Source of the DNA: Cyanobacteria bacterium auto_48_18
GTDB taxonomy: Bacteria > Cyanobacteriota > Vampirovibrionia > Obscuribacterales > Obscuribacteraceae
NCBI GenBank assembly: GCA_036170915.1
Contig: JAVHQC010000018.1
Coordinates: 1 to 64,000 of the forward strand
Length of the DNA stretch: 64,000 bases
Direction: 5' to 3'
Shown: piece by piece, positions 1 through 64,000 of the stretch
Position numbering within the stretch: the stretch's first letter is position 1
Layout: each line of letters starts with the position of its first letter
Program-made: the position numbers and the translations under genes
Notes under the pieces: generated by a model
The model's input: the letters and a program-made list of their open reading frames with translations, nothing else
What the model was told of the DNA's origin: nothing
Database searches by the model: none

Positions 1-67
1 TAATGAAACCAAAATGCCGAAATTTCCGCTACCACGGGGAGGACCGGACGCACACATTAGTAAAGAA

Positions 68-103
68 ACAACCGGCACGGCACAAAGCGTGCCGGCCGGT
101 TGT
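68..103 (-). terminator. Probable intrinsic terminator after the DnaJ-domain gene
   Basis: GC-rich hairpin ACAACCGGC...GCCGGTTGT followed by TTCTTT on the minus strand, just past the stop at 122. Confidence 0.55.
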
Positions 104-121
104 AAAAGAAACACCGCGTCG

Positions 122-1231
122 TTAGGCAGCGATTTCGTGAAATTCCTTCTTCAGTTCGACAAGAACGGATTCTGCAATCTTCTTGCAGGAGAAGGAGTTG
201 ATTGGCGAAGTGGTTCTCACTTCGATTCCAACCAGCCGTCCTATCGTTGATTCCTTAACTTCGAATCGCAATACGATTCGCCGTGGTCGCTTTTGTTCAG
301 GAAGCACTTCTTCCTCGAATTCGAGAATGGCTTCTTGAGCGGTTCCGCTTGAGAGAAACTTCCATTTGGCATTTGGTCTGATTTGCTTTTCGATCGTCAT
401 CTTCAGATATTCAATCGAGTTTTGAACGGTGCGATCTGTTCTGAAATAGAGCGTTTGTTCTTGAAGCTTGATGATTCTAACTTCAGCCAAATACCAACGA
501 AACAAGTAAACGGTGACGTATCCCGAGCCACCTAAAAGAAAAGGCATTGCCCAGTCTGGATAGGACGCGGGAAGGTCGGGAAAAATCAGTCGCAGCCCTG
601 CTGTGATAATATATAGCGGACCGAAAACTGCAGTGAATCCAAGAGCCATTGGAAGTGCTGTTGCGGAGTCGCTGTTGGGACGATTGCAATAGGCATCAAT
701 CTTCTTGATCCATTCTTGTAATGGAGTTAGCTTAAGCTCTGTTGTATTGAACCAGCCCGTAGCGGCACCGCCAGTGGTGCTACTTTGAGAAGAAGCAGTA
801 TCACTCTGCGAGGTTTTTGTATGGTCCCAGTAATGAAACTGCCCTGATTGCTGGCGCTGATTTCTATATGACTGCCCAGTCTTCTGCGCCGATTTCTGAG
901 TTGTTGACTGTGATTGATGACCGGATTGTCTGTTGTGACCGGCATTCGACGTGGCATAGCCACTTCGCGTATCAGACTGCGTAGAGCCGCTAGGCGCCTT
1001 GGGTGGCAAAGAATGGGGATTTGCATCAAACCATTTCTTGAGCACGTCACGCGCGTTGTTGAGTTGTTTTTGCTTCTCCAGCGCTTGCCGATACGCTTTC
1101 GGATCTCTCATGTGGTGATCGGGATGATGAACGCGAGAGAGCTTCCGCCAACGCTCATTGACTTCCTTGAGACTAGCACCGAACGGCAGTCCTAGAGCCT
1201 TATAACAAGCTTCAAAGTCGATGGTAGCCAT
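122..1231 (-). CDS. DnaJ (J-domain) membrane protein
   Basis: N-terminal J domain with HPD motif (YKALGL...VHHPDH), S/Q-rich linker, two hydrophobic helices; RBS-like GAGGA upstream. Confidence 0.8.
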   Translation of the reverse strand: MATIDFEACYKALGLPFGASLKEVNERWRKLSRVHHPDHHMRDPKAYRQALEKQKQLNNARDVLKKWFDANPHSLPPKAPSGSTQSDTRSGYATSNAGHNRQSGHQSQSTTQKSAQKTGQSYRNQRQQSGQFHYWDHTKTSQSDTASSQSSTTGGAATGWFNTTELKLTPLQEWIKKIDAYCNRPNSDSATALPMALGFTAVFGPLYIITAGLRLIFPDLPASYPDWAMPFLLGGSGYVTVYLFRWYLAEVRIIKLQEQTLYFRTDRTVQNSIEYLKMTIEKQIRPNAKWKFLSSGTAQEAILEFEEEVLPEQKRPRRIVLRFEVKESTIGRLVGIEVRTTSPINSFSCKKIAESVLVELKKEFHEIAA

Positions 1232-1277
1232 ATTTAGTTCCTCGTTTTTGCGCTCATAAGCGCGAGAAGAGCGGGCA

Positions 1278-1691
1278 TTACTGCCCGCTCCGAAGAGATA
1301 TTGGTTGTGGGTTCACTTGCAACAGAAGAGCAAGCGCGTTGTACTTCATCGCTTCGCGGTGCTTGCCTTGTCTGCAACATACGTGACCGAGAAGCTTATA
1401 GATAGTGATTAATCGCGCATGGTCGGTGGGAGCAATCTTCGTCGCGATACGATAAGCCGTTACAAGCGCTTTCTCTGCTAGGCGATGACCGTTGCGTCGT
1501 CCGACGTGCTCCTGTGCTGCTTTGATGAGTGCGTCTGCGACTCGTTCCGGCGACTCGATGCGGTTTGCGACATCTTCGCCGATCGCATAGAGTCGTTCGA
1601 CAAGTTCTTCGTACAGCGCTTCAGCTTTGTCGAGTTTCGTGAATGCGGCATTGCCAAAGGCAGCTGCATTTTTCAAGTTGAGTTTATCCAT
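1278..1691 (-). CDS. Hypothetical helical (TPR-like) protein
   Basis: 137 aa ORF, GGAGA RBS, TPR-like C-terminal LGHVCCRQGKHREAMKY. Confidence 0.6.
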   Translation of the reverse strand: MDKLNLKNAAAFGNAAFTKLDKAEALYEELVERLYAIGEDVANRIESPERVADALIKAAQEHVGRRNGHRLAEKALVTAYRIATKIAPTDHARLITIYKLLGHVCCRQGKHREAMKYNALALLLQVNPQPISLRSGQ

Positions 1692-1767
1692 TGTTATTCT
1701 CCATAGACAAGAAGGAGAGAACCAATAACCTCGGCTCTCTCCTTCGGAAAGTTTTTTGTTGTTTGAG

Positions 1768-1992
1768 TTAGCGGAAGCAGATTCCGCTGTCTGAACATTC
1801 GCTTGGAAGTGCGTAAGTGTTCTTTTTGATTAAGTGTGCGATTCCGCTCCTGGTGAGCATGATGCGCTGTTCGATACGGACCACGGGCAGTTTGCGTTGT
1901 TTGATCAATCTGCGTATTGTGTGTTCGGACATGTCGAGAAGCTTGGCTGCATCACGTACGGTAAAGAGCTGAAGGTTGTTCGCATCTGTCAT
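1768..1992 (-). CDS. Excisionase-like HTH DNA-binding protein
   Basis: LFTVRDAAKLLDMSEHTIRRLIKQRKLP fits the HTH_17/Xis pattern; GGAGG RBS. Confidence 0.8.
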   Translation of the reverse strand: MTDANNLQLFTVRDAAKLLDMSEHTIRRLIKQRKLPVVRIEQRIMLTRSGIAHLIKKNTYALPSECSDSGICFR

Positions 1993-2016
1993 GATGTCCT
2001 CCAGTAGTTAAGCGAT

Positions 2017-2283
2017 TTAGTTTTTGTTGGTGCGATAACCACAGCTGATTGTGCGGCTGTTGATGAATGTGTCGAGATCTGATTTTCTGTACTTGGCGAG
2101 CCGTCCGATTTTTACAAACCGAAGCGGGTAGCGTCTTGTCGAAGCCCATACAGCCAAAGTTTCTGGAGTCACTCCCAGGTATGCTGCTGCCTCACGGCGG
2201 GTGAGAAGATCTGATTGAAATCTCGATAGGATTACAGGAATAAGGGTTGACTGAACAACCTCAAGGTTTGTTTCGTTTGACAT
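2017..2283 (-). CDS. Excisionase/AlpA-like HTH protein
   Basis: LLTRREAAAYLGVTPETLAVW...FVKIGRLAKYRKSDLDTFI; start moved to ATG 2283, which has an AAGGAG RBS. Confidence 0.85.
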   Translation of the reverse strand: MSNETNLEVVQSTLIPVILSRFQSDLLTRREAAAYLGVTPETLAVWASTRRYPLRFVKIGRLAKYRKSDLDTFINSRTISCGYRTNKN

Positions 2284-2656
2284 TTGTGTTCTCCTTATGG
2301 AGCACCATTTGCGGTGCGCGAGAATTCGATCAGGGAATGTCAAAGCCTGATCGTGAAAGTTGAAGAAGGAAAAAAGTTTTGCAGGAAGGACCAGAAACAC
2401 TCGTCAATTCTGGTCAAACAAAAGCCCGAGGCGCGTGAATGTTCAGCTTGCCTCGGGTTAGATTGGCGCTTCGAGCACCATGTATTTATCGTACCGCCGC
2501 TTTCGAAAATCGCACCATAGGGTAAACCCTGAGTTCGCGAGACGTAATAGGCGGCAGAAACTTTTCCCAAACCCGCGACCGCTTGACAGGGTGGTGTGTA
2601 GACTTAACGACCGTCAGTTAGAATCAGTAAATCGGCCTTTGCCTGTGGGGGTACAC

Positions 2657-3073
2657 ATGAAGTACTGGTTTTTATGCTTACCAAGGGAAGATATGGAACA
2701 CTGCATCAATGTCGGCACCTTTGGATTAAGTCGCAAGCACATTCTCGGACAGGTTCAAAAGGGAGATGCAGTTGTGTGCTGTGCGGGAAAAGGTGATTGG
2801 AAGATCATTGCACTTGGCTCGGCGACGAGCGACTACTATGTGGACGATAAAAAGCTTTTCTTGAAGGAGGGCTACTTCTTCGATAGGTTTAATTTTGAAG
2901 CAACGTCGATTCCGACGGATCGCGAGGTTGATCTGATCTCCATAATCGATCAACTGAGTTTCGTAACGAATATGGCTTACTGGGCAGTTTTCTTTAGAAA
3001 TGGCATTGCGAAAATGGCGAAATCTGATTGGGATCTGATCCAAAAGTCAGCGGGCTCGCCAAGCATGCGCTGA
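2657..3073 (+). CDS. EVE-domain (PUA-like) protein
   Basis: MKYWFL...GTFGL...VQKGDAVVC..GKG..IIALG is a typical EVE pattern; start at ATG 2657. Confidence 0.7.
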   Translation: MKYWFLCLPREDMEHCINVGTFGLSRKHILGQVQKGDAVVCCAGKGDWKIIALGSATSDYYVDDKKLFLKEGYFFDRFNFEATSIPTDREVDLISIIDQLSFVTNMAYWAVFFRNGIAKMAKSDWDLIQKSAGSPSMR

Positions 3074-3074
3074 A

Positions 3075-6000
3075 CTAACGCAACTCGATTTCGGCTTGAT
3101 TTGTCAGCTCGTACACCATGTCGGCAACAAAGCGCTTGAAGGACTCGTTCTCTACGAACTGTTTGTACACCTGCGTGTCGTCCTTTAAAAGGTGTTGCAT
3201 CACCTTGGCCAATGCCTGATCATGCGCCATGCGCGCTGTATGCGGTGTATTCTCCTTGGCATTCTGATAGGCTGCATCGGCCGCTACTTTTGGTGCGATG
3301 TCGTCACGGATGCGCTTCGCGACACGGTCAGTATCGGTAAATAGCGTGCCAAATTGATCATTGAATGTTTTAAGTATGTTGCTTAGCCGATCCAATTGCG
3401 GTTCTTTCGTTCGACCGCCAGCGTCAGTTGGAACCGGCTCAATCTCCGCATCCTCATCGGCCAACGCAATTTTCATGGCGGCTTTCTTCTCGACACGATA
3501 ACTGTCCATATCGATGGCTTCGATAATGCCTTTTGAAAGGTCTTCCTCCTCTGGCGCGGGAAGCTTCGGTATCAACAGGTTGAGCAGAATTGACAGTTTC
3601 TCCCACTGCACGTTGTTATAAGGAAGTATGGATGAGAGAAAACTGTAAATACGGCAGAATGCTTTAGCCTTGCCTTTGAAGTCAACTTGCCCGTCCTCAT
3701 CAAGTCTATTTTTGTAGACGAGGACGCACACATCAAGGATCGGATCAAGCTTGTCGCGATCTGCGCCGCTGAGGAACAAATCCACGACTTGCTGTATTTG
3801 CGCAGGAGAATAGACTTGTGCATCATCCAGCGCTGTCTTCAAGTCATGTAGCTTATTGGGGTCTGTCTCGTCTGACAGCACGGTTGTTCGGTAATAATCC
3901 TGGAAAGCGCTGGTGACCGCCTCTGTATTATTTTGGAAGTCCAGCACGAAGCAGTCGTGTTTCTGTGGGTGCGAGCGATTCAGGCGCGAAAGTGTTTGCA
4001 CGGCCTTGATTCCAGAGAGCGCCTTGTCCACATACATTGTATGCAGCAGTGGCTCGTCGTAACCAGTCTGAAATTTTTCCGCGCAAATTAGAAAGCGGTA
4101 AGGGTCGGTCTGGATCTTTTCTGCGATGTCCCCACTCGCAAAACCATTGAGCGAACTTTCCGTCGACTTCGCTTCGCCGTATTCACCTGAGAACGCGACA
4201 ATTGCTTGGTATGGGCTCTTCCGCTCTTTTAGGTAATCCTTGAAAGCTTGGAAGTATTGAATAGCTCTCTCGATGCCACCAGTTACAACCATAGCCCGAG
4301 CTTGTCCGCCGATTTTGCTGGAAGCCAACACTTGTTCGTGGAAGTGGTCTACCATGATCTCGGCCTTGAGCCTGATCGCATGATCATGACTTTCGACATA
4401 ACGACGCAATTTCTTTTTCGCCTTCTTGGTGTCAAACTCGGGGTCATCTTCAGTCTTCTTGATCAGCTTATAATAGCTGGTGACTGGTGTATAACAGGCG
4501 AGAACGTCTAGGATGAAACCTTCTTCAATCGCCTGCTTCATGGTATAGCTATGGAAAGGCCTGTGTTTAACTTTGCTCTCAGCATCTGGTGGTAGTGGCT
4601 CGCCGAAAAGTTCCAATGTCTTATTCTTCGGTGTTGCAGTAAAAGCAAAGTAACTGGCATTGGTTAGCATCTTGCGTGCATCCATCCGCTTCAAAAGTGC
4701 ATCATTTACTGTATCTTCTGGATCCGGTCCCTCATCGTCTCCGCTCGCGCCACTAAGCGCCTCGCTCATCGCTCCGGACGTTTTACCACCCTGGCTTGAG
4801 TGAGCTTCGTCGATGACGATGGCAAAGGTCTTAGCGTCTTCTGTGGCAATCTCGTCCAGGATGAAGGGAAATTTCTGCACCGTCGAAACGATGATCTTTT
4901 TTCCCTCTTCAATGAACTTACGCAGATCGCCCGCATGTTTAGCGTGCCCCACGGTCGCGCCGACCTGCATGAATTGCTTAATAGTGGTCTGAAGCTGTTG
5001 ATCTAGCAATCGCCGATCTGTTACCACGATGACAGAATCAAAGACGTCTTTATCATTGCGCTTCAACCCAATGAGCTGGTGCGCAAGCCATGCAATGGAA
5101 TTTGATTTGCCGCTGCCTGCGGAATGTTGGATAAGATACCGCTTACCAGCACCACGAGCCTGTACATCGCTCAATGCCAGTCGAACTACTCCGAGCTGGT
5201 GATAACGGGGCCAAACTTGCTTGCGCTTCTTTTTTCCGGTGCGTGGATCTTTTTCTTCCACAATCTGTGCGTAGTTTTCTAGGATGTTAGTTAGTCCGGC
5301 TGGAGTCAGCACCTCCTTCCAAAGATAGTCAGTCTTAAGTCCGTGCGGATTTGGAGGATTGCCAGCGTGATCCTCAAAGCCCTTGTTGAACGGTAAAAAC
5401 CACGACTGCTTGCCGGCGAGCGCTGTGCACATCTGAACCTCGCTGTCATCCACCGCGAGGTGCACAACGCAACGACCGAACTCAAACAACCTCTCGCGTG
5501 GATCGCGGTCACGCTTATATTGGTGAACAGCATCTTCAACTGTCTGTTTTGTAAGGCTATTCTTGAGTTCAAAAGTAGCAATGGGTAAGCCGTTGATAAA
5601 CAGACCTAAGTCGAGAGCCCGACGCGTCTCGTCCATGCTATATGCCAATTGACGTGTTATAGAAAAACGGTTTTCCGCGTGTAGAGCCTCCGCTTTTTCA
5701 TTGCCTGGAGAAGGTGTACCGTAGAAGAGGGTGAAGTGCAAAGGACCGTGGGAAATGCCCTTCCGCAATAGATCGATGACACCTCGTTTACCGATTTCGG
5801 CCGACATACGGCTTAGGAATTTCAGCCGATTGATGTCTTGTCCGTCGTTCTCATGAATAATGCCCAATTTATCGAACGCGTCGGACTGAGTAACCTTTAG
5901 GAATGCGAAGAGCTGGAGCACGTCAATTGCTTGGGCGCGGTCGTAGTGTTTCGGATTACCCGCAAAATAGCCTGTCCCGGAGGGATGAGGTTTTGCTGCT

Positions 6001-6134
6001 ATCGAAACCAAATAATCGTCTGACGAATCGCTTTCCGCTACCCTGCCTGGAATTAGTTTCGGCAGACCATCCATGCCAGTCATGTGCCGCATGATGAGCG
6101 TTTCTAGCCCTTTTTCGCTAATATCTGTAGTCAT
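3075..6134 (-). CDS. hsdR: Type I restriction endonuclease subunit R
   Basis: Nuclease motif DLGLFINGLPIATFELK, Walker A HSAGSGKS, DEAH box, FTATP, QTLSRLNR; ATGA overlap with hsdS. Confidence 0.95.
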   Translation of the reverse strand: MTTDISEKGLETLIMRHMTGMDGLPKLIPGRVAESDSSDDYLVSIAAKPHPSGTGYFAGNPKHYDRAQAIDVLQLFAFLKVTQSDAFDKLGIIHENDGQDINRLKFLSRMSAEIGKRGVIDLLRKGISHGPLHFTLFYGTPSPGNEKAEALHAENRFSITRQLAYSMDETRRALDLGLFINGLPIATFELKNSLTKQTVEDAVHQYKRDRDPRERLFEFGRCVVHLAVDDSEVQMCTALAGKQSWFLPFNKGFEDHAGNPPNPHGLKTDYLWKEVLTPAGLTNILENYAQIVEEKDPRTGKKKRKQVWPRYHQLGVVRLALSDVQARGAGKRYLIQHSAGSGKSNSIAWLAHQLIGLKRNDKDVFDSVIVVTDRRLLDQQLQTTIKQFMQVGATVGHAKHAGDLRKFIEEGKKIIVSTVQKFPFILDEIATEDAKTFAIVIDEAHSSQGGKTSGAMSEALSGASGDDEGPDPEDTVNDALLKRMDARKMLTNASYFAFTATPKNKTLELFGEPLPPDAESKVKHRPFHSYTMKQAIEEGFILDVLACYTPVTSYYKLIKKTEDDPEFDTKKAKKKLRRYVESHDHAIRLKAEIMVDHFHEQVLASSKIGGQARAMVVTGGIERAIQYFQAFKDYLKERKSPYQAIVAFSGEYGEAKSTESSLNGFASGDIAEKIQTDPYRFLICAEKFQTGYDEPLLHTMYVDKALSGIKAVQTLSRLNRSHPQKHDCFVLDFQNNTEAVTSAFQDYYRTTVLSDETDPNKLHDLKTALDDAQVYSPAQIQQVVDLFLSGADRDKLDPILDVCVLVYKNRLDEDGQVDFKGKAKAFCRIYSFLSSILPYNNVQWEKLSILLNLLIPKLPAPEEEDLSKGIIEAIDMDSYRVEKKAAMKIALADEDAEIEPVPTDAGGRTKEPQLDRLSNILKTFNDQFGTLFTDTDRVAKRIRDDIAPKVAADAAYQNAKENTPHTARMAHDQALAKVMQHLLKDDTQVYKQFVENESFKRFVADMVYELTNQAEIELR

Positions 6135-7555
6135 ACGAGGCATTCCTCATCAGTGACTTCGTCGTCCATACTTAATTCGGTCTCGTATTCGGAACAAGCG
6201 TGCTCCCGTGGCAATTGCGCAACCGTGTCACGCACATCCAATTTACCCGTTACTACGTCGGCGATAAGCCTGGTTTGAAGCTCTTGCAGAAGTCCAATTT
6301 CCAACTGCATACGCGCCAGCGTTGCCTCTATATCTTTGAGACTTAATCGTAAGAATCTGACTAGATTCTTTTGTTCATCGATGGGAGGTAACGCAACTCG
6401 GAAGTGTTTAACGTCATCGCAGGTCAAAGCACCCTTAGTACTACCCGAATCCGTGCTGATACGACGTAATTCGCTGTAGGAAGCGATGAGAAACATCTGC
6501 AGGTAATCAGAGCAGACTTTTTCCTTTCGTGGCGAAATATAGGCCATGTGCTGATTTATAGTTGCTTCAAACGTCAATAATGCCGCTGTACCACGAGTCT
6601 TCCCTTGTCCAGTAATCGCCACTAGAATGCTATCGGCGGGAACGATCGGTAAATGACATTCGCGAAGCGCAAGGTCCGTAACGTATTGGTCAGCGACGGT
6701 TATAGATCCTTGATTCACGCTTGCGCTGTTAAGCCAGGGGAAGATTCCGTTTTCCCAATACTTCGAGTTGCCCCGTGACGGAGTCGATCCGTTTCCGACC
6801 TTCGCGAAGTGTCGGATCTGCCAGCTCTCCCAGTGCTCAGGAATATCACCAAGCCATCGAATCCCAGAGGATTTGAGTGGGGCTGATGTATCGAGCCCGC
6901 GAGTGATCGCCCGGTAGATGATTGCTTGTTTCTGCTCATTGAGCAGTGCGATAACTTTCCGCTTCGCTCGAACGGCTCGCTCTAGCCGTCCTTTTGCCCA
7001 ATCGAGAAATCGCACAATCGAGGCTTGTTCATCGGGTGGCGGGAGAGGGACTGTTTGTCCGCCGAAAGTGTTGTACCGAAAGTCAGTTGAGCGTTCTCGG
7101 ATACCACGGGAGAGAGCAAGAATCCACTGAGTTCGCGCCATTTCACGGACAATGAAGGCGTAATAGTGTGCATTAATTCCCGATTTCGGTTGGCATACGG
7201 CATAGACCGGCGTCCCCTTACCATCGCTGTCTGACACGCCGATAGCTCCAGCGAAGGCGTCCATAGCATGAATAATCAAGTCGCCCCTTCGAATGCCCTG
7301 GTACCCGAATTCGTAGATTGCTTCTGTAAATCCGGTCAGACGTCGATTCTTTCTTAGTGTGACAATGCCATCCCGGAAGCACGTGACGACCTCATCACTG
7401 TCTCTAACCGGACGATCCATCTTTGTCAGTAAATTTTTGGCGCGTTCTAGCGACCAATGGATGGGCACCAGGCCCAACCATGGAACCTGTGAGGGTTTGT
7501 ATTCGGGATATGGTTTGAGGTCAGAGACCGAAAATTTTTCTGTTTCTGAAATCAT
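6131..7555 (-). CDS. hsdS: Type I R-M specificity subunit S
   Basis: Two TRDs with repeated conserved regions (KPSQVPWLG / KSSGIRWLG; PLPPPDEQ / ALPPIDEQ). Confidence 0.95.
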   Translation of the reverse strand: MISETEKFSVSDLKPYPEYKPSQVPWLGLVPIHWSLERAKNLLTKMDRPVRDSDEVVTCFRDGIVTLRKNRRLTGFTEAIYEFGYQGIRRGDLIIHAMDAFAGAIGVSDSDGKGTPVYAVCQPKSGINAHYYAFIVREMARTQWILALSRGIRERSTDFRYNTFGGQTVPLPPPDEQASIVRFLDWAKGRLERAVRAKRKVIALLNEQKQAIIYRAITRGLDTSAPLKSSGIRWLGDIPEHWESWQIRHFAKVGNGSTPSRGNSKYWENGIFPWLNSASVNQGSITVADQYVTDLALRECHLPIVPADSILVAITGQGKTRGTAALLTFEATINQHMAYISPRKEKVCSDYLQMFLIASYSELRRISTDSGSTKGALTCDDVKHFRVALPPIDEQKNLVRFLRLSLKDIEATLARMQLEIGLLQELQTRLIADVVTGKLDVRDTVAQLPREHACSEYETELSMDDEVTDEECLV

Positions 7556-9852
7556 CTCTCGCCCACCTTCAGTAAGCCATCGAGCAGCCCCTCCGCTTCT
7601 TTCTCAACTGCGAGAATATCGGCGCTAATTTCTTCTAGCGTGCGCAGCAATTGCGGCTTGTAGAAGTATCGCGTAAAGCTCACCTCGTAGCCCATCTTAG
7701 TTGCGTCCTCCTTGATCCAAGCGTCCGGTGTGAACGGCAGGACTTCGCGGCGAAAGAAGGATTCAATGCCTCCTTCTTCTAGAACCGGCACCTGCTCTGT
7801 ATCGCGGAGATCAGAGTCTGGCTCGTACTCTACAACCGCCTGCTTGCCGTCCACAGTTGCATTAAACAGTCCTCGCAACTCGTCGGACTTAGCCTTTCCA
7901 GATTTGTGCACTTTTGCTATCACTGCTGGTGCCGTCTCGACTCGCCAACTCACGGCTTTCAAAATCTGCTTTAGGTCGGGAGCGGAAAGCTTGATGTCAG
8001 CTTTTCTGAGAACATCATTAACCCGGATTCGAAAGACATTGTGATCCTCGAAAAGCTCCTCGCCCAATGCATCTCTTAACTGAGTGGCGACTTCAACAAG
8101 GCGGCCATCGCGCTCCCATGTCTTCTGGTCGAGTAGTTTCTTTTTTTTCTTTTCTGGTAGTCCCTTCTTCGTGCCTTCGCCTGCATCATCATCGTCGTCG
8201 TCGTCGCTGCCCCAATCCTGTAGGCGCTTCTCTAATGCGGGAAAGATCTTGGGAAAGGCGGTGAACAAGTCATTCCCAAACTCCTCGTGCAGTAGAGAGC
8301 GTAAATCCTCATCACCGCTATTGAAGCGAAGTGTCTCAATGGACTTTAGCGTTAGCTGGCTCTGAAGTCGAAGCGGGCGTTCAATTGTCACTTTCCAGTA
8401 CCCGAAGGCCGCGTTCGGGAAAATCTTAGATTCAGGCGTTTCCTTGAACTCTAGGAAGATGCGGCTGATTCGCTCGATGTCGTCTGCGGCGAGTTCGCAG
8501 TTCTTTTTTCCTAGGTTCTTTCGGAGTGGCTTGAACCATTGACTTGCATCAATAAGTTGCACACGGTCCTTACGGTGTGCGGGCTTCCTATTGGACATCA
8601 CCCAGATGTACGTAGCGATGCCGGTGTTGTAGAAGAGGTTCAGGGGGAGCGCCACAATCGCCTCGACCCAGTCGTTCTCAATTAACCAGCGCCGTATGTT
8701 GCTCTCACCTTGACCAGCGTCGCCGGTGAAAAGTGAGGAGCCATTGTGAACCTCAGCAATACGGCTACCGAGGGCAGATTTGGCATTCATCTTCGAGGCC
8801 ATATTTGCGAGGAAGAGCAACTGCCCATCGCTTGAACGTGTTACTAATGAGAGTTCTTCGCCGTTGTGTATAACCTTGAAACGCGGATCTCGCATTCCAT
8901 CTTTTCCGCCCATGGCTTCCAGGTCCTTCTTCCAGCTCTTGCCATAGGGTGGATTCGCGAGCATAAAATCGAACTCTTGAGAAGGAAACGCGTCGTGCGA
9001 CAGAGTTGACCATTCTGCACCACCCACGATATGGTCTGCGCTTTCACCTTCTCCTTTGAGGAGCATGTCGGCTTTGCAGACTGCGTATGTCTCTGGGTTG
9101 ATCTCTTGTCCGTATAATAAACACTTGATTTGCTGTCCGCTTTTCGCACCCATTGATGTTAGAGTTTCTTCTCCCACGGTAAGCATGCCGCCTGTGCCAC
9201 ACGCGCAATCGTAAAGTAAGTAAGTCCCAGATTTGATTTCGTTCTCAATGGGGAGGAAGACTAGGTTTGCCATCAATCGAACCGCATCTCGTGGCGTCCA
9301 GTGTTCGCCGGCCTCCTCATTGTTTTCCTCATTAAACTTCCGTACTAACTCCTCAAATACGGTGCCCATTGAGTGGTTGTCGATGCCTGCGGGCGAGAGA
9401 TCAATATCAGGATCGAGAAACTTGTTCACCAAAGTTCCCAGGGCGTCAGCCTTTGAGAGTGTCGAAAGTTGGTTGCGGAATTTGAAATTGTCGAGGATGT
9501 CCTGCACATTGGGCGAGAAGCCGTTGAGATAGTCTTCAAAGTCTGCAAGTAGCTGTTGCTGAGTCCCCCTGGACTTCAGGTCGCGCAGGGTAAACTTGGA
9601 TGTGTTGAAAAATGCTTGTCCAGATGCCTCACAAAGCGCGGCCCGCTGCTCAGTGATGCGTGCTTCGTCAAGCAACTTTTTGGTCTCTAGTACCGCTTTT
9701 TTCGTTGGTTCAAGTACGGCATCCATCCGCCGAATGACACACATCGGAAGAATTACATCCGGGTATTTGCCGCGTTTGAAGAGATCGCGGAGGACATCGT
9801 CGGCGATGCCCCAAATGAAAGAGACGATTTTGTTGTGCGCTGCTTGGTCCAC
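7552..9852 (-). CDS. hsdM: Type I R-M methyltransferase subunit M
   Basis: GEHWTPRD, SAM motif YDCACGTGG, catalytic NPPY. Confidence 0.95.
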   Translation of the reverse strand: MDQAAHNKIVSFIWGIADDVLRDLFKRGKYPDVILPMCVIRRMDAVLEPTKKAVLETKKLLDEARITEQRAALCEASGQAFFNTSKFTLRDLKSRGTQQQLLADFEDYLNGFSPNVQDILDNFKFRNQLSTLSKADALGTLVNKFLDPDIDLSPAGIDNHSMGTVFEELVRKFNEENNEEAGEHWTPRDAVRLMANLVFLPIENEIKSGTYLLYDCACGTGGMLTVGEETLTSMGAKSGQQIKCLLYGQEINPETYAVCKADMLLKGEGESADHIVGGAEWSTLSHDAFPSQEFDFMLANPPYGKSWKKDLEAMGGKDGMRDPRFKVIHNGEELSLVTRSSDGQLLFLANMASKMNAKSALGSRIAEVHNGSSLFTGDAGQGESNIRRWLIENDWVEAIVALPLNLFYNTGIATYIWVMSNRKPAHRKDRVQLIDASQWFKPLRKNLGKKNCELAADDIERISRIFLEFKETPESKIFPNAAFGYWKVTIERPLRLQSQLTLKSIETLRFNSGDEDLRSLLHEEFGNDLFTAFPKIFPALEKRLQDWGSDDDDDDDAGEGTKKGLPEKKKKKLLDQKTWERDGRLVEVATQLRDALGEELFEDHNVFRIRVNDVLRKADIKLSAPDLKQILKAVSWRVETAPAVIAKVHKSGKAKSDELRGLFNATVDGKQAVVEYEPDSDLRDTEQVPVLEEGGIESFFRREVLPFTPDAWIKEDATKMGYEVSFTRYFYKPQLLRTLEEISADILAVEKEAEGLLDGLLKVGER

Positions 9853-9974
9853 TACTGCATCTTCCTTGCTTTAATTAATTAGTATGGTTCCTGTTATCTC
9901 TGTTTCCACTTTTTTCCTCTAATAACCATTCGAGTTCGACATTTCAAAAACCCTATTGAACTTCAAGACTGAAC

Positions 9975-11834
9975 TTAATTTGAAATCTCCGACAGACTCC
10001 ACTTTGAACGTTCCAGTTCTCCCACTTCATGCAGAAGATGATTAATCTCTGTATGTATTCGCAGAGCGTCCTTATGCATGGCTTCGACGGCGATTTGTTC
10101 TTCTGGTTGCGGCACTATCACTTCGAGTTGCTCGACTGCTTTTGTACTTAGCAGAGGGATGGATGAACCACCTGCGGACATTTTGAGCAAGCGTTTTCCT
10201 ATTTCAGAACGAAGGTATCGGAACAAGACCTCCGAACTAATAGGACCTTTCTTAACTCTTAAAATCACAAAGTTTTGACTGGCAATCCAATCAGCGGAGT
10301 CCTGAGTTACATATGCGACTTGTCCAACACTACCTTTGACAGACAACAGAACATCGCCAGGGAACAGCCGCTGTTTAGCGCCAAACTTTTCGGTAACACT
10401 ACTAGCCGAGACAATTTTGTGTGGTGCTCGGAGCAAGCCTGATTGCTCGATGTCACTAACGGTCACTTCACGAAATTGTCTGGCTATTTTGCGCTTCGGA
10501 TCTTCGACAAGTTGGCAACGAATAATTTCGCACAGTGACCCTAGCGGCACTGTCTTTTGTTTTGCCATATAGGCCGTGAACCGTAGTTCATCCTGTGAAA
10601 GCACGTAACGGCCAGGATCAAGGCTATACTCGTTTGCGGAAACTGCATCTCCGCTGCCGTCAACAAGGCGAGCATAATCACTTTCGGTATTGTCCAAAAC
10701 TTCATCAGCCAATTCTTCGACGTTCTTAAGCCAGGCTCTGCTTCCGCGTTTGCTTGAAACGATAAATAGATTTAGCCCTGTTAAATCAACAAACAGGATG
10801 GGCTCTGCATTTCTCGTTTTGTCTAACACGATGATGGCAGTTGGGATGTTGGTGTTGAGCAAAACGCCTGGTGGTAGGCTGATTACCGCTCGTAGAAGAC
10901 TGGAGTCTATTATGCTTCTTCGAAAATCGCGCTCACCACCAGCGGTGCGCGTTAACAACGCCATCGGAACTAATGCCGCCACTCTCGACTTGCTTTGCGC
11001 AAGACAGTGCCTAATTTCTAGCACTTCGGCAGTTAACGGTTTCTCCGGAAAACGAACAAACTGATCATTCTCAACATTAAGATCGTATCGAACGCCGAAT
11101 GGTGGACACGAGATGGCAGCATCGAACTCAATGAGTTGACCACCGATAACCCAGCTGGGTGAATGCAGCGGATCTGACACGCGAATCTGAATTTTGCTAT
11201 TGCAGAGGATGTTTGCGGTCAGTAGCAATACATCGGCGCGCTTCTGTTCACCGTGCACAGCGATATTGTTTTTCGCTGCTAAGATGGCGGGTATGCCTGC
11301 TGCGCTGTGCGTGCAATAGAGCGATTTGGTTTCAGTTCCGACGGACAATCGGACGAGCAGGTCCGCCAGTTCAAGAGGTATTAAGCTTTCACCCATCTCC
11401 CTGGTGCTGTATGCCTGCAGCACTTTGACAAGCGCGAAGAAAAATGTTTCGAAATCAGTGCTTTCGTCAATCAAGGCCAGGTCGGCAATTAGCTGCAATG
11501 TATTCCAAAAAGTTTGCGGATGCATTCGGCTAGCGATCCAACTTTCGGTTGTGAATATGTTTGGGTTTTGATCTTCAAGTTTTGTCGAAATTTTCCCAAG
11601 AAGTCTTTGCAGTTCCTCACCGGAAGGCGGTTTCGGGGTATTGATGATCGTGTTCATATTCAAGTCGCCAGTCAAAAATTTGTCGGCGCTCAACTTGGCC
11701 CAGCTCAGTAGAAGACATAGTGCACTTATAGAATCAGGAGGAGCAAGCTCGCGCCTCAAGCTATTCAGAAGCTGATTGATGATTGCTTCTTGCTTGACTG
11801 TGCCAATGTCTAAAAACTGTTGTCCGCGTTGCAT
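9975..11834 (-). CDS. HsdM-like N6-methyltransferase fused to a single TRD; SAM-binding and catalytic motifs degenerate
   Basis: GESLIPLELADLL, FDAAISCPPFG (CPPF in place of NPPF), LRAVISLPPG..NTNIPT; C-terminal TRD (GDVLLSVKGSVG, VPQPEEQ). Confidence 0.8.
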   Translation of the reverse strand: MQRGQQFLDIGTVKQEAIINQLLNSLRRELAPPDSISALCLLLSWAKLSADKFLTGDLNMNTIINTPKPPSGEELQRLLGKISTKLEDQNPNIFTTESWIASRMHPQTFWNTLQLIADLALIDESTDFETFFFALVKVLQAYSTREMGESLIPLELADLLVRLSVGTETKSLYCTHSAAGIPAILAAKNNIAVHGEQKRADVLLLTANILCNSKIQIRVSDPLHSPSWVIGGQLIEFDAAISCPPFGVRYDLNVENDQFVRFPEKPLTAEVLEIRHCLAQSKSRVAALVPMALLTRTAGGERDFRRSIIDSSLLRAVISLPPGVLLNTNIPTAIIVLDKTRNAEPILFVDLTGLNLFIVSSKRGSRAWLKNVEELADEVLDNTESDYARLVDGSGDAVSANEYSLDPGRYVLSQDELRFTAYMAKQKTVPLGSLCEIIRCQLVEDPKRKIARQFREVTVSDIEQSGLLRAPHKIVSASSVTEKFGAKQRLFPGDVLLSVKGSVGQVAYVTQDSADWIASQNFVILRVKKGPISSEVLFRYLRSEIGKRLLKMSAGGSSIPLLSTKAVEQLEVIVPQPEEQIAVEAMHKDALRIHTEINHLLHEVGELERSKWSLSEISN

Positions 11835-12103
11835 TAGCTGGCCATCCGCTTGTAGCTGTCGAGGCGGTACGTGGTGATCATGGTGTCACCAGACTCCACC
11901 ACTACCACACCGCCCTTTTTCAATGCTTCTTGAACTGTCTTTTTCAGAGAATCCAGCTCGCTCTGGAGCATGACTAAGGACTTCTTTGTAAGGACAACTT
12001 TGTCCCCGTCCCGATGTCCGAATTGCTGGGTCAATTGAACCAGGTCCGATTTGATAGCTCTTTGGGACATCCGTCCTTGCATGTGTTTTGTTGATTTGCT
12101 CAC
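11834..12103 (-). CDS. Small DUF4258-like (RelE-like fold) protein
   Basis: TKHMQGRMSQRAI...VVVVESGDTMITTY pattern; stop overlaps the next ATG (TAATG). Confidence 0.6.
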   Translation of the reverse strand: MSKSTKHMQGRMSQRAIKSDLVQLTQQFGHRDGDKVVLTKKSLVMLQSELDSLKKTVQEALKKGGVVVVESGDTMITTYRLDSYKRMAS

Positions 12104-12148
12104 GATGGTGTTCCTTGCACAGCCGATGCTTTAGTTATACACCAAAGC

Positions 12149-12173
12149 AAAATAGTTTGCAACTAACTATTTT
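12149..12173. promoter_or_regulatory. Inverted repeat in the promoter region of the DUF4258-like/MTase-TRD pair
   Basis: AAAATAGTT-N7-AACTATTTT; minus-strand GTGTATAAC -10-like element just downstream. Confidence 0.4.
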
Positions 12174-12284
12174 TGGTTTGCCTCAAACAATTTTTCATGC
12201 GGGGCAAACTTATTATATAAGGAACGGTCACTTCCGTTGTGACAGGAGGCGTCTTTTTCACCGAAACTCTATTTAGCCAAGATC

Positions 12285-13622
12285 TTAAGATTTTCGCGTG
12301 CCGGCCTTGCGTTTTGACCTTGATTTGCCTTTTACGGGCTTCTTTTCAGATTCCTCAGCGATGGGAGCCTCAGATTCTTTCTCCTGACGCTTCTTTGCCT
12401 CGAACCACGCACCTTGCGCCTTCTGCCTTGCTTCCAGTTGAACTTGCTGGCTTGTCCGAATGTACGCTTTCAGCGTAGTTCGCGTGTCGGTGTGGTGAAG
12501 GGCAGCTCTAACTACCGACACATCGGCGCCAGTGTTGGCCATTGATGACGCCAGACTTCTGCGCAGATCGTGAATCCACAGATCGCTCATTCCTAGGTCC
12601 TTGCGCAGCGATTCCCAAGCGTTGCCTGGATCGACCATGTGTCCGGCAGCGCCCTTTCCCGGGAAAACCCACGGGCAATCACGTTTCTTCACTCCGGCTT
12701 CTTCAAGCAGCTGTTCACGCTGCGTGAGAACCTCCTTCTCCATTTCACCAAGAGGTATTATTTGCGCGCGCATTGTCTTCATTTTCTCTGCGGGGATGCC
12801 CCAGGTGCCGTTCTTAAGATCCACTTCGTCCCAGCGCATTGTCATTACGTTTGACTTGCGCGCGCCCGTCAGAAGCGAGAGGAGAATGAAATCGCGCAGT
12901 GTTCGTTCTCTGTTATGAACTGCGGGAATGGCTTCTAGTGCGGTCAAAAGTTTGGCTGCTTCTTCGTCAGAAAGGACTCTGTCTCGCTCGTTCTCCCTGT
13001 ACAACGAGACTCCGGCAAACGGATTATCTGTGCGCGAAATGAAATGAGTTTTGATGCCGAAGTTGAACATCGCTCGACCCAGTTGCACCGCGCGGTTTGC
13101 GCTGCCCGGAGTTTCTTGCATTGATGAATGAAGTCGCGCCGCGTCCTCGTGGGAAAAGTCGTTCGCTTTTTTCTTGGCCAGATTTTTCTTTGCGAACCAG
13201 CGCTTGAAGTTGTTTTCATTGTCCAGAACGCGCTTTCCTCTTTTCTCCAGGTGATGCTCCTTATAATGATCGAACAGCTCCTGAAGCGTATGCGACCCCT
13301 CTTTGCCTTGCTTCTCAAAGATGTTTTCGCCGCGATTGAGCCGTGCAGTCAATTCGGCCGCTCTAGATTGGGCTTCAAGCATGATGTCGCGTAACAGCGC
13401 ATCTGGAAGTGAATCCTCGAACTTGCAGTTTAAATCTATACCGCGCCAACTACGCTCAACTGGAACTCGGAAGCAGAATGCCTTTTTGCCACCCCGTCCG
13501 ACCGAAACATATAGATGAACATCGGGAAGCACGGAAACATAACGCTGTTTTAGATGATCCGGGCACGAAAGTGCCCGAATGTACTTCGCAGTAAACTTCT
13601 TGCCCGTTTTTTCTTCAACCAT
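12285..13622 (-). CDS. int: Tyrosine recombinase/integrase (P4-like)
   Basis: TGARKSN, HDLRR, LHH...TTLKAY catalytic residues; probable N-terminal arm-binding domain. Confidence 0.93.
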   Translation of the reverse strand: MVEEKTGKKFTAKYIRALSCPDHLKQRYVSVLPDVHLYVSVGRGGKKAFCFRVPVERSWRGIDLNCKFEDSLPDALLRDIMLEAQSRAAELTARLNRGENIFEKQGKEGSHTLQELFDHYKEHHLEKRGKRVLDNENNFKRWFAKKNLAKKKANDFSHEDAARLHSSMQETPGSANRAVQLGRAMFNFGIKTHFISRTDNPFAGVSLYRENERDRVLSDEEAAKLLTALEAIPAVHNRERTLRDFILLSLLTGARKSNVMTMRWDEVDLKNGTWGIPAEKMKTMRAQIIPLGEMEKEVLTQREQLLEEAGVKKRDCPWVFPGKGAAGHMVDPGNAWESLRKDLGMSDLWIHDLRRSLASSMANTGADVSVVRAALHHTDTRTTLKAYIRTSQQVQLEARQKAQGAWFEAKKRQEKESEAPIAEESEKKPVKGKSRSKRKAGTRKS

Positions 13623-13645
13623 TGGGTTCCTTCCCAAGACCAAAT

Positions 13646-13669
13646 GCCTAGCGCAACGCCTAGCGCAAC
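13646..13669. repeat. Tandem 12-bp direct repeat, probable integrase arm-binding sites
   Basis: GCCTAGCGCAAC x2 between the int start and the att core. Confidence 0.65.
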
Positions 13670-13795
13670 TTCATTATAAATCGATCGGATCGATCAAAAC
13701 CGGTCAACAAGATTAAATCGCAAAAGCATTGCCAGTACGCATTTTTGAAGGGTTTAATCTAGTCAAGGGAACCACCGTCAAAACCCGTAATTTTT

Positions 13796-13842
13796 GGCTC
13801 ATAACCCAAAGGTCGTAAGTTCAAATCTTACCCCCGCAACCA
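13796..13842 (+). other. 3' fragment of initiator tRNA-Met (att core duplication)
   Basis: GGCTCATAACCCAAAGGTCGTAAGTTCAAATCTTACCCCCGCAACCA has a CAT anticodon loop, T arm and CCA; the 5' half is absent. Confidence 0.9.
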
Positions 13843-13854
13843 ATTAAATCAATT

Positions 13855-13888
13855 ACAGGCCGGTCTTCAGCGACTGGCCTGTTTTGTT
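13855..13888 (+). terminator. Intrinsic terminator after the tRNA fragment
   Basis: ACAGGCCGGTC-TTCAGC-GACTGGCCTGT followed by TTTGTT. Confidence 0.75.
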
Positions 13889-13951
13889 AAGAGTACGGAA
13901 CATCAAATTGAGCTCATGGGGAATAACGCTTTTCAAAAGCCTAAGGATTTT

Positions 13952-13993
13952 TACAACTTATAAGTTGTACCGATATACAACCTTCAAGTTGTA
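13952..13993. promoter_or_regulatory. Two tandem 18-bp palindromic operators
   Basis: TACAACTTATAAGTTGTA (perfect) and TACAACCTTCAAGTTGTA, offset by 24 bp. Confidence 0.7.
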
Positions 13994-14059
13994 AAAAAAA
14001 CCTAGGCGAGATCTTTAACTTCCCCAGTTGAACGACGAAGCCATATCGACAAGGAAGAA

Positions 14060-14542
14060 ATGAGTTTCCAAAAAATTGTTGAAGAAATCATGTCTACTCA
14101 TCACAACCTGCTGCGAAGAGAATTACCAAAAATCTCCGAACTCATCAAAGCTCTTACCACTGAAAATGCTGAAAGCAAATCTTTAAAAGAAGCGCAGCAG
14201 ATATTTGAAAAAGTAAGAGCGAAAGTGGAAGCACACTTGCGCGATGAAGAAACAATTTTGTTCCCGACAGGAGTAGCTCTGGAATCAGGTGGTCAAGCCA
14301 TACAGACAGAAATGAATTTGCTCGAACGCCTTGCCGAGATGGAAAAGGAACATGACGGTTGTGGCAACGCCCTCGCGGGTGTTTACCAAACCACAATTGA
14401 TGACGCGTCAGCAAGTGAACTGAAAGAGCAGCTGCTCGCAACCATTGAAATCGTGCAAGAAGATTTCGTGTCACACGTTGAAAAAGAAAATGCAAAAGTG
14501 CATCCGATGCTGATCAACCTGGTGGCAGCGCGGTCAGGTTAA
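14060..14542 (+). CDS. Hemerythrin HHE domain protein (RIC/YtfE-like di-iron domain)
   Basis: HHNLLRRELP, HLRDEETILFP, MEKEHD, HVEKEN metal-ligand motifs. Confidence 0.8.
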   Translation: MSFQKIVEEIMSTHHNLLRRELPKISELIKALTTENAESKSLKEAQQIFEKVRAKVEAHLRDEETILFPTGVALESGGQAIQTEMNLLERLAEMEKEHDGCGNALAGVYQTTIDDASASELKEQLLATIEIVQEDFVSHVEKENAKVHPMLINLVAARSG

Positions 14543-14655
14543 TCTGCACCGGAGCTCATAAGAGTCGAGTCAACGCGGCACAAGTCGGCGTGATGCCGTC
14601 CCGCTCTGCTACAATCCGCAGCAGCTGCGAGAAATCCGCTCGCCTGTGCAAGAAT

Positions 14656-15258
14656 TCACTCATCAAGCCACTTCCTGATCAACTTTTTCGTCGCTACATT
14701 TCCGAATTTAGAGGCGGCGCGTAGTATTTTCTGGCGATCAAATTGATGCGACTTCGCTTGAGCATTGCGCAGTAACTCAGTACGTTCCTCCGCGAGCTCG
14801 TCAAGATTATTTATCAAATCAACCAACAGAAACTCTGAAGAAAGTTTGTTCGGAAATCGCGGCTTGATTCGAAAGTCAAAAGTGCGATTGCAAAATGTGA
14901 ATCGGCCGTGTCGTTTGTGGTTGTAAACAACGGTCCGGTTGTAGAGCTGAGTACTACCCAATCCAAGCGTGTTATAGCTGACCGGTGACAGCAATAAAAA
15001 ATCGTCGTCACGTAAAAATGCAGCAATAAGCTCGCTGTCCTTTGGAGGAACCGGGCCAAATGCGGACTGGTGAGGAACGTAATATAGTCCTTGGGCGATC
15101 TTGGTTAGCCTCCCAGAATCTTGCAATTGCCTTAAATGCCGATCTACTGCGTTCGAATCTGTTGCGAGCTCTTCGCGGCGGTACACGGCGCCAGCTCGAA
15201 GTCGACGGGACAGAAGAGCCGCGGCGGTAGGTTTTGCAGAAGTGGCGCGCGCGTTCAT
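14656..15258 (-). CDS. AbiEi/DUF6088-like wHTH protein (orphan antitoxin-like)
   Basis: SNAVDRHLRQL...RLTKIAQGLYYVP..SAFGPVPP pattern. Confidence 0.6.
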   Translation of the reverse strand: MNARATSAKPTAAALLSRRLRAGAVYRREELATDSNAVDRHLRQLQDSGRLTKIAQGLYYVPHQSAFGPVPPKDSELIAAFLRDDDFLLLSPVSYNTLGLGSTQLYNRTVVYNHKRHGRFTFCNRTFDFRIKPRFPNKLSSEFLLVDLINNLDELAEERTELLRNAQAKSHQFDRQKILRAASKFGNVATKKLIRKWLDE

Positions 15259-15600
15259 CAAATTGCCTGAATTTTCATTGACGTTTCATGCATTTGATGT
15301 AGCACAGAAGCCAGACGAATGTCAAGCACAGGCTTTCTGTAACTATGAATTTACGAGACTAAGTGCTCTATTATGGGGTATGCGAACAACTGCAAGCAAT
15401 TAAACCGCAAGCAATGTTTTCTAGAATTCGCTTACTCTCATTAATCAAACGCTCAAATTCGTATTCAGCTGGGTTAGATAAGTCAGAAGGAAGACGGGTA
15501 CGAAGATAGCGCCACTAAAGATGCAAGCGCAGAAGGGAACCGCGACCACGACACCGCATATAGTGCCACTGACTAAAAGCTAAGGAACTCAGGAGAAGTA

Positions 15601-17232
15601 GTGTCATCTAAATTTGCTCACGTACCTGGTGACCTGCTCGGCGGTTTAACGGCCGCTATCGTCGCGCTGCCCATTGCTCTTGCTTTTGGCGTGGCTTCTG
15701 GTTTAGGTGCGCCTGCAGGTCTTTACGGCGCTATTGCTTGTGGCATTCTCGCGGCCCTTTTTGGTGGTACCAAAACCCTGGTATCAGGACCAACTGGTCC
15801 GTTGACTGTTGTGGTTGCTGCAATGGTAAGCGCTCACCTTGGCCATCCAGAAATAATCTTCGCCGCAATTATTTTGGCCGGAATCTGTCAGGTCGGGCTT
15901 GGGCTGCTCAAAGCCGGTCAGTTGATTGAGTACATACCGTATCCGGTAGTGTCAGGATTTATGACCGGCATAGGCATGATTATTGTAATTTTGCAGTTGC
16001 GACCGCTTGTTGGCTTACCTGGAAAAGGTGAAGTTCTCGGCACCTTGCAATCGGCGCCGGAGATTTTTCAGCAATACAATATACAGGCACTCGGCCTGGG
16101 GCTGCTTTGCCTGGCTTGCATCTATGTCGCACCTCTCATAAATAAAAAAATCCCGGCTGCGCTTGTGGCGCTCATAGTGGGCACAGCTGTAGCAGTATAT
16201 TTTCGGCTTGAATTGCCTACGATTGCGCAGATTCCAGCCGGGCTGCCGTTACCGAAAATACCGTGGTTTTCTGTTTCTGATTGGCATGTCGTGATCACAA
16301 ACGCCTTTGCCTTAGCGACGCTAGGATCGATTGATTCTTTGCTAACGTCAGTGGTTGTGGATAGGCTCACAAGAACCAAACATGACAGCAACAAAGAGCT
16401 AATAGGACAAGGCATTGGCAATTTTGCTTCTGGTCTCATTGGCGGACTGCCCGGTGCGGGCGCCACCATGCGTAGTGTTATTAACATTAAAACCGGTGCC
16501 ACAACACAACTATCCGGATTTACGCATGGCGTTATTCTTCTAGCGATATTGCTAGGACTTGGTTCTTTTGCGCAAAAGGTTCCTCTTGCTTGTCTTGCGG
16601 CTATCTTGATCAGCGTCGGTATTTCCATTGTTGATTACCGTGCGCTGAAGCTAATGCGCAAAGCACCAAAAGAGGACATGATCGTTCTTGTTATTGTGCT
16701 TTTGCACACCATATTCGTTGATTTGATCATTGCAGTCATTGCTGGCTTGGCTGTCGCCGCACTACTTTTCGCAAAGAAGATGGCAGATACGGAACTCATG
16801 CATGTTGATGCTGTTACAAGCATTCCAGAAGCCTTTCCAGTTGTGCAGTCACTTCCTGAAGAGGTGCAGAAGCAAACATTCGTCTACTCTTTTCACGGAC
16901 CTCTCTTTTTTGGCGAAGTGACGATCTTGGAAAAGCTGATGGAAAGTGTTCCCGAAGGGGCCAAATATATTATTCTGCATTTTGCCAATGTGCCTTTTGC
17001 TGATTTGTCGGGAGCGTTTGCGCTTCAAGATGCGCTTAACCGCTGGGCGGAAAAGGATATCTATGTCATTGCTGTAAAGCTGTTAGAGCCAACCAAATCA
17101 ACACTGTCCAGAGTAGGAGTGGCAATGCCCAATAGTTACGACACGGTCAGTGATGCTATCGCGCACATTGCCTTTGGTGACGTTGAGAAACTCGACCTGA
17201 GTGAGCCCGCGCCAGTGGACCATGGTGCCTGA
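15601..17232 (+). CDS. SulP/SLC26 anion permease (BicA-like) with STAS domain
   Basis: GDLLGGLTAAIVALPIALAFG, SGPTGP, KELIGQGIGN, GPLFFG. Confidence 0.92.
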   Translation: MSSKFAHVPGDLLGGLTAAIVALPIALAFGVASGLGAPAGLYGAIACGILAALFGGTKTLVSGPTGPLTVVVAAMVSAHLGHPEIIFAAIILAGICQVGLGLLKAGQLIEYIPYPVVSGFMTGIGMIIVILQLRPLVGLPGKGEVLGTLQSAPEIFQQYNIQALGLGLLCLACIYVAPLINKKIPAALVALIVGTAVAVYFRLELPTIAQIPAGLPLPKIPWFSVSDWHVVITNAFALATLGSIDSLLTSVVVDRLTRTKHDSNKELIGQGIGNFASGLIGGLPGAGATMRSVINIKTGATTQLSGFTHGVILLAILLGLGSFAQKVPLACLAAILISVGISIVDYRALKLMRKAPKEDMIVLVIVLLHTIFVDLIIAVIAGLAVAALLFAKKMADTELMHVDAVTSIPEAFPVVQSLPEEVQKQTFVYSFHGPLFFGEVTILEKLMESVPEGAKYIILHFANVPFADLSGAFALQDALNRWAEKDIYVIAVKLLEPTKSTLSRVGVAMPNSYDTVSDAIAHIAFGDVEKLDLSEPAPVDHGA

Positions 17233-17284
17233 AATTACGAAGAAGTAGCGCCAGTCCAGAACTTCTGTCGCGAAACAATCGCGC

Positions 17285-17319
17285 TTGACACACAACACCA
17301 TTTCGATTATATTGGAAAT
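17285..17319 (+). promoter_or_regulatory. sigma70 promoter overlapped by an ArsR-type operator; probably leaderless
   Basis: TTGACA-N17-TATATT; imperfect palindrome ATTTCGATTATATTGGAAAT; ATG 6 nt after the -10 and no RBS. Confidence 0.7.
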
Positions 17320-17619
17320 ATGAAAACGAAGAACGCAGTCGACGCCCTGGCGGCCTTGGCACAAGAATCACGCCTTGAAATTTTTCGCCTGCTGGTTAGA
17401 AAAGGTACTGATGGAATGGCGGCCGGCGATTTGAGCAGTCATTTCGGCATGCCACCAGCCACGATGTCATTCCATTTAAAGGAACTGACTAATTCAGGGC
17501 TGATTGTCTCTCGGCGCGAAAGTAGATCAATCATCTACTCAGCTGATTACGATCAAATGCAGGCGCTGCTGAGTTTTCTTGTGGAGAACTGCTGCGCAGA
17601 CAATGGAGGCAAATGCTAA
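17320..17619 (+). CDS. arsR: ArsR-family As(III)-responsive repressor
   Basis: LAALAQESRLEIFRLL, MSFHLKEL, C-terminal NCC...C. Confidence 0.9.
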   Translation: MKTKNAVDALAALAQESRLEIFRLLVRKGTDGMAAGDLSSHFGMPPATMSFHLKELTNSGLIVSRRESRSIIYSADYDQMQALLSFLVENCCADNGGKC

Positions 17620-18119
17620 TGAAAAGATTTCACGTACATGTGGCAGTGGCTAATCTGGCCGAGTCTATCAAATTCTATTCAACCTTTTTCAATACTAGCC
17701 CATCAGTGGAAAAAGATGATTATGCCAAGTGGATGCTCGACGATCCGCGCATAAATTTCGCCATCTCAACAAGAGATAGAGAGCCTGGCTTGGACCACCT
17801 TGGAATACAAGTAGAAGACGCAAGCGATCTCAAAGAGATTTCGCTACGTCTGCAGGCAGCGCAACAGCCCATTTTAGAACAGGAACAAACCACTTGCTGT
17901 TACGCAAAGGCAGATAAGACATGGGTGCACGATCCGCAAGGAATAGCCTGGGAATCGTTTTACACAACCGGTGTCGCAACAACTTATGGTGAAGATATAG
18001 ATTTGCAAGGTGAGAGCGAAAGTGCTTGTTGCGCGCCCGAACTAGCACAAAACGCAGCACCAGCAGTAATACCAAAAGTAATACCAGTACAAATCGCAAA
18101 GAAGGAGTGCTGCCAGTGA
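17619..18119 (+). CDS. arsI: ArsI/CadI glyoxalase-family protein (C-As lyase-like)
   Basis: KRFHVHVAV, YAKWMLDDPRINF, TCCYAKADKTWVHDPQGIAWE. Confidence 0.85.
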   Translation: MKRFHVHVAVANLAESIKFYSTFFNTSPSVEKDDYAKWMLDDPRINFAISTRDREPGLDHLGIQVEDASDLKEISLRLQAAQQPILEQEQTTCCYAKADKTWVHDPQGIAWESFYTTGVATTYGEDIDLQGESESACCAPELAQNAAPAVIPKVIPVQIAKKECCQ

Positions 18120-18532
18120 GGGCATCTCAAAAGAAAGTACTGTTTATCTGTGTGGAGAACAGCTGTCGCAGCCAGATAGCTGAAGGCTTCGCCCGTCAAC
18201 TAGGTATCGAAGCGGACAGCGCCGGCGTTAGGTCTGGAAGTGGCGTCAACCCTGACGCGGTTGCAGTTATGAAAGAAGCAGGTATCGATATATCGAAGCA
18301 ATTTTCTAAGGCAATCGACAACGATAAGCTTGACGATTATGACGCAGTGATTTCAATGTGCTCGGTCAAGACTGCTGATTTCTGCCCATCCACATTCATT
18401 GGCACCCAGGCAAACTGGAATATCGACGACCCGAAAGGATTACCGCTCGAAGAATTTCGGCGTGTGCGTGATCAGATTAAGGCCAAAGTGGAACAACTGG
18501 CTCAGGCCAAAGTCGCTGTAGATAGCAAGTAA
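18116..18532 (+). CDS. arsC: Arsenate reductase, LMW-PTP fold
   Basis: LFICVENSCRSQIAEG, WNIDDP; GTG start with AAGGAG RBS. Confidence 0.88.
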   Translation: MRASQKKVLFICVENSCRSQIAEGFARQLGIEADSAGVRSGSGVNPDAVAVMKEAGIDISKQFSKAIDNDKLDDYDAVISMCSVKTADFCPSTFIGTQANWNIDDPKGLPLEEFRRVRDQIKAKVEQLAQAKVAVDSK

Positions 18533-18566
18533 ATAAATAGCAAATGAACTATTTTGGGAGATAAGA

Positions 18567-18983
18567 ATGAAACTTCAAATATTCGATCCACCGATGTGTT
18601 GCTCAACAGGCATCTGCGGACCCGGCGTAGACCCAGCACTTGTAGAGTTCACCGCAGATCTCGATTGGTTAAAGCGTCAAGGAATTGAAGTAGAACGATA
18701 CAACCTTTCGCAACAGACACAAGTCTTCATAAGTAACACGACCGTTAGCGATGCGCTAAAGAAAGACGGCAACGAATGTCTTCCGCTTGTACTTCTCGAC
18801 GGAAAGATTGTGTTGCAAGGTACTTATCCTACGCGGGAAAAACTGACGGAAGTGACAGGAATCAAGACGTCTGAGACTGAGACCAAAAGTTCGCTCAACT
18901 TTACCGTTGAACAGCCATCCGTAAGTCCTGGATGCTGCGCTCCTTCGGCGCAAGACGAAGCGTGCTACGAGGACGCCCAATGA
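18567..18983 (+). CDS. arsD: Arsenite metallochaperone
   Basis: IFDPPMCCSTGICG, VERYNL, GTYPTRE. Confidence 0.93.
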   Translation: MKLQIFDPPMCCSTGICGPGVDPALVEFTADLDWLKRQGIEVERYNLSQQTQVFISNTTVSDALKKDGNECLPLVLLDGKIVLQGTYPTREKLTEVTGIKTSETETKSSLNFTVEQPSVSPGCCAPSAQDEACYEDAQ

Positions 18984-20755
18984 ATCTCGTTGATCACGCT
19001 ACAAAGTACATGTTCTTCACTGGCAAAGGTGGCGTGGGCAAAACCTCAGTATCGTGCGCGACAGCCATAGTACTTGCAGACAGGGGCAAACGAGTACTGC
19101 TAGTCAGCACCGATCCGGCCTCAAATCTAGATGAAGTGCTTCGTGTTGCTCTAAGCTCTACACCAACTGCAGTACCAGACGTTGTTGGCCTCGATGCGCT
19201 AAATATAGATCCTGAAGCTTCTGCACGAGAGTACCGCGAGCGTTTGCTCACGCCATATCGCGGTCTACTGCCTGAGGCCAGCTTAAAGAGTATGGAAGAA
19301 CAACTATCTGGTTCCTGCACTACAGAAATCGCCGCTTTCGATGAGTTTGCTCGCCTGCTCGGCGACGCCGAAAAGACTGCCAACTATGATCACGTCATTT
19401 TCGATACTGCTCCCACCGGCCACACCATGCGCCTTCTTTCACTGCCGAAATCATGGACTACATTTATCGAAGGAAATACAACCGGCACTTCTTGCCTTGG
19501 TCCACTTGCCGGTCTTCAGCAACAGCAAGACATCTATGCTTCATCTGTTCGAACGTTGATGGATGGTGCTCGCACAACCCTCGTGCTGGTATCGCGTCCA
19601 GAGCAAACGGCACTTAGAGAAGCCACAAATACAAGTGTGGAGCTACGAGAAATAGGTGTTGCCAATCAATGCCTCGTGTTGAACGGAGTGCTGACTGGTG
19701 ATAATACCAATGATGCCATTGGATCTGCTTTTGTAACTCGCGGACAGTCAGCCATTGAGGCCATGCCAAAAGAATTGAAGAGCCTTCCGACCCAAGAAAT
19801 ACTTCTCAATGCAAGACCACTAATTGGTATTGAAGCACTGCGCCGCATGTTCAAGCCGGAACTTTCAGTGACGGCTCAAGAACGACACTCAACCACTGAT
19901 GAACTTCCTCTGACGCTTCTGAACATTGTTGACGAGTTGGAGAAGTCCGGAAAGGGCGTGATCATGACCATGGGCAAAGGTGGCGTAGGCAAGACAAGCA
20001 TAGCTGCAGCAATCGCAGTAGAACTTGCGCGTCGCGGTCATCCGGTACATTTGAGTACAACAGATCCAGCTGCCCACATCTCCTGGGTGGTTGACGATCC
20101 GCTGCCGCTCCTGACCATTAGTCGCATCGATCCTGCCGCAGAGACCAAGGCATACCAAAATGAAGTTATGCAGAGCGCAGGCAGTAACCTTGATCAAGAG
20201 GGGCGCGCACTACTTGACGAAGATCTTCGTTCTCCTTGCACAGAAGAAGTCGCAGTCTTTAGAAGTTTTGCAAATGTGGTGGCAAAGGGACAAGCTGGCT
20301 TCGTGGTGCTGGACACGGCACCAACCGGACACACAATTCTCTTGCTGGATGCCGCCCAGGCGTACCACAAAGAAGTTTTGCGCCAATCGAGCAATATGCC
20401 CGATGCCGTGATCAACTTACTGCCACGACTGAGAGATCCTGAGTTTACGCGCATTCTAATTATAACTTTGCCGGAAGCAACTCCAGTTCACGAGGCCAAG
20501 CACTTGCAAGAGGATCTTGCCAGAGCAGATATTCACCCATTCGCTTGGGTCATCAATCAATCGCTCTCTCCGCTGCAAACAACAAATGCGATTCTGGTCG
20601 CGCGCCAGCAAAACGAAAAGATCTATATTGACGAAGTGAAACAACTTGCCAATCGCGTGGCCATAGTTCCCTGGCTACCGGAAGCACCAACGCATTCTTC
20701 GGGTCTGGTTAAATTGTTGGGGGGAAAAACTCCTTTAAAAAGCATGGCACTATGA
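18980..20755 (+). CDS. arsA: Arsenical pump-driving ATPase
   Basis: Two GKGGVGKT P-loops, two DTAPTGH motifs, GSCT/SCLG/SPCT. Confidence 0.95.
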   Translation: MNLVDHATKYMFFTGKGGVGKTSVSCATAIVLADRGKRVLLVSTDPASNLDEVLRVALSSTPTAVPDVVGLDALNIDPEASAREYRERLLTPYRGLLPEASLKSMEEQLSGSCTTEIAAFDEFARLLGDAEKTANYDHVIFDTAPTGHTMRLLSLPKSWTTFIEGNTTGTSCLGPLAGLQQQQDIYASSVRTLMDGARTTLVLVSRPEQTALREATNTSVELREIGVANQCLVLNGVLTGDNTNDAIGSAFVTRGQSAIEAMPKELKSLPTQEILLNARPLIGIEALRRMFKPELSVTAQERHSTTDELPLTLLNIVDELEKSGKGVIMTMGKGGVGKTSIAAAIAVELARRGHPVHLSTTDPAAHISWVVDDPLPLLTISRIDPAAETKAYQNEVMQSAGSNLDQEGRALLDEDLRSPCTEEVAVFRSFANVVAKGQAGFVVLDTAPTGHTILLLDAAQAYHKEVLRQSSNMPDAVINLLPRLRDPEFTRILIITLPEATPVHEAKHLQEDLARADIHPFAWVINQSLSPLQTTNAILVARQQNEKIYIDEVKQLANRVAIVPWLPEAPTHSSGLVKLLGGKTPLKSMAL

Positions 20756-21246
20756 AAATTCTAATTGCCATCGAAGACAAAATCTTTGGAGAAGCAATTG
20801 CGCAATTCGTTGGTAAAAGTAACTGGTTAGAAAATAGCAAGCTCAATCTTATTCATGTGACCGAACCGCTGCATTTGGACCCATTGTCAGGCTACAGCAG
20901 CGAGCAGCTCAGTGCGCTGCACGACCTCCGACATCGCGAAGGCAAAGCGCTGCTGGCATCAATAGGCACGCAGCTAAGCACTCTTCTTCCCAGCTGAACA
21001 ATTAACGAGGAGGTCCTTGATGGACGTCCGAAAGAAGTTATTCTCAACTACGCAAAAGACTGGCCGGCTGAGCTAATTGTACTGGGCTCCCATGGTCGCG
21101 GTGGTATCAGACAGTTCTTTCTTGGTAGTGTTTCCATGTCTGTACTGTCGGCGTCTCCCTGTTCAATACTGATAGTGAAGTTGCCACATTCTCAGGCTAG
21201 TGAAACAGGCAATGAGAAGCACTCAGGAGTTGCGAACAAGCAATAG
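20752..21246 (+). pseudogene. Universal stress protein interrupted by an in-frame TGA (20995-20997); pseudogene or recoded
   Basis: MKILIAI N-terminus; the frame continues after TGA as TINEEVLDGRPKEVIL...LIVLGSHGRGGIRQFFLGSVS...CSILIVK to TAG 21246. Confidence 0.8.
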
Positions 21247-21284
21247 CAATCGTTGATTGCTGTTGCTATCTGTTGACGCTTGTA

Positions 21285-21815
21285 CTATTTTGTCTGAACC
21301 TTTAAGTCGAGCGAAATTGCGCTGTTTCCAGGAACACAGCTATGCTTGCAAGCAAGCCATTTTGTGTCGGCTTTGATCTTCACAGAATCACCAGATCTCA
21401 AAAGCTTAGAAGGTGTGACCATTGTTGAAAGGCGCGCCTTCTTTGAGTATCCATATGTGACTATGCCATCTTCCTTAAAGGTTTCTGCGGGTGGCCAGCT
21501 TAGCGCCTGTGCCGTAAATCCTTTAGGTAGAGTCAAATCTACTTGCGTTGGCATTCCGCTTTGCCCAGGGTCTTTGTAGTAAATGTGCCACCCGGGCTGC
21601 ATGTCGAAGGTAACAAAAAGCTTGAAGGGCTTACCAGGAAAAATCACCTGTGAATCACTGCTGAGGGAAGCTTTGATTGGTGATTCCATCAATTTATTGC
21701 TCTGATTCTGCGCCAGACAAGATTGTGTTGAGAGCCAGATCGTTGCGCCCCAAAAAGTCAGTCCGGAGAGAACCATTACACGGAACGTGTTGTTCAAATA
21801 CTTCGCCTTTCGCAT
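21285..21815 (-). CDS. Exported DsbD N-terminal-domain protein
   Basis: Signal-like N-terminus, GWHIYYKDPG.SG.PT, WP.A, YGY, WLACKHSCVPG. Confidence 0.85.
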   Translation of the reverse strand: MRKAKYLNNTFRVMVLSGLTFWGATIWLSTQSCLAQNQSNKLMESPIKASLSSDSQVIFPGKPFKLFVTFDMQPGWHIYYKDPGQSGMPTQVDLTLPKGFTAQALSWPPAETFKEDGIVTYGYSKKARLSTMVTPSKLLRSGDSVKIKADTKWLACKHSCVPGNSAISLDLKVQTK

Positions 21816-21842
21816 TCACTGAACCTCATAAAACAGATGTGC

Positions 21843-22079
21843 CTATTTGCCTTTATCCTGTTCTCCATGCTCAATACTTTTTTGCTTCTCGCGTTGAATA
21901 GGAGTAGTCTTCTTCTGCTCGACCGAGCAGCTTTGCGACATTCACGTAGATATGCCGAGCTTCGGCAGTATCCAGAGTTGTAGGGCGAAGTAGAATAAAA
22001 CAATACCGACGAACCAGATCAAACTTTCCATAGAACTTTGCCCGCCTTTTGATTTTAAAACTTTTGTTGAGTCGCTCAT
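21843..22079 (-). CDS. Small single-TM membrane protein with in-frame TGA; putative selenoprotein (alternative start 22031)
   Basis: Manual translation MSDSTKVLKSKGGQSSMESLIWFVGIVLFYFALQLWILPKLGIST-TGA-MSQSCSVEQKK...KGK-TAG; fills the operon gap. Confidence 0.7.
21915..21930 (-). promoter_or_regulatory. Putative bacterial SECIS hairpin
   Basis: CUGCUC-GGUC-GAGCAG starting 11 nt after the UGA at 21944-21942. Confidence 0.65.
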
Positions 22080-22106
22080 ATAATCACTCTCTTGTCTGTC
22101 GTGCTC

Positions 22107-23528
22107 TTATCTCGCCAGCACCGACGGTGGTGCGCTCTGCTCGGTCACAACTTCGTATCCTTGAGCAGTCCATGCGCTGGTTCCACCAACTATGTTGATA
22201 GAAGGCTTCAGTCCGCTTCTATCAATAACTCCCATAGCTATGGTCGATCGATAACCACTGGCACAGATCAGTGCTAGCTTAGTATCTGCAGGAAAATCAT
22301 TTATTCTTTCAGGCAGAATAGCCAGAGGAACATTGATTGCCTTCGGCACATGTCCATTTTCAAATTCCCCTGTGCGCCTTACATCGATAACTGTAATTTC
22401 CTCGCCTTGATCAAGCGTGCGCTTCAGTTCATCAACTGTCATAACAAGCGATTGCACCGCTTCGAATCCAGAGTTGCTCGAATCAGACATGCCATCTACG
22501 CCATCTACATAACCAACGACGGTTTCTAAACCAACGCGGGCCAATCTCAAAACGGCCTCATCGACGCTGACAACATCGTTTGCCAGGAGAATAATGGGAG
22601 TGCCAATAGGTATGAGCGTGCCGGCCCATGAGGCAAACTGTCCGCCCAATCCAATGTTCAGTGAACCCTTGATATGCGCTCCGGCGTATTCGACGGCACT
22701 ACGCACATCGAGCACTAACGAACCGCGTTGCATTTCCTTTGCCACCACAGCACCATCCAGGGGCTGGGGTCGAGTGAGGCTTTTTATTGGGGCCGCACCC
22801 TGGCGATTGATCTCCACATCTTTAGAGAAATAGGCAGGTACCTCAGGCAGGTCTGATGTCATCATTGCTATAAAAGACTCTTTTGACATAGGTTTCAACG
22901 CATAGTTGAACTTCTTCTCGTTTCCTATAGTTGACGATTTCTCGTCTGAGAGTTTCTTGCCGCAAAGAGAACCAGCTCCGTGAGCTGGATAGACTTCAAC
23001 CGCATCGTCCAGTTTAAGCAGTTTATTATGCAGACTCTCAAACATAAAACCGGCCATGTCCTGTGCCGAGTATACTTTTTCAGACACGAGGTCAGGCCGT
23101 CCCACGTCTCCGATGAACAGAGTGTCACCCGTAAACAGTCTTTCTGGAGTGCTCTCATCTGCTGTATCTTTGACGAGAATGCAAATGCTTTCAGGTGTAT
23201 GACCTGGTGTTTCAAGTATCAACAAATCCAACTTACCAACTTTCAATTGGTCACCATCACTGGTGGCTATATGCGGGAAAGTCGCGTTAGCCTTTTCGCC
23301 GAAAACAATCTGCGCCCCGGTTCTCTCGGCAAGCTCTCTATGTCCGCTGACAAAGTCTGCATGAAGGTGTGTTTCTAGAACGTACTTAATCGTCAGACCC
23401 TGTGCTTTGGCCTCCTCTATATATTGGTCCACATCCCGCTGTGGGTCTATAACTGCGGCTTCGCCTTCAGAACCGAGCAGGTAAGATCCATGAGCCAGGC
23501 ACCCGAGATAAAACTGCTTGAAAAACAT
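22107..23528 (-). CDS. MBL-fold persulfide dioxygenase fused to two rhodanese domains
   Basis: ETHLHADFVSG, TPGHTPE, FTGDTLFIGDVGRPD, PAHGAGSLCG, C-terminal CASGYRS. Confidence 0.9.
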   Translation of the reverse strand: MFFKQFYLGCLAHGSYLLGSEGEAAVIDPQRDVDQYIEEAKAQGLTIKYVLETHLHADFVSGHRELAERTGAQIVFGEKANATFPHIATSDGDQLKVGKLDLLILETPGHTPESICILVKDTADESTPERLFTGDTLFIGDVGRPDLVSEKVYSAQDMAGFMFESLHNKLLKLDDAVEVYPAHGAGSLCGKKLSDEKSSTIGNEKKFNYALKPMSKESFIAMMTSDLPEVPAYFSKDVEINRQGAAPIKSLTRPQPLDGAVVAKEMQRGSLVLDVRSAVEYAGAHIKGSLNIGLGGQFASWAGTLIPIGTPIILLANDVVSVDEAVLRLARVGLETVVGYVDGVDGMSDSSNSGFEAVQSLVMTVDELKRTLDQGEEITVIDVRRTGEFENGHVPKAINVPLAILPERINDFPADTKLALICASGYRSTIAMGVIDRSGLKPSINIVGGTSAWTAQGYEVVTEQSAPPSVLAR

Positions 23529-23552
23529 AAGTAACCTCCAACCATCAAGTGG

Positions 23553-24299
23553 TTATTTGAAAAACTGATTTAATAACATCCAGGCTGACAAACCGAGCAG
23601 AGTAATGGCAAAGCTAACCTTTAGTTTTTCCTGCGGAATGTACTGCGCCAGGCCTCCAGCAATCGGAGCGGCGATCAGTGTGCCCAGGGCGAAAGGCAAG
23701 ATTGCCATAGACAGATTCAAGGTCGATCCGTACGAAATCGCCCCGACTAGGCTGTTAGTGCCGATCACTAACAGCGAGGTACCAATTGCCTTTTTTATCG
23801 GCACGTGCAAAACCAGAGTCAACGCAGGCACGATTATGAAACCGCCGCCCACACCAAGCAGACCTGTCAACAGACCCGCGCCAAGCCCGGTCAATAGCAT
23901 TAGCGGCAGCACATTAGACTGTGCTTTGCCGACCGCTTCGAGCTGAGGCTGACTTTGTCGCAACATAAGCAGCGCTACAAGAGCCATCGCCACTGCAAAC
24001 ATGGTCAACTGCACCACGTCTGAAATATGCTGCGCCAGGCGAGCACCAGCAAAACTGCCTATGGCTCCAGAAACTCCAAATATCAGTGCCGTCGAAACAA
24101 TAACTGAGTGATTACGGAAATGGCTCCAAGCAGCAAGCAAGCTAGCCAGTCCTACAATGATGAGGCTTGTACCTATAGCCGCTTTGGGTTGCATCCGAAG
24201 CATGTAAATCATTACCGGTACAGCTACGATGCTTCCGCCTCCCCCCAGGAGCCCAAGCAGGGTGCCCGTAGCAATTCCACATAGAGCGCCACCAAGCAT
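23553..24299 (-). CDS. TauE/SafE sulfite exporter
   Basis: Duplicated GLLGGGG/GVGGG..VP and AIGTSL motifs; hydrophobic. Confidence 0.9.
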   Translation of the reverse strand: MLGGALCGIATGTLLGLLGGGGSIVAVPVMIYMLRMQPKAAIGTSLIIVGLASLLAAWSHFRNHSVIVSTALIFGVSGAIGSFAGARLAQHISDVVQLTMFAVAMALVALLMLRQSQPQLEAVGKAQSNVLPLMLLTGLGAGLLTGLLGVGGGFIIVPALTLVLHVPIKKAIGTSLLVIGTNSLVGAISYGSTLNLSMAILPFALGTLIAAPIAGGLAQYIPQEKLKVSFAITLLGLSAWMLLNQFFK

Positions 24300-24317
24300 C
24301 AAGTCACCCTCCTTGCA

Positions 24318-24890
24318 TTAAGAGCAACAATCGTCTTTGCGACTCTTGGCTGGGACTGATGTAATTTCTATTTTGTTCCAAGGGGCTTTACCCAGAATAA
24401 TTCCTAAAGCGCAAGTTCCAGACAAACCGGCAAAGGTTAGACCCATCCCAAAAATTCCAGGAATAATTAGAAACCATGGACTGATGAAGACAGCGAGAAG
24501 AACGCCCGTCAAGACTCCAAGGCCAACGACAAGCTGAATCTGACGTTCAATCGATAGCATCTTTTTGCCTTCCACAATAGGCAAGCCTGCCTTGCGCCAC
24601 GCCACCAGTCCACCTTCCAGAACTTCTGGCTGAAAGCCTTTGCCTAAAAGGGTATAAGCGCCTCGTTCGGCTCTTTTGCCTAATCTACATATGACGACAA
24701 GTTTCCCCTGACGGGGCAATTCTTCGCAGCGAGCATCAAGCTCGCTGAGCGGCACGTTTAGCGATTTAGCAATGTGTTCAGCCTCAAATTCAATAGGGCT
24801 GCGAACATCTAGCAGCACAGCTTCAGCAACATTCGCTGCCAGGCTATTAGGCCTTATTTGTCGGCAAACACTAGCAATAAGTTCTGTCAT
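24318..24890 (-). CDS. Rhodanese plus DUF2892 (YgaP-like) membrane protein
   Basis: LLDVRSPIEF..HI, CRLGKRA, LEGG..AW, SIERQIQ...GLTFAGLSGTC...PWN. Confidence 0.88.
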   Translation of the reverse strand: MTELIASVCRQIRPNSLAANVAEAVLLDVRSPIEFEAEHIAKSLNVPLSELDARCEELPRQGKLVVICRLGKRAERGAYTLLGKGFQPEVLEGGLVAWRKAGLPIVEGKKMLSIERQIQLVVGLGVLTGVLLAVFISPWFLIIPGIFGMGLTFAGLSGTCALGIILGKAPWNKIEITSVPAKSRKDDCCS

Positions 24891-24921
24891 AGATAAAATC
24901 CTCGAGTGCAATTGAATTCAC

Positions 24922-24987
24922 TATATCACCAATTGGTTATATAACGAATCAACCATTCGATTGATTGAAGAATCAATCGGATGGTTG
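24922..24987. promoter_or_regulatory. Palindromes in the divergent promoter region
   Basis: TATATCACCAATTGGTTATATA (24922-24943) and CAACCATTCGATTGATT-GAAG-AATCAATCGGATGGTTG (24950-24987). Confidence 0.6.
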
Positions 24988-25018
24988 TAGACTGAGATCG
25001 GGAACTACTGGATTTTTT

Positions 25019-25357
25019 ATGAAAGACAAAAACAAACTGCTGTCTCGACCGGCTCTCGAAATTGTTGCTGCCCGCTTTCGGGCTCTTTCTGATGCTTCCA
25101 GATTGCAAATACTGCAATACCTGTTTAAAGCAGAGCATTCGGTGCAGGAGTTGTGCGAGTTAAGCGGCATGAGCCAGGCAAACGTGAGCAAGCACTTGTC
25201 TGTGCTGGCAGAGCAGGGAATTGTTCAAAAACGGCGACAAGGATTATATGTGTTCTATAGCATCGCAGACAGCAGCATCTACGAGCTGTGCGATATTGTC
25301 TGCGGTGCCGTAGGGAAACGCTACGGACAAGTGATGAAAGAATTCTCTGGACGCTAG
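25019..25357 (+). CDS. ArsR/SmtB-family repressor (BigR/SqrR-like by context)
   Basis: FRALSDASRLQIL, SQANVSKHL, C-terminal LCDIVC; divergent from the sulfur operon. Confidence 0.85.
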   Translation: MKDKNKLLSRPALEIVAARFRALSDASRLQILQYLFKAEHSVQELCELSGMSQANVSKHLSVLAEQGIVQKRRQGLYVFYSIADSSIYELCDIVCGAVGKRYGQVMKEFSGR

Positions 25358-25403
25358 AATCTGCCGTACACTATAACCACTGCACTTAACCCAGCGTTAT
25401 TCC

Positions 25404-27473
25404 ATGCCTACAGACCGCAGCACAAACGGAAAGAGCTCCCCGCCCGGGGCGCATGTCGTCGACGGTGGCGTCAACTATAGTATTTACTCGAAAGACGCCA
25501 CCGTTATGGAACTGCTTCTCTTCGCCAGAGAAGACGATCCCGAACCAGAACGCGTAATCGTACTCGATGCTTGCTGCAATAAGACTAATAACTTCTGGCA
25601 CGTGTTTGTACCAGGAGCAGGTCACGGACAGGTCTATGCCTGGCGCGCGCACGGCCCGTTTGCCCCAGAGAAAGGGCTGCGATTCGATGGCAAGAAAGTT
25701 CTTCTCGATCCATACGGTAGGGCAATTGTGGGATGGAAGAACTACGAGCGTGCTTCTGCTATTGCGCCCGGCGACAATTGCGCCAAAGCGCTGCGCTCAG
25801 TGGTTATCGACGGCTCACAGTACGACTGGGTAGGTGATGCACCCCTGAGAACGCCCTCGGCAAAATCGATCATCTATGAAATGCACGTGGGCGGTTTTAC
25901 ACGAGGTCCTGGCTCAGGTGTCGCCGCTGCTAAACGCGGCACGTTTGCTGGCGTGATTGAAAAAATTCCGTACTTGCAAGAACTTGGAGTGACAGCAATT
26001 GAATTGATGCCAGTTCATCAGTTCGACGCAACAGATACAGCGGGAGGACTGACAAATTATTGGGGGTACAGCACCGTTGGATATCTCACACCGCACCACG
26101 GCTATTGTGTCAATGGTGACCCCATAGCTGGTACCACCGAATTCAAAGACATGGTAAAGGCCTTGCATAAAGCAGGCATTGAAGTAATTCTCGATGTAGT
26201 TTTCAATCACACCGCCGAAGGCGGCGCTGACGGGCCAACGCTGTGCTTTAAGGGGCTCGGCAACAACATTTACTACATTCTCGACAACAACGACCCGTCA
26301 CAGTATGCCAACTATACCGGGTGCGGCAATGCGTTCAGCGCTAACAATCCGGTGGGCGGCAGGTTGATTCTTGAATCGCTGCGTTACTGGGTCGATGAAA
26401 TGCACGTTGATGGTTTTAGATTCGACCTGGCATCAGCATTAACACGCGATTCATTTGGCAACCCAGCGGCTGCGCCACCACTACTCTGGCTAATCGAATG
26501 TGACGACGTTCTCGCTGGTAGTAAATTAATCGCAGAGGCATGGGACGCAGCAGGACTCTATCAAGTTGGCTCGTTGATCTCCAGGAGTCAATGGTATGCC
26601 GAATGGAGCGGACCATTTCGAGATGATGTGCGCAGATTTGTCAGAGGTGATAGGGGCACTGTCAGCAACCTTGCTGCCCGCATTTTGTCGGGCGCCGACC
26701 ATCATGCGAGCCTTGATCGACCCAATCGCAACATCAATTTTTTAACCTGCCACGATGGATTTACTTTAAATGATTTAGTCTCGTACAACGAAAAACATAA
26801 TGAAGCAAACCTCGAAAACAATCGAGATGGTGCAACGGCAAACTTTAGCTGGAACTGCGGAGAGGAAGGACCCACCAGCGATGACCAAGTTTTGCAATTA
26901 AGAAACCAACAGATGAAAAATCTCTTGACCGTTCTGTTTATTTCACAAGGAACTCCCATGCTACTTATGGGAGATGAAGTTGCTCGCACACAGTTCGGTA
27001 ACAACAATGCTTATTGCCAAGACTCAGAGCTGTCATGGTTTAACTGGGATGATTTACAACACCGCTCGGAGATCCATCGCTTCGTTCGCCAGTTGATCTC
27101 CTTCTTCAAAGCGAAAGAGTCGGTTGAAGAAACTCCACCTGCAAAGCACGTATCGAGCGCTCGGCCACATATTGCTTGGCATGGTGTTAAGCTCTGCTGC
27201 CCAGATTGGTCAGAAGACTCACATTCACTAGCATTGACAATGATTCATCCAAGAAATGGCGAGAAGCTCCACATCATGCTCAACGCTTACTGGAAAGAAA
27301 TGGAATTTGAGGTGCCGGCTCTAGAGACAACACAGCGGTGGGCGAGAATTGTTGACACCGCACTAGCACCACCAGATGACATTTGCATCGAGAATCAGGC
27401 CCCAGTAGGCAACAGCTACATGGTGAAAGCGCGTTCGGCAGTGATTCTCATTTCTCCGTCCATTTCCAGTTAG
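25404..27473 (+). CDS. glgX: Glycogen debranching enzyme (GH13)
   Basis: [51 protein letters not shown]. Confidence 0.95.
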
Positions 27474-29889
27474 CAAATTCTGGCTTATCGACGCCGAATT
27501 CATGAGCGTATCTACGGCAATCGATTTGCATGTCTCGGAATTTAGACTTAGCATGTGCTCCGGCAACTGCTAATTTCGCAACGCGATCAATTACATCAAT
27601 GGCAAGAGTGAAACGATCGACTTGATTGTTTATCGCCAACTCTAGCGGAGTATTGATGTTGCCACGCTCTTTGTAGCCGCGCACATGAAGATTGTGCTGG
27701 TTTTTACGACGATAGGCCAGACGATGGATCAGCCATGGATAACCGTGAAAATTGAAGACTATCGGTTTGTCCAGAGTGAAGAGGCTGTCGAAATCTCGAT
27801 CGCTCATGCCATGAGGATGCTCAGATTCTGGTTGCAGCCGGAGCAAGTCCACCACATTGACAAAGCGAATCTTTAAATCAGGAAACTCCTGGCGCAACAA
27901 AGCGTTGGCAGCCAGTGCTTCTTGAGTAGCCATGTCGCCAGCACACGCCAGCACCACATCTGGTTCGCAGCCCTCGTCGCTACTGGCCCACGGCCAGATA
28001 CCAATTCCTTTCGTGCAGTGTTTTATGGCAAAGTCCATATCCATGAACTGCAGATGCCGCTGTTTGTCAGACACGATCACGTTGATATAATCCTGGCTTC
28101 GCAAACAGTGATCGGCGCATGACAGAAGCGAGTTGGCATCTGGTGGCAAATAGACCCGAACAACATCAGGACTCTTGTTCACCACCAGATCTAAAAATCC
28201 CGGATCCTGGTGGGTAAATCCATTATGATCTTGTCGCCAAACTGTAGATGTGATCAACAAGTTAAGCGAAGCAACGCTTGCTCGCCACTGAAGCTTCCTG
28301 GATATTTCCAGCCACTTAGCGTGCTGGTTAAACATCGAATCAATAACATGCACAAAGGCTTCATAAGTAGAAAAGAATCCGTTGCGCCCGGTCAAAAGGT
28401 AAGCTTCTAACCATCCTTCTAGAGTGTGTTCACTGAGCATTTCCATAACACGGCCGTCTCTTGCCAGTTCACCACCGTCTTCATCCTCAGGAAAATATGC
28501 GGCGTTCCAGAATTTTTTGCTGAATTCATAGACCGCATCGAGCTTATTAGATGTATTCTCGTCGGGACCGAAGACTCTGAAATTATTCGGATTGGTCTTC
28601 ATAATGTCACGAAGGAAAGCACCCAGTGGTCGAGTATTTTCGGCCTCAGTATTGCCGGGCTTTGGCACATTGACTGCGTAATGCTTGAAGTCAGGCATTT
28701 TCAATGCCTTATGAATTGTGCCACCATTGGCGTGCGGATTGGCGCTCATCCTGCGAGCTCCTCGAGGCGCCAGCTCTTTTAGTTCCGGCAAAAGCGTGCC
28801 ATTCTCGTCGAAGAGCTCTTGTGGTTCGTAGCTTCGCAACCATGCTTCCAACTGCTTGAGATGCTCTGGATTTTCTCGTACGCCAGCAAGCGGCACCTGG
28901 TGCGCTCGCCAGGAGCCCTCGACCATGTGCCCATCAACTTCTTTCGGACCAGTCCAACCTTTCAGACTGCGAAATACAATCATCGGCCACCGCGGGCGGT
29001 TCACAACTCCAGAAGCTCTTGCTTCTTTTTGAACTGCACGAATTTCTTTGACACAGGTCTCCAGTGTGGCGGCCATTGCCTGGTGCATGCTGTCAGGATC
29101 GCTTCCCTCTACAAAGTAGGGAGTGTAGCCATAGCCAGAAAAAAGATTCTCTAGTTCATCGCGATCGACGCGGGCCAAAATAGTAGGGTTGTTGATTTTG
29201 TAACCGTTAAGCTGAAGGATGGGAAGCACGGCTCCATCACGTATGGGATTGATGAATTTATTGGAATGCCAGGCAGTGGCAAGTGGTCCAGTTTCAGCTT
29301 CACCGTCACCTACAACCACCGCTGTAATCAAGTCAGGATTATCAAAAACAGAACCATAAGCATGGGAGAGGCTATAACCGAGTTCACCACCTTCATGAAT
29401 TGAGCCAGGTGTCTCTGGTGTGCAATGGCTGCCGATGCCGCCAGGAAAAGAAAATTGTTTAAAGAAGGCACCAAGCCCTCCCTCATCTTCACTCTTATCT
29501 GGATAAACTTCTGAATACGTACCTTCTAAATAGACTGGTGCAAGCACACCTGGAGCCCCGTGACCTGGACCAGCCATAAAGATCATGTCGAGGTCGTACT
29601 TCTTAATCAGACGATTCAAATGTACGTAGACAAAGCTTAATGCGGGGCTCGTGCCCCAATGACCGAGTAGTCGTCTTTTAATATGATCAACTATCAAAGG
29701 CTCTTTCAGCAGTGGATTAGACTGCAGATAAATCATGCCTGCAGCCAAATAACAGCAGGCTCTCCAGTAGGCGTGTGTCTTACGCAGCTCTTCTGAGCCC
29801 AAAGGTTCACCAGATACCGTGGATCTGGCCACGCCATATGCGCTTATAGACTTTGTGTCAGAAGAAAGACTCTTCGTCGTAATCGCCAT
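27448..29889 (-). CDS. xfp: Phosphoketolase
   Basis: [43 protein letters not shown]. Confidence 0.96.
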
Positions 29890-30157
29890 TTAAACACTCC
29901 TTCAATGTGACTTACTCAAGCCGAACTTTGCCAGGGACACGAAGCTTTATGCTGTAATTTACTATTTTGCCGACTGCTTACCCTCCGTCCAAAGGATGGT
30001 TCTACGACGAGATGCTGAAAGCCATGATTCTTCAAAAGGCGGAGCCGTTTGCTCATACATACAAATAAGCCTAAAGGACGATCTCCAACGGCTAGAACGG
30101 AAGTTACAATCAGATCAAATTTATAGTTAACTACGAACTTCTTGAGACTTGGGAAAA

Positions 30158-30937
30158 ATGAAAACCCACCGGCCTGCCTTTCTGGTAACACTGGCGTTAC
30201 TGTTGGCATCGTTGGCACCAGCTGACGCCACGACTTTAACTGGAGGCGTTAGCCATTCGGAGTCTTTGCCGCCTCTTAGAAATAACCGTTTGTCGATTCC
30301 TTTGCGAGGAAAAGTCGATTATGCGCCAGCGCAATCACCGACTTCACAGAGAGCCATACTTTGGCTTCCCGTGCCTGCTTGGTTGGCAGGCAAGTGGGTC
30401 AAGCAGGGCGATCTAACGGTCAGCTATACCGACGTAAGAACCGGTATCAGCACACCCACAAGGCAGTGGACACAAAATTTTCAAACAACAACCTGGGGCA
30501 ATCAGTTAGATGGGCAGGGTAATATTTGGCATGGCTACTCAATTCCTACAGAGATTGACGGCATCTCCAAAGGAAAAACTGTCAGGTTCATTATGGTGAA
30601 TGGACAACGAGAGCAGTCGTCGAGTGACCATATGGTGACCAGAGTACATTCGGTCGTCATCGAAAATCTAGACGGCCAGCTAGTTGATACCTTTCAGCAA
30701 GAAACTCTCAACGATCTGTTTTTGTTGCCGTCAGGCGAATTGGAAAATCACGGGTCAACAAGAGATTTTACAAGCGAAGGACAGCCTGTCAGAGAAGGCA
30801 TGCTGGTTTCGCACTTTTCAAAAGTACGCAATTTTGAGCTAGTGGAGACGCAAAATGGTGTGGACCTTCTCAAGTCATTAAATGACTATTTACGAGCTAA
30901 CAACATGAGTCAACTGGTTCGCACTGTTGCCCCTTAG
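30158..30937 (+). CDS. Secreted hypothetical protein
   Basis: Signal peptide (ALLLASLAPADA); long ORF. Confidence 0.65.
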   Translation: MKTHRPAFLVTLALLLASLAPADATTLTGGVSHSESLPPLRNNRLSIPLRGKVDYAPAQSPTSQRAILWLPVPAWLAGKWVKQGDLTVSYTDVRTGISTPTRQWTQNFQTTTWGNQLDGQGNIWHGYSIPTEIDGISKGKTVRFIMVNGQREQSSSDHMVTRVHSVVIENLDGQLVDTFQQETLNDLFLLPSGELENHGSTRDFTSEGQPVREGMLVSHFSKVRNFELVETQNGVDLLKSLNDYLRANNMSQLVRTVAP

Positions 30938-32015
30938 TAGCACCGGTAGCCAGGGTGGGAAAAGAGTGGGAGAAAGCAAACATGTCACCACCGGTGGTGA
31001 GCGTGACAGGTACCGCCAGATATTGAGAAAGAGCTCTATAGTCGGCCAGATATCCGCATCTCAAAAGTTTAAAATTTGCCCTGGTCGCCTCTTCGCTGTT
31101 AGCAACATAGCCGGCCGATTGCAGTCGCAAATAAAGCTGGTGAAATTCGTCATCACCTATTTCTTCACACTCAGAGAGCGTAAGTTTAAACAGCGAGACA
31201 AACTCTTTCATGAGCTTGCAGCCGATCTGGTATGTCCGCCTGGCTGAAAAGCAATCCCTTTCGGGATCGGCGCTTACCATCAGTGCGATTGAATCAAGAA
31301 CGGCACCTAGAGCGGTGAGCCAAGAAGTGAACGGATCGTTAGACCGAAAGTATGACAGGATCGGAAAAGCTAGATGAGTTTCGAGCACATCGGCGCACCA
31401 ATGATGGCATTCATCAAAAAATGCCGGGAGAAATTCAGTACCCTTCATTCTCGAATAGGTTTCGAGAAGTGCCACACCAGAGGGCGGAGATCCGGCTGCA
31501 CTAGATATCAATGAAACCAGCACCTCTCTTCGTTGAATCGAGCTGACAAGCGTAAACATAAGGGACACCATAGAAGCAGTCAGGATCATGCCGAAAAAGG
31601 CACCAGCCACCATAAGAAACCGGACGCCTTGGGTCTGTGGTAGGTACTCAGAACTGCCCAGTGTCAGTACTGCCGACCCGGTAAAGTAAATAGCAGTGTG
31701 CAGCGAGTCTAATGGTGGCGAATACTCTGAAGCAAGAGAAAAAGAGATCAGTCCAATGCCAGCAATGAGACTATAGGTCCAGGCGGCAAGCACTGTGAGT
31801 ATAGCGGTAGGCGGAAAAAGCCCCAATATTTCAGCTTTCCAGATAGGCGATTTGACTTTCGAAGCGATATAGAAAAATGGCGCCCACAAAATTGTGCGCA
31901 CAAGAAATGGTGCGATGGAAAAGCGCATACTCATACCGCGTGGCACAGCACTATGAAACACATCGCGCAGAAGCAGAAGAATCATTGCTAAGCCCAGCAG
32001 AAACAAAATATTCAT
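30897..32015 (-). CDS. Ion channel-like (Ion_trans_2) membrane protein
   Basis: TM-pore-TM pattern AIYFTGSAVLTLGS; RREVLV..AGSPPSG; SYFRS...SWLTALGAVLD. Confidence 0.7.
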   Translation of the reverse strand: MNILFLLGLAMILLLLRDVFHSAVPRGMSMRFSIAPFLVRTILWAPFFYIASKVKSPIWKAEILGLFPPTAILTVLAAWTYSLIAGIGLISFSLASEYSPPLDSLHTAIYFTGSAVLTLGSSEYLPQTQGVRFLMVAGAFFGMILTASMVSLMFTLVSSIQRREVLVSLISSAAGSPPSGVALLETYSRMKGTEFLPAFFDECHHWCADVLETHLAFPILSYFRSNDPFTSWLTALGAVLDSIALMVSADPERDCFSARRTYQIGCKLMKEFVSLFKLTLSECEEIGDDEFHQLYLRLQSAGYVANSEEATRANFKLLRCGYLADYRALSQYLAVPVTLTTGGDMFAFSHSFPTLATGATKGQQCEPVDSCC

Positions 32016-32018
32016 TGT

Positions 32019-32807
32019 CTAACCCAAGGCTTTAACGTGTATGTCAAATCTGTCTTTCAGCTCAGCAATCTTTTCATGTTCACCGCGTTCCTGGCGCTTC
32101 CTCAAATAATCTCGCATGGCTCTCGATATACTCGGATGCTGTCGGCCTACTTGATATTGCATTCTAAAGATGCCGTCCTCAACTTCATTCAACACCTCAT
32201 CCTCGTTCTTTGAACTGCAGATGTTGTATATCAAATTTGCTCGAATGTAATCTGGATGCTGAGAACCGAGGCAGCTTTCAAGCAAATCCATTGCAGAAAA
32301 TATGAGCTCTTTAGCTTCCTTGAGCTTTCCCTGCGTAACGTACAAAGCGGCAAGATCGCTTAAGGTATAGGCCAGAGGAACAGAACACTCAGTCCCAAGT
32401 TGTAGCAGAATTCCTTTAGCTGTCTCTAGCTGCTCTTCAGCTCCTTTTTGATCGCCTGATTCGATAAGAACTTCAGCAGAGAAACGTAGTGCAACTGCAG
32501 TCAGTTCTCTCAGGGCCGGGTCACCGCTTCCAGACAACGCATTAATTGCAGTCTGTAACTGATCTCGAGCTTGATCTATTTTTCCAGTGGCAATGTAGAC
32601 AGCACCGAGTCCGACATGACATGTGTTTATTGCAAATATAGATTCTTTGAGATTCTTCGCTTGCTCCAGCGCTCGATATAAAAGAGATTCGCACTGTCGA
32701 AACTCACCGATTTCATAAGCTCCTTTCGCAGCAGCAAAGCGCGACTTCCAGAACTTTGTATCGCTATCAGTTGACGCAATGGCGTCAGTCAGTTTGTGCA
32801 TTGTCAT
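32019..32807 (-). CDS. TPR protein
   Basis: LAYTLSDLAALYVTQGKLKEA, LGSQHPD. Confidence 0.75.
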   Translation of the reverse strand: MTMHKLTDAIASTDSDTKFWKSRFAAAKGAYEIGEFRQCESLLYRALEQAKNLKESIFAINTCHVGLGAVYIATGKIDQARDQLQTAINALSGSGDPALRELTAVALRFSAEVLIESGDQKGAEEQLETAKGILLQLGTECSVPLAYTLSDLAALYVTQGKLKEAKELIFSAMDLLESCLGSQHPDYIRANLIYNICSSKNEDEVLNEVEDGIFRMQYQVGRQHPSISRAMRDYLRKRQERGEHEKIAELKDRFDIHVKALG

Positions 32808-32987
32808 AAAGTCCTCGCAAATGTTTTGTTTTGGTTTGCCGGCACATTACACTCATCAGTGAGTTTTACAAAGGGATAGACCGGCGCGCATCAGTCTAGA
32901 GGTTGAATGAAAAACAGCATTTAGAATGATTGTTAGAATAATTCTTAGAACGATTGTGTCGCACACTGCCAATTGCTTTTCTCATCA

Positions 32988-33974
32988 TCACATCAAAACG
33001 TATTCCTTATCGACGACCGCCGGTGGTAGCCCCTCTTCGCCCAACATTTCAAGCAGGTCGATTTCTATTTGGCGACAGATTGCTGTCATCGGAACGTCAT
33101 TAATGCCGTATTCAAATGGATTCTCGCTAGTGTCGCCAGCCTGCTCCATAGAAGTAAAGATCCAGGCGATGGTCGCCGAGAGCGGAATTACCATCCAGGT
33201 GTAATCGCTGCTCAATCTTGCAAATTCAGGTAGCAAGCCGAAAGGCAAAAGTACAATAAACAAGTAAACGAACATTTCGCTCAGACAAGCATATTGTCGT
33301 GGAAACGGAAAGTTTTTAATGCGTTCCGCCTTACCTTGTTGCTCTATGAGCGAAGTGCAAAGTCTGATTAAATCAGAAGCTTCGAACGCATCTATTGAGT
33401 TTTGTCGCTTTAGGTCAGCTATAGAAGCAATTTGCAGGCGCATAATCTCTCCTGCAGCATTTCCAGCATTTAAAAAGCGCCGACGTTCATCTGAATTTTC
33501 ACATGCAGAAAGCGCCTCGTGAAGATCTTGCTCAAAATCGCGACCGATGCAGACACGTTTGCTCCATTGAAGGTATTGCGTGTTCTCCCACACAGCGTGC
33601 TTGCGCAGCTGGGTTCGCAGAACGTTTACAAATAGTATTTGCCTGCGCACAATAGCTGATATTTTTTCTCTCGATTGATTGTCATCTGCAAGGCTGATTA
33701 AATATGCAGCCAGAGAACGAGAGAGATTAGTAATTTCACCCCAAATTTTGCGTGCTTCCCAAAGGCGATCATAAGAAGAGTTGTTCTTAAATCCGACGCA
33801 CACAGCAACCGCTGTGCCCATGGTGGCAACCGGCGCATATGGTATACCAGCCCAATGCAGACCAAATTTGTCGTACATCAACCACGCAGTGGTGCTCAAG
33901 ATGGTGATGCCGAAAATGGTGCGCCAACCAAAGCGAATCATATTCTTCACATCTACATTTCTTCTTATATACAT
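32988..33974 (-). CDS. Bestrophin-family channel
   Basis: FKNNSSYDRLWEARKIWG, ERIKNFPFP, ENPFE...NDVPM. Confidence 0.9.
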   Translation of the reverse strand: MYIRRNVDVKNMIRFGWRTIFGITILSTTAWLMYDKFGLHWAGIPYAPVATMGTAVAVCVGFKNNSSYDRLWEARKIWGEITNLSRSLAAYLISLADDNQSREKISAIVRRQILFVNVLRTQLRKHAVWENTQYLQWSKRVCIGRDFEQDLHEALSACENSDERRRFLNAGNAAGEIMRLQIASIADLKRQNSIDAFEASDLIRLCTSLIEQQGKAERIKNFPFPRQYACLSEMFVYLFIVLLPFGLLPEFARLSSDYTWMVIPLSATIAWIFTSMEQAGDTSENPFEYGINDVPMTAICRQIEIDLLEMLGEEGLPPAVVDKEYVLM

Positions 33975-33993
33975 TCATCACTCCAGTTCGCGT

Positions 33994-35583
33994 TTACTCG
34001 CCTGCCGCCTGCAGCTCGCCCTCTACTTTCTTGAGCCAACAAGTCATAAAAATACCGATAAACATGACTACGGCCACGAATGCAAAGGCATCATTAAAGG
34101 CCATGACATACGCTTCCAGCCGAATCTTTTGCGACAGAAGCTGAAGTGCTTGTTGGTACGACGTCCATGTTGTGGCACCAGCATGGTGCAGGCCCTGTGC
34201 AGCTTGCAAAAGCCATTGCCGCACCACCGGCTCGGAGGCAGACACATGTTCGCCCAAGCGCGCTGAATGAAATTGCTCACGCTGGGTTACTAGCGTAGAC
34301 GCCAATGCTGTACCAATGGAACCACCAAGATTGCGCATCATATTGAACATGGCCGAGGCCGAACCTGTTTCTGCAGGGTCGAGCCCATGCATAGATATTG
34401 AAGACAAGGGCGTCAAAATAAATGGCTGGCCAATAGCGCGCATCAACATTGCAGCCATCAGTTGTTCACCAGCAAAATCATGACTCATGAAGACCGTCAT
34501 TGCGCAGCTCAAAGCGAAGCCCAGTAGTCCGAAGGCAATTATCCAGCGAGCATCAACTTTTTTCATCAATGGTGGCACCAATGGTATCAGTACCAACTGC
34601 GGCAGTCCTGACCAGATCATTATTTGACCAATTTGCCAGGCGCTGTATCCTTGCGTGGTGGCCAGGTAATAGGGCAGAAGGTACACAGTGGCATACAGCC
34701 CAAATCCAACGCCAACATTTATTAGTGTGCCGATGCAGAAATTACGATTGCCGAATGTGCGCAATTGAACCAGTGGATGCTTAGCAAGCAATTCGCGAAA
34801 GATAAACAGCGGAATACAAATAGCGGCTATCCATGCCGCATGCTGTATAACATCCGAGCCAAACCAATCTTTTCGCTGACCTTCTTCAAGCACGTAGATC
34901 AGACTGCTGAGTCCGGCGGCCATGGTAATAATGCCGAAGATATCAGCACGCTTAAGCAATTCATACTGCGGCTTTGTATCAGGTAGCGAAAATATCAGTG
35001 CCGCCGTAAAGACCATTCCAGGAATAAGGTTGATGAAGAAAATATATCGCCAGCCAAAAGTATCGGTGATGTAACCGCCAACGGCCGGACCAATTGATGG
35101 AGCAAAAGTCGCCGAAATAGCAAAGAGCGCTAAGCCGATCGATTGCTTTGATGGAGGCAGCCTTTGAAGCACGATGGCGAAGCTCATAGGAATCAACACC
35201 CCACCTGTAAATCCTTGCAATGCACGACTAACAATCATTGAGTTGAGATCATGAGCAAAACCGCAAAGCATTGAGAACAACACGAACAAAATGGCATTGG
35301 CGATGATGTAGCGCTTTGCTGAAAATGACTGAGCTAGCCAGCCAGTCAACGGAATGGTGACAATCTCGGCAATTAAATAAGAGGTCGAAATCCAGCTCCC
35401 CTCGTCAACGCTTGCCCCAAGTCCTCCTTGAATATCGCGTAAAGAAGATGAGGTGATTTGTATGTCGAGCACGGCCATGAAGGCACCAATTGACGATCCA
35501 ATCACGGCCAGCCAGTCTTTCAGCGTCACCTCAGGCTCGGCTGGCGACTTTGTATTCTCAGTTGTTCCAGCTTGTGCGTTCAT
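33994..35583 (-). CDS. emrB: DHA2 (EmrB/QacA) MFS transporter
   Basis: FMAVLDIQI, WISTSYLIAE, RALQG, GWRYIFFIN, RNLGGSIG. Confidence 0.88.
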   Translation of the reverse strand: MNAQAGTTENTKSPAEPEVTLKDWLAVIGSSIGAFMAVLDIQITSSSLRDIQGGLGASVDEGSWISTSYLIAEIVTIPLTGWLAQSFSAKRYIIANAILFVLFSMLCGFAHDLNSMIVSRALQGFTGGVLIPMSFAIVLQRLPPSKQSIGLALFAISATFAPSIGPAVGGYITDTFGWRYIFFINLIPGMVFTAALIFSLPDTKPQYELLKRADIFGIITMAAGLSSLIYVLEEGQRKDWFGSDVIQHAAWIAAICIPLFIFRELLAKHPLVQLRTFGNRNFCIGTLINVGVGFGLYATVYLLPYYLATTQGYSAWQIGQIMIWSGLPQLVLIPLVPPLMKKVDARWIIAFGLLGFALSCAMTVFMSHDFAGEQLMAAMLMRAIGQPFILTPLSSISMHGLDPAETGSASAMFNMMRNLGGSIGTALASTLVTQREQFHSARLGEHVSASEPVVRQWLLQAAQGLHHAGATTWTSYQQALQLLSQKIRLEAYVMAFNDAFAFVAVVMFIGIFMTCWLKKVEGELQAAGE

Positions 35584-36916
35584 GATTCTTTTCTGCCAAA
35601 CTATTTCGGTGTAGTGATTTGCCATTCAAGTCAACTGATGCCATCGCTGAAAGCCCTGGTACGAGCCTGTCCTCATAGCCTCTGATCGAAGTAGGATTGA
35701 AAACAATTTTCACAGGTAATCGTTGGACGATCTTAGTGAAATTGCCGGTGGCATTGTCGGATGGAAGGACAGCAAAGCTCGAACCAGAAGCAGGTGAAAA
35801 ACTGAGGATGTGCCCTTCAAATTTGTGCTCAGGAAGCGCATCAATTTTGATTTCTACTTTTTGGCCAATCTGCATTCGCTGCAACTGAGTTTCTTTAAAG
35901 TTAGCAACAACCCAAGGAGCGTCAGAAACGATTGTGACAAGGGGCTCACCAGGCTGCACGCGATGACCTTCCTCTACCGTCTTCTTGCCGATGCGCCCAG
36001 AGACTGGCGCCACTATGCGCGTATACGATAGATTCAATTTTGCTTCATCGACTGCTGCCTTCGCTTTAGACACGGCAGCAAGATCGGCGTCAACTTTGGC
36101 TAGATTTACTTTGACTTGCACGCCGCTCGCGTCAGCAAGTTGTTTTTGTGCCTGTGCTTGCGTGAATTGCGCGTTGCTTGTACCAACGGTTTGTTGCGCT
36201 TGCTGCAGCTTCTCTGTGGCTTGAGTGACAGCCTCTCGCGCGGCATTACGATTTTCAACCGCGACTAAATAATCTCGCTTGGCGCCGTCTCGTTGACTCA
36301 GAGTAATTGCGCCCTCAGTCGCTAGATATTCGAAGCGTTTCCAATCGGCCTGTGCGCGTTCTAAGTCGGCTTCTCTTGCTGTAGCTTCAGCCTGCTTCGC
36401 ATTTATATTTGCCTGCGCTTCGCGCACCTGAGCCTCGGCCCTAGCAATAGTCGCTAGCGCACTGGCGATGCTTCCTTCTGCGTTTGTAGCCTGCCCCAAT
36501 GCGTCTTGATCTTGATAGTGAACAGAAGATTGATCAACTTCGACCTGGCGTTCAGCTTGCTTGAGGTTGGCCAAGGCCTGTTCTACTTTTACTTGATAGT
36601 CGCCGGGATCAAGAGAAACAAGTACCTTACCTTTAGTGACATGCTCGTTATCATCAACCCAGATCTTTTCCACAGTGCCATCAACCCGCGTGCTGACTTG
36701 ATGTAGGTGGCCAGTTACGTAGGCATCATCGGTTTCTTCGTGAGATGAAGCATCTTGATACCAGTGATATGCACCGAATGCTACAGAGAGCAGCAACACT
36801 GTCGAAGCCGTAATGGTGATAATGCGCTTGCCAGATGGTCGCTTCCTGATTGGCTCTTGCTCGGTATCTGCATTGTCAGAGTCTGGCGTTATGCCATTTG
36901 AGTCGATGCTTTCCAT
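35558..36916 (-). CDS. emrA: HlyD/EmrA membrane fusion protein
   Basis: ETDDAYV, YTRIVAPVSG, ANFKETQL, NATGNFTKIVQRLPV. Confidence 0.88.
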   Translation of the reverse strand: MESIDSNGITPDSDNADTEQEPIRKRPSGKRIITITASTVLLLSVAFGAYHWYQDASSHEETDDAYVTGHLHQVSTRVDGTVEKIWVDDNEHVTKGKVLVSLDPGDYQVKVEQALANLKQAERQVEVDQSSVHYQDQDALGQATNAEGSIASALATIARAEAQVREAQANINAKQAEATAREADLERAQADWKRFEYLATEGAITLSQRDGAKRDYLVAVENRNAAREAVTQATEKLQQAQQTVGTSNAQFTQAQAQKQLADASGVQVKVNLAKVDADLAAVSKAKAAVDEAKLNLSYTRIVAPVSGRIGKKTVEEGHRVQPGEPLVTIVSDAPWVVANFKETQLQRMQIGQKVEIKIDALPEHKFEGHILSFSPASGSSFAVLPSDNATGNFTKIVQRLPVKIVFNPTSIRGYEDRLVPGLSAMASVDLNGKSLHRNSLAEKNHERTSWNN

Positions 36917-37074
36917 AATCCGTTCACCATAATGCGTTCACCGCTAATTAGCGATTTATCTGTTGGCAATTTACCGCACCAGTGAAACCGCGGTCCAATA
37001 TGGACTTCCAACCGAAATGATTTGAATTGGTTATGAATGCTAAAATTGAAGCGGCCGTTTAGGTTTGAGACGAC

Positions 37075-37938
37075 GTGGAACTTCGCCAACTTAAATATTT
37101 CATCAAAGCCGCAGAGTTGTCGCACTTTACGCGCGCAGCGGAAGCTCTCTATGTATCTCAACCTGCACTGTCAGCTCAGATTCGGCAGCTTGAGGAAGAT
37201 TTGGGAGTTGAATTGTTCGCCAGGGTCGGTCGCAATGTTCGATTGACGGAAGCCGGCGAAACTTTTCTCGTTCGCGCAAAAGAAGCTGTCGATGCAGTCG
37301 AGCAGGGCGAGCAGGAAGTTAGTGCTATTAAAGGTCTGCTGAGAGGAACACTACGTATCTGCGCCGTTCCTGCAGTAGGTGCCAAGCTGCTGCCGCCAAT
37401 AATAAATGTGTTTCAACAAACTTATCCAGACGTATACGTGCATCTTTCATCAAATACATCTGACCATGTAGAACGAGGAGTGGTTGATGGCAAATACTGC
37501 CTTGGACTGACGGTACTGCCGCTTGAGCATGACGAACTAAAATTCTCCGAATCTGTAACCGGGGAAGTCGTAGTTGTTATGAACAAAGATCATGCGTTGG
37601 CGAAACACAAGACTATTCGACCAGCAGATTTAAGTGGTGTGCCGGTGGTCATGGCCAGCCAGCAAATAATAATTTGGCAGGGAATGGCATATTTTGAAGA
37701 ACATAGTGTGCATCTTAAGATCGTGGCAGAATCTGAAGAGCTTGACACTGTCTTCAGTCTAGTGAGGCAAAACTCTTACGTATCGCTGGCGCCAAGCCCG
37801 CTAGTACCTGTTGATCTTCTGTGCATTCCCTTCAGTCCCGCTCCACCGCTGCTCAAGCTGGCTTTCGTGTGGTCAAGGCTAAGCCCAGCGGCGAGCCAGT
37901 TTTTGAAACTCGCACAGCAAATACCGAGCACTACCTAG
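37075..37938 (+). CDS. LysR-family regulator
   Basis: MELRQLKYF...FTRAAEALYVSQPALSAQIRQLE. Confidence 0.93.
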   Translation: MELRQLKYFIKAAELSHFTRAAEALYVSQPALSAQIRQLEEDLGVELFARVGRNVRLTEAGETFLVRAKEAVDAVEQGEQEVSAIKGLLRGTLRICAVPAVGAKLLPPIINVFQQTYPDVYVHLSSNTSDHVERGVVDGKYCLGLTVLPLEHDELKFSESVTGEVVVVMNKDHALAKHKTIRPADLSGVPVVMASQQIIIWQGMAYFEEHSVHLKIVAESEELDTVFSLVRQNSYVSLAPSPLVPVDLLCIPFSPAPPLLKLAFVWSRLSPAASQFLKLAQQIPSTT

Positions 37939-38121
37939 ATCATACGATCGAGATTTGATTTCACCGTTTTTTCAATAGCCTTTAGCGTGCGTGATCTGAT
38001 CGGAAACTCTTCAACAAAGTCGCCGAAGCGTTTTACGACAGCAGCAATACGATCAATTGAATGAACAGCAACCTTTTCCTTTAAAGCGTAAACTTTTACT
38101 GTTTATCCTCAAAATGCTTGA

Positions 38122-38147
38122 ATAACTAGTAATGTTTTACTAGTTAT
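38122..38147. promoter_or_regulatory. Perfect inverted repeat, probable operator
   Basis: ATAACTAGTAA-TGTT-TTACTAGTTAT. Confidence 0.55.
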
Positions 38148-38271
38148 CCTCACACCTGGCAACCTTGCGGTTATAAGCCTCCACTCTGGCACCTGCTCGT
38201 AACATGCTAAATTTATTGCTTCCCGATGTTCCCTGCGAACTTAGTAAATATCAAATGCAGTCTTTGGAGAA

Positions 38272-39132
38272 TTGAGAATGAAACTTTCGCAGAGCATCGC
38301 TATATTTCTATCAATGGCTGCTTTAGCCTTTGTGCCGCTAAACTCAGAGGCACAGCCGGTAAATCAGGCAAATAATTCCGGCATCAGCATGACAATTTAT
38401 CCGGTCGTGCGCCAGCCTGACGGCAATCAATATCTAATCACTCCTTCGGGTAAACAGGTGACCGTGCCGGGCCTGGTGATAGCACCGAATGCAACTCAGG
38501 TATCCGTCTACCACGATTTGGCTAACCGCTACTGGTACACCGCAATGAATGGTCAGCAAGTACCGGTTACTCCTGAGCAACTTGAAGCAGCGATAAGCCA
38601 GATTAATGCGCAATCAGGAGGCGGCGGTATGCCACCACAGATGATGCCACCAGCGCAGTCATTTTACAACTCCACGCCCGCCTATGCTGCTGGGTTTAAC
38701 GGAATTCCTTACGGCACGCCAATAAATATGGAAGGAGCCGGACAGTATAGTTACATGGCTCCGGGCGGCAATAAACAGTTTGTCACGCCAAGCCCTCAGA
38801 CCAGCATACAGTTGAACCAGTGGCACCAACAAGTTCCATACGGACAACAACCCTATGCTGGAGCTCCGCAAAGTGCTCAGCAAATGCAAAGCTCCGCATC
38901 ACAAAGCGGAGGGCAAAGCCGTATGGATATGAGACGAGAACACCGAGCGGAGCGCCTCGAAAATCGCTCGCAAAACCAGGCGAGCAATGCATCGAGCGAT
39001 CAACAATATGCCGACTCAAAAATGCAGGCCGGACAGACCCTCGGTACAGGCATGAGTGCTCGCCGCTCTGCTCGTGAAGAGCGGCGGTCGAAACGAGAAG
39101 AACGGCGCGCAGAAAATCTCCAGGGTAACTGA
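38272..39132 (+). CDS. Secreted P/Q-rich hypothetical protein
   Basis: Signal peptide, low-complexity body, R/E-rich C-terminus. Confidence 0.65.
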   Translation: MRMKLSQSIAIFLSMAALAFVPLNSEAQPVNQANNSGISMTIYPVVRQPDGNQYLITPSGKQVTVPGLVIAPNATQVSVYHDLANRYWYTAMNGQQVPVTPEQLEAAISQINAQSGGGGMPPQMMPPAQSFYNSTPAYAAGFNGIPYGTPINMEGAGQYSYMAPGGNKQFVTPSPQTSIQLNQWHQQVPYGQQPYAGAPQSAQQMQSSASQSGGQSRMDMRREHRAERLENRSQNQASNASSDQQYADSKMQAGQTLGTGMSARRSAREERRSKREERRAENLQGN

Positions 39133-39176
39133 GAAGCTGCAGTTGTAAACGTGGTAATTTGGGAATACAGTCTCAG

Positions 39177-39371
39177 ATGAGAGATAAACTGAGACTCTAC
39201 CTCTTTAAACACGAGCGAATCATCTTTCGCTGCATGGTATTTTCTATGTGGATTTTCATGGCATTAGGCACCTATGCTATTTCCCGCGATCCGGTGGGCG
39301 ATTTTCTCAGCGGCAAAAGTAATCGCCTTGACGACTACTGCATTGGCCCGGTGATGAGCGGCACTAAGTAG
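39177..39371 (+). CDS. Small membrane hypothetical protein
   Basis: 64 aa with one hydrophobic helix; fills an intergenic gap. Confidence 0.4.
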   Translation: MRDKLRLYLFKHERIIFRCMVFSMWIFMALGTYAISRDPVGDFLSGKSNRLDDYCIGPVMSGTK

Positions 39372-39382
39372 TTACTTATTGG

Positions 39383-40150
39383 CTAAATCTTTTCTGCCAC
39401 CAACAACAATCTTTCTGAACCCAACTCAAAGTTTTCTGGATTTTCCACATCAGTATTTGCGAGCATATCTACGATTGAAAAGCCGGCAGATTCAAGCATA
39501 TCACTGAGTTCACCAGAAGTATAAATCCAGTGCATAGCTTTGCTAATTTGCTTCTCGCTGCCTCGAATAAAAGTGTAGGTTGACTCAACAGCACTCTTTC
39601 GACAGTCATAATTGTTCTCGACAAGCATGAGCATATCGCCAACCTGAAGCCATTCCTTTTCGCCGCCGTTGACGATAAAGCATTCCGCCACCATGGCAGA
39701 ATCAATTACCAGGCGAGCTTCAGATTCCAGACAGGTAGCAACTGCTTTAAGAAAATCGACCGTACCGGAGCGATCAAAATAGCCGAAACTATTACCCATA
39801 CAAAAAGCACCAGCAAATTTATTCTTGAGCTTGATGGTACGCATGTCGCCTTGAATATAATCAATTTTAGTTTTATGGGCTCGGGCTGATTCGACAGCTT
39901 GATCAAGAAAAGGCTGGCAGAAATCGATACCAGTTACCCTGTAGCCCGAAAGCGACAGCGGCAGACTAAGTCTGCCATTGCCACACGGAACGTCTAGCAA
40001 TCTGCCACCTTCAGGAGCAGCTAGGGTCTGAAGCAAAAATGCCAATTCCTCTTCTGTCTTCTCAATAGGAATGGCGGCACGCCAGAGATCTAAAGCCATG
40101 CCTTGGAAGAACTCTTCATACCAGTTATCTGATTGCGCCCTAACCGTCAT
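39383..40150 (-). CDS. Class I SAM-dependent methyltransferase
   Basis: LLDVPCGNGR, VTGIDF, GDMR, SFGYF. Confidence 0.9.
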   Translation of the reverse strand: MTVRAQSDNWYEEFFQGMALDLWRAAIPIEKTEEELAFLLQTLAAPEGGRLLDVPCGNGRLSLPLSLSGYRVTGIDFCQPFLDQAVESARAHKTKIDYIQGDMRTIKLKNKFAGAFCMGNSFGYFDRSGTVDFLKAVATCLESEARLVIDSAMVAECFIVNGGEKEWLQVGDMLMLVENNYDCRKSAVESTYTFIRGSEKQISKAMHWIYTSGELSDMLESAGFSIVDMLANTDVENPENFELGSERLLLVAEKI

Positions 40151-40173
40151 TGGTGTAGTCCTCTTTCCGTGCC

Positions 40174-40959
40174 CTAAAAAAGAACATCACTGTATTTGTT
40201 TGATAGTTCAAAATCTTTTTTTGCAAGGTCTGGTCGGCCCAGCATAGTGTGAGCCTTACCAAGAATAGCGTAGGTGCTGCCATCTTCAGAGCGGTTCAGT
40301 TTAAGACATTTCTCTAAATCAATCACAGCCAGCGCCGGCTTTTGCCAGAGCACGTAGCATCTGCCGCGGTTAAAATATCCCACGTGGTTGAGCGGCTCTA
40401 ATTTGATAAACATAGTAAAGTCGGCAACGGCTTTGTCGTATTTTTTTTGTGTCGAGTTAAGTAATCCCCGATCCATATAAAAAATAGATTTGTCACCATA
40501 GATTTTAATTGCCTCGCCGACACTTTTGACGGCTTCGTCGACTTTGCCGCTATCCTGCAATGCACATATTAATATGTGATAGGTCCACTCTGGACCAACG
40601 TTAGGAACAGCGCAAATCTCCTTGCCTTGATTGGGTAGAAGGGAAAGACCACGGCGAATTTCAATAATCGCCTCGTCAGGTCTTTCCAATTTATATAAGG
40701 CATAACCCTTGAAGAGGTGAGCTCGGCCAGAGTTTGGCTCTCTCGTCAAAATATAGTCAGCTTTTTGCAGGGCTGTCCGGAAGTCGTACTTTGCCAGCAA
40801 GGCATAAGTATTCTCCAAATATCTGTTCGTCAATGCATCACGATTAGACACACTGGCAACGTTAGAGCCTTCTTTAGGTATTGCCCACTCTGGTGCCAGA
40901 GGGCAGAGCAACATCACGACTATCAGGGCTTCAAAACATCTCATTGCTAAACTCGTCAA
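40174..40959 (-). CDS. TPR protein
   Basis: AHLFKGYALYKL, GYFNRGRCY, YAILGKAH. Confidence 0.8.
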   Translation of the reverse strand: MTSLAMRCFEALIVVMLLCPLAPEWAIPKEGSNVASVSNRDALTNRYLENTYALLAKYDFRTALQKADYILTREPNSGRAHLFKGYALYKLERPDEAIIEIRRGLSLLPNQGKEICAVPNVGPEWTYHILICALQDSGKVDEAVKSVGEAIKIYGDKSIFYMDRGLLNSTQKKYDKAVADFTMFIKLEPLNHVGYFNRGRCYVLWQKPALAVIDLEKCLKLNRSEDGSTYAILGKAHTMLGRPDLAKKDFELSNKYSDVLF

Positions 40960-41055
40960 AAGCTCATAGCCTGGCTTCGCCAGATCGGTTGCTCACCATC
41001 TTAGCGCACGGAGCACCCACATAACCGCTGACCGGCACAGGGCTTGAGAAATAAC

Positions 41056-41083
41056 TTGCCAAGCAGTCGAGCCCAGATATAAT
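41056..41083 (+). promoter_or_regulatory. Putative sigma70 promoter
   Basis: TTGCCA-N16-TATAAT upstream of the TPR/VirB4-like cluster. Confidence 0.45.
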
Positions 41084-41199
41084 GATAGAGGAAGTTTTTT
41101 TACTACAAAGAATCCCAGCCTCGACCTCAAGCAGAGGTTGACGTTAACTGGCGCCACTAGCGAGAAGGTTCGCGTTAACCTTCACACGGCGGTAAAACC

Positions 41200-41952
41200 A
41201 TGAAATGTACTGTACTTAAAACTCCACACCGAATATCCAAACTTTACTGTTTACGCCTGGGCCTGATCCTTGCTGGGGTCTGCTTGGTTGGCCAACAATC
41301 TGTGGAGCAAGTTGAAGCGCCACCAGCTGAAACTGCGCCTGCTGAGGTGATTCAATCTCATCACTGCTGCCAAGGAAATTATTACCTTCAATACATGGCC
41401 GACGGCGATGCTCACCTTGCCGCTAGAGAATACAAGCTGGCTGAACGAGATTATGCCGCTGCTCTTCAGGAAACTAGTAAATTCAACGCTGCCAGCTTCT
41501 GCGTCATTGATACGATGCAATCACTGGCAAACGTGTATTTGTATGAAAAGAAATACAAAAAAGCCGTTGCACTGTTTGAGAAAATTGAGACCCTTAGCGA
41601 AAAAACTCTGCCTGTTGACGATGTGAGATTGACTGAGACTCTGCTTGATCTGGCGGTAAGTTACACTCACAACAGACAACCGGCCAAGGCAGAAGCAACC
41701 TTTAAACGCATAGTCGCCATGTGGGAAAGTGCGCCAGCCGGCTGGGAAGTTAATCGCGCAATTAGTTTCCATAATTTGGCTAGCTTTTACCTACAACATG
41801 GTCGTCAGGCTGATGCCGTCGCCGTGCTGTTTAAACAAAAGCCAGGCAATTTTTCATTGCAGATTGGAAGTTCTAACCAGCATGGAAATAACCCGTATCA
41901 GCATTATGCAAAATTTTCATTCGCACCGAATCTTTGCATTCTCAACAAGTAA
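41200..41952 (+). CDS. TPR protein
   Basis: TMQSLANVYLYEKKYKKA, SFHNLASFY. Confidence 0.7.
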   Translation: MKCTVLKTPHRISKLYCLRLGLILAGVCLVGQQSVEQVEAPPAETAPAEVIQSHHCCQGNYYLQYMADGDAHLAAREYKLAERDYAAALQETSKFNAASFCVIDTMQSLANVYLYEKKYKKAVALFEKIETLSEKTLPVDDVRLTETLLDLAVSYTHNRQPAKAEATFKRIVAMWESAPAGWEVNRAISFHNLASFYLQHGRQADAVAVLFKQKPGNFSLQIGSSNQHGNNPYQHYAKFSFAPNLCILNK

Positions 41953-41978
41953 TTTAGCCTTCGACATTCGGTGGTGAT

Positions 41979-43265
41979 ATGCCTGCATCATTTTTGAAAA
42001 TCTCGAATATTTTACCGCGGCAAAATTGGTTGCGGATGACCGTAGCTGTGGTATGCACCATTCACTGCACAATGGCTCTGCGAGATAGTATAAGATGGAT
42101 TTCGGCGACTAATCACGGTCAAGCTGCGGCCAATAAATGTCAATTTGATGACGCAGAACGGCATATGAAGAAGGCCCTCAAGAGAGCGCAGAAATTTGAT
42201 ATTCATGATCGACGAGTTTGTGTTAGCTACAAAAACCTCATTGACTTTTACTTGTTTACACATAACGACAAAAAGGCAGAGCCACTTTTGCAGCGCTATA
42301 TTGCTCTTGCGGAAGCGCATTCTGACTTTGACCAAATGTGCGTTGCCGACTATCTAAATCAGTTGGGCTGGATCTATAACTCATCGGGGCGCATGGAGCT
42401 TGCTCGATCAATGCGCGAAAAATCTCTAGCAGTAGCTGAAAAACAATTTGGAAGAAACAGCATATCGGTTGTACCATCATTGCTCGGCCTGGCTCATCAA
42501 TGTTTAGATGAGGAGCATTTTGCTGACGCGGATAGGCTTTACAATCGGGCCGTGGCCACATGCGGAGATATAAATTGTCTGGCAGCTGATGATAGGGCTG
42601 TCCTGAATTCTCACTTAGCTTTCTTGCACCAACGTGAGGGCCGGTACAGCGAGTCTATCGCGCTAAATAAAAAAGCATTGGCACAGGCCGGAGAAGTTTT
42701 CGATTCAAACCGTCGAGAAGTTGCAGCTTATCTCAATAATGTAGGCGCTACTTTGATTGACGATGAACAATATCTCGCTGCTGAACCATACTTACGACGC
42801 GCTCTAAGCATCAACCAAGATCAAGACCTTTCTAAAACTGAGCTAACCAGTGTCGCTCGAAATTTAAAGCACTTGGCCACAATAAGTCGAAAGAAAGGAC
42901 AGTTAGACGATGCCGAAATTCAGGCACGAACTTCTTTGAGTATCCGGCAAAAGATTTTAAATCAGGACAATCCGCAAATTGCTGATAGCCTTGATGAGTT
43001 GGCACGAGTTTATCTGGCACAACACAAGTATAAAGAAGCAGAAACACTCGCAGTTGAAGCCTATGATATCTCACGTCATGTTTTTGGCTTGACCCACACA
43101 AGGTGGACAAACAGTGGGGAAATTTTAGTCCAAATATATTGCGAAACTGGCCGATTTGAGCTCGCAGAAGAGCTATCACACGCACTTTCTGATCTCAGAG
43201 TGAAGCAGTTAGGGGTTGAGCATCCAAGAGTTGCTAGGACAAGACTATATGGAACGTTGCACTAA
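41979..43265 (+). CDS. TPR (TPR_10/12-type) protein
   Basis: Multiple YLNQLG/YLNNVG/SLDELARVY repeats. Confidence 0.8.
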   Translation: MPASFLKISNILPRQNWLRMTVAVVCTIHCTMALRDSIRWISATNHGQAAANKCQFDDAERHMKKALKRAQKFDIHDRRVCVSYKNLIDFYLFTHNDKKAEPLLQRYIALAEAHSDFDQMCVADYLNQLGWIYNSSGRMELARSMREKSLAVAEKQFGRNSISVVPSLLGLAHQCLDEEHFADADRLYNRAVATCGDINCLAADDRAVLNSHLAFLHQREGRYSESIALNKKALAQAGEVFDSNRREVAAYLNNVGATLIDDEQYLAAEPYLRRALSINQDQDLSKTELTSVARNLKHLATISRKKGQLDDAEIQARTSLSIRQKILNQDNPQIADSLDELARVYLAQHKYKEAETLAVEAYDISRHVFGLTHTRWTNSGEILVQIYCETGRFELAEELSHALSDLRVKQLGVEHPRVARTRLYGTLH

Positions 43266-43286
43266 CCTAAATGATAAGGAAGCACC

Positions 43287-45341
43287 GTGATGAGTGAACA
43301 ACCGCTGCACAAAGTCATATGCTTCTCCGACAAGATAAAGCTTCCCGCCCCGAGTAAACGAAAAAAAACATCGCTATTGCCACCAATCAATTTCCTCGAC
43401 GGTGAGCATGATGGAATTTTCGCGCTGCCGGATGGAGGGCTGCGGCGCATCATCAAGTGCCATGGTATCAACCCGCTTTTTGATAGTGAACAACTACTGA
43501 AATTAGAAAAAGAATTTACAACTTTGTTGCTCAACACTACTTGCGCAATTCAGCTGGTGGCGGTCACTCGTCCATTCAATCTCGACAATTATCGCAAACA
43601 ACTTCGGCCTGTGATAAAGCCAGAAAATGAATATCTTAAATGGTACGCAGACTACAGCGATAAATGGTTGCATCGCGTCACCGAGGTCACCTTCACACCC
43701 GACAAAGAATTTTTTGTGGTGCTGACGGTGCCAGGAAAATTCAGCAAAACTTCAGCAAAGCGTTTGCTTAAAGCCGAGCGCGACCAGCTTGCAAAACTTG
43801 AGGAAGAGTCGCGAAAATTTACCAAGTTGCTGACCAAATTCAAACTGGCACCATTGTTCTTATCGCGCTCTGAGAGCCGCAAAACCCTAGCGTCGATGCT
43901 TTTTCCTCCCAAAGATTCCGACGCGTTTTTACAAGAAGAAATTCCTGAAGCATTGAGCGATTCGACAATTTGCGAACCTGAATTTAGTCAAACCGATTTT
44001 CAGCTAACAGCTGGAGACATGCAGATGCGTAATTTTTTCCTCTCGCAATTGCCAACGGCAAATTGGATGGGATGGTTAGTCGATTCGTTGACAATCATGG
44101 CTCCGCTCACTGTTTCTATGCATTTTCAACCATGCTCGCAGACAGAGGTTCATAAGAAAATTCGCAAAAGCCTTGCATCCGGTACTACAAACAAAACCCT
44201 TGAATCAATTTTAAGTGGGCAAGACAAGACGCTAGATATTTCGATGTATGTCTCCACTTACTACAATTCAAAAGAATGGGTCGATTATCAGTGCGGACAA
44301 GCAAAAGAATTTTTGCGTCGGCGCGGCGCCACTTTGAAAGAAGCTAAAGGCAATCAAGTAGAAGCGTTTCGCAGTGCTACTCCTCTTGGTCTGGATGCAC
44401 TCGGAGTTAAACACAGAGTATCCAGCAAAATTGCTGCTGCCTGTTGGCCATTATTTACAGCCATGGAAGATAAATCGGTTGGGCATGCAATCGGCTTTGC
44501 CTTGCAATCACTCGAACCAGCGTTTTTAGAAGCTCGTGTGCCAGCTAACATTTTTGTGGCCGGGGGAAAAAATGAAACTACTCAGTCACTTATTACGTTG
44601 ATTGCCCTTAAATCACTCTGTCAGGGATCTTGTGTTCTGTATTTAGGGGCATCAGAATCCATTACATTCCTCGGCACCTTGCTTGGTCATGATGTGAGCG
44701 GGAAGTTTCAGCTCAAAGCACCGCTGGCAGCTCTCGAGGCCGGCCGGTTGATACAAATTATCGCACCTGGTGATATTGATCTTGTCGACGAGGAGGCGGC
44801 CGCACAAGCGACTAAATCTCTCTGCGAATTTGCTGCAGAAAGCAGCGCCGTTATTCTTATAGAAGAGATTGGCGCTTTTATGAAAACCAAAGCAGCCAGA
44901 CAGTCTTTGCAAAAAATTCTGGAGTTTGCCCGCGAGCAAAAATTGCATTTGGCACTGGGAGCAAACGCATCTTCAGCTGCCAACAAAAACGCCTGGCCCT
45001 TTATTCAACAATGCCCAACCAAATTGATAATTCCTCAGCACAATAAGGCTGAATTTTTGAGGCAAATAAATATTACCCAGCCTCAAGCTGACGTTTGTCA
45101 GGCGAATAATTGCGGCATTCTCAGTACCGCTCAAGCCAGCAACTCTATGCGGTTTGTATTCAGCCCCATGGATTGCTATATAAGTCCAGATCCACTCTGG
45201 ACACTGGGTCGAACGAAGCAGGTTTCGGTAGATTTGCGGCAAAAGATGATTACTCAGTGCCAGGCGAAAAATCCCAAACTTTCCGAGACCGATTCGGTGC
45301 GTCAGGGCGTGTATTACGCCGGTATGGCAGCTCCTCAGTAA
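43287..45341 (+). CDS. Degenerate VirB4/TraE-like protein
   Basis: DGIFALPDGGLRRIIKCHGIN, IQLVAVTRPFNLDNY, TPLGLDAL..KIAAACWP; no intact Walker A. Confidence 0.55.
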   Translation: MMSEQPLHKVICFSDKIKLPAPSKRKKTSLLPPINFLDGEHDGIFALPDGGLRRIIKCHGINPLFDSEQLLKLEKEFTTLLLNTTCAIQLVAVTRPFNLDNYRKQLRPVIKPENEYLKWYADYSDKWLHRVTEVTFTPDKEFFVVLTVPGKFSKTSAKRLLKAERDQLAKLEEESRKFTKLLTKFKLAPLFLSRSESRKTLASMLFPPKDSDAFLQEEIPEALSDSTICEPEFSQTDFQLTAGDMQMRNFFLSQLPTANWMGWLVDSLTIMAPLTVSMHFQPCSQTEVHKKIRKSLASGTTNKTLESILSGQDKTLDISMYVSTYYNSKEWVDYQCGQAKEFLRRRGATLKEAKGNQVEAFRSATPLGLDALGVKHRVSSKIAAACWPLFTAMEDKSVGHAIGFALQSLEPAFLEARVPANIFVAGGKNETTQSLITLIALKSLCQGSCVLYLGASESITFLGTLLGHDVSGKFQLKAPLAALEAGRLIQIIAPGDIDLVDEEAAAQATKSLCEFAAESSAVILIEEIGAFMKTKAARQSLQKILEFAREQKLHLALGANASSAANKNAWPFIQQCPTKLIIPQHNKAEFLRQINITQPQADVCQANNCGILSTAQASNSMRFVFSPMDCYISPDPLWTLGRTKQVSVDLRQKMITQCQAKNPKLSETDSVRQGVYYAGMAAPQ

Positions 45342-45401
45342 TAAATGGAACCTCAAGCATAAATGGCCGTCTTCTCCTGCAAATCCCAGGAGGATCAAAT
45401 A

Positions 45402-45932
45402 ATGAAAAAATTGCTGCTGAGCTATTTGGCTTCAGCTCTAGCTTTTGCCGCAACCGTGCCCGCTCAAGCTGAAGTGATCGAAACCACCACTGAGACTCAA
45501 CTTCCCGCCCAAGTAGTTGATAGCTACATGAAACCCACTGTGTCACGCACTAAAAGCGTCACTAGCGCAGACGGCACCACTGAAAAAACTGTTGAACCTT
45601 TGATTCAAGAGCGTCAGGAACGAGTAATCATTCCTACCGAAAAAGTAACCACTACTACTGACATCACACCGGCTCGTGTGGTCAGTGAGCAAGTGACAAC
45701 CAACAAAGCAGCCTCGACCACCGTCGTGCGAAAAAGAGTCGCTCCACGTAGAAGAGTTGCAGTTCGTCGTACTGCTCGCAGACGCGTTGCCGTGAGACCA
45801 GCTGTATCATCTTCCTCATCTGTTGCCGTTCGTCGCACCGTAGTTCAACCGCAAGTTGTGCAACAGTCACAAACTGTTGAACAAAAGCACGTATTGATTG
45901 AAAGGCCAGATCCAGCTTTGAATCTGCCGTAG
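45402..45932 (+). CDS. Secreted T/V-rich protein with an Arg-rich segment
   Basis: MKKLLL...AQA signal peptide, AGGAGG RBS. Confidence 0.75.
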   Translation: MKKLLLSYLASALAFAATVPAQAEVIETTTETQLPAQVVDSYMKPTVSRTKSVTSADGTTEKTVEPLIQERQERVIIPTEKVTTTTDITPARVVSEQVTTNKAASTTVVRKRVAPRRRVAVRRTARRRVAVRPAVSSSSSVAVRRTVVQPQVVQQSQTVEQKHVLIERPDPALNLP

Positions 45933-45957
45933 GCGTCAATCAAAGCTTGATTAACTT

Positions 45958-45997
45958 GCAAGCCTCCGAGCACCGAAAGCTCGGGGGTTTGCTTTTT
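45958..45997 (+). terminator. Intrinsic terminator
   Basis: GCAAGCCTCCGAGC...GCTCGGGGGTTTGC followed by TTTTT. Confidence 0.75.
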
Positions 45998-46100
45998 GAC
46001 TGGTACTCCTGCCAAGAAAAATAAATGACTGAAGCAGGAACTTACAGACCCGGCCGCTGTCGTATTTCACATGTAAACGCACAGCTACAGGATTTTTTCG

Positions 46101-46595
46101 ATGAAAATTGCCCACATTGCCATCATTGCCCTCACGGCTTTAGTCTTCTCGCAATCTGCTTTCGCTAAAGATGATGGTTCAAAAGACATGGCAAAAACTA
46201 TTAAGGACTCGAAAAAATTTGCCTATTTATCAGATTCTCTGCGACGTGTGGGTATGACCAAAACCTTACAAGGGCCAGGGCCGTATACATTTTTTGTGCC
46301 TAAAAATGACGCTTTCGACGATATGCCTTATGGTAAGTGGGTAGAATTTTGGAACGACAAGCCAAAAATGAAACAAGTTCTTTCAAGAGGTCTGGTCAAG
46401 GGGCGGTATGATGCAGCAGCTATATCGGCTGGGACGACTTTGCACACCGTTGATGGTGGCGCTTTAAAAATTGAAAACCGAGAAAAGGATGTGTGGATCG
46501 GTGATGAAAAGCTTAAAGAATCTGACATTCAGTGCTCAAACGGTGTGATTCATATTGTTGACGGCTTCATCAATAAAAATGCGGACGCAAAGTAA
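46101..46595 (+). CDS. Fasciclin (FAS1) domain protein
   Basis: GPGPYTFFVPKNDAF, DIQCSNGVIHIVD; signal peptide. Confidence 0.9.
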   Translation: MKIAHIAIIALTALVFSQSAFAKDDGSKDMAKTIKDSKKFAYLSDSLRRVGMTKTLQGPGPYTFFVPKNDAFDDMPYGKWVEFWNDKPKMKQVLSRGLVKGRYDAAAISAGTTLHTVDGGALKIENREKDVWIGDEKLKESDIQCSNGVIHIVDGFINKNADAK

Positions 46596-46609
46596 AACTA
46601 AGGGGAAAA

Positions 46610-48235
46610 CTAAAAGTGAGTCTTGTCCTTTAGACAAACCCATCGTGGATCGGCGAAACTGACTTGCTGACATTTCATCCACCTTTTCTCCATTGCCCAA
46701 AACTCAGAAATAGACACCACCTGACTGTCTGATTTACAAACTGGGCACTGTTTTTGCGCCATCAATCGGTCGAATCTGGCTATCTCAACCTTATTGCCGC
46801 CATCGACTGCCCCCGCATAACACTCCCTCAAGGCCTTCCGAATAAAAAGAGGATCTTGAGTTGCTCCTGCTCACCGTGCAAACTCTCGCAAATTACCGTA
46901 ATCAGGAACCGTCTCAAATGAAAAATCCTCCACTTCGTTGCTTACAACAATTTGGTCACGTATGCGCTTAGCTTTTTGAAAAGCCGGTTGCACAGCATAG
47001 CTCGCCGTCTCATCAATCGATCCAAAAAGTGGATTTGATACTAAAGCGAATCCATGACTGAAAGCATTCGCACTATTGAATCGTGGAGTAATTTTGACCA
47101 CGCCTGTTCCATCTATAAAACCGAACTTCGCGTGCTCATATGGTTCGTTGCGAGGTCCACTTTCCGGAGGAATTCCACCTACAGAATAGGGGTACCAGCC
47201 GTTGTCGCCGCATGGTTGAACGGAGTTGGTCCCGTCCGGCAAATCAAAAAGTTTTAAACAACCTTGATTGAACAAACTAAATGTGCCACCACTTTTAACT
47301 AAAATTGTTGAACCGAAATCTTCAACGAAATCGTGCGTTGGCGCTATTAAGACTTTGCCGCTTTTATCTATCATGCCATAGCGATTATCTGCATTGACGA
47401 CAACAGCGCGATTGCCTTTAAACGGTAAGACTCTATAGTAAAACTCGCACTTAGCAGTTTGGCCCGAAGCCGAGAGCAAGACCGTGTATAAACGGTCGCC
47501 GTCTTTGTCGAAATAACTGGTAAAACCGTCTGAAAATGGTGAGCTGTAATTGTCTAAAGGCAATACAAATTTCACTCGCCCACTTCTATCGATAAAACCA
47601 TGTCTAGAGATCGTAGTTTGCCCTGGGCCATGCGCGTCGGGAATCACTTTTTCAGTTATAACAATCTGCTTCAGCCCGCATGAATAGTAGTCACCAGTAA
47701 ATTCGACATTAGAGGGTAGCTCTGCCACCACACCATGCTCATTTAAGAGAATTTCTCTATTGCCGGAATCTGCAGCGCGGCTGACTTTGTACATACCATC
47801 ACCGAGAAAATGACATTGGAATAAAATATCGGCAGTTGGTTCGATAATAGTTCGACCATCCCGATGCTTCAGTGAGTGATTAAACACTCCATCGTGACCA
47901 TCTGCAATAATTTCGTATGGAACGTCCAGCTCTTTTGCCAGTAGCTTCGCAGGCAGCTCACGTAAGATTTTTACACCAGACTTTTCGATTAGAAAATCAA
48001 AATTGTGATTGGGACCCCCGAGCATCGGAGTAATCACATATTGGTCGTAATCAACATCGCGAATCTCTGCGTATTTGCAAGGCAAGATTTCTTTGCCAGA
48101 AATGTCGTTTAAGCCATAGAGCTCAAGCGCGGTAGCTGATTGGCAAGCACTGGCCATCAGCAACACTAATGTAGTGAAAATCTTTTGCCTAAAGATATAT
48201 CGACATGGACTATCGGTTGCCAAACTTCGCTCCAT
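46610..48235 (-). CDS. WG-repeat exported protein; in-frame TGA at 46873-46871 separates a C-terminal Cys-motif segment
   Basis: GFIDRSG, YGMIDKSGKVLIAP, FGFIDGTG..ITPRF..A..FSHG repeats; frame stays open after the TGA to TAG 46610. Confidence 0.65.
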
Positions 48236-48345
48236 TTAAGCGCCTCTTGGGTGTCTTACTTCGCAAGCATTTATCTATTGCCAGTACAATCTTCGTTAAC
48301 AACTTCCCTTTAGGGATCGACATAAACCAATAGGACCACTTTACA

Positions 48346-48588
48346 TTGAACAGTATTATAAGACCACTATTGCTCATCGCTGGCCTGGTGGCTTTTATGG
48401 GGCTAAGCCCTTTTCTAACTTATGGTTCCTACGGTATCCTTGAGATTGCTTCAGTAGAGTCGCACAGCGACAAACATGCGATTGAGGGTCATTTACTTTT
48501 CTGCCTTTATTTCGCATTACAGGGAGCACTACTAATTTTTTGCCTGCTTCCCTTTGTTGTCACCATTGTGCGTGGTCGCGAAAAATAA
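48346..48588 (+). CDS. Small membrane hypothetical protein
   Basis: Two hydrophobic helices. Confidence 0.45.
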   Translation: MNSIIRPLLLIAGLVAFMGLSPFLTYGSYGILEIASVESHSDKHAIEGHLLFCLYFALQGALLIFCLLPFVVTIVRGREK

Positions 48589-48640
48589 CGAAATAGAAAC
48601 TAGGTCCGCAATTTCAAAAACCGAGTCATCAATGACTCAA

Positions 48641-49237
48641 TTAATTTGATATTGCCTCAAGCACCCACCGCGCACGCCTGGCCACCCCTTCATCAGCAGA
48701 CTGGCTGAGACTGGTGACAGCCGTTACAAATTCTTCGTTGCTTACTCTTCTGGCCAGCTTGCAATAACGTCGAAATTCGCGTCGATCACGGTTCAAGATA
48801 GCTTGCAGCACCACACTACGCAATCGCGCTGCAGTGCCGCGAGTTAGCTGTTGCTGTACAATCATTTCAATTAGCTTTTCCTTCACGTAACCGCTCCGAA
48901 AAAACCACGGATCATCTTCCAAGAATGTGATGGTCAAATCTGGTTTGCACGATTTATCTGTTCGAAGCATTTCAAATTCTGCCCAAAAACCAATTGGATA
49001 AGCCTCTTCGATCGTCTTATGAAAAAGCGCTACTGCGCTCAGCCACACTGCCTTTTCTTGATCCTTTCCAAATCGCCTGTTCCAATGGTGAAAAGCATCA
49101 TGCACAAGTTCGCTTACCAATCGAGCACGCTTTGCGCGCTCAGACTGGATAAAAACTGGTGGCACCTTTTGCATAGCCAAGATTTGCTTTTTCAGATCAG
49201 CAATTGAAAGCGGTTCTCTTTTCACCCCGCGGCGCAT
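48641..49237 (-). CDS. Hypothetical protein
   Basis: 198 aa ORF in a run with neighbours; FLEDDPWFFRSGYVKE. Confidence 0.6.
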   Translation of the reverse strand: MRRGVKREPLSIADLKKQILAMQKVPPVFIQSERAKRARLVSELVHDAFHHWNRRFGKDQEKAVWLSAVALFHKTIEEAYPIGFWAEFEMLRTDKSCKPDLTITFLEDDPWFFRSGYVKEKLIEMIVQQQLTRGTAARLRSVVLQAILNRDRREFRRYCKLARRVSNEEFVTAVTSLSQSADEGVARRARWVLEAISN

Positions 49238-49246
49238 CTACTTATC

Positions 49247-49996
49247 CTACTTGAAAGCATCGGTAGCGCCACTCTGAATTTGAAAAACCGAATCATGTAT
49301 GGTTTGGTCCACAATAACTGACGAGTAGCTATATGTAACCTGATAAGTCATCGGGAGCAGAAAAGTTGGCAGACTATCCTTGGCGAGTTCAATCGCCTCT
49401 GCGGCTAGCCCAGAACTAGCGAAAATATTGCCCATTAACTCCAAACTTTCTTCTGACTGCAACGCAGCAATGATTTCGGCTCTCTTCGCTTCGGTAACTA
49501 TTGTCGTCTCTCTAATACGGCGCACCAAATAACTATCTTTTTCAATCCACGCTTCAGTATCATCACCAGTCACATTTCGACCAGTCAAATGAAAGCATTC
49601 AGTCTCGTAAACCACTTCGCTATCAAGCGCTTGGATGTCAGACATATCTTGCCAAAGATTATCAGGCCCGAGTACCTCGGCGACAAGCAGATATAAAATT
49701 CCTGAAACTGCGGTGGCACGTGCAATCATCAAGGCAAAGCTTTCGCAAAACTCAACCTCATTCCCATGAGTAATCGTGCAGCGATCCCCGTCACTACAAA
49801 TCGAACTGTCGCATTTGGGCTTAGCACTAATCGAATACGGCCACTGAAGTCGAAATTTCTCTGGCCTTTTAAAGTGCGTTTGAAACTCGAGGGGCGGGCC
49901 GGGCGAATAAGCTGATTCAAACGTCCCAACATCGCTATACGTCGAAAAACCAGCGTAGGTCTCACGCACTTTCTGCAAAAGTTCAGCACCATCCAC
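49247..49996 (-). CDS. Hypothetical protein (LolA-like fold possible)
   Basis: FKRPEKFRLQW, CFHL...WIEKDSYLVRRI. Confidence 0.55.
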   Translation of the reverse strand: MDGAELLQKVRETYAGFSTYSDVGTFESAYSPGPPLEFQTHFKRPEKFRLQWPYSISAKPKCDSSICSDGDRCTITHGNEVEFCESFALMIARATAVSGILYLLVAEVLGPDNLWQDMSDIQALDSEVVYETECFHLTGRNVTGDDTEAWIEKDSYLVRRIRETTIVTEAKRAEIIAALQSEESLELMGNIFASSGLAAEAIELAKDSLPTFLLPMTYQVTYSYSSVIVDQTIHDSVFQIQSGATDAFK

Positions 49997-50991
49997 TACG
50001 AAGACTTACCAGCACTAAGCAATTGCTCGCCTACAATTTCGCGCCAGCTGTTGCGACCGATATTGCCACCACAGACAACCACGCCCACACGTTCACGCGG
50101 TTTAAAGTTGATGTATTTAGCCGAGATAGCAGCAATGGCTGCAGCAGCGGCTCCTTCGATAAGCATGCCTTCGTTTTCTAAGAAGTCGAAGACGGCTTGA
50201 TGAATATCACGTTCTTCAATTGACACCCATTCATCCACAACTTCTTGCACTAATGGAAAAGTAATTGTTTCGGGGTCGATATTACCGGCGATACCATCAG
50301 CAATTGTCTCTTGCTGCAAAACTTTGACTACCCGACCAGAGTGAATAGCAGTTTGCATAGTTGGTGACGCTGCTGCCACCACTCCGACAATGCGCACTTT
50401 AGGATTGATGACTTTGGCAACTAGGCCGATTCCTGATATTAATCCACCACCACCAACTGCTACGATAATAGTTGAGAGTTTGGGGATCAACTCATACATT
50501 TCCAAACCAACAGTGCCTTGTCCAGAAATTACTTCGCGATTGTTATAGGGCGAAATGTAGAGACCCTTTTGTTCTTTAGCCAGGCGCATGGCGTAAGACT
50601 CGGTCAAATCCATGTCGTCGCCGTGTTGCAGTAAACCAACGTTGTAGCGTTCAAGCTTTTGCTTTTTAATCGGATTGACATTAGTAGGCAGACAAATTCT
50701 AGTTTCGCGTTCAGTTGTTACTGCCGCTTCAGCAATACCAAGACCATGGTTGCCGGCTGATGCAGTGAAGACTTTGGTGAAGCCACGCTCTTTCGCCCAG
50801 GTCATGGCGTTTAGTGCGCCGCGATATTTGAATGAACCGGTGACCTGTAAGTTTTCTAGTTTCATAAAAACTTCGGCCTGCGAAAGTTCGCATAACCAGT
50901 GACTTTTGCGCAGAGGCGTATTGGTGACCAGACCACTAATTCTTTTTTTCGCCACCAGCACGTCGCTGATGCTCAGTCTTTCTTCCGTCAC
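49996..50991 (-). CDS. PLP-dependent threonine/serine dehydratase (no ACT domain)
   Basis: KLENLQVTGSFKYRGA, ASAGNHG, VGGGGLISG, CGGN. Confidence 0.9.
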   Translation of the reverse strand: MTEERLSISDVLVAKKRISGLVTNTPLRKSHWLCELSQAEVFMKLENLQVTGSFKYRGALNAMTWAKERGFTKVFTASAGNHGLGIAEAAVTTERETRICLPTNVNPIKKQKLERYNVGLLQHGDDMDLTESYAMRLAKEQKGLYISPYNNREVISGQGTVGLEMYELIPKLSTIIVAVGGGGLISGIGLVAKVINPKVRIVGVVAAASPTMQTAIHSGRVVKVLQQETIADGIAGNIDPETITFPLVQEVVDEWVSIEERDIHQAVFDFLENEGMLIEGAAAAAIAAISAKYINFKPRERVGVVVCGGNIGRNSWREIVGEQLLSAGKSS

Positions 50992-51147
50992 AGTCGAAAC
51001 CTCTTACCGTACTTATATAGGTATTTTTCAACCCTACTTATTTACGCGTACCATCTTACAAAAAAGACGAACCTGATGGTCCGTCCCTTTATTTAGCTTA
51101 AGCGCCACTCATCTGCGATTTAAACACTGATATCGAGCGGCTTCAAA

Positions 51148-51221
51148 TGGAGCGGGTGCGGGGAATCGAACCCCGGTATGAAGCTTGGAAGGCTGCCGTT
51201 CTACCATTGAACTACACCCGC
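51148..51221 (-). tRNA. tRNA-Gly(TCC)
   Basis: GCGGGTGTAGTTCAATGGTAGAACGGCAGCCTTCCAAGCTTCATACCGGGGTTCGATTCCCCGCACCCGCTCCA cloverleaf. Confidence 0.95.
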
Positions 51222-51585
51222 GCTGTTTGAAGATTAGCATAAAGTGCAAGCGCGTGAAAGTTGACTCAACCGTAATGTAACTCGAAATTAGCTTTCCGAG
51301 CGGTTCTCCTTGGCGCCCCAGTAAGCTCTTCATTAGTGTAAACAAGTAGTGAAAGCGCCAAAGTTTTTGACAGTTCCACTTGGCATTACACCCTTTTAGC
51401 TTAGCAAACACGTGAAGAAATCTAAAAGTTTCCTAAACAAGCCTTAAATGGCCCGTCTTAATTTGTGTTTGGGGGTCGATTAGTGATAACTTTTATATCG
51501 AAGAGGAAATCGCAAGCCGAAGCTAAAAATGCTAAAGGCTTCGGTGAGGCTTAGGTTTTGGCAACTTAAGAGAGTAAGGGTAACC

Positions 51586-52803
51586 ATGGCAACTTTTATA
51601 CAAACTTTAGCATCGATGTCGCAGCAGCTTGCGCTGGTATCCGATCCGAAGAACACAATCTCTTTCGCCACTACTAAAGAACTGCCAAAGCGTCTTGTGC
51701 CTCCTCACGTTGAAGCTTTGAAACCATATCAACCAGGCCGCCCTCCAGTAGAGCTCTTGCGTGAGCTAGGCATGGAGCGCTTCATCAATATGGCTTCCAA
51801 CGAAAATCCTTTAGGGCCACCCAACTCTGCACTCGAAGCTATTCAACGTACACTGCCGCAAATCAATCGCTATCCCGATTTGTGCGGAACCAATTTGAGA
51901 AACGCTCTAGCTGAGCGTTTCGCTACAAAGATCGATAACATTGCTCTTGGCAGCGGTTCTGAAAGCACAATGGCAAACATTGTTCGTGCCTTCTTGCACG
52001 GCGATGACGAGGTGCTGACATCGCAAGGTACGTTCATCGGTCTTTATGTGCTGGTTAATGCTCAGGGCATCAAACTCAACACAGTGCCTTTGAAAAACTA
52101 TCACTTCGATCTTGATGGCATCGCTGCTGCGGTGAACGACAAGACCAAGATGATTTATCTTTGCAATCCAAATAATCCAACAGGCACAATCTTCAATCGC
52201 ACCGAGTTCGAGAACTTCATCAGAAAAATTCCTGAGCATGTTCTGGTTATTCTCGATGAAGCCTATTACGAATTTGCCGCTATCAATCCTGAATATCCTG
52301 ATTCGATGCGTTACAGGCTCGACAACGTCTTGACCTTGCGCACATTTGCCAAAGCTTACGGCATGGCTGGTATCAGACTTGGTTACGGCCTTGGTCACGA
52401 ATATTTGATCGATTATGTCAACCGCATCAAATTGCCTTTTGAGCCAAACATACTTGCTCAAGAAGCCGGCCTTGCCGCCTTGCAAGATGACGAATTTTTG
52501 GGTCGTACTCTAGAAAACAATGAAGAAGGCATGGCCTATCTCACAGGCGAACTCGACAAGCTTGGCTTGCAGCGCATTCCTTCGCATTCCAATTTCATCA
52601 TGATCGAAAGTGGCTCACAAGAAAAAGTAGCAAAAATCCACGACGGTTTATTGCGCAATGGCATCGCCATTCGCCCTCTAGCTGGTTTCGGATTGCCTAC
52701 CTGCTGGAGAATCAGCATCGGCTTACCTGCAGAAAACAAATTGCTGATTACAGCACTGAAAAAAATCATGCAGCCTGAACCAACCAAGAAAGCCAATCCA
52801 TAA
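51586..52803 (+). CDS. hisC: Histidinol-phosphate aminotransferase
   Basis: ASNENPLG, CNPNNPTG, DEAYYEF, LRTFAKAYGMAGIRLG. Confidence 0.9.
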   Translation: MATFIQTLASMSQQLALVSDPKNTISFATTKELPKRLVPPHVEALKPYQPGRPPVELLRELGMERFINMASNENPLGPPNSALEAIQRTLPQINRYPDLCGTNLRNALAERFATKIDNIALGSGSESTMANIVRAFLHGDDEVLTSQGTFIGLYVLVNAQGIKLNTVPLKNYHFDLDGIAAAVNDKTKMIYLCNPNNPTGTIFNRTEFENFIRKIPEHVLVILDEAYYEFAAINPEYPDSMRYRLDNVLTLRTFAKAYGMAGIRLGYGLGHEYLIDYVNRIKLPFEPNILAQEAGLAALQDDEFLGRTLENNEEGMAYLTGELDKLGLQRIPSHSNFIMIESGSQEKVAKIHDGLLRNGIAIRPLAGFGLPTCWRISIGLPAENKLLITALKKIMQPEPTKKANP

Positions 52804-52922
52804 TCGCTCGGTAGGTCGATCGCATATACGGTTGTCGATTAAATTGACACCAACTGCGCAATTGCACCTTCTTGTGGCGCCTCGAACATTTAAACTAGTG
52901 GGACAAAGTTTGAGGGTGTCCC

Positions 52923-54968
52923 ATGGCTGTTTTTGAGTTAGGCGGCAATAGAAAAAATAGCGCTTCGAACCCTAATCAGCTCTCTCTAGATTTAGACAGT
53001 GTGAGCCAGGCGGCCTTAGACGCTTTCAATGGTGTCACTAACACTGCCAACTTTTCTCGCGCAACTAGCACTAGATTGGCCTCTGGCCAGCTCACAGTGG
53101 AGACCATTCTCAAAGAAAGTTTCGGTTTAACTGAGCTGCGACCTAAGCAAAAAGAAGTAATCGACAGCATTCTTGCTGGTCGTCACACTCTGGCATTTCT
53201 ACCCACCGGTTATGGCAAATCGCTTTGCTATCAGTTGCCCAGCCAAATTTTGCCTGGTGTCACTGTTGTGATTTCCCCTTTGATTGCCTTGATGCACGAC
53301 CAGGTGAGCGGCCTCGAGCGTCGCGGCATTCGCAATGCCACCATGCTCAACAGTTCGCTCAATGCCGATGAAACAGACGAACGCGTAAGCGGTCTGCGGC
53401 GTGGCCAATACAAACTTGTTTATGTTGCTCCTGAGCGTCTCGAGTCTCCACGTTTTCGCTCGCTTTTACAGAGTCTCAATATCTCGCTTTTAGTGATTGA
53501 CGAGGCTCACTGCATCAGCCAATGGGGTCATGACTTCAGGCCGCAATATCGCAATTTAAGAAGTTATCTCGGCCTCATGCCTAAAGCTACGATTTTGGCA
53601 CTGACAGCCACAGCCACTCCGCGTGTGCAGCGCGACATTCCTGAATCGCTTGGTTTGCCCAGTATGACTTGCGTGATTGGCTCTTTCGACCGTCCTAACT
53701 TGCGCTTTGAAGTTGAACAGTGCGCCAATAATGCTGACAAAGATCGGCATGTAAACGGGCTTTTAGCTAACGGTAATGCCAAATCTCCCTCAATTATTTA
53801 TACAAGTAGCCGCAAAGAAGCAGAAGAACTAGCAAGGCGCTTGAAGGCAACGAAAGTAGCAGCGGCCTGTTACCATGCCGGTCTTTCACCTGATGTGCGC
53901 AAAAAAGTGCAGAACAGTTTTGAAGAAGATCGCATTAGTGTGATCGTTTCAACTGTGGCTTTTGGCATGGGAGTTGATAAGGCGAACATTCGCCGGGTGA
54001 TTCACTACAACATGCCTGGTTCGATGGAAAATTATTATCAAGAAGCAGGCCGTGCCGGGCGCGACGGTAATGCCGCCACTTGCACTTTGCTTTATCAAGC
54101 CAAAGATATTTACACCCAAAGATGGCTGATGGACAAAAATTTTCCTGATGCCAAGGCTGTTGCGCATTTGCTCAAATTTTTGCACGACAATTCGCAGCAA
54201 TCGATGCGGCCGATGGATTTGCATAAACGTTTGCGTATGGAAGATTCTGCAATTAACAGCGCTCTTGATTTGCTCAAACACTTGAATTTGCTCGACGTTG
54301 ACGCCAGTGGTGTGAGAGCGCGCGAAATATCAGGCCACCGAATGCCTTCTATAGATATGAGCTGGCTCGATGCCAGAAAAGATCGAGACTCGCACCGGCT
54401 CAATCAAATTATCAAATACGCTCAAGATGCAACTTGCAGGCGTAAACAAATTCTCGCTTACTTTGGCCAGAGCCTCGACAATGGCTGCACCGGATGTGAT
54501 GCCTGCCACCCTGTGGAGAAACCGGCTTATCTATCTACAGCCATGCCGAGCTTAGCTGCAGCGGCAAAAAGCGATGGCAAGCGCGCTGCTAATTCTCGCT
54601 CGGCCCAGAGCCTTTATTCAGAATCTCGACCAGCTGCAGCTAAAAGCGCAGGCAACACTAAAACTGCCACTAAAACTGCCGCACCAAAAACAGGCAAAAA
54701 ATCACCAGGGGCTCCCAGTGCTCTGCGTGATGCCATTCTTGTTTTAACTGGCGAACTGAACGGCAAAGTTGGTCGCACAACTGTTGCATCTATATTGGCC
54801 GGCAGCAAAGCTAAAAAACTAAAAGAGAAACAGCTCAATAAAGTATCTGCGTACGGCAAATTTGCTCACGTGCGTATGGAAGAAATTATGGACACCATAG
54901 ACGAGATGATTGCCGAAGAAGCATTGCAAATTGTGCCTGGTATGTATCCAAAATTGATTCTCGGTTAA
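52923..54968 (+). CDS. recQ: RecQ-family helicase
   Basis: [38 protein letters not shown], Zn site CRR...CTGCDAC, C-terminal RQC-like domain. Confidence 0.93.
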
Positions 54969-55216
54969 CAATCAGCCAACAATTGCTTGCTGCATTTCGC
55001 CTACAGAAATCGAATGCCAAGAGAACATAATTGCAGATTTCTCGATTTGTTCACCACTTGGCACAACAGGTGGGATGAGGCAGAAACGGCATTGTCAAGC
55101 GCAATAGAGAAGCCTGCCTTAAAACGGGCTAAGAAATTTGCTTCAGCTCATATACTTACGGAGTTAACACCAAGTTAACTGACCGCATCACACACCGTCC
55201 GGAGTATTTAACGAAC

Positions 55217-55711
55217 ATGACTACAACCGTAGAAACCAAGAAAACCATTATTGAAACCAACTGGAACACAGTTAGAATCCAAGAACAAGCTGCACGCGTT
55301 TTGGGAACTCAATGGATGACCACAATGCAACTTCTCCAAAAAGCTGGCGGAGAAAAGGCTGTCGAAGAATTCAAAACAACAATGGAAGCTCACAAAGTTG
55401 AGTATTTCAAAGGTCTCGGAGTCAAAACACCTTTAGAGCTCGTAAAAGCTATGGCTGAATATGACGTTAACGTCTACGGCAGCAAGGTAGAAATCTGGGG
55501 CGACGAGAAATCAGCAACCCTTCACTACCTCTCATGCGGCATGTTCAAAGCTCTTGAGCAAGCTGGCTTGATCAAAGACGAAAACCGCGAACAAATGTCC
55601 AAAGGCATGGAAGCCTGCATGACTTCCTTGGCTCACAAATTCGACTTCACAACTGGCGTTGAAATGTGCTCAAAAGAGAAGACAGCTACTGTTACTTTCA
55701 CCAGAAAGTAA
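55217..55711 (+). CDS. Hypothetical protein
   Basis: 164 aa ORF with GGAG RBS and a downstream terminator. Confidence 0.7.
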   Translation: MTTTVETKKTIIETNWNTVRIQEQAARVLGTQWMTTMQLLQKAGGEKAVEEFKTTMEAHKVEYFKGLGVKTPLELVKAMAEYDVNVYGSKVEIWGDEKSATLHYLSCGMFKALEQAGLIKDENREQMSKGMEACMTSLAHKFDFTTGVEMCSKEKTATVTFTRK

Positions 55712-55733
55712 TTAGCTTCTAGCTAAAAGCATT

Positions 55734-55764
55734 AAAGAGAGTCGGCGTTGCCGGCTCTCTTTTT
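55734..55764 (+). terminator. Intrinsic terminator
   Basis: AAAGAGAGTCGGC-GTT-GCCGGCTCTCTTTTT. Confidence 0.8.
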
Positions 55765-55822
55765 GTTTGCACCAGCAATTGTTATACTGCCCGGCATTGC
55801 TTAAGTGCCTACACGAGACTCG

Positions 55823-56869
55823 ATGAATTTTAAGCGTCCAAATTTAGTCAATTTTCTCACTGCTCTCACGCTTCTAATTGTCAGTGCGCCAACGGCCATG
55901 GCAATGAACGGGCCAGGCAAACATGCAAGAGCGCCGTCAATTTTGCCGGCGACCAAGCATTCGTCTAATCACGCTGCCAATTCGGTTATTCTGCCCGAAC
56001 AAATTCTCAAAACCGGCATCAATCTCGATGACAATCAGATTTCGGCTAATTCAAAACAGCTGTCTGACTCCATCGAGCTCACTGCTATTTTGCAAAAGAT
56101 TCAATCATTGCGAAATGCCAAACAAACTGACTCACCTGTGACTTTAGAAAATCTTGCCTTGCGGCAAGATTTGAATGACGCAAAAGTTGCGGCCCTGGAG
56201 CTGATACAAAAAACTTCTTTAGAAGTTGATTTTGTCATGTCAGAAGTAGAAGCTGAGCAGAACGTCTACGAAGAAATTCTCAATAGCTATCAAAATGCCC
56301 GAGACATCACAGTCGCTAGAAACAACGCCATGGCCTTCGTCACTAACGGTGCACTATGGGCGGTGTGCGAGGGTTTAGGAATTCCCACCTATAAAAATCC
56401 CAAACTTTCAATTCCATCAGGAGCCACAGGCATTGTTGCCGGCGCTATACCATCGGTTTTCTCACTCTGGGCCATGCGCCAGCAACAAGGGAAAAAGACT
56501 ACTTCAGAAAGTGAGCCAAATATTTTGGCCAAATTGTTTGATTATCCGATCACTCCAGACATCGATTACCCGGCGTCTGTCTGGCATTTTCTGCAGTCGG
56601 TTCCGCCAGATGATACTTCCGGCAAAACCAGACGCGAGCAATTAATCAATCGCTGGTTGAATGACAAAAATCTGCCTGATTTTACCGACCCCGGTTCGCG
56701 CAAGCAACTCGATGTCATCACAGCCAGCGTCAGCCACACTAAAGCTTTGACCATAGACAGTTTGAGTACCAGACTGGTTATGCTGCAACAGCTGGAAGGC
56801 GAAGTAATGAAAATGAAGCGCATGTTGCTTGAGCTATCAATGGTTGCTCGCGGCGAAAAGACTATCTAA
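55823..56869 (+). CDS. Secreted helical hypothetical protein
   Basis: Signal peptide; long ORF. Confidence 0.65.
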   Translation: MNFKRPNLVNFLTALTLLIVSAPTAMAMNGPGKHARAPSILPATKHSSNHAANSVILPEQILKTGINLDDNQISANSKQLSDSIELTAILQKIQSLRNAKQTDSPVTLENLALRQDLNDAKVAALELIQKTSLEVDFVMSEVEAEQNVYEEILNSYQNARDITVARNNAMAFVTNGALWAVCEGLGIPTYKNPKLSIPSGATGIVAGAIPSVFSLWAMRQQQGKKTTSESEPNILAKLFDYPITPDIDYPASVWHFLQSVPPDDTSGKTRREQLINRWLNDKNLPDFTDPGSRKQLDVITASVSHTKALTIDSLSTRLVMLQQLEGEVMKMKRMLLELSMVARGEKTI

Positions 56870-57454
56870 ATCGCAACGCAAAGAGATTTGATCAGTGCTG
56901 CCAGATCCATCTACAAGCATTTTGGCGCGACGATGCGGTTCGTCTAATTCCACATAGCGATCTTCAGCCGGCATCCAAAACTTTTCCCAGAGGTCTCTTT
57001 TACTTTCTCCGTCACGCGCCACGCCGCGATCAAGTCTTTCTGAGCGCGAACAATAAAGCCAAAAAGTCAGATCGTAAAGAGCATCGAGCTCATAGCGAGT
57101 GGAATAAATTCCTTCCACCACAATAATGCCCCTGCTCTGCACTTCGTGCCACTCGGCAAGCGTGTCGGTGGGCCAATCATAACGTTGGTAATGGCCCGAT
57201 TTGTTCTCGCTTAGAGGTTTGAGAACGTCACGGCGCAAACGTTGCCAGTCAAAATCAGAGCCTATTAAAGCCAGCGATTCACATTGCGGCAGCCGCTGAA
57301 CCGACGGTTTATAAAAATCATCCATATGAATAATTTGGGAGTCAGCCCCGCCTTGCGCCAGAGCATCCACCAGGCGACGGGCAAAAGTGCTCTTGCCTGA
57401 GCCGCCGCAACCGTCAATACCAAGCAACACACGGCCACTTGATTTCTCAAGCAA
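56837..57454 (-). CDS. Uridine kinase-family P-loop kinase
   Basis: GIDGCGGSGKST, HMDDFY, YQRYDW, VVEG. Confidence 0.85.
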   Translation of the reverse strand: MLEKSSGRVLLGIDGCGGSGKSTFARRLVDALAQGGADSQIIHMDDFYKPSVQRLPQCESLALIGSDFDWQRLRRDVLKPLSENKSGHYQRYDWPTDTLAEWHEVQSRGIIVVEGIYSTRYELDALYDLTFWLYCSRSERLDRGVARDGESKRDLWEKFWMPAEDRYVELDEPHRRAKMLVDGSGSTDQISLRCDLDSLFAASNH

Positions 57455-57493
57455 GTAAGCAACAAGTTCAGCCAGAGGAATAGAGCTCAGAGT

Positions 57494-58408
57494 TTAAACC
57501 GGTTGTAGCTTGGGTTCACCGCTTTGGCCCAGCGCTTGAGCAAGAATTGCTCGTGACGGATAAAAGCGATCAAATACTAACTCAACTGCTCTGGCAAAAG
57601 AAGTAGCAGAGTCACCCGCAGGCGAAATTGCCTTAGCTGCCCGCTGGGCGCTCTCACTGCTTTCGGTCATAGCCACGCCAAAACCAACATTTGCCAGCAT
57701 GTCCACGTCATTCCAGTTGTCGCCAAAGGCTAGAGCCTCATCAGTATGAAAACCGAGCTTGAACGCCAGTTCTTGCAAAGCCGTAAATTTGCTGGTGGCG
57801 AGAGGCATAAACTCAAGGAAACCTGGTTCGGTCTCGATTACTTGCATGTGATCTTGATAGCGCTCAGTGAGCGATGCTCGCAATTCTGCGATGCGCTCAG
57901 GATGATGGCAGAAGACAACTTTTTGAGCCCGATCACCTTTTAGCTCATGCAAATACTCGTTTCTAATTGGCTTGCGCGAACGCGTGCAGGCCTGATATTT
58001 CAAAGTCCATTCGTTTTCCTGACAATAGAAAACCGATTCACCATGATAGTAATAAACGCTGACATTGTGCTCACGCCCCTCTTGAATTAGAGTGTGGGCA
58101 AGGGTTTGATGCAGTTTCTTCTCAAGCAAAATTTCTTCTGTTAAAGGCATTTTGATGACGATACCGTCGCAAGAAATGACGGGGCCGGTTAAACCAAGGT
58201 GATGATAGGTGGGAAGAATGTCTTCATGACGGCGACCAGAAGCCATAATAATCTGGCAGCCATGATCTCTTAAAAGCTTGATGGCGTCGAGGTTCGCTTG
58301 ACTGACAGTTTTGTCTGGCGATAACAATGTGCCGTCCAGATCAACAGCTGCAAGCTTGAAAGGAAATTTTTTCGCAATGCCGCTTTCAATTTTTCTACTG
58401 CTGCTCAT
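57494..58408 (-). CDS. Cof-type HAD-IIB hydrolase
   Basis: AVDLDGTLL, ASGRR, AFGDNWNDVDML. Confidence 0.92.
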   Translation of the reverse strand: MSSSRKIESGIAKKFPFKLAAVDLDGTLLSPDKTVSQANLDAIKLLRDHGCQIIMASGRRHEDILPTYHHLGLTGPVISCDGIVIKMPLTEEILLEKKLHQTLAHTLIQEGREHNVSVYYYHGESVFYCQENEWTLKYQACTRSRKPIRNEYLHELKGDRAQKVVFCHHPERIAELRASLTERYQDHMQVIETEPGFLEFMPLATSKFTALQELAFKLGFHTDEALAFGDNWNDVDMLANVGFGVAMTESSESAQRAAKAISPAGDSATSFARAVELVFDRFYPSRAILAQALGQSGEPKLQPV

Positions 58409-58454
58409 TATTTCTATTGCCTCATCCAAATATCCAAAATGACGTGCACAAACA

Positions 58455-58560
58455 CGCAAAATCCATTACAATCCCGAGTATATACGCAAAAACCCGCAAA
58501 TGACAAGTCTCAAACCGCTAAACCGGCAAAATCAATAAAATGCTTAACCAGGAACGCAAA
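58455..58560. promoter_or_regulatory. Phased CGCAAA direct repeats, probable DeoR operator
   Basis: CGCAAA at 58455, 58485, 58495, 58555; variants at 58516 and 58525. Confidence 0.5.
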
Positions 58561-59298
58561 AACAAAATTCTCGAATCTCTTGCTGGGCGCGGCCGGGTGC
58601 TCTCTTCTGAGCTTGTGGTTGAGCTTGATGTGTCAGAAGATACAGTCAGACGTGATCTCAAAGACCTGTCGGCGGCGGGGTTGCTCAAACGTGTGCACGG
58701 TGGCGCCTTACCCGTAGGCAATGTGCCCATGAGCTACGCCAAAAGACAAAAAGAAGCAATGGGCGAAAAGGCTGTGATCGCCAAGAAGGCTGCAGCCATG
58801 GTGAGCACCGGTCAGGTTGTATTTATTGATGGTGGCACCACCACAGCCATGGTGGCTCAATTTTTGGCAAAAGACCTGAAAGCAACATTTATTACTTACA
58901 GCTTGCCCACGGCCATAGCATTGACCGAGCACACCAATTGCCATGTGCGCCTGCTGGGCGGCAAAGTGGTGAAAGAACTGTTGCTTACTATGGGCCCTGG
59001 TCTCTTGAAGGAAATTGAAACTATACAAGCCGACCTCACTCTCGTTAGCGTAGAAAGTGTGCACGAAGAATTTGGTGCCACGGTTTCGCACCCTGATGAC
59101 GCGCTGGTAAAGCGAGCCTTCATCAATCAGTCAGCCGATACAATTATTCTGGCAGGCAGCGAAAAATTTGGCAAAGCGGCACCATATCGTATCGCCTGGC
59201 TCAACGAAGTTGGCTCGATCATCACTGACAACGCGCTCGATAAAGGCTTACTCAAAGCGTGTAAAAAGGCTGGTGGAGCTATTCTTATCGCTGAATGA
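58540..59298 (+). CDS. DeoR/GlpR-family regulator
   Basis: VSEDTVRRDL...RVHGGA, FIDGGTT. Confidence 0.93.
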   Translation: MLNQERKNKILESLAGRGRVLSSELVVELDVSEDTVRRDLKDLSAAGLLKRVHGGALPVGNVPMSYAKRQKEAMGEKAVIAKKAAAMVSTGQVVFIDGGTTTAMVAQFLAKDLKATFITYSLPTAIALTEHTNCHVRLLGGKVVKELLLTMGPGLLKEIETIQADLTLVSVESVHEEFGATVSHPDDALVKRAFINQSADTIILAGSEKFGKAAPYRIAWLNEVGSIITDNALDKGLLKACKKAGGAILIAE

Positions 59299-59323
59299 GT
59301 GCATGTTGAATTTCTGAAAAAAT

Positions 59324-60442
59324 TCAGCGCAAGAGACGCCCGTCAGACATATATTTAAGCCTGAGTAGAAGACCAAGATACTCCTGAGTCAGAGCCAGAC
59401 TTGGCTCGCCTGGCCGGTCCACAGCGTCAAGCAAATCAAATGATTTAGCAGGGTGACCACGTTCATGCCCGCCTTCAGTCAAAATTAAAGTCTTATACTC
59501 TTTGACATTTGACTGTTTTGGCACAAAACCTGCTGCCGTCACATGTGTAGCCAGATGTTCAAGTGCTTCGCTAATGGCATCCCGAGAAATTTTTCGCGAG
59601 CGCTTAAGCGCCCATTTTGTCACCAGGGTGAGGCCACGCAAAACATCATAGAAATAAAAACGCGGGAAGGCTGGCTGCAGCCACTTTTGATCAATAACTT
59701 CATTGGTGCGTTTGGAGCGAAACATTTTTCTCTCCAATAAATACTCCACACCCTGATCTAAAAAGAGCAATTCTTCTTCTGTTAGTAAATTAGTATCGAA
59801 AGCAACAAGCGCTTCTAGAGCGGGCATGGTAGAAAGCACAGAACTGCTTGGTTCGTCATGCAAATAATTGGACTCATCGCAGTTGAGGCCACCATGCTGC
59901 ATTTTATATCTGATGAACCACGGACGCACCCAGCTCAAAGCCCGCTCATGATCCGGGGAAGCATCGAAAGAATCACTAGGAATGGTGCGAGCTACGGCGG
60001 TTTTTCCCGAGAGAATGCGACCGTCCAGCAGTTTCAAATCTGCATCAAAAAGCTTGGTGTTATAAAACACGCGATAAACAGAGCCCAAATAGCAGTGGCA
60101 GGCCACATTTAAAGCCGGGTCGAAACCACGCGGTATCTCCTCTTCTTTTAAGGGGAAAAAATGCAGATAATGCTTATCGATCACTTCTGCATACTGCTCG
60201 ACAAAAGTAACAGGAATGCGTGTGGCCAGGCCAAGTTCGTCGAGCAATAAAGCATGCCACCAGGGGCTGTGCCATTTGGGCCAGTAGGGATCTTTTGCAG
60301 CGGCGCCAGCGGCTTCTGCGCTATCGAGATAACTAACGCTGCTGTCCACAGCCCTAATTTCACGTTGCTCGCTGAGCTCACTCACCGCAGCGCGCAGCGG
60401 CTGAATATGCTCATCGAGATAGTGCAAAACTTCGCCCGGCAT
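59324..60442 (-). CDS. Hypothetical protein, prenyltransferase/squalene-cyclase-like barrel
   Basis: QHGGLNC (QW-like motif), FPRFYFYDVLRGL. Confidence 0.5.
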   Translation of the reverse strand: MPGEVLHYLDEHIQPLRAAVSELSEQREIRAVDSSVSYLDSAEAAGAAAKDPYWPKWHSPWWHALLLDELGLATRIPVTFVEQYAEVIDKHYLHFFPLKEEEIPRGFDPALNVACHCYLGSVYRVFYNTKLFDADLKLLDGRILSGKTAVARTIPSDSFDASPDHERALSWVRPWFIRYKMQHGGLNCDESNYLHDEPSSSVLSTMPALEALVAFDTNLLTEEELLFLDQGVEYLLERKMFRSKRTNEVIDQKWLQPAFPRFYFYDVLRGLTLVTKWALKRSRKISRDAISEALEHLATHVTAAGFVPKQSNVKEYKTLILTEGGHERGHPAKSFDLLDAVDRPGEPSLALTQEYLGLLLRLKYMSDGRLLR

Positions 60443-60447
60443 ACGGC

Positions 60448-61578
60448 CTAGAGGTTGCCTCTAGATGCCTGTTCAGCCTCAATTGATTCGAACAGAGCCT
60501 GGAAATTGCCTTTGCCGAAACCTTTAGCACCTTTGCGTTGAATTACTTCAAAGAACAGTGTAGGCCGGTCTTGCACTGGTTTGGTGAAAATCTGCAGCAA
60601 ATAACCTTCAGACTCACGGTCAACAAGAATGCCCCACTTAGCCAGTTCTGCCAGGTCTTCATCAATCTTGCCCACACGGGCGGGCAACGCGTCGTAATAA
60701 GAAGCGGGAGCATTGAGAAACTCAATGCCGCGCTGACGCAATTCTTTTACTGTGGCGATGATATCGCGGGTGGTGATGGCAATGTGTTGTACACCAGGAG
60801 CGTGATAAAAATCGAGATATTCGGTAATTTGAGATTTGCGCAGACCTTCATCGAACGGCTCATTAATAGGCAACTTGATTGAGCCGCTCTTGTTGGCCAT
60901 TACTTTTGAAACCAGGGCAGAGTACTTGGTGCTGATATCTTTAGCATCAAAATATTGATAAATATGGAAACCGAAAATTTTGCTGTAGAACTCAACCCAC
61001 TGGTCAAGCTTGTTGCCTTCCACGTTGCCGACTACGTGATCTACAGAGGCCAGGCCGACCGAAACACCCTTCTTCTCAACTTCTTTGAAGCCGGGAGCGA
61101 AACCTTTATAGTTTGTGCGATCGAGGAAAGTGTGAACAGTTTCGCCATAGGTGGCAATAGCCGCAGAGATGTAAGTGCCGTGTTCATCAGTAACAGAGGT
61201 GGGTTCTTGTACCGAGCGTGCACCACGGGCAATGGCAGTCTCATAAGCCTTACGCACGTCGCGGGTGCGCATGGCCACATTTTTAACACCGTCGCCATGA
61301 GTGAGAACGTGCTCAGCCACTGCGTGGTTTGGCTGTAGAGCAGCCGTTAGAACGATTGTCACTTTCTCTTGCTTCAGTACATAAGAAACAGCGTCACGAT
61401 TACCGGTTTCTAAACCACGGTAGCCAACGATGTCAAAGCCAAAGCCGCGATTGTAGTAATAACTGGCTTGCAGAGCGTTACCGACAAAAAACTCTATGTA
61501 ATCAAACCCGTCGATGGAAATTTCTTCCACAGCAGTTTTACCTGTCGCTTCTAATGCACTAGCTTCTTTGACCACCAC
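60448..61578 (-). CDS. hppD: 4-hydroxyphenylpyruvate dioxygenase
   Basis: DHVVGN, PGVQHIA, LLQIFTKP, FFEVIQRKGAKGFGKGNF. Confidence 0.96.
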   Translation of the reverse strand: MVVKEASALEATGKTAVEEISIDGFDYIEFFVGNALQASYYYNRGFGFDIVGYRGLETGNRDAVSYVLKQEKVTIVLTAALQPNHAVAEHVLTHGDGVKNVAMRTRDVRKAYETAIARGARSVQEPTSVTDEHGTYISAAIATYGETVHTFLDRTNYKGFAPGFKEVEKKGVSVGLASVDHVVGNVEGNKLDQWVEFYSKIFGFHIYQYFDAKDISTKYSALVSKVMANKSGSIKLPINEPFDEGLRKSQITEYLDFYHAPGVQHIAITTRDIIATVKELRQRGIEFLNAPASYYDALPARVGKIDEDLAELAKWGILVDRESEGYLLQIFTKPVQDRPTLFFEVIQRKGAKGFGKGNFQALFESIEAEQASRGNL

Positions 61579-61734
61579 TCATCCCTCGCTGCTAAAACAG
61601 GTTGCCAGGCGCATAAGGCCCGTGAAAACAAAAAGTATATTTACTTTCCATATTGTACGACCAGCGCAGGCCTCTGAGGCATAGTTTGAATAAGTCAAAT
61701 TCTTAGAAAATATTGGCTTGCATTCAAAACAGTG

Positions 61735-62412
61735 TCATTTCGAGACTGTTTTACCAAGGCCTAAATCGCCTTTGAGCTTTGACAACAAATCGGCAGTGGG
61801 TTTATCAGGCGGCGGATTTTTCGCTACTTCCACGACCAGACCCCGGGCCTCAACCTTGCCTTCTTCAGTGCTGGCCAGGCATTGGGCCAGACCAAGCTTG
61901 GCAGCATCAAAATCAGGCGCCAACTTTAAAAGCTTGCGATAAATCACTATGCCCTCGGCATTCTTGCCCGCTTTGCGGTAAGCCTCGGCCAACTTAAAAG
62001 AGTGCAGTGAGCTAAATTCATTGCCCACCGCCGCCTTGCGGTAGTGAACAATTGCTTCTTCACTTTTACCAAAATGATCAAGCACCTGACCCATCATCAT
62101 TTCGATAGTCAAAATTTGCGGATACTTCTTGTTGAGCGCTTGCAATTCAGCCATGGCCGTCTTCTCATCGCCGGCGCAGGCCTTGCGCCAGGCATGCAGA
62201 CAACCGTCTGAAATTACAGTTTCAGCATTCATATCAAACTGCTGAGAGCTCTGCACCGTGCCAGGGGCCTCAGACTCAACGTGGATTGTATTCTTTTGCT
62301 CAAGTTTGCCAAAACGTTCTGAAGGCGGGTCGACTCGCCCGGAACAGGCTCCTAAGCTCAATACTGCCGTGAAGCAGATCAGCGTTCTATGGAAGTAGTG
62401 TGGCATGACCAA
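61735..62412 (-). CDS. TPR lipoprotein
   Basis: Lipobox LGAC; TPR repeats. Confidence 0.7.
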   Translation of the reverse strand: MVMPHYFHRTLICFTAVLSLGACSGRVDPPSERFGKLEQKNTIHVESEAPGTVQSSQQFDMNAETVISDGCLHAWRKACAGDEKTAMAELQALNKKYPQILTIEMMMGQVLDHFGKSEEAIVHYRKAAVGNEFSSLHSFKLAEAYRKAGKNAEGIVIYRKLLKLAPDFDAAKLGLAQCLASTEEGKVEARGLVVEVAKNPPPDKPTADLLSKLKGDLGLGKTVSK

Positions 62413-63070
62413 ATCCTTGCATAACTCTTGGCTCTTTTACCTTAGATATGGACAAATCGCGGTTAAGAGTGCCTTCCGGCAGGGGTGGAGGATTGGTCTC
62501 CATGGTGTCGTCACTGGCAAAGGCTTTGTCTAAAGACTGACCATGCTTCGCCTTCGCCTGCAAAAATCTGATGCGTTGATTGACTTTGTTGGCAAATTTT
62601 TCTGGCACGCCATTGTCATAAACCAGCTCTACCAGCACCTTGCCTGCGGTGTAATTATCCCCTTTCTTTTCGTAAAGCTCAGACAGGGCCACACGCAAAA
62701 ACAAATCTTTGGGTTTCTCAGCTTTGGCAAAATTTAGACGACTGATGGCATCATCTAATAACTGTTTATCGCTTGAAATTACAGAAAGCTGGTGATATGC
62801 ATGATAAAAAGCGGGGTCAAGTTCAGTCACTGCGAGGTATTCGTGGCTCGCTTCTTTGTTGCGACCGAGCTTGCGCAGACCCTCAGCGTAAGCGTAACGC
62901 ACTTTAGCATCAGAAGGTTCAGCCTCTACGCGAGCTTTTAGATGCACCAGATCTGGTGCAGCGACGGCACCAGAGGCGACACCATGCGAACTGTGCTGAA
63001 TCGCTTGAGCGATAGCAGTTGTTTGGCATAAAGCAGTGATAGTGACTGCGAGCAAAATAACTTTCAACAT
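62387..63070 (-). CDS. Exported TPR protein
   Basis: Signal peptide from ATG 63070; VRYAYAEGLRKLG TPR. Confidence 0.7.
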   Translation of the reverse strand: MLKVILLAVTITALCQTTAIAQAIQHSSHGVASGAVAAPDLVHLKARVEAEPSDAKVRYAYAEGLRKLGRNKEASHEYLAVTELDPAFYHAYHQLSVISSDKQLLDDAISRLNFAKAEKPKDLFLRVALSELYEKKGDNYTAGKVLVELVYDNGVPEKFANKVNQRIRFLQAKAKHGQSLDKAFASDDTMETNPPPLPEGTLNRDLSISKVKEPRVMQGFGHATLLP

Positions 63071-63207
63071 ATGCTGTTTTCTGTTTCCTGAACCGCCAAC
63101 AAAAACAATTGAGGCCTTAGAAAAGCCATGATAGCGGTTTTTTGGCAAAATCGCCCTTGCATTACTCTCAGGCCTTTGACAAAACCAGTTAAAAAGACCC
63201 AAAGGTC

Positions 63208-63453
63208 CTATGCAGCTGCTGTCTTGCGGATTATTAGTCTGTGATAATTTGCTTCAATTTTAGTTGAACTTTCAACCAGATGGCCTTCACTCATAACACT
63301 GCTGGTGACGCTTTCGATTGGTTCCCCATCATCGAGTAATACTTCAAGAAGCTCACCAGCGACCATTTTGTCTAATCGCAAACGCGTTTTGACAAAATTC
63401 ATAGGGCAAGCAACCCCTCTTAAATCAAGTAAAAAACTATTCTGGGCTTCCAT
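63208..63453 (-). CDS. TusA/SirA-family sulfurtransferase
   Basis: LDLRGVACPMNFVK...GELLEVLLD. Confidence 0.9.
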   Translation of the reverse strand: MEAQNSFLLDLRGVACPMNFVKTRLRLDKMVAGELLEVLLDDGEPIESVTSSVMSEGHLVESSTKIEANYHRLIIRKTAAA

Positions 63454-63473
63454 GCAATTTCCTTCTTTTAGTT

Positions 63474-63770
63474 TTAGCCCCTTTTGCTAAAGCAAAGGGT
63501 CGGCAAGCAGCCAACCGGGTCAGGGCATACATCTTGAGCAGCATAGAGCTTCCATTGTTTAGCAAAACATTCGCGACTGACTATATATGCAGCCAGCGAA
63601 TCTAACAATTCTTCAGCGCTTTTATTATTATCGGCCGCCAGACATTTCAGGCAGAGAACATCTTTGTCTTCGCCCAGGGCGAGGTTAAGCACTTGCTGCC
63701 TCAAGCAAAGATGGGCGGAGCAAAAGAGGCAAATAGCCGGAATTTCATCAATTAGTTGACAAGATTGCAT
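63474..63770 (-). CDS. Cys-rich hypothetical protein
   Basis: CLFC, CLKC, RECF, CPDPVGC. Confidence 0.6.
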   Translation of the reverse strand: MQSCQLIDEIPAICLFCSAHLCLRQQVLNLALGEDKDVLCLKCLAADNNKSAEELLDSLAAYIVSRECFAKQWKLYAAQDVCPDPVGCLPTLCFSKRG

Positions 63771-63873
63771 TAATTCAGTCGGTCAAGTGGGGCAACTACG
63801 TAGATCTGTGGGACGACCACCTTATCAAATTCCAGATTACTACCATAATCTTATCTTTAATTGTAAAGGGGTC

Positions 63874-64000
63874 GTGAATTTGCCCAAGCTCGAGGCCGTC
63901 CATTCAAGTGATGCATCAAAGCCCCCCGAAAATGGCGGCTTAAACTTGATGGACCTGACGGCGTCAAATAAGTCTGTCAAGGCCGAAAAGTCTGACCCCA
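63874..64000 (+). CDS. Possible partial CDS running off the window end
   Basis: AAAGGGG then GTG; open frame VNLPKLEAVHSSDASKPPENG... to the end. Confidence 0.35.
   Translation, partial: MNLPKLEAVHSSDASKPPENGGLNLMDLTASNKSVKAEKSDP

Follow-up and report, generated by a model that had tools for sequence, protein, structure and literature searches.

SELENOK and SELENOS each comprise one membrane helix, a disordered cytosolic tail, and one selenocysteine (Sec), which lies near the C terminus, with the SECIS element located in the 3′ UTR. The SECIS hairpin of E. coli fdhF starts 11 nt past the UGA and presents GGUC in its apical loop, and the small DUF2892/YgaP-like membrane proteins of sulfur-handling operons have a G-I-S-T-C end similar in appearance to the motif described below. 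According to the accessible parts of the respective sources, SELENOS forms an internal selenenylsulfide (PMC10298544), the S. aureus cst operon has the order tauE-cstR-cstA-cstB (PMC12934615), and DUF302, a domain without an assigned function, occurs in sox clusters (PMC5037610). Small proteins of the family studied here have been predicted as selenoproteins in supplementary data since 2008 and were later dropped from tables. The host gene described here joins this predicted, uncatalogued family, and what is new is the breadth of the family, its operon setting, and its fusions.

A small gene with an in-frame TGA in a persulfide operon

We analyzed a 64,000-nucleotide stretch of DNA, all of which we call the window. 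Translation of 22079-21843 on the minus strand with TGA read as U yielded 78 aa with a single TGA at codon 46, past which the frame runs 32 codons to a TAG. The sequence-only reading had placed an ORF outside the ORF track in the gap between the persulfide dioxygenase (PDO)-rhodanese and DsbD_N genes, with a transmembrane helix ahead of the TGA. We found the frame exactly there, on the same strand as both flanking genes (22107-23528 and 21285-21815) and missing from the ORF list (table 11, 60 aa), and the TGA=U translation and hydropathy bore out the helix and the 32 open codons. The elements of the gene are as follows.

21843..22079, minus strand: predicted gene for a small single-helix membrane selenoprotein, 78 aa from ATG 22079 or 62 aa from ATG 22031, the latter probably used
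21966..22022, minus strand: transmembrane helix at residues 20-38 (numbered in the 78-aa form), supported by hydropathy and the AlphaFold helix; charge bias suggests N-out and C-in
21942..21944, minus strand: in-frame TGA, inferred Sec from translation and homologue comparison, directly after a conserved LP-x-x-G-x-x-T turn
21927..21929, minus strand: second Cys (U-x4-C), probably resolving, with its codon within the hairpin stem
21915..21930, minus strand: predicted bacterial SECIS-type hairpin of 6 bp with a GGUC loop 17 nt past the UGA, from folding, a synonymous-recoding test, and covariation

Because the second ATG (22031) aligns with the start of most homologues, a 62-aa protein with Sec at position 30 is the likelier product. 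Hydropathy reached a maximum of 2.3 across residues 20-38 of the 78-aa form, indicating a single helix. AlphaFold returned one long helix (residues 2-25), with low confidence in the Sec region (pLDDT 57-70) and no mechanistic information. Basic residues lie C-terminal to the helix in 79 of 91 Cys-form homologues; under the positive-inside rule, this charge bias would place the Sec in the cytoplasm, and the tail most likely faces the same side. The predicted product would be a protein of 62 (perhaps 78) residues with one helix, a Sec right at the membrane surface followed five residues later by a Cys, and then a disordered charged tail. Promoter and terminator scans gave no signal above chance level, and no RNA sequencing runs covering the locus were listed. 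The sole DNA run fully covering the locus, which may be the source of the assembly, contained no alternative letter at the TGA sites.

The neighboring genes form a persulfide-detoxification operon, as the sequence-only reading had described, with a divergent regulator gene next to it.

24965..25357, plus strand: divergent ArsR/SmtB-family regulator with an inferred BigR-type role, scoring below the BigR cutoff
24318..24911, minus strand: rhodanese with a YgaP-like membrane anchor, the first gene of the operon
23553..24302, minus strand: TauE/SafE sulfite exporter family gene
22107..23528, minus strand: persulfide dioxygenase-rhodanese fusion directly upstream, with a metallo-beta-lactamase fold and two rhodanese domains, CstB-like by architecture
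21285..21815, minus strand: stand-alone DsbD N-terminal domain protein, directly downstream

On the plus strand at 17320-20755, the window also holds an arsenic-resistance cluster (ArsR, an ArsI/CadI-type enzyme, arsenate reductase, ArsD, and ArsA, after a SulP permease), and such a cluster also lies beside the same operon in relatives. A universal-stress-protein-like ORF at 20752-21246 (plus strand) is broken by a TGA at 20995-20997, followed by 82 more open codons. Since no paralogue stops there and the hairpin loop starts without a G, this TGA is probably a nonsense mutation and not a Sec codon.

Sec machinery and genetic code of the host

The host genome encodes selB, selC (tRNA-Sec), and selD, which adjoins yedF, and selA was not found in the assembly, which is 86% complete. 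Two genus mates carry selA just past a conserved gene for 735-772 residues upstream of an elongation-factor/ribosomal cluster, and 13 of 14 genus mates have selA. Because host contig C27 starts within this conserved gene and the genes beyond it are absent too, selA probably falls in an assembly gap. The Sec machinery is present apart from selA. No molybdopterin enzymes such as formate dehydrogenase were found in the host genome. On one contig of the host genome, G000 (C33:15652-16458 and 164122-165603), we also observed two tRNA arrays of nine genes each, as in mobile tRNA clusters.

A genome-wide code change in which TGA encodes Trp or Gly could also produce an open frame, and Trp does stand at the site in 23 of the top 150 database clusters described below. 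In the host, TGA terminates 616 of 2,318 open frames of at least 300 codons, by which a code change is largely refuted. TGA being a normal stop in the host, decoding at this site must be site-specific recoding. Furthermore, the only TCA-anticodon tRNA found was tRNA-Sec, and the residue aligned with the TGA in continuous homologues is Cys. We regard the probability of a code change as negligible.

Homologues and the codon at the TGA site

We searched for homologues in 41 related genomes, which are kin and not independent. A clean TGA form was present in 21 of them, of which 19 have selA and the remaining two (G000 and G012) have tRNA-Sec; none of the 13 other selA-less genomes among the 41 contained a true homologue. 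At one further locus (L027:1560-1650, in G020), the TGA and hairpin are intact and one extra base just upstream shifts the frame, marking either a pseudogene or a sequencing error. Weak matches in G031, G032, and G014:C62 did not hold up as homologues on inspection. In L034 (G019) and L139 (G086), G-G-G replaces x-x-T before the Cys or TGA.

Beyond these relatives, a GTDB scan gave at least 502 confirmed places in species-level genomes. The best 79 of the 502 loci comprised 80 sites, with TGA at 77, TGT at 2 (one at a contig edge), TGC at 1, and TAA or TAG at none. A profile search recovered 1,380 protein clusters at 50% identity. In the top 150 of these, the protein had Cys at the site in 91, ended exactly there in 23, had Trp in 23 and R, S, G, or L in 6, and fell outside the search pattern in 7. 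From the protein records alone, we would attribute the Trp and R/S/G/L cases to gene calling under an alternative code and to single-base errors.

Three samples of 201 genomes each were taken around other carriers. In the first phylum sample, 19 genomes carried the family and all 20 matches had TGA; selA was present in 18 of these 19 carriers (base 153/201), and the last had selB. The second contained 24 carrier genomes, 16 with the TGA form and 8 with the Cys form, and selA was found in 14 of the 16 and 7 of the 8, respectively (base 119/201). The sample around a Desulfobacteraceae record, from the richest phylum, contained the family in 88 genomes and TGA at 86 of 93 matches, with 6 matches ending near the site and 1 weak match with TAA (G798). 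The TGA-form loci L170 (G521) and L175 (G545) come from genomes with selD in which selA, selB, and a convincing tRNA-Sec were not found, possibly due to loss of Sec decoding, which may be recent, or to incomplete assembly.

A 250-genome sample of the host's own phylum, without other members of families f1 or f2, gave no match. A word-index protein search returned three truncated relatives only, a metagenome scan with one Cys-form protein found 3 true homologues among 26 loci, and the ESM Atlas offered one cluster without a name at 0.89, which is a lead only. Neither a PDB sequence search nor a plasmid search found a relative. Source databases call members hypothetical and cut the TGA forms.

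These comparisons bear on whether the TGA is simply a true stop, leaving a 29-residue membrane peptide, with the following ATG starting a separate peptide or the hairpin acting as a regulatory RNA. At 88 of 110 distinct TGA sites, the next codon is indeed ATG, and two TGA-form genomes lack detectable selA/selB. However, a true stop should drift to TAA or TAG, which occurred at none of the 80 sites in the best 79 of 502 loci, 91 Cys-form clusters among the top 150 of 1,380 run through the site, and no ATG comes next at 22 of the 110 TGA sites. Together with the hairpin analysis below, we consider a true stop very improbable.

Among the 110 distinct TGA sites, 102 have a Cys within 4-6 residues of the TGA, in agreement with the proposed U..C redox pair as a common feature. 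The pair is not universal, since the 8 remaining sites belong to a subfamily with T-U-A/M-V-P and no second Cys. The Sec is thus the invariant residue.

A SECIS-type hairpin accompanies the TGA forms

The hairpin that the sequence-only reading had pointed out, starting 11 nt past the UGA with a GGUC loop, was recovered at 21930-21915 with an 11-nt spacer, 6 bp, and -8.0 kcal/mol when folded alone. The fold energy of the 65-nt region is ordinary (z -0.64), and of 195,354 TGA triplets in the genome, 403 (0.2%) pass a strict hairpin rule and 3,696 (1.9%) pass a loose one (a stem of at least 4 bp, a folding energy of -4 kcal/mol or lower, a G within the first two loop nucleotides, and 16-37 nt). 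Because energy alone is unremarkable, which would also suit a true stop, the case for the hairpin rests on conservation.

By the loose rule, 103 of 110 distinct TGA sites have a hairpin, whereas redrawn synonymous codons would give 31. At Cys sites, the corresponding figures were 3 of 13 versus 3.3 expected. A further set of 30 loci contained the hairpin in 27 versus 4.1 expected. In 16 sequences picked for a common stem register, 99% of stem cells are paired, with both-sided changes at 2 of 6 pairs. The hairpin of L170 (G521) is weak. Hairpin occurrence therefore follows the TGA forms and not the Cys forms, as judged from these sequence comparisons, which argues against a true stop at the site.

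These findings, along with the Sec machinery of the host and the alignment of TGA with Cys, support the proposal of a small membrane selenoprotein, and the TGA is very likely decoded as Sec. On comparative evidence, SelB would almost certainly bind the in-frame hairpin, with Sec inserted at the UGA. Each of the refuting conditions named in the sequence-only reading came out in its favor: Sec machinery exists in the genome, the aligned codon in homologues is TGA or a Cys codon and not TAA or TAG, and past it the second Cys and the hairpin are kept. We hold it highly probable that this unannotated selenoprotein gene is real, with recoding and family assignment as predictions. The suspicion that annotators would truncate or miss the gene also proved justified: database entries end at the Thr that precedes the TGA. 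Gene callers cut the protein at 29 residues or miss the gene, and restoring the family corrects selenoproteome counts. With this gene, predicted use of Sec also reaches the non-photosynthetic sister class of cyanobacteria, on whose Sec use our literature search found no paper.

Gene neighborhoods, fusions, and possible function

We scanned neighbor ORFs for the best 79 of 502 loci (131/163). Next to the family gene in 34 of these loci lies a rhodanese-type, TauE, or CoA-reductase gene in the same orientation; 33 of the 34 represent a closely related operon type and one an Acidobacteriota record. The operons of close relatives add a CoA-disulfide-reductase/rhodanese gene. In the phylum richest in the family, the 30 best loci (94/109 ORFs scanned) showed no rhodanese or dioxygenase neighbors, and most neighbors were unrelated. 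The persulfide link is, by gene context, lineage-specific, and the persulfide-operon setting that had been proposed is present here and largely specific to Obscuribacterales.

Fusions provide further leads. We observed three fusions to thioredoxin, as well as Cys forms fused to DUF302 at four Pfam-confirmed loci and a fifth cut by a contig end. Outside Obscuribacterales, rhodanese, YeeE, TauE, dioxygenase, or DUF302 neighbors recur at L093, L124 (rhodanese plus YeeE), L139, L179, L184, and L212. In L184, an ECF sigma factor gene is followed by the order thioredoxin-gene-DUF302-rhodanese, and L212 has the order ArsR-gene-DUF302 and L125 ArsR-gene-thioredoxin. The persulfide operon and the thioredoxin and DUF302 fusions are the first functional leads for this 60-residue protein, which is easy to synthesize and test.

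Considering these neighbors and fusions together with the topology, the protein may be a membrane-anchored selenol/thiol relay for sulfane sulfur, a possibility to which we give slightly less than an even chance. At the membrane, the selenolate would attack a persulfide, polysulfide, or disulfide, and the nearby Cys would resolve the product to a selenenylsulfide or pass the sulfur onward. Thioredoxin or the CoA-disulfide-reductase/rhodanese enzyme would recycle the relay, which in the host would supply the rhodanese, persulfide dioxygenase, and TauE exporter encoded on the same transcript. A more specific and more doubtful version is that the selenol picks up sulfane sulfur on the cytoplasmic side of the membrane for transfer to rhodanese, DUF302, or persulfide dioxygenase, with thioredoxin recycling the selenol, and that the family is among the most widespread bacterial selenoproteins. 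If true, bacteria would have their own version of the single-helix SELENOK/SELENOS design, and persulfide detoxification would gain a component so far missing.

The same neighborhoods could reflect a general thiol-disulfide helper of thioredoxin/CcdA/DsbD systems acting in oxidative or disulfide stress and recruited to the persulfide operon only in Obscuribacterales. The three thioredoxin fusions are consistent with such a role, as are the order thioredoxin-gene-CcdA in L115 and L141, CcdA near L207, L211, and L233, a peroxiredoxin/rubrerythrin near L220 and an AhpD-like protein near L221, the order of an ECF sigma factor with a zinc finger, thioredoxin, and the family gene in L184 and L192, and the DsbD_N gene adjoining the host gene. 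However, the sulfur-handling and DUF302 neighbors listed above recur outside Obscuribacterales too, and a disulfide helper overlaps with a sulfane-sulfur relay in that the chemistry is common to both. We view a general helper of this kind as possible and rather unlikely.

The arsenic-resistance operon 1-5 kb off in the window raises another explanation, in which the Sec/Cys pair binds soft metals or metalloids (As, Cu, Hg, or Cd) and buffers the ions or hands them to exporters. Genes for ArsA, Acr3-type, P-type ATPase, and RND efflux proteins recur in Obscuribacterales loci, but they are mostly on the opposite strand or more distant. The fusion partners are thioredoxin and DUF302 and not metal domains, and to our knowledge U-x4-C is not a usual metal motif. 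Metal binding therefore appears improbable, and we favor the sulfane-sulfur relay as a working proposal.

A second candidate selenoprotein family

The host genome also contains a second candidate selenoprotein family of about 360 aa with a signal-peptide-like start and the motif G-x-T-U-S-A-G-N-S-L-R.

G000 C16:90909-92045 (L193:1910-3046), plus strand: second-family paralogue
C22:55264-56436 (L194:1765-2937), minus strand: second-family paralogue
C22:441504-442340, minus strand: third second-family paralogue

Both inspected paralogues have the same hairpin type. The family occurs in 26 of the 41 related genomes with 2-5 matches each, and nearly every full-length match has one in-frame TGA. 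A conserved in-frame TGA in a 360-aa family thus points to UGA read-through across the lineage. We detected no Pfam or NCBIfam match for the family, and its motif was not found in the deep-Sep Table S1 or Data S1 (covering part of the long entries only). The second family may be more novel than the small membrane selenoprotein. If the proposed relay is true, the two families would together be a main reason that Obscuribacterales keep Sec machinery.

Comparison with described families and systems

Our initial candidate interpretation of the family as undescribed was rejected because supplementary data already list its sequences with Sec. These sequences are listed as known selenoprotein, and we matched them to the family by eye. 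They share its size, one hydrophobic helix, and LP-[KR]-[LM]-G-[IV]-x-T followed by U, usually M, and a Cys 4-5 residues on, and one of them nearly matches homologue L106 across the core, again by eye. The host gene has the same features of one helix, LP-x-x-G-x-x-T-U, a Cys 4-5 residues later, and about 50-70 aa. The published sequences derive from marine reads and 20 test genomes of that paper, and none was seen from Vampirovibrionia. No account of the family's function, gene context, fusions, or SECIS came up.

The family does not appear in Table 1 of the 2026 review (119 prokaryotic selenoprotein families), in the deep-Sep Table S1, or in the accessible portion of the 2022 review tables, and the available parts of BSepDB, Peng 2016, and the Haft 2022 preprint contained nothing on it. 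The families of Haft and Tolstoy 2025 are covered by the 2026 table and by NCBIfam, and neither gave a match. No Pfam or NCBIfam model matches any examined member, and NF049942 misses the locus. We found no description of the family in main-text literature; bioRxiv supplements or Haft and Tolstoy 2025 may mention it.

Identity with DUF2892 (PF11127) was rejected, as members of a 26-sequence alignment gave no matches even at E 10. DUF2892/YgaP-like proteins have two helices, whereas the present family has one.

The hairpin matched no Rfam SECIS family. It falls within all four limits stated in the accessible part of the published bacterial SECIS model (PMC13188914, Fig. 2A) and shares with the SECIS consensus, as given in the portion of the source available, a G-G-U apical loop of 4 nt, a 6-bp stem, a loop 17 nt past the UGA, and -8.0 kcal/mol. 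Relative to bacterial in-ORF SECIS elements, the stem register and sequence of the present family vary among phyla.

The operon shares an ArsR-type regulator, rhodanese, TauE, and a dioxygenase-rhodanese fusion with cst/BigR operons, for which the part of PMC12934615 available mentions no small membrane selenoprotein or DsbD_N gene. Finally, the family resembles SELENOK and SELENOS by analogy, with no sequence link found, and differs from them in that its Sec lies next to the membrane and its SECIS lies inside the ORF.
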